From: Eledone cirrhosa | Lineage: Eukaryota | Length of the DNA: 64,000 nt | Assembly: GCA_964016885.1 (NCBI GenBank) | Contig: OZ024742.1 | Coordinates: 258,912,001-258,976,000, forward strand | Reading direction: 5' to 3' | Shown: positions 1 through 64,000 of the stretch, piece by piece | How the letters are laid out: each line of letters opens with the position of its first letter | Position numbering within the stretch: the stretch's first letter is position 1 | Translations under genes and position numbers: made by a program | The notes under the pieces: model-generated | What the model was told of the DNA's origin: nothing | The model's input: the letters and a program-made list of their open reading frames with translations, nothing else | Database searches by the model: none

Positions 1-651
1 CTCTACTTTTGCAACGTATCTCACACAAACCACTACCTATCATTTAGCTGTCAGAGTATTATCCCTCAGCCAATATGACAAACTGCTTCTCTAGCTTTGG
101 TTGATATATATATGCATAGTAGCTTAGCTTATTTACTTGTCTTAGAAATATAGAGAGAGAAGGAAAAAGGACATTTTTTTGTATATCTACAGATATTTAT
201 GTAATTATATAAATATATGATGACATAAACATATGGCTATATTATATGTAGATGATATATGAGTTAAACAATGTTTCACCATACATTTTATATTGTATTC
301 GCTCACTCAAACACACACTCACGCACATATTACATACGCAACCACAACTCTTTATGCCAAAATATTTATGACATATTGTATATGTGTGTGTGTGATTGAG
401 TGTGTTTATATTTATATACATACACATACCCAGGCGCGCCCACGCACACACACACACGAGTATATATATATGTATATATTTATATATATATATATGTATA
501 TTTATATATATATATACATAAATATATATATGTATGTATATATAGAAACAGAGAGAAAAAGAGAGAGGAGGGGAGTTGAAATGTGTGTATGTATTTTTGT
601 ATGTGCGCGTGCGGATTTAGATACAACAATAAAAAGTGCTCGTTATCAAAG

Positions 652-655
<4 letters not shown>

Positions 656-732
<77 letters not shown>
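656..732. repeat. (TA)n microsatellite, representative of dozens of (TA)n/(CA)n/(GA)n/(TACA)n tracts across the window
   Basis: Direct reading. These tracts produce the [16 protein letters not shown] pseudo-ORFs in the ORF track. Confidence 0.99.
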
Positions 733-734
<2 letters not shown>

Positions 735-846
735 TGTATTACTGAGCATACTCTACATTGCTACTCCGAGTTTTGTTGATTGCCGCTCTACACGGAGTCA
801 GCAAAACACACAGTAGCAACAGGGTGTAAGCTCAGCAATATAATAT
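731..846 (+). other. ~115-nt rod-like hairpin rich in G-U pairs, abutting (TA)n
   Basis: Nested pairings: tattactgagc/gctcagcaata, atactct/agggtgt, tgctact/agtagca, gttttgttgatt/agtcagcaaaac. Most deviations are G-U compatible on the + strand. Confidence 0.7.
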
Positions 847-1095
847 AATACATACACATATAAATACATATATCTATTCACAAACACACACACATATATA
901 CATACATGTGTGTGTGTGTGTGTTTTCGATACCTTATATAGCGCCCTGCTATTCTGTAGGTCTATAGAGATCTTATAGTCGTAATACATGCCTCACTCAA
1001 CGTTGTTACTTTTATACCGCAGCTTGCAAAATCATTTGTTCATTTGGAGCGCAACTATCTTTCAAATATCTTCTAATATATGCACATACATGATA

Positions 1096-1205
<110 letters not shown>

Positions 1206-1330
1206 TTGTGTGTGTCTGTGTATTGTATATATATATATATATGCGTACGCCTGTGTGTGTGTAAACACAATCCCCAATATGGTTACTATTGTCTCTGAGA
1301 TTTATTATGTATACTTATTATATGTATGAA

Positions 1331-1545
1331 AGTGGTTAACTGGTAGTATCGTTAGAACATAGGAAAACTTGCTTTGAGATATTTCTTCGGGTTATTTATC
1401 TTCTGAGTTCCAATCCCGCTGAGTTTCGTTTTGTCTTTCATCTTCACAGGGTCGATAAAATAAAGTACCAGTAACGAACTGGGGTTTATACAACCCACTT
1501 TCCCACCCCATTTAAATCGCTGGCCTTAGACTAACACTAGGATCA
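1331..1545 (+). mobile_element. tRNA-derived SINE, decayed copy of the main family
   Basis: Degenerate B-box ctgagttccaatccc followed by ggtcgataaaataaagtaccag, shared with 56813-57001 and other copies. Confidence 0.75.
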
Positions 1546-2354
1546 CATATCGAATGTATAACAGGATAAGGCAAGATGATGGATTGACGTTAGAACTTCA
1601 GATTGAATACTTTGTGCTATTTGGTCTGAGTTCAAATATACCAAGGTCAAGTCTGTCTTTCATCTTTTTGAGGTCGATGAATAATATACCATCGGATACT
1701 GTGTTAGATTACTTCATTCCCCCCCCCCCTCTCTCACTAAAATACACACACACACACCACCACCACCATCCACCAGAAATTAAGGGTCAAAGTCATGTCA
1801 ATGCAGGTTAAGTTGGCAGAAATGTGGAGTGTTCACATGGTTCTAATCATTGGGATCCCAGTCATGTGTTGCTAGGTAACTGAATAATATTCGTCTTTTC
1901 ATATAGTAGCGAATTACTGAGTGTTTTATCTGTCTTTATATAAACATTTTGACCCTACCCTCGTTTTATATAACATTGTTTGTTCAACAACACAACCAAC
2001 CCCTTCTTCACACTTACACATTCATTTTAACTATGCCGTTTACTGTATTCTATGTGCCAGCACTTGTGGCTTATAAGGAAATTAGAATTATTATTCCTGC
2101 AACAGATGCACGGGAAATGCTAAGGCACCATCTGGTGCAAATTACTGGCCTTGTGCCTAGAGTAGAAACAGTTATTATTGTTGAAGCTTCTTTATAATTC
2201 TACTTCTTTCCCATATTTTGGTGAGTGTCAACTTAACACCAGAAGTAAAATTAGGTAATACACACAATCAACAATAATTTGGCCTCCGAATGATACAAGG
2301 AAGCACATGAACAAAACAGTAAATACCTTTGGAAGGTATTTAATTGGATAATAA

Positions 2355-2735
2355 ACTCTTTATTAGCCAAGAAGGCTCATATTAAGGACAAAATAAAAAC
2401 GGTACAGGACGATACTGTGTGGGTTCGTGTAAAATAAAATTCATAACAAAGACTAAGAAAAATAAATATTTAAAAAAAACAAAAAACTAATTATCCGAAG
2501 GTGAGGTACTTCCATGAGTCTCTCGTGGAGGAGTCTCACAAACAGCCACGGTCACCTTCTCCGCTAGGACAAAGAACCCTCTCCCTGCTGTTCCCCTCCA
2601 ATCTAAAGGCGTATTCTCAAGGCAGGTCCATTCACACGGACCATGTGCGCCACTCTCACCGACCTTTCAACAAACTGGTTGGAAGGCCGCACTTTCCTCT
2701 CCACCCTTATTTTCCTCTTTAAGTTCAAGTGAAAT
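2355..2735 (-). mobile_element. L1/Tx1-type LINE 3' end (ORF2 C-terminus plus 3' UTR)
   Basis: Minus strand reads FHLNLKRKIRVERKVRPSNQFVERSVRVAHMVRVNGPALRIRL*, then a UTR ending ggctAATAAAga. Clade assigned from recalled similarity only. Confidence 0.55.
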
Positions 2736-2925
2736 AACAGTTAATGACAACAGAATAAAAGATACCAGCATAGCAGTGTGATTAAGGAGTTCGCTTAGCA
2801 ATCACGAAGTCTCTGGGTGCTTCCTTCTGTGTGGTACATTGAGCAAGTTACTCCTTCTATATCTACGGTTTGATCAACGCCTTCCGAGTAAAATTGGTTA
2901 AACAGCATATGCTGAAATCCCATCA

Positions 2926-3225
2926 TGTATGTTTGTATGTATGTTCTTCTGGTTTAATAATTTCACAAATATTTGCCCATACAGAGAGAGTCGGTTTCTA
3001 ACATAGATACAAGACTTTCTCATTGAAATTTACACATCAACTAGGTAGATATGTACGCATGTGTGTGCAGGTATATATGTTATTGTATGTGTGGATGTGG
3101 ATGTTTTAAATTATTTGTGTGCATGTGCATATGCTTTGTATATGTACAAGTGTATATGCAGTTATAAGATTCAGCATATTTGGAATGTTTACATATTTTT
3201 ACTGTTCCATTGATGGATTGTACTT
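2926..3225 (-). mobile_element. 3' end of RLE-type LINE (R4/Dong-like) flanked by (CATA)n; same family as 14519-14870
   Basis: Minus strand reads VQSINGTVKICK. The 3' UTR is homologous to 14519-14760 and ends agaagaacatacatac. Confidence 0.7.
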
Positions 3226-3228
3226 ATG

Positions 3229-3283
<55 letters not shown>

Positions 3284-4419
3284 TCGAAAGTAAGCTTTAT
3301 AATATATCCCACACGGGTAAGAAAAGAATTTTGAAAACGCAATTTGAGTCTTAAAAAAGGTTTATATACAATAATGTATAGCCTTACCGGTTTCACAAGT
3401 TTCATGATTTTCAAAGTTTAAGAAAGATAGTGAAAAGCATGGGTATGCTGACTTGTAACTCACATCTAACATATGTTGGGAAATTGTTTTAGTTTTATAC
3501 CAAAAAAAATGAGTCTGAAATTAAAATATATTTGAAGTATAATTTGATAGGTTGAGGAAGATCAAGTGATTAGGTATCGAATTTTTTGGTAATTTCGTGC
3601 CCCAAATCGGAAGTGTCATGGTTCTTTCAGGTTTTTTGAAGAAAGGGGACTCGAGCTGAAAGTAGAATTTGATAGGCTGAGAGTCATCAGGTTTAGTGGT
3701 AATTTCGCGCCAAAATCCGAGAGTGCCGTGGTTTAGTGACTGTATACAACATCCATTGCAGTTGGTATAGATCTTGTGGCAATCCGCAAAATATAAAACT
3801 GCAAGCATTTTCTAATGAATGTATGTAAGGGTGGGTGTATGTGTGTAGTTAATACTTTTGTTTCCTGCTACGACCGAATAATAGTAATAAAAACTACAAA
3901 AATAAAAATAATTGTTTCTACTTCTTACCCAAGTATCTTACAGGTACTTTATTTTATCGACCCCGCAAGCATGAAAGGCAAAGTTAACAAAAATAATAAT
4001 TGATTCTACTTTTAGCACAAGGCCAACAATTATCCCAGTGTATTACTGGTACTTTATTTTATCGACCCCGTAACAAAAATAATAATAATAATTGGAAGGT
4101 GAATGTCCGTGTCTGTTATGGTACCTAGTTTTGGTTTCCTGCTACGTCCGTGTATATAACAAAATCAGATGAGAGATAAGAGTTCATAAAATAACTATTT
4201 ACACGTGTTTCACTACATCACGTTAGTTACAATGTCAAGACAAACAAAATAATTTGAAAAGAAAGGAAAATATATATGTAATGAACCTAGCAATCGTGAT
4301 TGCTTGTTGTATATCGTCAGATTTATTAATATATTTGTGTGTGTATATATATATATGTGTGTATGTGTGTTATGTGTATGTATACATATGTGTATGTATA
4401 TGTATATATATATATTTAT

Positions 4420-6222
4420 TAAAATAACAGATTAAAGTTTAAGCAAAGAATCGCTGCTTTCACCCTTAACGGGATCTTCTGAAACTAACAAAGTCAATCT
4501 GTAAACGCAGAACTGGATATTTCAAAAAACGTTGCAACCGGAGGAAGACAGGAAGACGATACTTTGGTTCGTGGTAACGTTCGCTGGCAAAGAACGGGAA
4601 AAAACGAATAATACGTCATTAATAGGAGCGGTGAAAAACAATTACGCGCAACGACAAAACCACGTTTATGGTATAAAAGAGGTCGTAGACTAATGTTCTC
4701 TTAGGTGGTGCATAGAGACGTTCTCTGGCAATGAACGAAAAAACGAAGATAATAAGTCATATGTGGAGCGTGGAGAACAATAGCACGCAAAGACAAAACC
4801 ACGTAAATGGTATAGCAGAAATCGTACACTAAAATTCTAACTAGGAGACCAAATGAATCTCCGCTACAGAGTTAAGAACAAAGTAAATAAATACAATACA
4901 GAAGTAATAGGAACAAATAAATACATACACGCAAACAGATACGTACATACACAAGAATACGCAAAACCTTACCATGGGTATACAAAACCACGCACATATA
5001 AATATGTGTGTGTGTGTATGCTTGTGTACAAATAAATAAATAATTATATAAACGTATATAAGTAAATAAATACGTATATAACAAGCGCACACGCATACCT
5101 ACATATAAATACACGAATGTTCGGAGACGTAAGTCAACTAAAACAAGAAGTACACATATACACACACCCACCATACGTACGAACCTGCACACTCACGCGG
5201 ACGCAAAACTCCCGTATACACATAGCCAAACCCTAAATACCAGAATATGTAAAAATTATACGCTATAACAGTCAAATATACGTACGAGAAGGTATACATA
5301 CCTTCACAAAACATACGGGTAATATATACTTACCTATGCAAATAAGTAAAGGAATAAACAAAACATATACTTAGCTCCCACATCAAGACGTAAAATATCC
5401 ACGTATAGATCGTGCTATCCGTTAGGGTATAACGTGGGGCTGTAATACAGGAAAGTTTTGTGCAATTTATGTTTACAAGCCGAAATTGCCTCAGATTTTT
5501 TGTTTAAGATGTGGTCTGTAGCGTAGAGTATTTCCAGGGCCTCAGTGGCGCAGAGGTCACATGGTCTTTTATTTCCGTTATACGATCTAGCCCTAGCTAG
5601 GATCTCCCAGTGTAACTTATATTGGGTGTGGTTGTCTTTTAGACTCCAGATATAAGCTGAAAGTGACGTCATATTCCTTCTTAGAGGGTAACGAAAAGAA
5701 TGGGTATGCATGTAAAGACGCTGCTTGAAACTATTGGCGGTTAACCCTATGTAGGCCCTACGGGACGTGGGTGTTACAACCTTACATTTGTAGACAATGT
5801 TACTAGAGAGGCATTTCCTGGATAGGGGGCAATCAGCCCGATTCCTACAATTACAGTTAGTACTACCTACAGGGTTGCACGTGTTCCTACGGCTAGGTAG
5901 TTTAGCTAAATCTGAAGCTGTGATGTTATGTGCAAGGTTAGGAGTCGTAGAGTAAGAAATTTTAATAGTATTTCTATTAAAAATGTTACTATATTTATGT
6001 GTAGGTTGAAAATGCTTCGTAATAAGGGAAAGAAAGATCTTAGCTAATGGTGTGGCCACCTCCATATTATATGGTGGGTTAAACCAACAAATGCGACGGG
6101 ATCTATTTCTTCTAGGTCTATTTTCGTACACTGTATATGCTACCTTATCGACATATCCACTTCGAGCAAGAGCTTCATTGTAATAAGTGGAATGGTCGTT
6201 GAAAATGCGCTCGTTGGCGGGA
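4420..6222 (-). mobile_element. 5'-truncated Penelope-like element (Naiad/Chlamys-like), element B
   Basis: Contains the GIY-YIG ORF below, a ~1-kb 3' UTR with a 141-bp tandem duplication (4577-4838) and a decayed HHR-like motif at about 4448-4486. Ends against TA-rich repeats. Confidence 0.85.
5415..6220 (-). pseudogene. PLE RT-thumb/linker plus GIY-YIG endonuclease, truncated ORF
   Basis: ANERIFNDHSTYYNEALARSGY...WFNPPY...IFNRNTIKISYS...CNCRNRADCPL (CxCx5C, Naiad/Chlamys signature)...NIVYKC...AYIGLT..SFKQR..H...TSLSAYIW...CDLCATE...LNKKSE...C.HK. The frame is open upstream of the annotated 6131 start. Confidence 0.92.
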
Positions 6223-6224
6223 AA

Positions 6225-7550
6225 TCAAAAGATGGTTAGAAGATGTATTTTATTATGCGCATTTCAAAAACAAATATCATCATAGGATGATACTTGCGTT
6301 CTCATCAGATAAAATAGGGAGACATGAGATGAAGTTTAAAAAACACTTACGAGCAGCGAAGTGTTAAATCTACATATGAAAAATAAAATGAGATGGATAT
6401 ATGAGATTGGGAAAAAAAGGAAGGAGGAAGGAAATGTAAGGAAGGGGAAGAAAGAAAATAAAGGATAACGAGGGAGGAGTATAAGAAGGAAGGATGAGAA
6501 ATGAGTGAGAGAGTGATAGCCTTTAGTACTGAGAAACACTGTCTCACAGAGAGAAATTTAAAAAATCGTTGTAAGATAATACATAATTTAAAAAAAAAAT
6601 TGAAATTAAAAGTTAATGAGGTTTATGAATTGTGATGTTTATGATTGAAGAAAAAGGAATTAAGAATAGTATTTATTTAATTTATTTATTTATATATTAA
6701 AGGGTTTAATAATACGTGCAAAAAGGAATTTATTAATATGTATTATTAAAATAAAAATATTAAGGAGATAAACTGAATGAAGAAGAAATTAAATGAATTA
6801 TGAATTTAGAGGAATTAGTTAGGGTCTAAGTTTGTTTCTATGTATTGTAATATGAAAAAGTAAAAAAATATATAACGTCAAAAAAATATGTTTAAAAATT
6901 TACTAATGGTAATATTAGTATATATTAAAAATATAGTTTGTGTGGCCAAGAATATAAGGAAAATGCTATAGTGAGTAATAATATGAATTAAGAAATAATT
7001 GAGAAGTAAAAGTTACAGATTAAGGATTAGAAATTAAAAAAGTAAAAAGGAAAAAAGGAAAAAAGGAAAAAAGGAAAAAAGAAAAAAAGGATAAAAATGA
7101 AGAAAAATAGGGGACCGCTAACGACATAGAATGAGTAAATTGTATAATATAATATACTGAAAGATAGGTATATTTGTAAAAGATATAAAAGCGTTTGAGA
7201 AAAGAAGATTTTAAACTAATTAGGTAGTGAGATATTAGCTGTATACTTTATGGAAAGTTCTATGGGATTTATACAAGCAGAGCAAAAATAAATCCGTACA
7301 TCTATTTATTATAGAATTAAAATTAGAGATAATGGTAAATTTCTCGGATAGGCAGAGATTACATGTTCTGGATAGGGAAGAATTCCGGGAAGAAGAGGCG
7401 TTGGAAACCTTCCTCCAAGAAATGTTGTAGTTAATATTTTTTGTCTTTTAAGGACCATATGAGTTCTGAGAGTGCCGTGTTAGTTCTTTTAAGTTGGTAT
7501 TTAAAATACGAATTGTGATTATAAAATCTTGCTTTAAAGGAAGTGGATCT
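6225..7550 (-). mobile_element. Second 5'-truncated Naiad-like PLE (element A): GIY-YIG C-terminus 7235-7550, U-rich 3' UTR and HHR
   Basis: Manual translation, absent from the ORF track: STSFKARFYNHNSYFKYQLKRTNTALSELIWSLKD / frameshift / NINYNISW...TCNLCLSEKFTII...IINRCTDLF..C.YK...*. Homologous to the ORF at 5415-5730. Confidence 0.85.
6246..6316 (-). ncRNA. Type I hammerhead ribozyme, intact core
   Basis: UAUUUUAU-CUGAUGA-gaacgcaaguaucauc(cuau)gaugauauuuguuuuu-GAAA-UGCGCA-UA|-AUAAAAUA. 8-bp stem I, long stem II, palindromic stem III, AUA cleavage triplet. Confidence 0.88.
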
Positions 7551-7660
7551 CTTCTAAGCATCTTTTGATCTTATATTATTTAAACTCCAGTCTTATAAAC
7601 TGTTGAGTGCTACTTATCCGATATTTGCATTGCTTTATTGTGATACAATAAAACTCCCCT

Positions 7661-7701
<41 letters not shown>

Positions 7702-7889
7702 AATAATAAAAATGAGGCACAAATCAACCGGTTATAATTTACTTCATGTAATCATTAATGAATCACTGGTATATATGTTTTAATGATAACTATTACTCAA
7801 AAGTTACCACCTCATAGGACAGCTTTTAGTTGAACGGTAAAAAAACATGAAGAAGAAATTATAATTACTGCTAGGGATTCAATTCATTG

Positions 7890-7929
<40 letters not shown>

Positions 7930-7930
7930 C

Positions 7931-8377
7931 AATTACACAATCAATAATCAAAGTTATGTTCAAATCATTTTATTGCTGACAATCGTTTCTTCCAAACTTT
8001 CGTTTGGCACCATCGGAGCAATAGCAATGTTTGTACATATAGTTAACCTCCTATTCAACTGAACAATCATGTGGATACATGGATATTAATGCTGTCAACA
8101 ACAGTTTCGTATTTACAGAGTGGAATGGATGCGACAAGAGAATTGTACAATAATTAAAATTAAAAAGCACATAGCTTTTTAATTTTAATTATTGTGCAAT
8201 AATGAAACTGTTCTTGACAGCATTAATATCCATGTAGCTACATGATTGTTCAGTTGAATAGGAGGTTAACTATATGTACAATCATTGCTAGTGCTCCGAT
8301 GACGTCAAACGAAAGTTTGGAAGAAACGGTTGTCAGCAATAAAATGATATGAAAATAACTTTGATTATTGTGTAATT
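7931..8377. repeat. Fold-back inverted repeat (arms ~7931-8108 and ~8203-8377) with an inner 27-bp-stem hairpin (8142-8200); HHR in each arm
   Basis: The arms are diverged reverse complements and begin right after (TA)n. Confidence 0.92.
8289..8341 (+). ncRNA. Type I HHR with CCGAUGA core variant; mirror copy at 7971-8023 on the minus strand
   Basis: ugcu-CCGAUGA-cgucaaac(gaaa)guuuggaa-GAAAC-gguu-GUC|-agca. The mirror copy has a 7-bp stem I (uauugcu/agcaaua). Confidence 0.72.
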
Positions 8378-8581
8378 TATATTCCTGCTCTGTAAAACAT
8401 CTCATATATTTACATTGAGCTATTTTTCTTATTGGTAATAAGGTAGTAATAAATTACTGGCCTTTCCTGCTTATAGTTGTATATAGTGTATACATAACTA
8501 TAAATAGTATCATTATTATTAAATATATAAAGTAGCAGTAATGTACTGGATAATTGCTGGCCTTGTGCCAAAAGTAGAAAC

Positions 8582-8653
<72 letters not shown>

Positions 8654-8823
8654 CTGCGATTGTCTGCTGAATAAATGAAGTAAATTCTAACCATTTGACT
8701 TTTACTTCTTCACTATCTTGATACTCCGGAGTACGCAGACCTACTTCGTTGAGTGTAAACAAGTAGGTCCTTTGCATACAATAGTATCGATTGTTTAACT
8801 AACACATACCATACAGTATATAC

Positions 8824-8903
<80 letters not shown>

Positions 8904-8971
8904 TATATATATATACTTTTGTATACATATATATAATATATATATAACCATATATATATATATATATATAA

Positions 8972-9080
<109 letters not shown>

Positions 9081-9095
9081 TGTGTATACATGCAT

Positions 9096-9150
<55 letters not shown>

Positions 9151-9389
9151 GTATGTATGTAAAAGTTAAACACAAATAAAAACACAATCGGTACAGTATA
9201 TGGAAGGAATATATTAGATTAACGCTTGCAATAGCAGGAAGAACGTGTTATCTTCTTGGACGCTAGTCCGTTATCAGAAGAAAAAATGAGAAATTAAAAA
9301 AAGTGAAGCCGTTGTGGAATTGGAAAAATGGTGCCATTCTACATTTATACATATATATATATACGTTTGTATGCAAGAAGTAAACACAA

Positions 9390-9970
<581 letters not shown>

Positions 9971-10127
9971 GAGGCGCACATATATATATACATATATACA
10001 TATATATATATATATTTATATATATACATATGTACATATATATGCATACCTATATATATACTTATATATATATATATACATATGTACATATATATGCATA
10101 CCTATATATATACTTATATATATATAC

Positions 10128-10187
<60 letters not shown>

Positions 10188-10192
10188 GTATG

Positions 10193-10230
<38 letters not shown>

Positions 10231-10304
10231 TATGTATATACATGCATACACACACACATATACATATATATATATACATATATACATATGCATACACACA
10301 CATA

Positions 10305-10338
<34 letters not shown>

Positions 10339-10359
10339 CATGCATACACACACACATGC

Positions 10360-10450
<91 letters not shown>

Positions 10451-10594
10451 TAATACAGATATATGTTTACACATATACGTATATATTTTACCTCTTACAT
10501 CTAATTCTATCTTCTCATGAAAGACTAGTTTCCGAAACGTTAGACACACACACACACTCACGCGCACACACACATACACACACATACACACACA

Positions 10595-10650
<56 letters not shown>

Positions 10651-11825
10651 TATATATATATGGGAGCATGACTGCCATCTAATAACTGAAACCAGTCCAA
10701 GAATGTCTTGAAAAGGTAGAACAGTTTTGGGCACAAATATCTTCAATGAGAGATTTGTGACAACATATATAAGCCACGTGAAATAAAGAATTAAAAAAAT
10801 ATGTCCATTTCTCAGAGAAATTATCGTCTGTCAGGTGATATATCGACCAAATCATCACACTAAAATCTGTCTACTTCGTGAACACCATCAATATCATAAA
10901 CGAATGTCTACCAAGTGATAATCCAATTATACAACATCGATTCTGGCCGCCGTCTTCTTTAATCAAAAATATGTTCCATTACAATCTAATACATCTTTAT
11001 ATCAACTAACCAGTTCTGTATTGGCAGATTGTTTATCACATTTTCCTATATTTCAATGTCACAAAGACACACACACACACTAACACACACACACACGCAT
11101 ACAAAGACACAGGCACGCACACACACCCACACACAGACATACACATGCACACACATATGCAGAAACATGAACATACATAGACGATGAATATTGGTCGCTT
11201 TCGACGATGAATATCCAAGTTTTTCTACCAACAGAACGGACTGCTCATAACATTTACGTGTTAGTAGCAGCGAAATCCATATGAACGCATAACGTTATCG
11301 TAGGTCTCACTGAGATTCAACCTGACACAGTTGTGCCGTCTACCTCTTTCGAATACAGATACAGTCTTTTCGATGAATTTACAATAGTTTCCATCAATCC
11401 CGTCCCCAAACATAAGGCATATATCGACTCTAGGTTATTTTATATGACACTTGTTCATACTGCCATGCAGTTGTGTCATTGATTCCGCAGCGAACCACTT
11501 CATCATTTGGTCATGATGCATCCAGATATGCGCACACATGGAGTATGGTGGAAGACAAATCAAGACGAAGAAGATATAAGAGGAAAATCTCAGTGACTGT
11601 GATGAAAAATATGTTGGTAGTTGATTGATTGAGTAACTAACTGATGGACGGATTAATTACCTGAGTAACAACTAAAATGTTAATGAAAATCAATTGATAC
11701 GCATGTTTCATTGGCAGCGTAGCATTATCAAAGTTTAAAATGATATGTTTCAAAACAACGATTTCAAAAGACTCTTGCAAGTCCTAGACAAATGCAGTTA
11801 TATATATATATATATACAAACACAG

Positions 11826-11858
<33 letters not shown>

Positions 11859-12130
11859 AAATTCAAACAGAAATAAAGCAAACGACACAGTACAATGAAG
11901 AAATATATTATTAGTTTTACGTTTGATATAGTAGTCCTTCATGAGAAAATAGATGAAAAATTAAAGAAGGAATAGAAAGAGGTGACGGGCAATGGCGGAA
12001 AAGAAAGAAAATAGTGAAAACTAACAGATCCATTCATGTCACCATCATACCATCATTACGAAAACTGTTTTGTGTAACCTAATCAATTTTTAAAAGGTAT
12101 ATAGATGAATACATACACACACACACACAT

Positions 12131-12188
<58 letters not shown>

Positions 12189-12933
12189 TTAAACTTCAGT
12201 ATTTTACACACATACACACTTACATATACTTACATATATATATATATTTGGAGATGGTCATTTTGCCAATAGAAACAAACGCTCAATAAGCAAATGAAGC
12301 TAAAAATCCGACAACTCAGAGCGCTGGTACACTGTCAATATCATAGGTAACCATACATCTGATATTCTACAGAGAACAATATAAACAATATAAAAAGAAA
12401 CAATGAGACAGAATAAGTATTATACTTATAAAACTAACGATTCATAAGGCCAATATGGTGCCATTTCATGCCAGCAAAAATCATCAAAATTCACCGTTTA
12501 TTAACATCGGCTAATGGTGACGCTAAAAAGTAGCAATCATCTGTAAGCCTCTTGCAATTCCTGAAAAATATTAGATTACAAAGAACGAGAAGCCAGCCAT
12601 TACTCGGTTTCACGAGTAGAGTTAAAATAAAATTAGAACGTTCGATAGGACGGAAGCGGTAAATGCTAACCCTAGAAGTAGCTTACACACTAACGCAACA
12701 TTCAAAGAACTAGAAGTTTCATTGTCTTTTAATTACAAGACACGTATTGTCTATTATCGAATGTTCTATGTAATGCTTTCCACCATTCATGTTCAGTCCA
12801 CGAATTGAAATATATATGTTATTTCTAAGTTTACATATAGAGGTCTCATTCTTTCGTAATTCGAAACCATACACAATACACTATATATAAATATATATAT
12901 ATAGGTATGTGTGTGTATGCGTGTGTGCAAGTA

Positions 12934-13002
<69 letters not shown>

Positions 13003-14518
13003 ATTGAACAATGAAAGTAAAACAAGTCAGTTTTATTTTCATTGTTTTATTTTCACTGTTCAATACACACACATAGAAATATGTAAATTACTCTTTAACC
13101 TAAGCAGATTCATCGAGAAAACCTTACGCGATGATCGCCTACCTCAAAAGCTATAGGACCCTCCAATGAAACTCGCTGAAATTATCTCTCCAAATTCACA
13201 TAGAGTTCTAACAATGTTATAGACCCCACCCCAAATAGATTCCAACCAATTTATATATATATAGATAGGTAAATAGATATATGGGGGGGGGGGTCAATCG
13301 GTGTGTGTCTGTGTGTATAGAGGGAGAGGGGGGGGGAGAAAGTGATTGAGAAGGAGTAAGAGAGGGAGATAGGCAGACATACAGACAAAGAGACGGACGG
13401 ATGGGCAGAAAGACAAACAAAAAACGGATAATAGTCTTAGAAAGATTGATAGGAGTGAGGTTTTTGTGAACAATAGAATTTTATTAAGAAATGAGCACAG
13501 TGTTGAAGTGCTGGTGGGTTCAGGAGGTAATCATCATTGAGTCCTTTGTAAAGCGCAATATAATTGTATAATGTTTGTCTAGCATTGAAATAAGGCATTG
13601 ACCTCCTAATTGCAGTTTAACGGTCGAAGCAATAGCAAACTTATTACCATATTTGGGAAATGAATTATTAAATGTTGTGCAAACATCCATATTTCGATAA
13701 ATCTTGTGAAGTTGCGGTGATAAAATCGATAATAGCAATACACAAAAATCATAAGCTCGGTAATATAATACCATATGAAAATAAAAATATTAGTTCTTAA
13801 TTCGCTAGGAGATAACTGAGATATTAGGATGACAACAACACAGTTCCCAAAACATTTGTCTTTACCTTTCAAATTTTTCATCACATTATTGAAATAATTT
13901 ATGATATTGATACAGTTCTAAATTTCGTGTCAAAGAACGGCTAGGCTGGAAAGTGGCGATAAGGTTGTGTGTGTGTGAGTGTATGTCTATATATATATAT
14001 ATAGGGGGGGGGGGGGGTATCAGAGAGGGGGGGGGGGGGCGAGAGCGAGAGAGTGTGAGAGAGAGAGAGAAAAAGAGAGGGAAGAGTGTAGCGTTATTCA
14101 TGGTAACGGCAATGTCGGGAAAATGTATTTTATCACACGCAGTAACACGTATTTATGGAATTCGGAGCATGAGAATGAATGTGAATGAGACAAATAGCAC
14201 TGATTGTTGTATTCAAGATCCGAATGATTATATATATCTATATGTTTTAGAGGTTGTATAAATACAACCTCTAAAACATCATATGAATCTCTTATTCTTG
14301 GTGTATGTTTCAACCATGGAACTTCCACAGTGTCAGATAATATTTTTACTTTGGCGTCAAAAATCGTTACTCCTTCCATTTATCCACTGTGTAATGCAGA
14401 CGTATGTCGTAGGGAAATAATTCCACGGCTGTCGTTGTATCAATCCGTTTAAGACAACCTTGCACGTATGAAATGACGAAGTAAGAATATTTACGTATGT
14501 AGGAAGTATGTATGTATG

Positions 14519-14878
14519 TTCTTCTGGTTTTATAATTTCACAAAGTTTTACCAATAGAGAGAGAGAGTCGGTTTCTAACATAGACACAAGACTCTCTCAT
14601 TGGAATTTACACAACATCAACTAGGTATATATGTATGTATGCATGCATGTGTAGATATGGATGTTATTGTATGTGTGGATGTGGATGTTTTGAGTTGTAT
14701 GCGTGCATGCGTATATGCTTTGCATCTGTATATGTATATATGCAGTTATTAGATGCAACATTTTTGGAATGTTTTACATATTTTTACTGTTCCATTAATG
14801 GATTGTATTTGTAATTTCTTAACTAGTTGTGTTATTTCTGTTCCTGTGAAGCCTAGCTTCTCAAGATTTGTATGTATG

Positions 14879-14912
<34 letters not shown>

Positions 14913-15455
14913 TGTATGTATGTATGTATTTTCTCTTTCTCTTAATTTCGAGTATATTTTTTTGACCGACCACCTTTCTGGTTGCAAGGTTGTAAAAGAA
15001 AAAAATTGTCATCCCTTGAATCGCAAGAATGTTTTGCAAATTTTGAAGGTGCCAGCTATCGCAGCCATTTGTAGACTATGAATTAGGGAGCTGCGCTTTT
15101 TGTCCGCAAATCCAAGTTCAGTCATACTTTGGTCCAAGCGGGTTGGTATAATGTATGTATGTATGTATGTATGCATCTATGTATGCATGTGTGTATGTAT
15201 GTATGTATGTATGTATGTGTGTGTGTATGTATGTATGTATTCAATTTCTCTTATATTCGTGTTCATTTTTTCACCCGCCACCTTCCCGGCATGTTTGTAA
15301 AGCAGAGGAAATTTCTGTTGCCACTTATGTAATCGGTAATCCTTTGAATTGTAAGAACTTTTAACAGATTTTGCAGGCTCCAGATACTATGGCCATTTGT
15401 AGCTTATGAATTACGTAGTTGCGTTCTTTGTCCAAGTTCAATACCACTACACGTA
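14519..15455 (-). mobile_element. Stack of three 5'-truncated RLE-type LINE 3' ends (14519-14870, 14928-15150, 15240-15455) separated by (CATA)n
   Basis: NLEKLGFTGTEITQLVKKLQIQSINGTVKICKTF; IPTRLDQSMTELGFADKKRSSLIHSLQMAAIAGTFKICKTFLRF; DKERNYVIHKLQMAIVSGACKIC*KFLQF. These are mutually homologous C-termini typical of R4/Dong-like ORFs. Confidence 0.8.
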
Positions 15456-15640
15456 GGTGTTTTGTTGTTCGGCTACAGAAGGATTTGCATGTGGCGGATA
15501 GCAATACGGCCACCAGATATGATCAGTAGTTTTGCTATAAATGGGTAGCTACTGGACGAAGAGCGGTAAATTACTAGGGGAGATGGAGCAATGGTTGACT
15601 TCTGTGCCCCCAAAGAAAACTCTCACAACCCAGTGATATA

Positions 15641-15775
15641 CCGTATTTCCTCGAGGACGCACCCTAATTTTGACAACCAAATATTTGGAAAAAAATAATA
15701 AACAACCTTCGGCCTCCAGGACTTTTGAGACTTATTTTAGGGAAAATGTAGTGTCTTCGACGCCGGGAGATTCGG
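15641..15775. mobile_element. Decayed pogo/Tigger-like MITE
   Basis: TA|CCGTATTTCC...GGAGATTCGG|TA: imperfect terminal inverted repeats and a TA duplication. Confidence 0.55.
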
Positions 15776-16139
15776 TATTTACGACAAGGTGGGAAAAGGC
15801 CGTCTCTAAATACAACTAATGTTCACAAGATTGAGAGAGTACCAGCTTGGTGACTAGTGCGAATAAGATCACAAAAGCTGCAATATGGTGAGAGGTACGA
15901 AAGAAACCCATGCTGCATCGATCTTCGTGTGGTTTAACATGGGAGAGGTTCAGGCCTTAAATAGAATAGCCTGTTCGAAAAATATATAGCAATCTCTATT
16001 TCATGCCGCCAAAAATATATTGCAATCTCTATTTCATGCCGCAAAAACTGGCGATGGACTTGTGATCTGTCCTGGAGGCGTGTGGTGGATGCACAAAGAT
16101 TGCGTATCCCGGGACTCCAAAGAAGTTTCGGAAGGGAGT

Positions 16140-17630
16140 AAACTTTGACAATTGAAACATCGCACCCCTTACAGGTAAGAAGCGAGAACTAGTGGCGGAG
16201 GGTAGATGCTACGGGCTAGATATAGTCGAGGTTTCCACAACAAAGTTTCAGGCTCTGGTTCTGTAGATTTGGATGGTGGATGGAATCTCTACTATCCAGG
16301 TATGGTAACAGAAGTGACTGCACAGGTGGGAATGTGATACACAAAAACCCTCAGGTGATAGAATGTGTTATGGACTGGATCCCACGAGGAGCGCGGATTC
16401 CTCTTTTAAAGCTGAGGGTGAAAGATAGCTCTCGCTGGGTGATACAAGATTATGCACCGAACAAGGAGTCCGAATAGAGGTCCTTCCTTAACGAAGTCAC
16501 TGCAGCGTTAGATGTAGTTACGACTGAGTCATATATCTTCATGGGAGACTTCAATGCACATGTTAGCACAGAGAACCTGAAATAGAAATGCTGGAATGAA
16601 AAGCAACCCTGATCTACATACGAATTGAGAGGCTTTATGAGACTTCTGTTCTAGCACATTGCTAGAACAAAAGTCTCATAAAGCCTCACCATTATGAATA
16701 CCTTCTTCCAATTTAGAGACATCCATAAATATACATGTTATAAAGGGAATCAGGAACTAAGTTCAATAATTGATTTTATTATTGTCTCTGATCTCTTCGA
16801 ATCTGCGCTGGATGTTTGTTAAGCGAGGGTCTGCGCAGTCAACTGATCACCATTTAGTTATCTGCAACTTCAGACTACCTAAAGTCAAAGAATCCCACAA
16901 ACTGGCAGGGCCAGGGAGACCTACAGTGGGAGGGGTTGGTGGATAAATAAGCCATGACCAGGTAGGTATGCAGATACTATAGTATTTAAATTCAGTGAAA
17001 TCGCTGGGCAAACGGAGGACATTGAGACAGAGTGGAGATTGTTCAGCCCAGTAGCTTCTCCTTCAGCTGTTAAATGCTGCGGGAGAAAGAAGCTGTGTGT
17101 GGCGCCGGATGACAAGAGGAAACCTGGGTTCAATTAAGAGGTGAAGGATGCAATTCGAGGAAATAAGGAACCAAAGAAATATTGAATGAAAATAAGTCCT
17201 CCTTCTTTCACCTGCGATAAATAGTAGACACGAAGAATCGCAGCAGAGACAGTAAAGGCATCTAAAGGTAAGACACGGGAGGACTTTTGAGTTCAGATCA
17301 GGAAATAAAGCTTCATAATAGGGAGTCCTCCTCCACACCTGCTACCAGGAACGCATCTAGGGTTCTGCTGCATTCAGACAGGTTAATCATTGTAAGTTGG
17401 ATAAAATAATTTGCTGAGCTCCTAAATCCGATCACAACAGCACCTTTTGCTGCACACAAGGTGCATCTGGGAGCTGTGACTAACCTGTCGGGGGCAGAGG
17501 TCACAATAGCAATTAAATAGCTCAAACATGGCAAGCTCATTGAGGAAGATGAAATCAGGCCCTTGACGTTAAAGGCCTTAAACAGCGAATGTAATCTCTG
17601 ACTAAATCATGCATACTGGGTGGCCTGGAA
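16140..17630 (+). pseudogene. Decayed RTE-clade (Expander/Rex3-like) LINE: APE endonuclease and linker, ending before the RT core
   Basis: Frame-broken motifs NIAPLTGKKRELV...GLDIV, GGWNLYY, MGDFNAHV, LTIMNTFF...HKYTCY, SIIDFIIVS, TDHHLVIC, EVKDAIR, EVTIAIK*LKHGKLIEEDEIRPLTLKAL. Confidence 0.85.
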
Positions 17631-18227
17631 TCCCCCAACAACTACGTTCCTTCACTAACAAATGATATACAGGTGGTATCGTTTGAAGAAAAAACTATTT
17701 TTCACCAGGTAAACATTTAAAAGACCATGTTACCAGTATATACACTCATACATGTCTATGCCCAAGCAGATCTGACGGATCTTGTCCTAATTTCAGAGAC
17801 AGCCAATCGTAGCATAAAGACAATTATATACACAAAGCCATTCCATACATAAACATGGTGAGAAATTGTAGCCCATGCTTACGATAGACTTTAATCATAG
17901 TTCAGAAATGTAGTCTTGATAAAAAATTAACTTCTCGTTCTTATATTCTCTACGTAAATGAATTGACGGGATATAGATTGTAAGCGCGACGGGAGAGATG
18001 TCTCTTGATAACAACAAGTCTACATCGCATGATTTTCTTTTTCACTAGAATTCTCTAGCTACTAGCAAGAATCTTTTTTTTTTCTGTTACATATTCAATC
18101 ATGAACTAAGATAAGGTTACGAGTTCATTCTCTGTCTATATATCAATTTATACGTGACATATTGCATAATGTGACATCACATCAGTAAAATCTAGATAAA
18201 CATCATTTGATTATGTATATATATATA

Positions 18228-19363
18228 ACGGGTATGAAGCGAGGTTTTAGCTGCACTAACAAGTTTGATTTAGAACATAGCACAATGGAAAGCATCCAGC
18301 AGATAGCTAATTCCATACACCAGAGTATAACTGTAACTATCGACTACCCTTACAAACACCCTAACAATAGACTACCTGTATTAGACACGGAACTCTGGAT
18401 TAACACTATAGACGAGAGAGCCCAAATTCTCCACTCACACTATGCTAAACCCATGGCCTCCAAATACCTGATACTCAAAAACTCAGCAATGTCCAGAAGT
18501 GCTAAGTTTAATATTCTGATCGCAGATTTGGTACGAGTGATGAAGAATGTGTCCCGTATGTGCGGCCCTACAGAAATGGAAAGGCACATCCAACACTTCA
18601 TCAACCGCATGCAGTTCTCTGGCTACAACCAAAGAGACAGAGTCAGAGTATACGAAGGAGCCATGGAGAAGTATAAGACCCTCATAGAACTGGACAGGAA
18701 AGGAATTTGCCCATTATACAGGAGCAAATCATGGAATAGCTTAGATAGAGCTAGACATAAGATAGGGAAAGCCACCTCATGGTACGACAACCAGAGATAC
18801 CAGAGTGTCATGTTTGTGGACGTTACCCCTGGAGGGAAATTAGCTAAACAGTGTGGAAAGGCCATGAGAAAGACCCACTTAAAGATTAAGGTGGTAGAAA
18901 AGCCAGGAACCACCATAAAATCCCTGATCAGCAAAACCTACCCTTTTAAGAAAACCCACTGTACTAATAGGAAATGTATCATATGTAAGGTAAACCCCCG
19001 GTAAACTGTAAAACTAGAAACGTAGTCTATAGCTTAAGATGTACAGAGGGTACTTGCAGAAACATGACAACAACATACATAGGCGAGATAGCTCGAAGCA
19101 TAAGTGAAAGGATAGACCAAAACTGTGGGGAGCTAAAAGGACGAAAAAACGATTCAGTACTATACGAACATGCCAGACAACAACACGACGGTAACATAGA
19201 CAACATAGAAATTAGAATAATATCTAAACATAGAAATGACCCAGCAGATAGGCAAATCAGAGAGGCCAGTGAAATAGAACTTAGAAGGCCAAAGCTAAAC
19301 AGAAAGAATGAATGGAATAACAACAACACCCAAACAAACAACACTGACCTAAGAGAAGTATAA
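18228..19363 (+). pseudogene. 5'-truncated PLE: RT C-terminus/thumb, Cys-rich linker and GIY-YIG, with one frameshift near 19000
   Basis: IANSIHQSITVTIDYP...LPVLD...YAKPMAS...SGY...PLYR...VMFVDVTPGG.L...KVVEKPG...CTNRKCIIC / shift / NCKTRNVVYSLRC...YIGEIARS...SVLYEH...RQIREA...LNRKNEW. Starts right after (TA)n. Confidence 0.92.
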
Positions 19364-19623
19364 ATAAATAAATAGATAAATAAATAAATAAATACATACA
19401 CAAGCACAATAACAACAAACACATATAAACACACACTAGTAAATATAGAATACATTAACCAATACACAGTCACCCAATCACGAACACACATCAAACAAAA
19501 CACTATACACACACACAAACGCATGCGCAAAGAAGACAAAATAAAATAAACAAATAAATAAATACGTAAACAGACTAAATAAAGATGGCGTAGAAAATGT
19601 AATGCAACGGTAGGAAACAATAG

Positions 19624-19668
19624 CACCACTGACGATGTTGCAGATGTGCAACGAAAGATCTTTGATAG
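19624..19668 (+). ncRNA. Minimal type I HHR in the PLE 3' region
   Basis: acca-CUGACGA-u-guugca(gaug)ugcaac-GAAA-GAUC-UU|-ugau. Palindromic AGAUCU stem III; stem I has one mismatch. Confidence 0.75.
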
Positions 19669-19883
19669 ACTATATATATGTGTTTGTGTCTATATTGTAT
19701 CTATATTATTTTTTACCGTTGGTCAGTCAATGGCAATATTGAGGACCGAATAAATTAGATTACCGATATAAAAGACACAGAAGCGAAAAGCGAAAACCAA
19801 CCAAACAGTGACTGTATTCGACACACAATTTCATATCAAAAACCTCGCAAAACTAATTCATCGCCGTTATATATATATATATA

Positions 19884-20009
19884 TGATGATTTCTAAAGAA
19901 TGAAACAGTTCTAGTCCTGTAGAATCTCATCTATATTAAAACTTTTATACTCTGCTATGTATTGAGTACCTTACTTACTGTGGTTACCTCCGATTCAACC
20001 CGGAATAAC

Positions 20010-20051
<42 letters not shown>

Positions 20052-20090
20052 ATTCAGGACCTCGACGGCTGAATTCCGGCCATTTCGATA
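19884..20090 (+). mobile_element. TA-flanked non-coding module with a truncated HHR; relatives at 54566-54670, 60031-60205 and 49212-49270
   Basis: Shared tgatgatttcta..gaatgaaacagttctagtcctgtagaatc core and tail. Confidence 0.7.
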
Positions 20091-20134
20091 TACAGACACA
20101 AGCTCACACAAGCTCACACAAGCTCACACACACA

Positions 20135-20238
<104 letters not shown>

Positions 20239-21430
20239 GACACACATACACACACATATATATGCATATATATATATAAATGTGTATGTGTGTATCTGTA
20301 GTTTGTGATGTATATAATGTATCACACTAATGCAAAGATGGCCTATTTGTTGCAACGGTTTCACTACAAAATATATGAAGACACACTCCTCGCAGCTCCT
20401 CACACTTATCGTGTATTTGTAATTGAGGGGGGTGTAAGAGAGTTACTAAAAGGAGTGTGGAAGGATAGAGAGAGGATGGGATAGAGCTAGCATATGCATT
20501 TATATATATATATATGCGTCATTTCGTGCTTTTTAGGTGAATCCATTAAGCTGCATTCAAGAACCTGAACATTGTATGTGTGCGTGACAGCTGACAGGAA
20601 GTAGTTGACTGCTGACTACTGATGGCTTAAAGTTCAATAGATGGCGGTGGTGATGCTAGATTTCATAGTAGTGGTGATAGTGATGGTATAGTTGGTATTG
20701 AGTATGTTTTGGTGATGATAGAAGCTTTGGTGCTGCTGTTGATTTTCTGTTCTTTTTAAGATATGTATGGTGTGGGCGTGTGTGATGGTTAAGGAAATAT
20801 ACAATTTGAACTGGATGACAATGATCATCATTATTACGATTGATGTATTAACCCTTTAGATACCAAACCACTTTAAAATGCCCCTAGCTCTATGAAATTG
20901 TCAATTTTAAACTGTATGTATCTAAAATCATTCCATCATAATATTACGTAAGAAACTATTTAATTACGTTCCAAACACCAGCCTTATGAGGAGAAAGTTA
21001 TTTACATTATGAAATCCTTTCCAATTTCTGACTATTTTCAAAATACATTCAAAATCATTGGCAGTGTCTCTCATTAGATATGTAGAAGGGAGTGCTATGT
21101 TGATAATGGCAATTGCTATTATTGTGATTCAAATCATGCTGAGGACAACTTTGGATTTTATCCTTTTGTGGTCAATGAAATGAAATATAGGCCAAGCACG
21201 GGATCGATTTAATCTAGTTTCCCTTCCTCTTAAATCTATGGCCTTTTGTCTACGATAGAAACCATTTAGTCGAACAAATGCTAAGAAATTTTTGTTCGAG
21301 CTCGTTATTTTCGGATTTCAAATCCACCAAAGTTTTTTTCACCATCGTCATCATCGTCATCATCGTCATCATCGTCATCAACATCACAAACATTTTCGTC
21401 ACCACCACCATCATCGACATTATTATTACC

Positions 21431-21573
21431 GATCCCGCCGAGGTTAGCTTTGCCTTTCATCCTTATGGGGACGGTAAAATAAAGTACCAGTAATGCACTA
21501 GGGTCTATGTAACCGACATTCCCCATCCTTTCAAATTGCTGGCCTTGTGCCAAAATTAGAAATAATTATTATT
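21431..21573 (+). mobile_element. SINE, 5'-truncated
   Basis: atcccgccgaggttagctttgcctttcatcc...aaataaagtaccagtaa...ttgctggccttgtgccaaaattagaaa. Confidence 0.8.
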
Positions 21574-21974
21574 GTAAAAATGAAGGTGGACGGGGTAGTC
21601 AAGGATGAGGACGAGAGTGTGGGGGGGGGGATCCCGATGGATGATGATGATGATGATGGTGACTAAGGTGCTGGTTCTGCTGACGAAGACTATTATTATG
21701 TTTAAGAAATGAAGGAAAGGAGAAGGGGCCTGAAAGTGTTAATGTTAATGTAAGCCGAGATGATTGCCGCAGTAACGATGTGGATTGTGAAAGGGGGGTG
21801 GGGTGAATGATCGAGTTGAGAGGTGATGATGTGATTGGGGGAGGGGTTGTTTTTGATGATGACGAACGGGGGAAGTTGTTATTTATGGTGATGACGAATT
21901 GGCACAGAATTATTGATGTAAATGGTTACACACACAGGTGACATACACAGGCGCACACACACAGGTATATATAT

Positions 21975-22144
21975 ATTGTTTCTACTATTGGCACAAGGCC
22001 AACAAATAACCAGTACATTACTGGTACTTTATTTTATCGACCCCGTAAGGATGAAAGGCAAAGTTACCCTCGGCGGGATTTGAACTCAGAATGGCGTCAA
22101 AGCATGACGTCCGACCCTCTACCGATACTGCCAGTTCATCGCCC
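21975..22144 (-). mobile_element. tRNA-derived SINE
   Basis: Minus strand: gggcgatgaactggcagtatcggtag (A-box-like)...ctgagttcaaatcccgccgagg (B-box)...3' tail. Confidence 0.85.
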
Positions 22145-23127
22145 ACAGGTATATATATGTTATGTAGATATGTGTTTATGTTTATGTTTGTATATTGGTA
22201 AACTATTAGACCAGAGCGGTTAATAACGACCGCAATATCGGTGAACATATATAATTTTTCATGCCCGGAATTGATGTCATATATCCGCGGAGTACCAGAT
22301 ATGTGTACAATCATACCAAATTGAAAATTTGCGTTTTGATAAATCAGTAAGAGATAATCTATAGTTTATGTTGAATATTGACACGTGGAAGATTTTTGAA
22401 GATAATAATGATATTTGAATCATTTATTTCTAGGAAATAATCGCATAAATGCTCCTTCACATTATAATATATTATAATATATATATAGTATAATATAATG
22501 TGAAGGCATAAATGCTCAGCATTTACATACAAAGGGCTGAATACATGTATGAGTAACGTTGGAGAAATATGGACACATCAAGGGTTAGATCAAGGATTTT
22601 CTGATTGGAAAGCAAATTTCATTTTGGAGCAACGAGACTGAGATAGGAAATACATTGTCGTACATATGTGTGTGTATATTCACATGTATAAATTGTAAAG
22701 AGGTTTTCTATCGATACACTTATCCTGTTACTATGGTTGATTATCGGTGTGAATCTTTATGAGAGATTGAAGGGTATGAAGATTTCGTAGCTAAGGGCCG
22801 TCATTAACTCATGCTGTGTACATTTCGATATAAAATCAGAATCTTGCTGTGTGAGAGGAGTGAAGTAACGAAATTCACAGTGTGATGCACCAAACATAAA
22901 TATATAATATGAGAAACAGCAAAATCCCAGCAGCTGTTATCTATGATCATCTTTGTTTTATTGTAACAACAAAGAGTGTGGTGGTGACATAATGCTCTAT
23001 GATGCAAGTTAAGCAGAAACATCATTCTTATTTAGAACAATTAATATCGTCAACATCGCACTCATACTTGTTGACAAAATCCGCCCCCTTCTCCTCCTCC
23101 TCCTCCTTCTCCTCATTATCATTATCT

Positions 23128-23319
23128 GATAATTGTTTCTGCTTTTGGCACAAGGCCAGCAATTAACCAGTGCATTACTGGTACTTTATTTTATCGACCC
23201 CTTAAGGCTGAAAGGCCGAGGTTAACTTTGCCTTTCATCCTTACGGGGTCGATAAAATAAAGTACCAGTAATGCACTGGTTAATTGCTGGCCTTGTGCCA
23301 AAAGTAGAAACAATTATCA
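23128..23319. repeat. Head-to-head inverted pair of SINE 3' halves
   Basis: About 90-bp arms, near-perfect reverse complements around gccgaggttaacttt. Confidence 0.88.
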
Positions 23320-24057
23320 TTATCATCATCAACATAATCATAATCACCAGCATCAGCATCAGCATCACTCTCTCCATCATCATCATCATTATCATCATCA
23401 TGCTCATCCGCCCCCAGCCATCAATATCATTATTATCACCATCCTCATCACCACTGTATCATCATCATCATCATCGTCATCATTATCATCATCATCATCA
23501 TCATCTACACTAGAGTCCTGATCCCGGCGTTAACATTATTTTCCCAATGACTATCTCATCATCTACATCAACAACCCCCACCCCAGCCTTCCGGATCTGT
23601 AAAGCAATTTATTCACGGTTAAGTTCACCTAGTCTTCAGGGCTAGCCCAATGTGATACCGGGCTCGTTCTCCATTGATCACAAATATTTCACTATATCTT
23701 TAAGTCTTCTTTTTGCGTGTTTGGCGGGCATGAGTTTGTCGAGTGAAGGCAGGATTTATAAGCATGTTTAAAATCAATGTAATGTTGCTGTGAATATTCA
23801 GTAATTGCTCTCTCAATTTATTTTTCTTATGCTTATATATATACTCTCATCTATCATTTTCTTTTTTATTTTAAATCTCATTCTATCTTCGGAATGCCTA
23901 ACAACCGAGACTTTAACACTCTTTTCCTACTACATCCAGCGTTAAATTAATATACATCTTCATTGCATTGGATCTTTTCCTGCATTGTTTATTCGCACAT
24001 ACACATCCATACTCCCAATTACACACACAAACAAATACACAAATATATCTATACACA

Positions 24058-24203
<146 letters not shown>

Positions 24204-24204
24204 T

Positions 24205-24293
<89 letters not shown>

Positions 24294-24521
24294 CATACAT
24301 ACACACAAACACACACCATATTGACATAACAGGAAATAAAGCAATTATTCTCGAGAAATAAATCAATTTTATTGATGATATGATTGATTCTTATATACAA
24401 GAACTATTACGTCGTAGTTTACTACGATATGAATATTATAGATGATAATTATTTCTTCACAGATTATAATATTATAATAATATCAGATGATAGAGCTTAT
24501 ATATAATATATATTAATATAT

Positions 24522-24818
24522 TGTAAAGAGCCCCTTCGATCACGAATGACCATGATATTTGCACCTAGAAAGGTTCGGGCAAGTTTGTGTGTGGAAGACC
24601 AGCAGTTACCCTTGCATACGAACCTCCCCTCTCAACGCCACCGATGTTGTCCAAGGGAAAGGCAATGGCTGATACAGCCTGCCACCTGTGGCGTTGCAAC
24701 TCATTTCTACGCTAACTGGAGCAACATGAAACAATATGTCTTTCTCAAGGACACAACACATCACCCGGTCTGAGAATCGAGCTCCCAACCTTCCGAACGC
24801 AAGCCAAATACTCTTTCA
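24522..24818 (-). mobile_element. Second SINE family; related decayed copies near 43530-43780 and 57130-57400
   Basis: Shared core actggagcaac.tgaaa...gtct.t.tcaaggacacaac followed by a B-box-like gaatcga.ctc on the + strand. Confidence 0.65.
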
Positions 24819-26439
24819 CATATTATAATATATTATAATATATATAACAACAGTTATTTGATTTGAAGTAGAAAATTATAGAAAAAAAAAGACACTTCTC
24901 TAAGTCTTTTATAGATTGATTCAACACTCTGTTTTTATATGAAATAATTTAAATGCCATCAGTACTACAATAGACAGTCTAACATTAATACGAAAAGTCT
25001 CCACCCGGAACAAAGAATACAAATATTTTCAATTAGACTGGGGTTTCTCCGTTTTTTATTTTATAGATCTAACGAAATTTAATTTCTATTCACTCCCGCC
25101 CTTGAAACCTAATTGAATATAAAATTACAAATATATGTTTAATGCTTGAGTTATCATTTAATGAAATGGATGTGTTTTGTGGGCACTGAAAAGATTACAA
25201 ACCTTACGTTGTAGATTTTAGAATTTGAGCCACAAATGACTTCTTTCTTTGTTTAAAGTATTATTCTGTTTAGTAGCTTTCTAAATAATATATAGGGCTA
25301 AATCCATGTGTCAATGTGTTCAAACGTAGAAATCTCAGTAAAATTTACATTTACAAAATTATAAAACAAAACTGATTCATATCTTACGAGAGATTAGAAT
25401 CCGCAAAATGTCAAGGTGAACTCACCTTTAATGCTAGCTTTATGATATCCAGCTCATAATCTACATGATTCAGCGATTTTCTTTTCCGCAGAGAAAGGGA
25501 TTAATAAACACAAATTAGTATATTAACCCGCTTAGGACACCTGATCGTTTATTCACTCCTGTCAAAATGGTATTCACCCCGTAGTTGTTTATGTGAACCA
25601 TGCTGAGAAACCCCGAATTACACATCAATTGCCGTCAAAAGATATCACATATTCAAATCATTGTCAAACGAATACGTTGACCCTTTTATACAGGCCTCAT
25701 GAAATCGATCCTGATCCTACGATATAATGTTCCATCATAATTGTATCTAATCCACTTTGTCTATTTATGTTCCAAAGACCAGAGTAGCAATGAGAATTTT
25801 CATTATTTTCAAAATATTTTTAAAATAATAGGCAGCGTTTCATTAGAAATATGATAATGAAATTGATATATGTACACTTATCTGTTCGATTCTAAAGCTA
25901 TTCATACATTAGTTCACGTGTCGAAGTGTTCAGTTGAAGGAACAACTGAACGTGCATCGTCGAAATAGCATAATCCTCAATAGCGAAAGTTTCATTGAAG
26001 AGAATTGGACAGATTATCAAAGCCAACTCTTAAATAATTTTTACCAACTGTCTTATGCTATGTAATATGACGGCGCTTGACTAAGTAGTTACTGTGTCGA
26101 TCCGCGGTGGTGGAATTATTCCTCGAGTAAGGCACTTTGTTTCATGTTTCTCCAGGTCACTTAGTGTGTCACGTTGAATCTCCACGAGAACTATGTAAAG
26201 GCTACACGTCTCTGGTGCATGCCCAACAATTTGTTAGTTAATATGAGGGGTGATTAACCTTCGGATGCCCAACAGCAACACAAATGCTATAAAATACCTA
26301 AGATTTCAGTAATGTTTATAAATAACCAGCCCTCATGTCCTACTATGGGTCATAGCTATGATTTCTGTGAAGTGAACAACCCCACTCATCAAATATATAT
26401 ATATATATATACATAAATAAATTATATATATATGTATAT

Positions 26440-26478
<39 letters not shown>

Positions 26479-26765
26479 TATATATATATATATATATATA
26501 ATTTACTATTTCAGTATAGTTCGTAAATGCTCTCTTCTAAATGTTCTACGACATAACATAGCTCCAATTTCTGGGAAGTTTCTAAATGTACTTGAATGAA
26601 TGGATGTGTATCCTCGTGAAAGCTGGCGGATTTAATCATAGTAATTGATGTCATCTGCAAAACGGACAACTAAGAGACTAGCACTGGTAAATGAAAGAGG
26701 AAGATGGATTAAAACTGAATTAAATTTCAAAAATAACAAAACTAAAATATGTATATATGTGACTC

Positions 26766-26802
<37 letters not shown>

Positions 26803-27147
26803 GCGTGTGTGTGCGTTTGTTTGTGTGCATGTGATGTTATTATTAAAGATTTTTTATGAAATATGAACTTAGATACACAGGAAGTGTACTCGAGGAATTA
26901 CGATGAAATGGAGTGGGATGGTGCAGGTGCAGATCCAGTTCAAACAAGCAGCTGTGCATAGACTTTCATTTGCTGCAACGTCTGAAGAGATAGAAAGATA
27001 GATAGCGGCAGAGAGAGAGAGAGGGAGGCGGGAGAGATAGAGTTGGAGAGAGAGAGAGAAGGTGAGGGAGATAGAGATAGAGATAGAGAGACATTGATAG
27101 GTATAGGTAGAATTAAAGATAAAAAGATAGATGTAGGTAGATAGACA

Positions 27148-27224
<77 letters not shown>

Positions 27225-27753
27225 GGATAGCTTTCGATCCGTCTCCCCGTCTATCAATTTTCTCTCTTCTCTATTCCTATCTCACTCCCTCATTCGTTCT
27301 TTCTTTCTTCACTTTCTACTATAATATAATTATTCTTTATTACACGTCATTATTTATAACACTTACAATATTAATCTCACATAACTTTTTTCTATTCTCT
27401 CATTATAACTTCCCTTTTTTTCCCAGACACACACAAACATATATATAGTGAGAAATATACATTTACCTATTATACAATGCAAAAATAAAATGGACGAAGA
27501 TTAAGTCATTCTTCTAACACGTTTCGTCAAAAATATACGTAACACGTTTCGATAAAAATATACAACTCCATTATGTCAGGTTTGTGCAACGTTATGTGTA
27601 TGTGTTTCCGATCTGTGTGCATTTGTGTGTATGTGCCTGCATATAAGCACTTTTGCTGATGCGTATGATCGCCTATTACCCCACACACTTACAAATGCAC
27701 ACACATTTAATGAAATATGTATATATAATTCTATATATATTATATATGAATGC

Positions 27754-27881
<128 letters not shown>

Positions 27882-28061
27882 TTATTGTGTTGTATGTATA
27901 GTCTGTACCTTCGGTCGGTTAACTTCGTGTCACATTTTATAACCATGATGTTTAATTCTGGACGTAATGTTTGTTTTTAAATGTCGATCTATTGAGTGCT
28001 CTTTGATCGCCTAAAATCAAATTGATTTGTACATACTGTACTGCAGCTAAAGTTCTATTTA

Positions 28062-28103
<42 letters not shown>

Positions 28104-28555
28104 CAAATACACATACACACACACACGCCCACATATATAAATATATATATATATAGAGAGAGAGAGAGTGCGCGCGTGTGTGTGTGTGTGTGAGTGCGTG
28201 TGTGCATGAGTTTATAGTAATGTATGATTTAAACATTTGGCGTCTATTTGATACAGGATTTTCTTTTGATTTAGTTGTTTTGGTACAGTCCACCGTATTA
28301 GCATCATCATCACAATTACCATTATTCGGCTCTGCTTGAACACTCTAATCATCAATGACTTTCTAATTGTAAGCATCTTATTTCAATTATTCGCTACCGT
28401 GTATCTAGGACATGTGTCTCAATAGTAGCGTATTCGGATACCATCCTGTGGTATTGAGTTCATTTCACAGGTGAGCAAAACAAGATATTTACCGTTCAAA
28501 GGAACAGTGTATCCACATCTTGAGTCACAATGAATCTCCTTGAGAATTAACATCA

Positions 28556-29591
28556 TCCAATCAGCATAATTAACCACACAAAAAATCAATTAAACTAGGC
28601 TATAAGTTTAAAAAGCATCTATGAAGAAACAATACATAAATAAACGATAGCTATTTTATCCGCGATCAACAGCCACAGAATGTTTACCCAGTATTTCTAC
28701 TAGCCCGTGGAAATTGATTAGATATATAGCCAACCATACACAATTAGGTACAAAATCAAAGTTAGAAGAAAAAATGTATATAAGCATACCAAAATTATGT
28801 CTCTACACCATGAGTTATTTAATTAATTTGTCATTGAGCCACACCGTGAATGGTTGCCAAAAACACATATATGTATCTATGGCTCTGTCTAGTTTATGCA
28901 AATCTATATATTTTATAATCTCCCATATGGTTGAGAAACAAGTTAGGCAGTATTCGGCTGCGCTTTCTAGCTACCAGCCATCTCACCGTAAGGCACCAAT
29001 CACAAACTTTCTGACTTGAACACTAGCCACGTCACAGTTCTTAGCCATTTTAAATTCGTTTCTGGCGGGGATCATTTAAGAAAAATCTTTGTCCAATTGA
29101 GTTTGTTTCCTGATGATTTCGAAACTTGATCGGATATTTCCAAAAAGCGAATGAAACCACATGGTGTAGAGACATAATTTTGGTATGCTTATATACATTT
29201 TTTCTTCTAACTTTGATTTTGTACCTACTTGTGTATGGTTAGCTATATATCTAATCAATTTCCACGGGCTATTAGAAATACTGAGTAAATATTCTGTGGG
29301 TGTTGATCGCGGATAAAATAGCTATCGTTTATTTATCTATTGTTTCTTCATAGATGCTTTTTAAACTTATAACCCTGTTTAATTGATTTTTTGTGTGGAT
29401 GATTATGCTGATTGGGAGAGAAAATACTGTATATATTTTATCAAATGATTCTATGGACGTACTTTCTTGTATATTGCTCTGATTGTTGATTATTTAATTA
29501 ATTAATTCGTCATTGAGCCACACCGTGAATGGTTGCCAAAAACATATCTATATATCTATGGCTCTGTCTAGTTTATGTACATGTAAATCTA

Positions 29592-29600
<9 letters not shown>
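28556..29600 (+). mobile_element. ~680-bp tandem non-coding HHR unit (about 1.15 copies, 28813-29600) preceded by an inverted 255-bp segment (28556-28811)
   Basis: cattgagccacaccgtgaatgg recurs at 28832 and 29511 (period 679). 28556-28811 is the reverse complement of about 29160-29415. Confidence 0.88.
29105..29173 (+). ncRNA. Type I HHR
   Basis: guuuc-CUGAUGA-u-uucg...cgaa-u-GAAAC-cacauggu-GUA|-gagac. Confidence 0.72.
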
Positions 29601-29630
<30 letters not shown>

Positions 29631-29705
29631 AGAGAAAGAGTCGAAGTCAGTGTTGCAGCACATGTACAAGAAAACATCTAACACACGCACACACACACAC
29701 ACACA

Positions 29706-29772
<67 letters not shown>

Positions 29773-30583
29773 TGTGCGTCTATTGGTTGGGTATATGGAA
29801 TTTGCGAATATTTATATTTACAGTATTATTTAATTTCGAATTACGTAACGGTTTGGAAGCCACAAATACGACAAGCTATTTTTGATCGCATGTCATTATT
29901 TGTCTTTAAGAAAATACGTTGGGAATTATTATTAAATTGATATGCATTAAAAGTATATGAATGTTTCCTTAGTAGTAGCATCTCAATATCATGTATATAT
30001 GCATACAATACCTTCCGTTTATAACCATTGCTACAGTTAATTTCAACCACCGTTTTTCAATTAAATCCTGCTACGCTAGTAATTATTCACAAACCTATTG
30101 AATATGTCAAAGAAGAATGGTTTGCTTCGTTCAACGCATGAAAAGAATCCAGTTGGAAATGAAAGGACAAAAGAAATAAGTTCGATATCTTATGTGATTA
30201 GTTATTCCTTCAATGCCGATCGAAATAGTTCGCCATCGGTATGGGTTCACAATTCTGTATAATTATGAACGCATTCCATGCCATCTTTCATTGTAATGAA
30301 TGAATGGTTATTGATCTGTGCGTTCAAAATCAATACAGAACACTGGTTTTATTCTTAATCTCTAAGCGACCATCCATGTTTGCCAGGGTAGTAGAATGGG
30401 TCTACTATTGGAAACGAAAAGCTTAAGGCTGTAATAATGCGTTTATACATTAAGCTGGATTTATAAACGACATAGTCGTTATGAGGCAATGGTATGATAC
30501 TTCTTTTAGATTTGCTAAGTGGCATATCCCAACAAAACACAGTTAAGTGACACACACACACACAGGCACACACAGATACACAA

Positions 30584-30705
<122 letters not shown>

Positions 30706-31985
30706 TTATATGCATACAATATACTCAGAAGCAAACACACTAAACACTAATGTGTATATAAATATGCGAGTGCGTATGTGTGTGGGTATCTGTCTGTGTA
30801 AATGTATGTCTTTGTGTGTTTATATGTGTGTGTGAGTGTGTGTGAATAAAGAATATACCTACCTATAGGAATCGCTTTAAATTCCGAATATAAAGCCATA
30901 TGAAAGTTCTAGATAAATATAATTATAGTGACGTGATTCAGACATCTTGTCTTATGAAAACTCTGGTCAAACATATTATCACATATCTGTGACTCCAATC
31001 GTAATGTTGCATTCACTATTGCGTCCCTGTAATATTGGTGTGCTAATGATGAACTGTTTTAACAAAAGAAATATCACCAATCTATACACACGAAAAAAGC
31101 CACAAGCTCCATTTCACCATTTTACTTTCAATGTCCACATCAAATTTTCCTTGATTAATTCAAGACTTATCAATATTCAGTCTTTCTACTAATCCCCTTT
31201 TACTGTGAAATTGTGTTAACCCTACAAGAAGTTGTCAGGTGGGCTTTTACCTTATGAAACAGAGGGGTATTGTATGAATGATTTCATCGCAATTTATTAT
31301 ACGAATGCCTTACGCTGGATTGACTGAAAATACATTTAAATCAAGATTCAATCACCACACATATATGTCAGATATATAGAGAAACCAACTAATAATCTAT
31401 GCGAATATATCAAGTCATAACAAATGAGAAACCTAAATATTGTCGAACCATATTCTAAGAACGATCACTGTGACCTGTGCAACTCAAAGTTAATAGATAT
31501 ATTGCTTTGTACAGAAGTTGCATCGAAAGATGGACAGGCACGAAGCTAGGCAACACCTCGCCAACATCTTAAACAAGATGAAAATCCTAACTTTTGTCAA
31601 ATAATATTCATAGAATGGCCACTGCAACCTCTGCACTTCATAGATAATAGCTATAAGGTTCTATAAATAATGCCCCGAACAATAGTTCAGAGATAATCCT
31701 TTACTGCATGCACTGACTAAATTACCTTCTCCAAAGCTTCAAACGCAATGATTAAATATCACCTGCCCTAACATGAAATGAAATAGTGCCATACAACAGA
31801 GTCAAACTATCAACATATAAAACATTCTCAGCATAAAATCTGTTTATACACGCACGTAACCATATGCATTTATATTCCTTTGTATGCGTACTTACACACA
31901 TATGTAAAGATAGTTATATCGTATATATCTACATATCTGTGTGTGCATGTGTGAGTGTGAGAGAGAAAGATAGAGAGAGAGATAG

Positions 31986-32068
<83 letters not shown>

Positions 32069-33977
32069 AGACAGAGGGGGTGAAAGAGAATGCACGTGCT
32101 TTGGTGGTTAAGGTGTTTAGCTCAAGATAACAATGTGAGCTCAATTCCCGGTTTTGAATTGTTTCCTTTGACAAGGTATTTCACTCGATGTAGCTAACAC
32201 ATTTTAGTTGCATATTTAATTCACGCTGACTCTTTTGGAAAATTGCGTTAAAAGTACATGCATCCTTGGAATACTCAGCCACTTCTACGTTAATTTTACG
32301 AGCAGCGTCTTCTTTTAATTGGCTAGAACACACGTCCTCGGTAGCGACGGAAGTCTAACATAAGACACGCACATTTGAGGGTATGTATGTGTTTTTGTGG
32401 GCACATGTCTGTATGTGTGTGTGTATGTATGTGTATGTGAGTGGATGTTTGTGTGAGTATGTGTGTATGTTCTCTGGAATCTATAAATGCTAAATGTAAA
32501 TAGCCTTTTGTCTTTAAAATGTTAAATATATCTGTTACAACGCAGAACATTTGACCCCTGGCCCCATTTTTCTGTTCTCATGGGTAATTGCTGGCCTTGT
32601 GCCAAAAGTAGAAACAATTATGATCATTTATGTTGGGACGCTGTATTTACACGTTAATGTCTTTAGTTTTATTCCTTTTTCATATTAATTAAGACATCTT
32701 TCTTCATTATACAGTTTTTCAGCTGCTTTTAATTTCATGCAAATTATTTCATTTAACATTATAAGTTTTATGTTGTATCTCATATAATTATCGTACATAA
32801 ATACGTTCCTCTCTGTTGCCTAGCCAATAAATGAAAGATCACATTTATAAAAGAACCATACAACTCACTTACATAGAGACACCATGTATTATCTTCCTAC
32901 TTCTGGGGTTGTTTCACAAAATATATAAAACAATCGCCCCACCCTCCACATAATTTTCTGTGTTTAAACTTCATGAACAACAATGTTTCCTGTCGTGTTA
33001 AAGACAGTAAGGTTTCATTTGAGGGTGTATGTGGCTGCCTTTGCATGCTGACCGACCAAGCAATTATAAGAATTCCGCATTGATATTATTGACTGTGAGA
33101 AATATCTATTATGAATAGAGTTGTTAATCACTTCTTTTAAATCCCAACTAGTTTCAGACAAAGTCAATTAAAGTGAATGTTAGTTTGGGGACATATCCCG
33201 ATAATCCTAATTGAATAGTATTTTTGTTGTTCAGAAGCATTTTCAAACGGAGGACTCTTGGCTCCCAGGGGAAGAATTTTAGCCAACGAATATTAGAATA
33301 ATAATAATCAGGGACGAAATCCAAACTGGTAAAAAAATGGTTGCTTTTTGCTGCCGGTCGAGCAACCACTTAGTCTTTATTCATTGGTGTGCATCTATCC
33401 ATGTATTATTTTTTTATCAGTAGCTGAGTTGAACCACAGAGGATTATATATAGCTGATGTATGAACTTTAACTGAGAGTATACAGAAGAGATTTATATCT
33501 GATGAAGTAGTAACTTTTCAGCTAAGATGATATCTGACAGATGTATTCTATGACCAGCTTATTGCTTCAAGTTCTCATTCAAGTCATATATCATGTCCGA
33601 CATAAATTCCTAGTTGATCGCTTTCCGACATGAGCTAAAATAATCTGTTTCCCATGGAAGATATCTACCCATTCTTGTAAATAATAATTTTTCTCGATTA
33701 ATGAGTTGTGTATACCTTCAAATATTGTATATATTCGTTTGCCAAATAATGAATGCCGACAAATGAGGATCTAAATTCTCTACGAAGAGGTTTTGCCAGT
33801 GAGAGATTCTTTTAATGGCGCCATCTTAATTTAGTCAATCATATAAACCCCATGTCAAAGCTGGAAGATATGTCATCGATGCTCTTGAGGCGAATCGTTA
33901 AGTTACGTTAAACAAACACATGCATAAAGATAAATGTAGATACAGATGCACGCACGCACACACACACACAAATGGAC

Positions 33978-34038
<61 letters not shown>

Positions 34039-34162
34039 CATATATATATATACATAAATTAAGATGGCGACCGGGGTAGAAGCTGCTAAATGTTCGGTCG
34101 CCCTCATGTCTCTGATTTTCAGCCCCATGGACTTTGTCTATTATATTCCTTTGTTATATTTC

Positions 34163-34225
34163 GATTAACTGATGACGTCAGAGGATTCATACTGAACCCG
34201 GACATTGAAATGATCGTAGTATAAT
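34163..34225 (+). ncRNA. HHR-like motif, partly decayed
   Basis: CUGAUGA (34169-34175), stem II guc..ggauuca/ugaaccc..gac, then GAAA-UGAUCG-UA. Stem I is poor. Confidence 0.5.
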
Positions 34226-34407
34226 AAACCTTTTAAGGAATTACACCAGTCCAGCCTCCTTTTGTTTTATAATAATTAACTCCGTACTCGCACCACCAAC
34301 ACAAACGAAGACGTGTGAGTTGCATTACGTTGAGTGCTCTCCATAATATTACATCGAGGTTGACTATACGGAATGACCAGTTCTATCCAGTGGCGAACCA
34401 ACAAACC

Positions 34408-34491
<84 letters not shown>

Positions 34492-34935
34492 TTGCTCTTC
34501 TGCAGTTTGCAGTACAAGAAATTCAACTCACATGCCATTGGCCAATCCGAGGGTGCAATATAAGGCACACGTATATGGTGATTCAAAGACACTTTATGTG
34601 TTCATGTTATGAAGCGAATTCTTGAAGCACTCAGCCGAGCCTGTGCATATATACCCAGCTTGATAGACACGGCCTAGAGCTGGCGCCATAATAATATGCA
34701 TCCAGTATACTTGTGAAGGAATTGTGTGAAGAGCACGACAATCTCTCTAGTGTTTGTGGTACGAGAAAATACACTCAATGTAAACGTGCCTGAACTTATG
34801 TAAGTATGATGGGGAGCCTTGGCCAATCTATAACTTGAATTTTGAATAGCTTCTATATATTAATGATTCAGACGATAAAGACGCAATCGACATTCGTCCT
34901 CTAAGATGAAAGGATGTAAAATGATGATGATAACG

Positions 34936-35031
<96 letters not shown>

Positions 35032-35046
35032 TATATGTATAAATAT

Positions 35047-35121
<75 letters not shown>

Positions 35122-35129
35122 ATTTATAT

Positions 35130-35368
35130 ACAATATATTAATAAATGGAAACTATATTTATAAAACCATATTTATTTTATTATATATATTTCAAGGGCAA
35201 CCAAGGCAAATTATGGTGCGCTTTCATCAGATAAAATACAGATTTGTTTTATAAATAAATATTGACATACCCGGAAAGCGCACCAAGACTGCCTTGGTGG
35301 CCCTTGAAATATCTATAATAAAATAAATATGGTTTTATAAATATAGTTTCCATTTATTAATATATTGT
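35130..35368. repeat. Fold-back inverted repeat with ~95-bp arms, carrying an HHR
   Basis: 35130-35224 is the reverse complement of 35274-35368. Confidence 0.9.
35173..35238 (-). ncRNA. Type I HHR, intact core
   Basis: UAUUUUAU-CUGAUGA-aagcgcacca...ugguugcccuu-GAAA-UAUAUA-UA|-AUAAAAUA. Confidence 0.85.
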
Positions 35369-35514
35369 GTATTTACTCCACTTTATATCAGTTATAACAT
35401 TTTTTAAGCTTGTTGAATCCCAACAAATTAAATATAACCTCTGCATATATATAAATATATATATATATCGTTATCATCATCATTTAACATCTTTTTATCT
35501 TTTCATCTTTTCAT

Positions 35515-35546
<32 letters not shown>

Positions 35547-35596
35547 TGTATATATATGTATGTATATATATATATATATGTGTGTGTGAGAGAGAG

Positions 35597-35637
<41 letters not shown>

Positions 35638-37086
35638 ATGTGTATGTACGTGTGCGTATCTGCCTCATTGTCTGTTTCCTGCTACAAAATCCACTATTTC
35701 TATATTTCATTTCAATATTCTATATACTTTTATAAAATCACTATTTCACCCATTCAACGCCACGGCTGCTGATGCTACTGCAACAACAATTACAACAACA
35801 ACAACATTACTACTACTACTACTACTACTACTAGTACTACAATGCTTCAAGTTCTTTTCCTTATATTCTTCTATATATCTTCTCTCTAACAATATCTACA
35901 TTGATTGAGACCGATTATTCGGCTTCAATAATCTTCTGTTAATGTTATCTTTATTCCATCTAATAATACGTCTAATGAAAACTCTTTATAAACCATATTA
36001 TCGCTATAATCTCTATGCCTGCTATATACATTTTTCACCAAGAAAGAGCGTGACATATTAGTTAGATTGCTCGACTCATTAATGTGTTCCATTCGCAACG
36101 AGGTGGCGTGTTCCAGGGCAAAGCACTTTATTTCAAGTTGCTGCAGTCAACTTATCTGGCAAAAAAAATTAGCTGTACCAGCAAACGAAGGCGTTAGTGT
36201 TATCACATTCTCTGTCACGCTGAATTTCCCTGACAACACCCTAAGGTTACACGTGTCTGTGGAATTTTTAACGACGAATAACCGTTTCTTTGCTCGAAGA
36301 ATTGGAATTCTCATCGTGTGAAACGACGTACGTTGAAGAATATCTTCATTGATTGGAACCGGTTATATATCTACAATAATCTGCTAATGTTGTTATCTTT
36401 ACTCTAGCTATTCCAGCCAAGAAAACTACAACTAAACCGCATTATCGTTATAATCTCTATAATCGCTATATTTATCTATCATGCTCCCCGGGTGTTTATC
36501 TCATTCTATCGTTTACTTTATCCGTCTATCATTATATCTTAGTTCTTTCGCCTGAATGTCTGTCTGCTTTTCCAATTATTTTTACTATGAATACATATCT
36601 ACGTATTATACGAACTCAAAAAATCCCCCCACCCCCCAATAAACTTCTGTATGTATGCATAGATAGTACGGGTAATATAAATATATATGGACGTTTGTAC
36701 GTATGTATAGCACGAGGTTTAAAGACTCGCGCATATATTCACACAGCTTATGCTGAAAGAATAACTATGTTGCTTGTGTTTATTTCCATCTTCGGTTAGC
36801 TTCCCCCTGTGTTGTTTACTTGTCTCACTCGCTTTACGCGTTTCTATTGTCCTAAAAACTTATTTTAGTTATTATCGCTTCAACGTGAGGTATATGATTT
36901 TTAATGCGATGAAATACCCATGATCGTTTGGTAAATCACTGATGAGGGACTCTTTTTATAACATGTTATCCATGTGCAACCAGCAGTATTCTTCTCACCC
37001 ATATTTTTCATATATATATATATATATACTACCTCCAAATAAGGACATAATACTAACATACTACTAATTCTGAATAAAATTATTAT

Positions 37087-37222
37087 TGCTTTTGAAAACA
37101 GCTGGTGATATGCATGTAAGTAAATATTCTGTTTATCTGATAGTTTGTAACTAATCTTACATAAATCAATAACTGAGTATAGCTACAATGTATTATCATC
37201 ATCTAGAAACGATCGTAAAGCA
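37087..37222 (+). ncRNA. Decayed HHR with a long stem-II insertion
   Basis: ugcuu-UUGAAAA-..uggugauaugcau...auguauuaucauca..-GAAAC-GAUC-GUA|-aagca. Confidence 0.5.
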
Positions 37223-37398
37223 GTGAAGTATATCTCTAATGACTTGATTTTTTATTTCATTGTTTTAACTTATATATATATATATATATGTACACAGACA
37301 CATATGTAATTATATAATTTCTCTTTCTTCGTATATATTTACTTCGACTTGTCTCTTAGAAAGACAACACAAAGAGGAGAGTCAGATGAACAGAAATG

Positions 37399-37441
37399 GT
37401 CACTGAAAAGCTCGCAGAACTTGTGTCGAAAGAGCTCTGGC
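37399..37441 (+). ncRNA. Minimal HHR with G8A core change; resembles 46202-46244
   Basis: guca-CUGAAAA-gcucgcag(aac)uuguguc-GAAA-GAGC-UC|-uggc. Confidence 0.55.
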
Positions 37442-37508
37442 AATAGGAAGGGATTATATACATCACTATTACATCCGAAGGGAAGCTTAAGTCGTGTGCA
37501 TATATATT

Positions 37509-37594
<86 letters not shown>

Positions 37595-37597
<3 letters not shown>

Positions 37598-38283
37598 TAT
37601 TTTCCGTTGTGTTGTAATATAAATATTACACACAGTAGATTGACAGCTCACGTAGAGTTTGCTCGACGGTTCCAGTTGTAGTTCCAAAAGTAATCCGGAG
37701 AAAAATAGAAAGATTTGGATGGATACAGTTTAGTTGAAAGGAATTTATTGACACGTGTTTCTATAACAGTTACATAACCCATGAACATGTTACTATGTGA
37801 ATGTGAGTATATGTATTTTGTAGAGGTGTGCAAATATGTTTGTGTGTGAATGCGTGGGTGAAATTTAAGTCTGAATGTTAATTAAGTGCAAACACAAAAC
37901 CAACCACGCATATCTTTACTATCTCTAATCCTTCTATAGATTTAGAAAAATAACCAATAATATATTCTATAAAAATGTCAAAACAACAGATGGGAATCTA
38001 ATTACTCACTGCCACCAAAAATTCTCACTGCTATCAAAAAACCACTCCCTCAACTATTCTTCTAACAACTTCACCCCTCCCTCCTAATATTCTCTATAAA
38101 AATCAAACAGGTCTTCAGTAATATTATTCTGATGAAATGACAGTAAATAATAACATTGAAATATTGAATGTCTGTATAACTAATACTTTGTAGATAGCAG
38201 CTGTTTTCAGGTTATGTAACTGTTATAGAAACACGTGTCAATAAATTCCTTTCAACTAAACTGTATCCATCCAAATCTTTCTA
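37595..38283 (+). mobile_element. TA-flanked non-coding HHR module: inverted 3' tail (37595-37779) plus forward body (37860-38283)
   Basis: 37706-37779 is the reverse complement of 38210-38283. A near-identical family member lies at 63165-64000. Confidence 0.85.
38124..38244 (+). ncRNA. Type I HHR, perfect core, with a ~75-nt insertion in stem II
   Basis: UUAUU-CUGAUGA-a-augacagu-[~75 nt]-acuguuau-a-GAAAC-ACGU-GUC|-AAUAA. Confidence 0.82.
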
Positions 38284-38285
38284 TA

Positions 38286-38317
<32 letters not shown>

Positions 38318-38697
38318 CAATAATATAATATACACGCCTTTGTGTGTTTGTACGTATGTGCGTATGTATGTGTGTGCATGTGTGTGTGTCTGTGTGTGTG
38401 TCTGTGTGTCTGTGTGTCTGTGAGGGTATGTCTGTGTGTTTGTGTGTGCTTGGAAGCCACTTCAATGCGGAAACGTAAATTTTGAGGAAGGACAGAGTCG
38501 ATATTGACTAATAATAATTAGATGAAAATGTAAAAAAGAAGCAAGAAACTAGAGATTGTGCTACGTTGTTGATGTTTATTAATCCCGAAATATTTCGGAT
38601 AGGGTATCTACTTTGAAGTCTCCGAGGAAACTAAGAGAATACCAGAAATCCACCTTGTAAACCTGATAGCCTGTCTTGAAATTATGACTCATACACG

Positions 38698-38866
<169 letters not shown>

Positions 38867-39003
38867 TTGTATATGATTGCGTGTGCCTGCATGTGTGTAA
38901 GTGCACGCGTATGTTCGGAATGTCTGCCGTACAAAGACAGGAGGAACACATATCAGGGTAGTACACGATGCAAGAACAGACACACACACACACACACACA
39001 CAC

Positions 39004-39077
<74 letters not shown>

Positions 39078-39789
39078 TATATACATATATACATTCACAT
39101 ATGTATCCATGAAGTTTGTCCGGCCGTCTGTCTGTGTGCATTAATATGTGCATTAACATGCATACATATATACGCATGTATACAGAGAGAGAGAGAGAAA
39201 GAGCGAGGGAGAGAGAGAGGTAGATGGTGGTAGTGGAATGGATATTTATTGATATCCATGCACAACACAACATAGATTTTAGTATTTAGCTTCTATTCAT
39301 TTTTTCATCATGTTCTTCTTCGTTTACTTCTTATTATCATCATCTTCACGCCTCTTCGACAGGCTCCTACCCATAAGTTTCGATCTCCATCTCCATCTTT
39401 TGCTGTTTCATTAAGAACCTATATATAAATCCCTCTCATTGTAGCAGACCAATGAAACTTCCAAGACATCGGTTTCTATATGTACAACAAAATCGAAGAT
39501 TCGCATTGATTTTTTCCCCCATGTCCACAGTTAGCATTGCTTCCGCACTGAGTGGAGATTAACTACGAATCGTTTCTCGGCATAATGCATAATATTCAAC
39601 AGTGTTTTCATCATTGATATTTCGGTTGGAAATAATTATCAAGGAAATATCACACGATATCTACTTTTCTACAGTATCTATACAGATATAGCAGTATAGA
39701 CTTGGCTCGTGTACAGACAAAACATTCGCATGAATATTACATAATATGAATTTAGCTATTATATATATATACTATATATATACACAGAA

Positions 39790-39825
<36 letters not shown>

Positions 39826-40007
39826 TGTAAAAATATTGATGTAAATAAAATCAAGAACTCCACGTGCTAAATATGTCGTCCTCGAAGTATTTACCACGGC
39901 CTTATCAATAAAGTACTTTATCATCTAAACATTGTATTTCCCTATTCTCTCTCTCTCTATATATATATATATATACATATATATAAATATCTATATATAT
40001 ATATACG

Positions 40008-40647
40008 TATAGAAATTTCGTATTTCTAAAGAAATACTATTTTAGGAAGCCGTAGCTCTGCAAACACCGGGGGGCTAACGGCCTTTGGTGTTGTCCACCA
40101 GAACCAAGGGGGACAATCGCTATGCATTTCAGGCTTGACTTGCCATCGTCAAGACGATCCCTCCCACTGCTCTGCGACTGCTGGACTTGAAAACAGCCGA
40201 GAACATATAGTTTTCTCGTCTGTGTAAATGAGGTGATTAATCTCATTTGCATATGAAGCTGCATAAGTTGGCTTAACTTGAGGGCGTTAGCACCCCCCCC
40301 CCCGGTGTTTGCATAGCTACGGCTTCCTAAAATCGTATTCATTTAGAAATACGAAATTTCTATACATATTGTATAAAGCTATGCTTGAAGCGAAATCTTA
40401 TTTCTTTTCTATTATAAGTTGAGCCAACTTATACAGCTTCATATGCAAATGAGACTAATCACCTCATTTACACAGACGAGAAAACTATATATTGTCGGCT
40501 GTTTTCAAGTCCAGCAGTCGCAGTGCAGTGGGAGGGATCGTCCTGACGATGGCCAGTCAAGCCTGAAATGCATAGAGGGTTGTCCCACTTGCTTCTGCTA
40601 TACATATTGTAAAAAGCTATGCTTGAAGCGAAATCTTATTTCTTTTA
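40008..40647. mobile_element. Rearranged TA-flanked HHR module with layout A, B(-), A-inverted, C, B(+), C
   Basis: A 40008-40080 vs 40285-40363 inverted; B 40110-40278 vs 40416-40586 inverted; C 40361-40408 vs 40598-40647 direct. Confidence 0.85.
40530..40586 (+). ncRNA. Type I HHR; mirror copy at 40110-40165 on the minus strand has UUGACGA
   Basis: ggga..gaucguc-CUGACGA-u-ggc(cagucaa)gcc-u-GAAA-UGCA-UA|-gaggguu.uccc. Confidence 0.75.
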
Positions 40648-40658
40648 TATATATATAT

Positions 40659-41216
40659 TTGGTGTGGGATGCTTAAAGCGTCCGTGAGCGGTATGCCGTA
40701 TGAGCACTCGATGCTCTTACAGAGCAGAGTATAATATCACATAAGAAACGGAGAATCAGTGGTGCTACGAATAAGATGTATTAGACATATTACAATCATT
40801 TCTCTGGCGACCAGCTCGAGACACGATCGATGCAATGATCAAACCTGACTCTGAAACCGCAAGATCCTCGGATATGTCTCGATTCTACGAAGCAGAGTTT
40901 CCAAAGATTTTGGAAACTCTGCTTCGTAGAATCGAGATTTGTTATACTTGGGGTGGGTCATATTGTTGTAATATTGTCAGAAATAATAACAGAACACACT
41001 CACTGTTTGGTTGGTTTTCGCTTCTGTATCTTTTTTATCTCTAAAGTTAATTTATTTGGCAATCGATTGACCAGCGGTTAAAAATACAGATATAAATATA
41101 TATATATATATATATTCTCTATCAAATTTCTTTCGTTGCACATACGCAAACATCATCAGTGGTACTATTATGTTCCCTCCCATTGTATTGTAATGTCTAC
41201 GCCATTTTTATTTAAG

Positions 41217-41258
<42 letters not shown>

Positions 41259-41688
41259 CAAGCAGTGGGCAACCTTGAGTGGCTAGAAATACCGGTGACG
41301 TGTACAATTTTTGACCACTCATGGAATGACAACAACAGGATCTAAATCAACAAACGAAGGAATTCGATGTTAAAGGACAATAGGAAAATCTGCTTCGTAG
41401 AATCGAGATGTATCCGAGGACCGCGCGATTTCAGAGTCAGGTTTGATCACCATATCGATCGTACCTCAAGCTGGTCGCCGGAGAAAAAATTGTAATATGT
41501 CCAATAAATTCCTCTCGTCGCAACACTGATTCTCTTTTTTCTGTGATATCAAACTCTGCATTTCACATCGGTGGCTGCTTTGCTTTCCAATCCTTTTAAT
41601 AATTGCGTAGATTTGAAAAGCTTGCTCTGCGAGGGCATCGAGTGCTCATACGGCCTACTGTATACGGACGCTTTAAGCATCCAACACC

Positions 41689-41691
<3 letters not shown>
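40659..41691. repeat. Diverged inverted pair (40659-40897 / 41389-41691) with a perfect 29-bp-stem hairpin at 40877-40937
   Basis: Termini ttggtgtgggatgcttaaagcgtccgt and acggacgctttaagcatccaacaccaa, both abutting (TA)n. Confidence 0.85.
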
Positions 41692-41728
<37 letters not shown>

Positions 41729-41964
41729 ACTAGAAATTGATTGACATATATATATATATATATATATATTTAAAATAAACACATGAAACAATCACAGGGG
41801 ATAATTTGTAGGTAACTAATTAAAGTTTAACTAGATATTCAAATATAATCTTTTCAAAAATGATTAATCTTCCTTGTATATATTTCACTAAAAATCCGTA
41901 AAGTCACAGTAGTTAAATCTTAGATAATGACTCCTTTAATTTAATTTAACTAAATTTATTTCGG

Positions 41965-42016
<52 letters not shown>

Positions 42017-44660
42017 ATATACATATAAACATATACATATATAGATATGTGCTCCCAACACAAAAGCAAAATGGTGTAGGAGAGAACAAATGAGAGACAA
42101 AATAACAATTTCGTCACTGAAAATAGATAAACAACCATCGGGTTATTAAACCAAATATGAAATCTGTAATAAATTGAAGTGAAACCCAGCAGGTGCGTGT
42201 ATTTTTATTGGCAGCATGACCCTCCCAATGTATACCTGTTTCAACACACGCTCTCAGAAATCTTATAAAACAAATACAAAAACGAAGTATTTATATATAT
42301 AAATACTAATAAATTCAAATATAATGCGATCAGGAATTAACATTTCACATCGGTGGCTGCTTTGCTTTCCAATCCTTTTAATAATTGCGTAGATTTGAAA
42401 AGCTTGCAGATGCTAATATGTTCGTCGGAGAAATTGCAAGACGACAGTTGAAAATATGGGATTTCACGATGAGTAATATGACATTTGTCCCTGAGAACCA
42501 CTGGACCATACAATTATTGAGGTTTGAGAATATTGGTCATGTTAAAATGAGAATTGGATGAAAATTTCTCTATCATAATTGAATTTGAAGGAGGAATTGG
42601 AAAAACTGTGGATTGAAAAGTGAGGAATGTGATATATGTCTCCGAGAAACCAACGTTAAAGAATGTTTTTTTTCATTTTTTTTATTCAATGTAAATGAAA
42701 ATACAAATAATAAATGTTATTTCCGTATCTTGTTAGTTTTTAACCATCCAAATATTGGAGCGTTCATTAATTCTCCCAGAAACACCATACACTCCCATGT
42801 CCTTTCCGAACTATGTACAATTATACAATATATATCATTGTATGGGTTGTTTTGTTTGTTTATTTACCAACTGATTCTGAGATGTCAAGTTTTGACATTT
42901 CTCTTCAACCCCACTCCCTAAATAGCTGACATTTCTACTCAAATTCACCCCTCTAAATAGCTGACATAATATAATCTTTTCGACAGCTTCCCGCCATTTA
43001 TTTGTACGCTGCGTTTACTTCCGCCATTGATACTATTCAGTGAGCTTGAGCGCTAATACTGATGTAAATAAATGAGATAAAACATCTTATTCTAAATAGA
43101 TCATAAGTAATTCAATATATTTGGAATGTTGCCAGATCATCTAACATATATCGTTTGATCCTATGGATATTTACCCATCTGTCACGGGGCTTTAGAAAAT
43201 ATATACAAATAAAAAGAAACGAAAAGAATAATGATCAACAAATCTTTCTTGGCAGATTATCAATTATGAAACGTTTCCCTTCCTTAAAATCTGACTCTGT
43301 TACTGCTATACAATGAACGTCATTACACCAACAGGTCTAAATCACTGATACTCAATAATGATGGAAAGCTTTCTAATCTTATTTCATTATTATCATCATT
43401 TGTTTTGTGTTTATTTTGTTACACATACTTTCCCATCAATGATTTCACTATCATCTCTCAGACTACTCATAGAAAAATGTATTGTTCGATCTCCGTCGAT
43501 TCTGAAGACGAATATTCCAGTCAATATGACCTGCTTCTGAAATTTATATGCTAGTAGCTAAGCATTTGACAGACACGTATATCCATAACATTCTTCTCAG
43601 GGAGAATCAATAAATAACTAGGTTGGTTCTTTGAAGTACAGCCACCAACTCAATTATTTTAGCACAGAGGATTGAAGTGGCGTGAAACAAAGTGTCTTGT
43701 CCCAAACACAACGACTGCCAGGGAATTGAATTCACGACCTTATGATCATGAGCTGAATACCCTAACTATTGCGCCAGGCAATTAAGAAATAATATAGTTG
43801 TGTCCACATTATCCTCTACCGTGAACTTACTAAATGGAAGAGAACAACTGGTGACAGTAATAAAAAAAATACATATAAGGCATTAATGTACAACAATCAG
43901 CCATGATTATCGACATACAATCATGGGAAGAGCCAGCCCAAAATATGGGGCACTTAAATTCAGAGAAGTGGAAAATCCTTAGTACAGACCAACATCCGCA
44001 AAACGATAAATACGCGGTAGATCTCTAAAGATCGCTCAATTAGTTCTCCTTTGGGAGCCATAGGACACATGTGACTTACGGTAGACTACAATATACGTAC
44101 ACAATCTGATTCACCAACCATATACGAACACATAAAATGTAGAAAAGCATCGCTAATCCGGAGGCTCATCGAGCCGATGTTCATTGTAATTTTATTGGCA
44201 GTAAGCAACTGAAAGTCAATTGCAAAGTTAAGTACCAGATACGCCTGTACTCAACTTAAGCTAGCTGGGCTGGAGCAACCCGAAATGAAGTGTTTTGAGC
44301 ATGGACAAAAGACACCACACATTTAAATGTAACTAACACTAAGCCATGTTCCTTTATCACAAAAACCAACCTTTTAATTAAGTAGGCAAATATCAAGGTT
44401 TTTGTTAATGCCACTGGATGAAGAGTTAACCATTAATCACTACCTGTATCAGAGATCTACCACTAGTATCGGTTTCGAAGAGGCATATTCCAGTTGTTTG
44501 GTCATTGGAACAGCCTGCCCATAGACCGGCCTGTACTAAATTTTACTCACTAAGATTGATCGACTCCAATCTATATTAAATGTTAACCGTCCGAGGTGTT
44601 AGTCCCTGGTATCTAATCAGTAACGAACTTCTTAATCATTCGGCCATGATGTATCCTTGC

Positions 44661-44711
<51 letters not shown>

Positions 44712-44718
44712 GCTATCA

Positions 44719-44769
<51 letters not shown>

Positions 44770-44773
44770 TATA

Positions 44774-45916
44774 CTAGCAGCAGGACACGGCGTTGCACGG
44801 GGTAGGAAACGCATATGCAAAGATTGAGGAATGTTGGTGTATACTTTTTGATTTTCCTTATTCTCAGGGAATGATTGTTCATCTTCTGGAAACGTAGAAC
44901 ACCAGTAGTAGCAGTGTCAGTGGGCTGATTGCGGAAATCCTGTAAGCATAAGGAGTAAGTAAGTGTTGTGGGGCGATGTATGTCGCAAGTCTGTTCACGA
45001 ATTACGTCACGGATAGGGAACACACGTCAGTCTGAAGGAGCGACGTAGTCAATTGTGTGAAAACCAAGTAGGGATGTACGTTTAAGTAGGGATATTGAGA
45101 TGACGAAATCAGCGTGGCAACGCAGCTGCAGCAGAGGGGGTCATAGTGCAATTAACACAAACGCTAGGCGGCACTGTTGCACTGCGTTTACACAGCAACA
45201 AAGGTGCGACAAAAGGTGTCACCGTGGAATTAGCACAACTTCTGTCCGGCGTACTTGCGCAGGGCGTTCATACTGCGGTGTAGGTGCAACAAAAGGAGTC
45301 TTAGTAGAAGTAGCACAGACGTGAATTTTACGGTGTCAATAACATGTCAGCGTTCACAGAGCCCGGATTTGCACGTGATGAAAGCACGAAGCGTTAACAG
45401 GGCACCGACAAAAATGTTAAGGTCCTCCTCATTTCCTCAATCCCCCGAAAATGGTCCTGCTTAAAAGTAAGTACGGGTTGTGTCCTCTGTTAAATAAACC
45501 AGAGTTTTAACGAAATATTATACGCTACTTACGATGTTTAAGTAGCATTTATACTGAAAATGAAAATCGCATGTAATGCCCAATGCTTATTCGTAAATTT
45601 CCTAGAAGCCAGTAATAGAATCGGAATCTTTTTTGTCCACAGCTATGCTAACTAATGTGTGCTGTAAATTTCGAGGTATCGGCTGGATTATCTTTAATTT
45701 ACACCTCAAAAAAGCTTTAAAATTCCTGTAAAATGCGGTGTTTCGCCTAATGCGGCCCCTAGAGCAGAAAAAGTTAAATTCTTTTATCCCATTGCACTTC
45801 AAGAAATATAAGTAACGCATGTGTAAAGTTTGAAAAAATTCGGTCGGGTTCTTCTCGAGTTTTAGGGATTTAGAGAGACAGACAGACAGACACCCTCTGT
45901 TTTATATATAGAGAGA
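44774..45916 (-). mobile_element. Non-autonomous Helitron
   Basis: Minus strand: A|TCTCTCTATATATAAAAC..(GTCT)n at the 5' end; subterminal GC-rich imperfect hairpin cccgtgcaacgccgtg then CTAG|T at the 3' end. AT target and no TSD. Confidence 0.82.
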
Positions 45917-45983
45917 TATGTATGTATGTATAAGCATATGTACACATATACACACACATATATATATATATATATGTAAATAT

Positions 45984-46069
<86 letters not shown>

Positions 46070-46201
46070 TGTTATGCTTTGGAAGGGTCATGTTGCCAAT
46101 AAGAAACACACGCACCAGATGCTTTCACTCCAATTTATTATAAATTAAATTTATAAATTTCCGGTTGGTTGGTTCCACAACCGGACGGTTGTTCATATAT
46201 T

Positions 46202-46244
46202 GTCAAAGTTCTTTCGTCACACATTCTGTGACCCCTTCAGTGAC
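46202..46244 (-). ncRNA. Minimal type I HHR (A9G or extra G)
   Basis: guca-CUGAAGG-g-gucaca(gaaug)ugugac-GAAA-GAAC-UU|-ugac, inside a ~230-bp module bounded by (TA)n on both sides. Confidence 0.7.
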
Positions 46245-46301
46245 TGGGGATTCTTTTCTTTGTTTTTGTGCCTCTCCTTTGTTCTGTCCTACGCCATCTT
46301 G

Positions 46302-46343
<42 letters not shown>

Positions 46344-46439
46344 ATTTGGCACACAAAACAAGAAACGAAATACGTGGGATGAAAGAACCTCCTGGTTAAT
46401 TTTCTGCATGCTGAAAGTATTGCATAATATTAAAGTTAG

Positions 46440-46700
46440 GATATAAGGTGTCGTAAAACACGCAATCGGAAGATTCATTCGTGAAAAGAAAACAATATAG
46501 AGACAAGGGACATCAAGTACGTATCTTTTGACTTGAACAGCAATACGAGTATGCAAAAAAGTAACAAATCTTACGTCATGAAATGATGTAAACAAGTTGA
46601 GCAAATGAGGTAATGCTGGACGGCATTGCTATTCATGGAAAGGTGTTTTGGGTGATGATCTGTAAAGCGTGGTTAGATATTTTGTACTTCAATTTATGTG
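46440..46700 (-). pseudogene. Possible highly decayed GIY-YIG C-terminal remnant
   Basis: RFTDHHPKHLSMNSNAVQHYLICSTC..., then RFVTFLHT...KRYVLD. Motif spacing only. Confidence 0.35.
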
Positions 46701-46788
46701 GGGTATGTTTATGAGAGTTTAGTTTGGTTTGGTATCACCTTTCCAGTTTTATTATAAGGCATATATGACATAGAGTTATATATATAAC

Positions 46789-46856
<68 letters not shown>

Positions 46857-48715
46857 GAGAGAGGGAGAGAGAGGGAGAGAGAGAGAAATATCCTGGAGAA
46901 ATGACGATGTGATATAATTTGATGAATATAGAAATGTTTATTTTAAATTTTGGAATTTAAAAACATGATTGTGTTCTATTCAGATTTTAAATTTGTGTAC
47001 ACACTCCTATTATATAAAGGCTTATTTTTTTATGAATAAGGCAGTTCAATGTTTCTGTCCATTTTGGGCCTGATGGCTGCCACTATACAAAATAAAAATA
47101 TTGCTTTCCAAGAACGGAAACATTTTTTTGCAGCTTCTAACTATACAGTAGAAATTTGTATGACAAAGAAGAAAAAAGAAATGACAAAAAAAAAATGGGA
47201 TTCCATTAACAATGTTAGAATAGTTCGACAAAATCAATAATTTTGTCAACATCTAAAAGAAAAAGAATAACATCCAGCAGCTAAAAGTGCTCCGAGAAGA
47301 CTAACAAGGCTGGCTTCTATTTAGAGGAAAGCATGTAATTACATCCTTATTGGTTGCATTTTCACGGTTGCATATTTGTGACGGCTAAATGTGTCCATAT
47401 ATATACTGCTTTAAAAGATATCATCTCCAGGAATCATTAGTTTTTCGTACAGCTTCTTCTCATAAAAAAAAGTCGGTTATTGAAAAATAAGAAAAATTTA
47501 CGCTGACGACACAGAAAAGGAAAACAATTTCCAGAACTCTCTGTAAAAAGAAAGGATAATTTCGAACAAAATGTTACTTTTTACGGAATCGCGAAGTTAT
47601 TTCCCATAAAAGAACCGTATATTCTGAGTGTTTGAGTGTGTATATGAGCGGCTGTATATTGTACGCATCCACGATCGTGTGTGTGCATGCCTGCGTGGGT
47701 CATATGAAAGTATTCGCTTCTTCTCCCACTTATTTTGTATTACTATATCTCTATTTTATGTAGAAGGAAATTAATTTTAGATCTTTTTTTCCAAAAGAAT
47801 GTTTTAGAACGTTTTTATCTCGGGGTGCATAAAATATGGTTATTTGTATGATTTTCTGTAACTCATAATTTAACATGGATACGTACTGGAATAGCAGGAA
47901 ATAGTAACCACCAGTGCGATAGCTGCAATACTGCAAAGAAATACGCCTACCAGTTTGACGCTTAAGAATATGACAGAGGTTTTAACGTAGCTGTAATGAT
48001 AATATTAGTTTGAACGTTTTAAAAGTGTTAATGTGTTTTTTTTTTATTAACTATGAGTTACAACCACAGGCATTTTTGATTATAAGAAAACATTACTCTT
48101 TACATTAGTTCATAGTTTAGCAATGTAAAATTAAGCTCCAGTTCTACTTATTTATACCATACTAGATGGTCGCATATTTCGGTGTTGTCACGCGGTCTCA
48201 TTCTTCCAAAACAAAAGTCTAGTCATCTTCTGATTTTAAACAGAGAAACCTGGACAAATTATAGAGTTTTATTAGCATGCGTAATTCGTTATTTCTATAG
48301 TATTATGTGTCTAACCAATTCTTTGACACTAACGAGTAAGGATTAGGTAATGCGAGATAGAATTCGACAGTGTCAAATTGGGTGAATCTGGAGTTAATTT
48401 GATTAATAGTGTTCAACCAACTAACGAATTTGCTGCTATTTCTTATTTATTCGAGGGTAGTTGCTTTTCTAATGCTGCTATTGACGTTACTTAAAATGTC
48501 CCTTCTAATTAATACAATTTGGATTTAGCGAGTTCAATGAATCTACATTTGGGGTTTGAGGTAATACGTTATGTATGGTCCCTAAGCGCAATGTACAGTT
48601 TTCTATAAACAGATTGCTTTATTATCTATCTTATGGTTTGGGCTAAGTTTTTTTCTTGACACATTATTTATATCATTGTTTGTTTGCCCATATATATCGA
48701 TATAGCTTTAAGTTA

Positions 48716-49394
48716 CATTATTAATTAGTATTTCAATTATATCAGGGAATTCTAATGTTTATTCTCATTTATTTAAGATTTCTTAGGGCCACACTTAAAA
48801 TTGTTTCGGAACATATAAGTGTAGCTCCGAAAATGTAGGTTAGATGTTATGACGAAAATATCGCATTCTAAAGGTTTTAGTTATTTAATTCTTAGATGGG
48901 AAATGTGTATATCGATAAATCAAGACCAGAGAATGGTTTTTCAATAATTTCAGAGATATAGAGGATACTTTCCAGTTCATGTGTTTTACTGCATCTTTTC
49001 CACATAATTCCACGTAGTATACTTTGCAGAATAGGCCAGGCTTTACAAATTCATTGTTGAGGTAATAACCATCGAACAATATTGCTAGATTGAGCAGGAA
49101 ATTCCGAGTAGCATTTATAATTTCTAAAATATTGTATTCTTTGCAAATATTAAGTATTCTATACTTTATTACGCACGCAATTATATATAACATATACTTA
49201 GTTTATATATGGGGCATTCCAGATAATTTCACAACTGAATGAAACAATATCAGTCCTGTAGAAGTCAATTCAATTTGAAATAAATTCTTTCTCCCTCGCT
49301 CTCTCTTCAGAGAAAAAATACACACAAGCACTCACACACATACACATACACACACATACACACACATACACACACACATATATATATATATATA

Positions 49395-49473
<79 letters not shown>

Positions 49474-49842
49474 GTGAGTGCTTGTGTGTGTTTTTTTCTC
49501 TGAAGAGAGAGCGAGGGAGAAAGAATTTATTTCAAATTGAATTGACTTCTACAGGACTGATATTGTTTCATTCAGTTGTGAAATTATCTGGAATGCCCCA
49601 TATATAAACTAAGTATATGTTATATATAATTGCGTGCGTAATAAAGTATAGAATACTTAATATTTGCAAAGAATACAATATTTTAGAAATTATAAATGCT
49701 ACTCGGAATTTCCTGCTCAATCTAGCAATATTGTTCGATGGTTATTACCTCAACAATTTTAAGTGTGGCCCTAAGAAATCTAAAATAAATGAGAATAAAC
49801 ATTAGAACTCCCTGATATAACTGAAATACTAATTAATAATGT
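48716..49842. repeat. Near-perfect inverted duplication centred on a (CA)n(TA)n(TG)n tract; right arm lacks ~250 bp
   Basis: 49054-49340 vs 49465-49757 and 48716-48805 vs 49752-49842 are reverse complements. The deletion is bounded by attgtt microhomology. Confidence 0.92.
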
Positions 49843-49899
49843 CGATACACACACACACACACACAGACACACACACAAACACACATACACACACACACG

Positions 49900-49938
<39 letters not shown>

Positions 49939-50444
49939 GTGTGTGTGTGTGTATGTGTGTGTGTGTGTATCGACATTTGTAAGTGAATGTGAGTGCCTGT
50001 GTCTGTCTCCTTCTGCCTAGCTTTTATATAACTTTGATAAAAACAATGGTATATTTCTGTAAAATTTACTGGAAATGGAGAGCTATTTAGAGTATTTGCT
50101 TTAATTATTCTGCGATATTAGCTAATAATACTCTAAGCTCTATTATGCTAGAAATTGCCTGTTGCTAATTTTGATGGGACAATTCACTATTCACTTCTGT
50201 TTCTTTTATTTGCTATACTGAAGTTATTGTTTGCATTTTTTCTACTATCACTCTGTGCGCTATACAATACAACTTACCACACGAACACACTTACATAGAA
50301 TACATGTAAATCCAGCATACACCATACTGATGTTGACAACCTAACTATATTTCTCAAAGACGCAGTGTCCTCGTTGTATTGCGTATATAATTTTAATCAG
50401 TAATATCTATGGAGATTGTGCCGTATTATTTATTGTAGAGTTAC

Positions 50445-50576
50445 GGCCCTTACCATTCTGAGTTCAAATCCCGCCGAGGTTAACTTTGCCTTTCATCCTT
50501 ACGAGGTCGATAAAATAAAGTACCAGTAATACACTGGGTAATTGCTGGCCTTGTGCCAAAAAGTAGAAACAATTAT
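50445..50576 (+). mobile_element. tRNA-derived SINE, 5'-truncated; a more decayed copy follows at about 50600-50760
   Basis: ttctgagttcaaatcccgccgaggttaactttgcctttcatcc...ccttgtgccaaaaagtagaaac. Confidence 0.85.
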
Positions 50577-51285
50577 TTATTGTGATTTCAAGACTGCAAA
50601 ATGGCAGGGCTGTCAAGAAGTTGTATTAAATACCTCAGTATTAGTTTCGAAACTCCCTACTCTTAGTTTGAGTCCAGTTGAGGCCAACGTTGTCTTTCAT
50701 CCTTTAGGTACAGATAAATCTACCAAACAAAAGTACCAAACCATTATTGAGTTTGATTCGTCGGGCACTCCCTATAATTTTGTTCTGCTCACTCTTTTTC
50801 ATTTACTTCCCTCCGTGCCTTCTTTATCAGTTGTTCTTACACTTAATATATCACAGATATTGTGTTGTAGAATTATTTCGGAAGATATCTCATGTTGTCT
50901 CTCAAATTTGTCTGTGTAATTATGTGATTAATGTAGGGCGTTCGAATATAGTTCACTTTTATACTTCTGTTTCTCAATTCAAAATACTTCTATAATTGCT
51001 GTACTATAGAAAACAAAACAACGCTGAGGCAACCTCGACTCTATTAAGAGACTATTTTTTTCTACTTTTAGACCACAACCTGCATCACCATACAAGTTTT
51101 AACATTGTTAAAATGCGATAAATATTTTGTACTACATGTCAAACGTCAAACATATCTTTACAAAAGCCGGGTTGATTGTGCGATCTCAAGACAACAATTT
51201 CTGTTGACTGGATTGCCGAAAACGAAGAAAAAGATTTATTAGCTTGCTTAAGTATATTATTCTACAGAACTCAACTCCTTATATA

Positions 51286-51369
<84 letters not shown>

Positions 51370-51488
51370 ATGGGAAAAGATTCGGACGCCACGCTGAGCT
51401 CTGGCCGTTTTGACAGCTATATATATATATATTTATATATATGCGCGCGTGTGTTAATTTTTTGTGTCTGTGTCTGTGTTTGTACATA

Positions 51489-51545
<57 letters not shown>

Positions 51546-51715
51546 ATGCGTGTGTGTGTGTGTACATGTGTGTGGTGTGTGTTGTATGCATATACATAAT
51601 ATATATTTACTTACAAAAATTAATCGGTTACCATCCTGAAACTCTGCGTACATACGAATATATATGGTTTGTTGACATGTATTTTATTTAATGTATTTAT
51701 ACATATAAATACATT

Positions 51716-51777
<62 letters not shown>

Positions 51778-52228
51778 AATGTGTGTGTATATATATATAT
51801 ATGTGTGTGTGTATGTATGTATGCACATACAATTATATTATATATAACAAGCTTATGTATAATATCACTAAATCAAACAAATATATCTGTATATACATAG
51901 ACTATCCAATATGAACTTACTGCCCACACACACATGCACACACACACACACGAAATCTACTCATAAAAAGATGAGACACACATTCAGACTTATGCCGTAT
52001 CTTTTCTTCTCTCTAGGCAAATCAGTTAGTAACCACTTCTTCCTTGTTAGCAAGCAGATATATTGATACTATTGATGTTAACCTAGTCTCAGAATTATTG
52101 GCAGCTGTCATCATTGAAGCTGGTTTCACGGTGGTGTCTCTTCTATCGCTGATTCTTCTTCTCAACAAGAAAGAACGCCGACCATTCATAAGAAGCACAA
52201 CAATAATGTCGAGGACATCAATAAACGA

Positions 52229-52264
52229 TTACTACTACTACTGCTACTGATGCTGCTGCTGTTG

Positions 52265-52297
<33 letters not shown>

Positions 52298-52509
52298 TTA
52301 CTACTACTACTACTACTACTGCTACTACGACGACGACGAAGAAGAAAAAGAAGAAGAAGAAGAACACCACCAACAACAACAACAACGTGAAAAAGAAAAA
52401 AAGAACAAGAAAATGAAAAAAGAAGAACACCACCACCACCACCAATAACAACAACAAGAAAGAGAAGAAGAAGAAGAAGAAGAAGAAGAAGAAGAAGAAG
52501 AAGAAGAAG

Positions 52510-52557
<48 letters not shown>

Positions 52558-52570
52558 AACAACAACAACA
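52229..52570. repeat. Compound trinucleotide microsatellite (ACT/GCT/GAC/GAA/CAC/AAC)
   Basis: Direct reading. A similar (ACT)n(AAT)n tract lies at 52781-52901. Confidence 0.97.
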
Positions 52571-52825
52571 AACAAGCCTTCAGGGATTTGATTTCCGTCA
52601 ATTTCTACGATAAACGTTTCGGTTATTCGATGGAGGTTAAATTAACGTGTAAATACCTGAGCATTCTTCACACACGTGTAAAGTTAATATAAAACTATAG
52701 GATATTTAGCATGGTACAATGCATGAAAAGATTGGCCCTTTGAAATATGTCTGCTGTCCATCCAATCGGCTTCCACATTTTACTACTACTACTACTACTA
52801 CTACTACAACTGCTACTACTACTAC

Positions 52826-52874
<49 letters not shown>

Positions 52875-53158
52875 AATGCTACTATAACTATGACTACTAC
52901 TACTTTATGTATATACATATAAATATTTATAAGTACTTTTCCACTTAAATGTATGTATTTTTCCAAATAGTATACGCTATATATATATGTACAAAATACT
53001 GTGTTTCACTAACAATATATGTCTCTTTCTCTCTCTCTATGTATATATGCATATATCTTTTAATTTGACATATTGACGCTCTGCAAAAACGTCCATTGAG
53101 CTTTTCTGCTGATAAACATAATAATACATATTATATAGTTTATGATACTTAAATTAGA

Positions 53159-53207
<49 letters not shown>

Positions 53208-53810
53208 CTAAGTTAAGTATCATTTTTCTCTTTCTTTTTTTCAATCCTCAATTAATCGAACCTTCCATTTTTATATATTGGTGGAATCGCTGACACCTTG
53301 TAAATTGAGTAAAAATATTGAGGCTAGAGTAGAGGCTGGTTTAGACTTCATCAAGGGGCTTGTTTTGTGTTGGCTTGTTAGTGACAGCAATGGTGGGAGA
53401 TGCTGCAATGGTGTATTACCAGAGGTTGACAATGTGTGATAGCTAGAAGTTATTCTATCTCTTATGCTAGGTTTAACATGGGTAAAAAAGAGTTTTGTTG
53501 TTGTGGGAGAAGTTGCTGGCTAGTGTTCTTGTTGCACTGTTGGATAATGTTATACTTTCCACCTTTGTTTGCGCTTTTGCACCCGGAGCAAATTTGATGA
53601 AAAAACTCAATTGGTTTAAGTTTATTTCGGATCTGCGTATTGAACCTTTGGGCAGTTTTGGGGGGCAATGTGGTTTCAGACAGGAAGCATTTCAGAAGAG
53701 CAATAGGGTCAGTCGTGATGCATAACTTGCTACTGCTTTTAGAAGAGTCTAAACAGCACGTCTGTATACATGAAAATATGTATATACATATGCATATAAA
53801 TATATATGTA

Positions 53811-53854
<44 letters not shown>

Positions 53855-53873
53855 GCATATATGCAAAAACACA

Positions 53874-53961
<88 letters not shown>

Positions 53962-54101
53962 ATATATATATATATATATAAATATATACAAATAAAGATT
54001 AAGCGCGAATCGCACTTTGGCGGGCAGGAAAGGCGAAGAGAAACGCAAAAATCAGAAATGATACTGGTAAAGTGCTCAATAGTTAAAAACCAGAGCTAAA
54101 C

Positions 54102-54476
<375 letters not shown>

Positions 54477-54506
54477 TATATATATATTTGTATATATATA
54501 TATATT

Positions 54507-54565
<59 letters not shown>

Positions 54566-54567
<2 letters not shown>

Positions 54568-54667
54568 GTTATTCCGGGTTGAGTCGGAGGTAACCACAGT
54601 AAGTAAGGTACTGATGATTTCTAATGAATGAAACAGTTCTAGTCCTGTAGAATCTCATCTATATTAA

Positions 54668-54670
<3 letters not shown>
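54566..54670 (+). mobile_element. ~105-bp TA-flanked module: inverted tail joined to an HHR core lacking its 5' stem I
   Basis: 54566-54612 is antisense to about 19965-20010. It is followed by CUGAUGA-u-uuc(uaau)gaa-u-GAAAC-aguucua-GUC (54611-54644). Confidence 0.78.
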
Positions 54671-54744
<74 letters not shown>

Positions 54745-55391
54745 TATATATACTTATATTCATATATCTATAAGGCAAATGTAGTGTATAGCGTATCATT
54801 AATTCACAATCACGAAATTGCTTTCTGCATTCTCTATTTCTTTCCACATCTATTTACTGCCTTGCTCCATATCAAAAGATTTATAGTACTCAAATGTCGA
54901 TAGCACATTTCATTCCTTCATTCTTGTGATCTTCAATGAAATTAGTCTAATCTAAACGATTGCACATTCTCTTTGAGACAGAGAGGGAGAGAGCGGGTAG
55001 AGAGGGAGGGAGAGAAGGAGAGAGAGAGAGAGACGGCAAGCAAGAAAGCGAGAGAAGGAGGGAGAGTCACTGAGCGAGAGAGAAAGAGATGAGTCACGTG
55101 CTGTGACAGTCACCTGCATTGAATATTCAACCTCAATAAATATTCTTCGTCATAGAATCACATAGAGTGTTTCTCTTCCACCTTTCAGCACATCTGACCG
55201 TTATACTCATGCATTAGAGGTAATAATATACTAGTAGCTCATTCAATGTGAAAATCTAGTGTAAAACTATGCCACGCCACCCGCCCTTCTAATACGTGGC
55301 AAGATACCGTGGGTGTTATTATCATAGAACATCAATTTATCTACATATTTTTTTCCTTTGTTTGCATACCTGTGCATATATGTGAGTTATT

Positions 55392-55475
<84 letters not shown>

Positions 55476-56812
55476 AGAGCGAGAATGAGGGGCTCATTTT
55501 ACTGACATGACTTAAAAGGGGCTGTTTGTGAAATTGCAAATGAATCGAATATTATTATTAATATTAAAACAACTGAGATTACATATATATATATATAACG
55601 AGCCGGAATGCACGTTTATTATGTATAGAATTATTTTATGGAGACACACTGGGATTAACTGTAGTTATTATAGCGAAACATTGTATATCTCGACGCAGCA
55701 AGCCTAAATGTTTGATTATTGTAATATCTTACATATCTACCATTTCCCCCACTTCGAAAACTTTCCAAAATGAATAGTCGCTGGAAGTAAATACATTCAT
55801 GTTTAAGAGGGCCAACCTATCACATTTGATATCGATTTGAAAATAGGTTTATATGCGTTGCATGCGGTAAATATAATGTCACCAAAGTAAAACGATCCTT
55901 TCGTGTTTATTCTACAGATAATACTGCAAGAGAGCAGGAGAGGGTGAGAGAAAGTTTCAAAGACACAGGAGAAATGAGAAAGAGAGAGAGAGTGATATGA
56001 AGAAAGATGGAGGGAGAGAGAGAATCAAGAAGAAAATAGTACAATTGTTGAATCAAAGTTAGAATTGCAATGCTTTCAAATGCAGCTGCTAACTGTTAGA
56101 TTAAAATTAATGCTTTCCTTTGTGTGACTTGTAGCATTCTGTGTAGGAGATCAGTAATTTTAATTACTAAGTCATTGAAATGATTGGTAGCAGAAACCAT
56201 GGCATTTTACTTGAACAAAAAAAATGTGAAGAAATAGTGATATGAGACAGAAATTTAATATAGAGAGAAACAATGTGAATATATTGACGACAGAGACAAC
56301 TTTAGAATTTACTGCTGCTAATATCACCTGAAGCACTTGAAACGACAAAATGAATATCTACGAGATTTTTATTGGAAATCTATAGAAAACGGGTATCTTT
56401 TCTATAAATGGCTTCATGCATAGAATATGCCGGATGTTTGTAGAATATAGAAGGAGTAGGCCATTTATACCTGTAATTAATTATTAGCACTAATGATAAA
56501 CCCTCAAGGACATTGCTGTATAACTTAGTGCATTGGAGTATACATCTAACAGAATGATTATTGGTAATTCTAATCAGTCAGAAAATAGATAATTCCACAC
56601 AAATATCTCTTTTGCAACTTTAAAAGAGGAACTATTTCTCTTTGGTTAATCGTAATGAATACCTTATTAATAAGTAGAACTTCTAGTAACTATTCATTGA
56701 AGTATAAACTGATCAGATGTAAAATAAATTGCTTTGCTGTGAGGAAGGGAAAACATCTTACGTTTCAGGTCGTACTCATGAAAACCAACTTAGATTATTC
56801 ATTCTGCTCAAT

Positions 56813-57001
56813 AACTGTTTCTACTTTTGGCCCAAGGCCAGCAATTACCCAGTACATTAATGGTACTTTATTTTATCGACCCCATAAGGATGAAAAGCAA
56901 AGATAACCTCGACGGGATTTGAACTCAGACCGTAAAGGGACGAAACTATGCTAGAAAGCATGGCGTCCAACCCTCTACTGATACTGCCAATTCACCGCCC
57001 T
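56813..57001 (-). mobile_element. Full-length tRNA-derived SINE
   Basis: gggcggtgaattggcagtatcagtag (A-box-like), ctgagttcaaatccc (B-box), and the family body and tail. Confidence 0.88.
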
Positions 57002-58214
57002 TAATAATATGTGATAGCTATATTGGTAGGACCTTCATCGATTACGAAGATGAGTGTTTCATGTATCGAATGAATTACGCATGAAATCGTGTAATGTTAT
57101 CATGTGTGTTGGACCTCCGTCATTTCCGGCGTCGAATATTCTAAGTGTTCAAAATAATGGAATTACTTGCTTATGAAATTAAATGCAAGTGGCTTACATG
57201 CTTGTACCGTTCATAAGATAATTATCAAGAAGATTCAGCATGACCCATGGTGGGACAAGATTGGAAGTTACAACTCATCTTTTTTAGATAAGTTCACTGG
57301 AGCGACATGAAATGAGGTGACGTGCTCAACGACAGAGCATACTGCAGCGAATCACACACAGGGCCTTCCGACAGTGAGCCCAGAATTCTAGCCATTAAAT
57401 CACAGACCTTCTCATATTATGTAGGAGAAAAGTAAGTGTGCAACAGTAGAATAATATGCCAGTTATCCATCTATATAGACTATTACATTTTACCGACGAA
57501 CAACCTGCGTAAGTCGATCGAAGGTTTAATTAAAACACCAGGGTATTAGAAATGACAAGAAAGTCAATTTTCCATTTCATTCTTTAGAGATCAATAGAAT
57601 AACTACCAGTTTAAGAGCGGTGGATTGTTTGAATTGGTAAAGAGGCGGATGGGATTCTGACAACGAAAAAACTGCGAATTTCTGCCAAGTATTTTGACCA
57701 CAACATAATAGCACCGAAAAGACTAATGCAAACATAAATTCTTTGGTTTGATATGGTATTCGGTTCCTTTCCTATTTTTGTAGTGTAGAAGCCATTTCTT
57801 ATATACCATCAAGGCACTATATTTTAAATGAGTATAAAGGTTAATAACTCTCCGGCAAAGACGCTCATTCGTCTTTTAAAATACAATGTTATCTTTGTAG
57901 GTAGATACTTATATGTTCACGTACGATTGAGGGGTGTTACGTATTTAGATTTATTCATTACGTAGTACATATTATATTGCATTTTTTGAAATATATACAT
58001 CAACATGTATGTTTTGTTAAGTTTAGACAGCCGTCGCAGATAGAAAATACCGGCGGAAAAAAACTGACCATATATATTGTCTCAACTTATATTTCTAATC
58101 ACAACTCTCCCAACGAAGAACTTTTAAATTTATATATGTTTATTCAGTTATTCATACGTGAACATAGGTATGTTGTATTGTTGAAGCATTAGCTTATAAA
58201 TAAGCATTTGTGTT

Positions 58215-58304
<90 letters not shown>

Positions 58305-58896
58305 ATTAATATGATGAAAGAAAAGAAAATTAAAGTAACAAACACTTTGGATTTTCATTACCTTCTCGGTATGATCGATACGATTCAGTGCACATCGTTG
58401 ACTGCTTAACCAATTAGGATGATTTTGCCAAACGTTTTGAAATATAAACTTATAAAAACTTCTTGAAGGCGTGCAGACATCAGAAACCGTTGCATGTGTC
58501 GATTTAACTGAATGTGGAATGTTCGTTTTTTTTATCTGTATTATGTTTTTTAGCTTCAACAGAGTAAATATTCAGCATTTCTGAAGTATATTCTATATAT
58601 ACTTTTGTAACTATTTTTTATTTCTATTCTTACATCACTCTTTTTTTTCAGTGAATAAACACGTAACTAATTTAGAGAAGAGTAAGGGGATTTTAGAAAA
58701 GATAAAATGAAAAATATCTGGACATGAAGAATACGATTGACCTTTTCTTATGAAGTCTGTATTAAGTAGTGCTGAAGCAGCATATATTATACGGTGAGAT
58801 AGGTCGATCAGGACATATTTATGAAAGGAAGCAAACATTGAAAGAGAGCGTAAATATGTGCATACATAGACAAAGACAGAGACACACACACTTATA

Positions 58897-59010
<114 letters not shown>

Positions 59011-59382
59011 AATACATACATACATTTGTATATATATATATATATATACATACATATATAAATATCATCCAGCAAGAATTGCTTCCCCCTGCATATTAAC
59101 TCTCTAAAAAGGGAAATCATATCAAACCTCAGTCCACCTTTTACCTCCATGGATCAACTAAGCACTCTTGCTATATTAACACATTTTGATCTGCTTAACT
59201 TCAATGACTATGCTTGGGAATAACATTATTTTTTCTTCCACATTGACATTTTATACTCTATATTATGTACGTTTTTTTTCCTTTTTCTTTTTTCTTTTCA
59301 CTTCATAAACCATGTTTGTAAATAACATTATTCTTTCTGCACCTTCTGTTTAAAGTGTGCGGCACCACACTAATACATTTCA

Positions 59383-59424
59383 CTATCATTTGATAATGCA
59401 TAAAAATGCTGAAACCGGTAATAG
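59383..59424 (+). ncRNA. Decayed minimal HHR
   Basis: UUGAUAA-u-gcau(aaaa)augc-u-GAAAC-CG-GUA|-auag. Two core substitutions. Confidence 0.5.
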
Positions 59425-59608
59425 ACAATAATTAAATAGATAAATAAATGCCATTGTTAAATAATAAATAAATCAACTAATACCTTAACACTTCACACGA
59501 AGTAAAACATTTCGTTTTAATCATTTTCTAACCCAGAAAAAAGAGAGACAGAAACAAAAAAGGAAAAGAATATATCTTTCTTCCTAATAATCGTCTCTTT
59601 CTCCCTGT

Positions 59609-59663
<55 letters not shown>

Positions 59664-59845
59664 GTTATGTATATATATATATATTTATATATATATATTA
59701 TATATATGTGTATATATATATACATATACATATATGTACGTATATAGATATAAAAGAATCATATAAGGTCAATTGTGATTCCATTAAGCAAGAAGGGATA
59801 TTTATGTGCCAGCATGCTATATATATCATACGTAAACATACATGA

Positions 59846-59913
<68 letters not shown>

Positions 59914-59949
59914 ATATACATATATGCACACGCACACACACACATACAT

Positions 59950-60020
<71 letters not shown>

Positions 60021-60761
60021 TATATATGAACAAATCCAAGACCCCGACGGTTGAGCTCCTGCTGTTTCAACAGCTAGATCCGAACTCGTGATTTCTTATG
60101 AATGAAGCAGTTCTACTCCTGTAGAATCAGTTCTATAATAAATTGAATATACTCTACTAAGGTATTGGGTACTTATTTTGACTTTTGGTTGTCTCCCAAT
60201 TAACATTATTATCCTACATATTATAAATACATATATAGTCGAGTGGCTTTGCATTGTCAGATGCAAGTTTAATCTTACTGCGATATAGATCCGGCATAAG
60301 ACAGGGTGTTTGGCAAGGTAGGATTACAGTTCTATGTGTCAAGTCTGTGTCAAGCCCGGAGGGTTATCAGGCCGGTGCTAACCACGGTTTCCATGGTGTT
60401 AAGCGACTGAGAGTACAATACAATACTCCCCAGGACAGAGGCGCCAGTCTATCGCAGGCTTTTAACTCGCACCTATTGCTGGCACTCATTTTCAGTTGCT
60501 TAAGAACACAACACAAAACCCAGACCAGGAATTGAAACAACAACGTCATGGTCGACACATTGGTGAAATAGAGACACGTGATCATGTCATTCTCCAGAAC
60601 TGATCAAGCCCCCAAAAGCTGAACTCAGAAAATGTTATCGAAACTTGATTAACATTTTAGTTTCTTACGTTATGATTTGGTATTTCCTCGTTTCTTATCA
60701 ATGGTAACGTATTTTATGCATTTTTAATTTTTGGCTGATTCATATAGCGGCAATCTTGTCC

Positions 60762-60807
<46 letters not shown>

Positions 60808-60990
60808 AAGTCATACATCTTGGAAAATGAAACAATTTATTAACCGGACAAAATTGCTGGTATCGGATATGTATGTATATAATTTTAATTCTCGCCCTAG
60901 CATAATTGATACATAAATGAAAGTATGCACACACACGTACACATGAATATATACATGACCTATACTTACATATATGCATATATGTGTGTT

Positions 60991-61076
<86 letters not shown>

Positions 61077-61319
61077 TGTACGCGTGCATACTTACACACA
61101 CACACACATACATACATACACACACACACATATATATATATACATTTAATTACGTAATAAACAACACAATATAATTATTCCATTTCTGTAAGGATCATCT
61201 GATTTCGTGAAAGCTTTGCTAATGGAATAATTATGTTGTGTTGTTTAATATGTAATTAAATATCTCTGTACAATACATAAACACTCTGCCTTCATTTATC
61301 TTTTCTACGGAAATACGTA

Positions 61320-61352
<33 letters not shown>

Positions 61353-61354
61353 CA

Positions 61355-62277
61355 AAAAGTATGTCCATAGCATCATTTGATAATATATATGCACAATTTC
61401 CTCTCCCAATTAGCATAATTAACCACACAAAAAATCAATTAGACCAGGCTATAAGAGTAAAAGGCACCTATGAAGAAATAGTAGATAAATAAACGACAGC
61501 AATCTCTTAGCGACCAACCGCTATAGAATATTTATTCAACATTTCAATAGCACGTGGAAACCGATTAAATATTTCGTCAATCATACACAATTAGGTATAA
61601 AATTAAAGTTAGAAGAAAAAATGCATATAGACATACCAGGATTACGTTTCTACCCTATGGTTTTATTCGCTTTCGGAAATATCTTATTAAGGATAAAATC
61701 TCGAGCTTCGAACTCATCAGGAAACAAACTCATTTGGACAAAGAATTTTCCTAAGTGATATCCGCCAGAAACGAATTCAAAATGGCTAAGAACTGTGACG
61801 TGGCAGTGGTCAAGTCAGAAATAATGTGATTGGTTGCTTACAGCGAATGGGCTGGTTGCTAGAAAGCGCAGACCAATATTGCCCAAATTGCATCTAAACC
61901 TTATGGGAGATTACTAAATATAAAGATTTACATATACACAAACTAGACAAAGTCACAGATATATATGTTTGGGCAACCATTCACGATGTGGCTCAATGAT
62001 GAATTAATAAATTAAATAATCAGAGCAATATACTATAAAGTATCTGCATAGAATCATTTGATAATATATATACACCATTTCCTCTCCCAATTAGCATAAT
62101 TGACCACACACAAAATCAATTAGACTAGGCTATAAGATTAAAAGGCACATATGAAGAAATAGTAGATAAATAAACGACAGCAATCTCTTCGCGACCAACC
62201 ACACTAGAATATTTATCGAGCATTTTAACAGCACGTGGAAATGGATTAAATATACCGTCAACCATACACAATTAGGT
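61355..62277 (-). mobile_element. Second locus of the ~680-bp tandem HHR unit (about 1.35 copies), TA-flanked; HHR at 61646-61725
   Basis: cctctcccaattagcataatt at 61400 and 62081 (period 681), colinear with 28813-29600. HHR: guuuc-CUGAUGA-guucg...cgaau-AAAAC(G12A)-cauagg-GUA|-gaaac. Confidence 0.88.
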
Positions 62278-62307
62278 AATATATATATATATATACATAC
62301 GTGCGTG

Positions 62308-62359
<52 letters not shown>

Positions 62360-62454
62360 TTTTGAGTTTATGTTGGTTGTATACCAACACCTCAGTATGC
62401 AGGCTGGAGCACTCGACGAAGTGCGCAGGTTGGTTTGGTTACTCCGGAGTAGTG

Positions 62455-62868
62455 TAAAATAAAGTTAAATAAAAGTCAAATGATTAAAATTTAGCTTCGT
62501 TTATTACTGCTATATATATTTCAGTGACAGCCATCTTTGGCTGTGACCTCTTCAGGCAGTTTGAATTAGTATGGTATAGACAAATACATATGTTGTTTAG
62601 GTGTATGATATTGTCAATACTCTGATATGCCCAGTTCCTTTCTGGGTTGTTAATTCACTTCCAGTTCCCCAGTGAATTAACAACCCAGAAAGGAACTGGG
62701 CATATCAGAGTATTGACAATATCATACACCTAAACAACATATGTATTTGTCTATACCATACTAATTCAAACTGCCTGAAGAGGTCACAGCCAAAGATGGC
62801 TGTCACTGAAATATATATAGCAGTAATAAACGAAGCTAAATTTTAATCATTTGACTTCTATTTAACTT

Positions 62869-62875
<7 letters not shown>
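62455..62875. repeat. Near-perfect ~205-bp-arm palindrome (one mismatch seen), 11-nt spacer, HHR in each arm
   Basis: 62455-62659 is the reverse complement of 62671-62875. The right end abuts (TA)n. Confidence 0.95.
62770..62824 (+). ncRNA. Type I HHR, intact core; identical mirror copy at 62506-62560 on the minus strand
   Basis: ACUGC-CUGAAGA-ggucacagcca(aaga)uggcugucacu-GAAA-UAUAUA-UA|-GCAGU. Confidence 0.9.
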
Positions 62876-62914
<39 letters not shown>

Positions 62915-62921
62915 GTGTGTG

Positions 62922-63049
62922 TGTGTGTGTGTGTATATTGTGTCGCGTCCCGTTATCTTGAGTGTACCTGGAGCTGATCGATATCGAAACAATTATAATA
63001 TACCATTAAAATTTGTACATATGCTGCGACACTGACTTCGATTGTAATT

Positions 63050-63135
<86 letters not shown>

Positions 63136-63685
63136 AATATATATGTATATATATATATATATATACAGTATTTTCCGTAGTGTTGTAATATAAATATTAC
63201 ACACAGTAGATGGACAGCTCACGTAGAGTTTGCTCGACGGTTCCAGTTGTAGTTCCAAAAGTAATCCGGAGAAAAATAGAAGGATTTAAATGGATACAGT
63301 TTAGTTAAAAGGAATTTGTTGACACGTGTTTGAATAACAGTTACATAACCTGAAAACAGCTGCTACAAAGTATTAGTTATGCAGACATTCAATATTTCAA
63401 TGTTATTATCAACTGTCATTTCATCACAATAATTTTACTGAGAACCTGTTTGGTTTTTATAGAGAATATTAGGAGGGAGGGGTGAAGTTGTTAGAAGAAT
63501 AGTTGAGGGAGTGGTTTTTTGATAGCAGTGAGAATGTTTGGTGGCAGTGAGTAATTAGATTCCCATCTGTTGTGTGTGTGTGTATATATTGTGTCGGGTC
63601 CCATTATCTTGAGTGTACCTGGAGCTGATCGATATCGAAACAATTATAATATGCCATTAAAATTTGTACATATGCTGCGACACTG
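62922..63685. repeat. ~115-bp direct repeats (62922-63034 and 63572-63685)
   Basis: tattgtgtcg.gtccc.ttatcttgagtgtacctggagctgatcg...gctgcgacactg occurs twice. Confidence 0.88.
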
Positions 63686-64000
63686 GACGAAAGGATACGT
63701 ACACTTGAAAGAAAAATTTAAGTCTGAATGTTAATTAAGTGCAAACACAAAACCAACCATGCATATATATACTATCTCTAATCCTTCTATAGATTTAGAA
63801 AAATAATCAATAATATATTCTATAAAAATGTCAAAACAACAGATGGGAATCTAATTACTCACTGCCACCAAAAATTCTCACTGCTATCAAAAAACCACTC
63901 CCTCAACTATTCTTCTAACAACTTCACCCCTCCCTCCTAATATTATCTATAAAAACCAAACAGGTCCTCAGTAAAATTATTCTGATGAAATAACAGTTGA
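63165..64000 (+). mobile_element. Second locus of the extended-stem-II HHR module: inverted copy 63165-63572 and forward copy from 63715 running off the window
   Basis: High identity to 37595-38283. The inverted copy has mutated core residues (GUGAUGA, CAAA). The forward copy shows ttattCTGATGA at the window end. Confidence 0.85.

Follow-up and report, generated by a model that had tools for sequence, protein, structure and literature searches.

A 680-base, hammerhead-bearing repeat of Eledone cirrhosa as a probable ORF-less derivative of Penelope-like retrotransposons

Two loci within the 64-kb window (the whole 64,000-nt stretch of Eledone cirrhosa DNA analyzed here) carry the same unit of about 680 bases, with a type I hammerhead motif and no ORF, and we consider it likely that this unit is an ORF-less derivative of a Penelope-like retrotransposon (PLE). 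The best explanation overall, to which we give a probability of roughly 0.55, is that the unit is a nonautonomous PLE derivative, equivalent to an animal non-LTR retrozyme, and that it is copied by the series of steps described below. On our best reading, the unit has kept the parts that act in cis, i.e., promoter-like words, the hammerhead, an intron-like stretch, a hairpin, and a start site for reverse transcription, and has kept no ORF. It may be a new family of a known kind, the retrozymes, with a possible circular RNA stage. The initial annotation had called the unit retrozyme-like, and this description is well borne out by an ORF-less, head-to-tail unit with a type I hammerhead and many copies.

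When locus 1 (28815–29474) was compared with locus 2 (62015–61348) by BLASTN, the two shared 80.1% identity over 680 columns with a score of 602 bits, whereas base shuffles of locus 2 (n = 50) peaked at 30 bits. The period of the unit was 679 at locus 1 (+ strand) and 681 at locus 2 (− strand); Tandem Repeats Finder, which has a period limit of 500, was blind to it. The presence of the same non-coding unit at both places and the two periods, as annotated at the outset, were thus recovered. The unit has a GC content of 0.337, in a window of 33% GC and a host genome that is AT-rich and microsatellite-rich, and it has no LTR pair, only a partial tandem overlap. The longest stop-free frame of the locus 1 unit is 81 aa, and neither locus has an ORF within the cycle.

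The forward run of locus 1 spans 28815–29596 (+ strand), i.e., 782 nt or 1.15 units of 679, with a direct overlap of approximately 100 nt. Its second pass (29494–29596, + strand), a repeat of 28815–28911, comes to an end on one of the TA runs in the unit, where it merges into (TA)n at 29590–29630. Beside the run lies an inverted 5′ piece (28557–28812, − strand), which is the reverse complement of 29160–29415 (256 nt, 95% complementary) and extends from 9 nt before the predicted hammerhead cut to the 3′ base of the rod-like hairpin described below. This piece and the forward copy have minority letters in common at positions 29165, 29171, 29188, 29263, and 29354. Locus 2 (61348–62278, − strand) is 931 nt long, equal to 1.37 times its 681-nt unit, and is flanked on either side by (TA)n; its two passes (62278–62028 and 61597–61348) overlap directly by 250 nt and are 90% alike. 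When the cycle is numbered from the first base after the predicted hammerhead cut, locus 1 extends from 326 through 679 to approximately 422–427, its inverted piece from 671 round to 247, and locus 2 from 54 through the end of the unit to 306. The two loci therefore start and end at different points of the unit, as had been noticed. The observation that each holds more than one unit head-to-tail also stands, but because the piece at 28557–28812 is inverted and lies outside the run, the head-to-tail length comes only to the 1.15 and 1.37 units given above.

The predicted type I hammerhead of locus 1 occupies 29104–29174 (+ strand), with a predicted cut after 29168. It consists of a 6-bp stem I (29104–29109 with 29169–29174), a core at 29110–29116, a 4-bp stem II (29118–29121 with 29148–29151) behind a T·T, the GAAA at 29153–29156, and a 2-bp stem III; its defects are the T·T at the base of stem II and a C·T at the third pair of stem III. 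In the motif of locus 2 (61645–61726, − strand; core from 61720, predicted cut after 61651), stem II is longer and complete, and an A (61664) replaces G12. A loose type I descriptor that passes both copies, from which the chance figures derive, was satisfied by 2 of 5,000 and 0 of 5,000 dinucleotide shuffles; under a stricter descriptor, locus 1 failed and locus 2 passed only with G12 relaxed. Rfam gave no match, hammerhead or otherwise, in the window at the gathering score, the 11 sub-threshold matches obtained over 28500–29650 at E-values of up to 10 included no ribozyme, and unconstrained folding did not recover the active ribozyme fold. A CTGANGA core was found at both loci, once in each. 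The motif annotated as one hammerhead per unit is therefore beyond chance at both loci, but there is one core per locus, not two, and each motif is defective. In the sequencing runs described below, the commonest letter at 29165 was G in three runs (3171/3237 by depth in X1; 80 of 97 reads in X6), which pairs with C29158 and so gives stem III its third pair, and the commonest letter at 29171 was A; the motif of the family is therefore better than the copies in the window. Because each locus has a single, defective hammerhead, neither is able to release a monomer, and both are decayed, one-ribozyme offspring. Two consecutive complete ribozymes, by which a preprint recognizes an active copy, are present at neither (Li, Clavereau and Pollet 2026, 10.64898/2026.07.22.740005; here and below, papers are cited for the portions of their text that were available).

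The unit (28813–29491) was aligned at 80% likeness to four public sequencing runs from three studies (X1, X4, X5, and X6). Eight runs were listed, five of them with part of the stretch; X2, X3, X7, and X8 were left out of the family counts, no RNA run was listed, and the list does not address expression. The alignments yielded 2,875 contigs in X1, 61 in X4, 1 in X5, and 2,717 of 12.5 million reads in X6, figures that are not copy numbers. The unit is multicopy, with two loci within 64 kb in addition to these contigs and reads, although the runs may be from another species: the best run contained a share of 0.30 of the sampled words of the stretch, and its source may therefore be a related organism or an individual that lacks locus 1. 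Exact-pattern scans for further loci in collections of metagenome, viral, and genome contigs gave no hits. The head-to-tail joint 29491→28815 occurred in three of the four runs, from two studies (five contigs and variant joints in X1, one contig in X4, and one in X5); X6, a restriction library, had no such joint, and its reads stop there at apparent restriction sites. Two further candidates were rejected, namely, the read-end piles of X6 at 29053/29056, 29381/29384, 28821, and 29218, which we infer to be restriction sites of the library, and the skips over the ribozyme in X4 (29103→29198 and 29123→29181), which are probably unaligned stem II variants.

Among the loose ends listed, 44 contigs of X1, 1 contig of X4, and 182 reads of X6 broke off behind 29474 into (AT)n; position 29169 was absent among them, and 364 further rows of loose ends and 174 of variants lay outside the list. 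The TATAT run at 29470–29474 (+ strand), 306 nt after the cut, is the common 3′ end of the family. Locus 2 ends at the equivalent of 29474, and locus 1 passes through it and ends approximately 116 nt later on another TA run, so that both 3′ ends in the window sit on TA runs, of which the unit has six. Shared fixed ends had been named initially as evidence against a retrozyme, and half of this pattern was found: the 3′ end at 29474 recurs in three of the four runs and at locus 2, and the 5′ ends vary. The common 3′ end therefore indicates priming of the PLE type rather than free permutation. Opposite-strand joints were present in X1 at 29169/29323, 29180/29395, 29245/29419, and 29250/29331, in one contig each.

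Both loci share promoter-like words at 28996–29051 (+ strand), namely, CCAAT at 28996, ACGTCA at 29029, CAGTT at 29035, and GCCATTTT at 29044, which we take to be CCAAT box, CRE, initiator, and YY1 sites; positions 29015–29054, upstream of the ribozyme, are the best-conserved 40-nt bin between the loci (93%). A predicted intron-like stretch of 171 nt (29183–29353, + strand) has its donor 14 nt after the cut and a pyrimidine-rich acceptor, TTTCTTCATAG/, with the donor-like site reading G/GTATGC at locus 1 and G/GTATGT at locus 2 (61636). The intron-like descriptor, which was picked after the signals had been seen, was satisfied by 3 of 5,000 shuffles, and no joint skipping 29183–29353 was present in the aligned sequencing runs. 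The predicted rod-like hairpin (29224–29416, + strand; approximately 190 nt, 62 predicted pairs) lies in a region that was picked after the folding of the whole unit had been seen, and it folds with z-scores of −4.9 (locus 2), −4.2 (inverted piece), and −2.4 (forward copy of locus 1, which has a different predicted fold). Changes in its pairs were one-sided in 17 and two-sided in 1, and covariation in the four sequences was not above shuffles (68/500). For the whole unit, z was −1.5 as a circle (40 shuffles) and −2.5 as a linear molecule (20 shuffles). Two insert ends coincide with the base of the rod, namely, the 5′ terminus of locus 2 (29222) and the outer terminus of the inverted piece (29415); a coincidence seen twice is no more than a lead.

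The non-LTR retrozymes of animals consist of type I hammerhead repeats, 150–450 bp long and arranged in tandem, and those of coral, mussel, and axolotl accumulate as circles (Cervera and de la Pena 2020, PMC7229834). In the preprint, retrozyme families range in length from 51 to 972 bp, with a mean of 650 bp in ray-finned fish, and retrozymes are traced to the pLTRs of PLEs; in the text available, no mollusc was sampled and one of nine tested dimers was cleaved (10.64898/2026.07.22.740005). The present unit is like these retrozymes in being an ORF-less head-to-tail unit with one type I hammerhead per unit, a GC content of 34%, and many copies, in a genome that also contains PLEs. Its length exceeds the 150–450 bp of PMC7229834 but falls within the 51–972 bp of the preprint, and the initial description of the unit as unusually large is not sustained: with that published range, the kind is known and a size of approximately 680 is unexceptional. 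Three features found here go unmentioned in the available text of the retrozyme papers, namely, signals like those of an intron, a 3′ end that is internal, fixed, and continued by (TA)n, and 5′ pieces in inverted orientation. Our literature search found no description of a cephalopod retrozyme among the papers listed (the available text of PMC10886601 held nothing relevant; the supplements of PMC7229834 and the preprint, Repbase, and Dfam lay outside the search). In the giant squid genome, 235 hammerhead matches were counted and left undescribed in the available text (PMC6962438), and Penelope expansions have been noted in octopus and squid (PMC8967140).

The traits of PLEs include partial tandems, inverted 5′ copies, and a bias toward (TA)n (Craig et al., 10.1101/2021.04.23.441226), and such insertion traits are also given in PMC3846280. 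The unit resembles EN+ PLEs (Penelope/Poseidon, Neptune, and Hydra) and their pLTRs in having a partial tandem, a 5′ piece in inverted orientation, a repeat that contains the hammerhead, a 3′ end located downstream of the ribozyme, signals like those of an intron, and apparent (TA)n targets. Unlike EN+ PLEs, it has no RT plus GIY-YIG ORF in its cycle; furthermore, its 3′ end lies 306 nt after the cut, compared with approximately 85–92 nt in the anole PLE, as worked out from the available text of PMC11167929, the second end of locus 1 lies approximately 116 nt further on, compared with a tail of 30–40 bp, and its 6-bp stem I and long stem II differ from the minimal hammerhead of those elements. 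The purified anole PLE begins reverse transcription inside the RNA and cuts AT-rich DNA on both strands, and between its start site and the cut DNA there is no homology (PMC11167929); the ends of the present unit, in contrast, lie on TA runs. Plant LTR retrozymes (PMC4918200) have likewise a non-coding, ribozyme-bearing monomer of 600–800 nt; however, they carry type III ribozymes in LTRs, a primer site, a polypurine tract, 4-bp duplications, and a GC content above 55%, in contrast to the type I ribozyme and 34% GC found here.

Pieces of the PLE type were observed elsewhere in the window. The 269-aa end of a PLE-type ORF with GIY-YIG-like motifs lies at 5415–6224 (− strand), with a hammerhead-like core just upstream, at 6308 (−), and a 139-bp two-copy repeat (4577–4832) downstream. 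At 18189–19870 (+ strand), a PLE-type ORF end interrupted by a frameshift (271 aa + 124 aa) has a cysteine linker before its GIY-YIG-like part, which we take to be Neptune-like; it has a CTGACGA core at 19629 and terminates in (TA)n, and a 72% related piece occurs at 40992–41214. Atlas features of the ORF ends at 5415–6224 and 18189–19363 scored 0.97 and 0.95, respectively, to clusters of which some were GIY-YIG or HTH_animal and others unnamed. Pfam gave nothing significant for the PLE-like frames of the window and, for host genes, no families in 83 frames (82 of the 158 complex frames of at least 55 aa, plus a 31-aa frame), so that no host gene or lineage marker emerged. The PLE ORF ends, with their GIY-YIG and HTH_animal Atlas clusters, support the derivation of the unit from a PLE. 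Comparison of the PLE pieces with the unit gave no real match (best E-value, 0.002, in TA-rich letters), and it counts against this derivation that no autonomous partner sharing the ends of the unit was found among the PLE pieces in the window.

Several other repeats were observed in the window. A head-to-head palindrome at 62455–62875, 177 nt from locus 2, has 205-nt arms that are 100% complementary, with a hammerhead-like motif in each (cores at 62775 on the + strand and 62555 on the − strand), and is a different, very young PLE-like family. Further palindromic insertions occur at 49053–49757, 7926–8382, 54102–54357, and 23127–23319, the first centered on a microsatellite and bearing CTGAAGA cores at 49310 (−) and 49500 (+), and another hammerhead-like motif, at 35230 (−), has an 8-bp stem I and a layout like that of the motif at 6308. 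A dispersed SINE-like family, 78–96% alike, was found at 21967–22144, 23129–23321, 50439–50580, 56810–57000, 3925–4073, 8527–8594, 1401–1527, and 21429–21546; it presumably resembles the tRNA-derived SINEs of octopus, and ARAGORN found no tRNA module. Together with the frequency of Mollusca among the Atlas neighbors, this presumed resemblance makes an octopus host plausible. A rearranged duplication of approximately 900 nt (63084–63997 versus 37513–38284) has 93–100% identity with pieces in both orientations, and a short dispersed family lies beside (TA)n at 19884–20048, 54529–54671, and 60089–60237, with a CTGATGA core at 54611.

In the preferred explanation, a master locus of at least two units would be transcribed head-to-tail. 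An RT-endonuclease, presumably supplied in trans by a PLE, would nick (TA)n DNA and prime at an internal site of the RNA; this site would usually be the TA run that follows the ribozyme site by 306 nt and occasionally another one, in keeping with the observed ends. Reverse transcription would then run back across the uncut ribozyme site into the preceding unit and stop variably, which would give the permuted copies of 1.15 and 1.37 units whose anatomy we observed, and second-strand priming or fold-back may add an inverted 5′ piece, as at locus 1. The traits of a sequence mobilized by PLEs are present in the partial tandem, the variable 5′ end, the preferred 3′ end downstream of the ribozyme, the inverted, 5′-truncated copy at 28557–28812, and the four opposite-strand joints of X1. 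At locus 1, no target-site duplication was found (the best shared word was 6 nt), the left flank is not (TA)n, and the right flank is.

As the template, uncut linear read-through RNA is slightly favored over a ligated circle. With the purified anole PLE, ribozyme mutants insert normally and uncut RNA is the main substrate (PMC11167929). Between the two passes of locus 1 there is a 6-nt indel whose short and long forms both exist in the family; this leans slightly toward two template units, although the stretch is prone to slippage. The absence of 29169 from the loose ends listed also speaks for a linear template. At locus 2, the 29 differences between the passes comprise 12 and 11 private ones and 6 unresolved ones, and of 15 variable places that were checked, 12 are the same in both passes; a circle and a uniform master would account for this pattern equally well.

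The circle is the alternative that survives best, and we hold it as a tentative one. Tandem ribozymes of the master would cut out a 679-nt monomer, a host ligase would close it, and a PLE RT would travel round it more than once from an internal start. Each locus is longer than one unit and spans the cut site, and the initial suggestion that such copies fit reverse transcription around a circle is sound to this extent; however, a length above one unit is explicable without a circle, and uncut read-through RNA is an equally good source (PMC11167929). The majority letters of the family (29165 G and 29171 A) improve stem III and stem I over those of locus 1, and the passes of locus 2 appear to have been identical when they were inserted, but two ribozymes are present at neither locus, and the folding of the whole unit is just modestly above shuffles (z-scores as above). 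Retrozyme circles have been demonstrated in coral, mussel, and axolotl (PMC7229834), and circles were proposed as PLE templates in 2014 (PMC4209133), whereas only the one dimer in nine was cleaved in the preprint. The inversion joint at 29169, in one X1 contig, lies at the first base after the cut, and the sole X5 contig appears to close on itself, although the loop has no ribozyme and a tandem DNA array would close likewise. This contig (record 17, from a different organism than the source of X1; 633 nt, depth 2.4) covers 29176–29491 and then 28815–29098, and its final 24 letters match 29180–29203. Because its ends overlap by approximately 30 nt, it can be read as a closed loop of approximately 603 nt, which appears to lack the 81-nt ribozyme between two AATT words. 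The loop may stem from a tandem array without the ribozyme, or from an RNA template on which the enzyme switched across stem I; a single contig of such low depth proves neither.

We think it improbable that the 679 nt would make up a complete minimal PLE replicon, with a promoter, a ribozyme, a spliceosomal intron that is retained, and a 190-nt hairpin for recognition, in which an intron-retaining circular RNA would be read repeatedly from a fixed internal start and would give rise to ribozyme-free circular or tandem offshoots. We also consider improbable the explanation that the loci are pLTR regions of an ORF-bearing PLE, 5′-truncated or locally duplicated, with no separate nonautonomous family. 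The unit has the contents of a pLTR, i.e., promoter-like words, a hammerhead, and intron-like signals, and most PLE insertions are 5′-truncated according to the available text of the preprint (10.64898/2026.07.22.740005). Moreover, a 25-codon frame from the ATG at 29405 across the common end resembles the start of an ORF within pLTRs (PMC3846280), and one X4 contig departs from the unit at 29456 into other sequence. However, at both loci the next unit follows the common end directly, leaving no room for an ORF, and the head-to-tail joint recurs in three runs. In addition, the 19 loose ends listed, mostly indel variants of the unit or (AT)n, had no apparent shared ORF junction, so that a simple pLTR origin, envisaged in the initial annotation as what would overturn its reading, is unsupported by these joints. 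A vestigial ORF start at the 31-aa frame across the common 3′ end was also rejected: in a weak test, its profile, searched against 1.84 billion proteins, had two matches, both repeat proteins and taken as chance. A DNA-level element or dispersed satellite without an RNA step, e.g., of the Helitron-associated DINE-1 type, in which inverted pieces, partial duplications, and adjacent microsatellites occur and in which the hammerhead would be a relic, is consistent with the defects of both ribozymes in the window but is very improbable, because the varied inversion points, the fixed 3′ and variable 5′ ends, and the ribozyme pairing kept by the family majority point to the polarity of retrotransposition.

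The probable nonautonomous PLE derivative described here adds one large retrozyme family to a class that has already been described and already been tied to PLEs. It carries the insertion marks of PLEs, i.e., a fixed internal 3′ end, inversions, and apparent (TA)n targets, on a retrozyme, and this link is more direct than a shared host range. It also bears on whether the terminal repeats of PLEs are copied from a circle or an uncut multimer, for which circles were proposed in PMC4209133 and cutting was unnecessary in vitro in PMC11167929. Being short, abundant, and free of ORFs, with a fixed start site and numerous copies that exceed one unit, the family can serve as a test bed in which the two passes of young copies are compared. 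If the unit is indeed a minimal replicon with hundreds or more short copies, genome data alone could decide between circles and uncut multimers.
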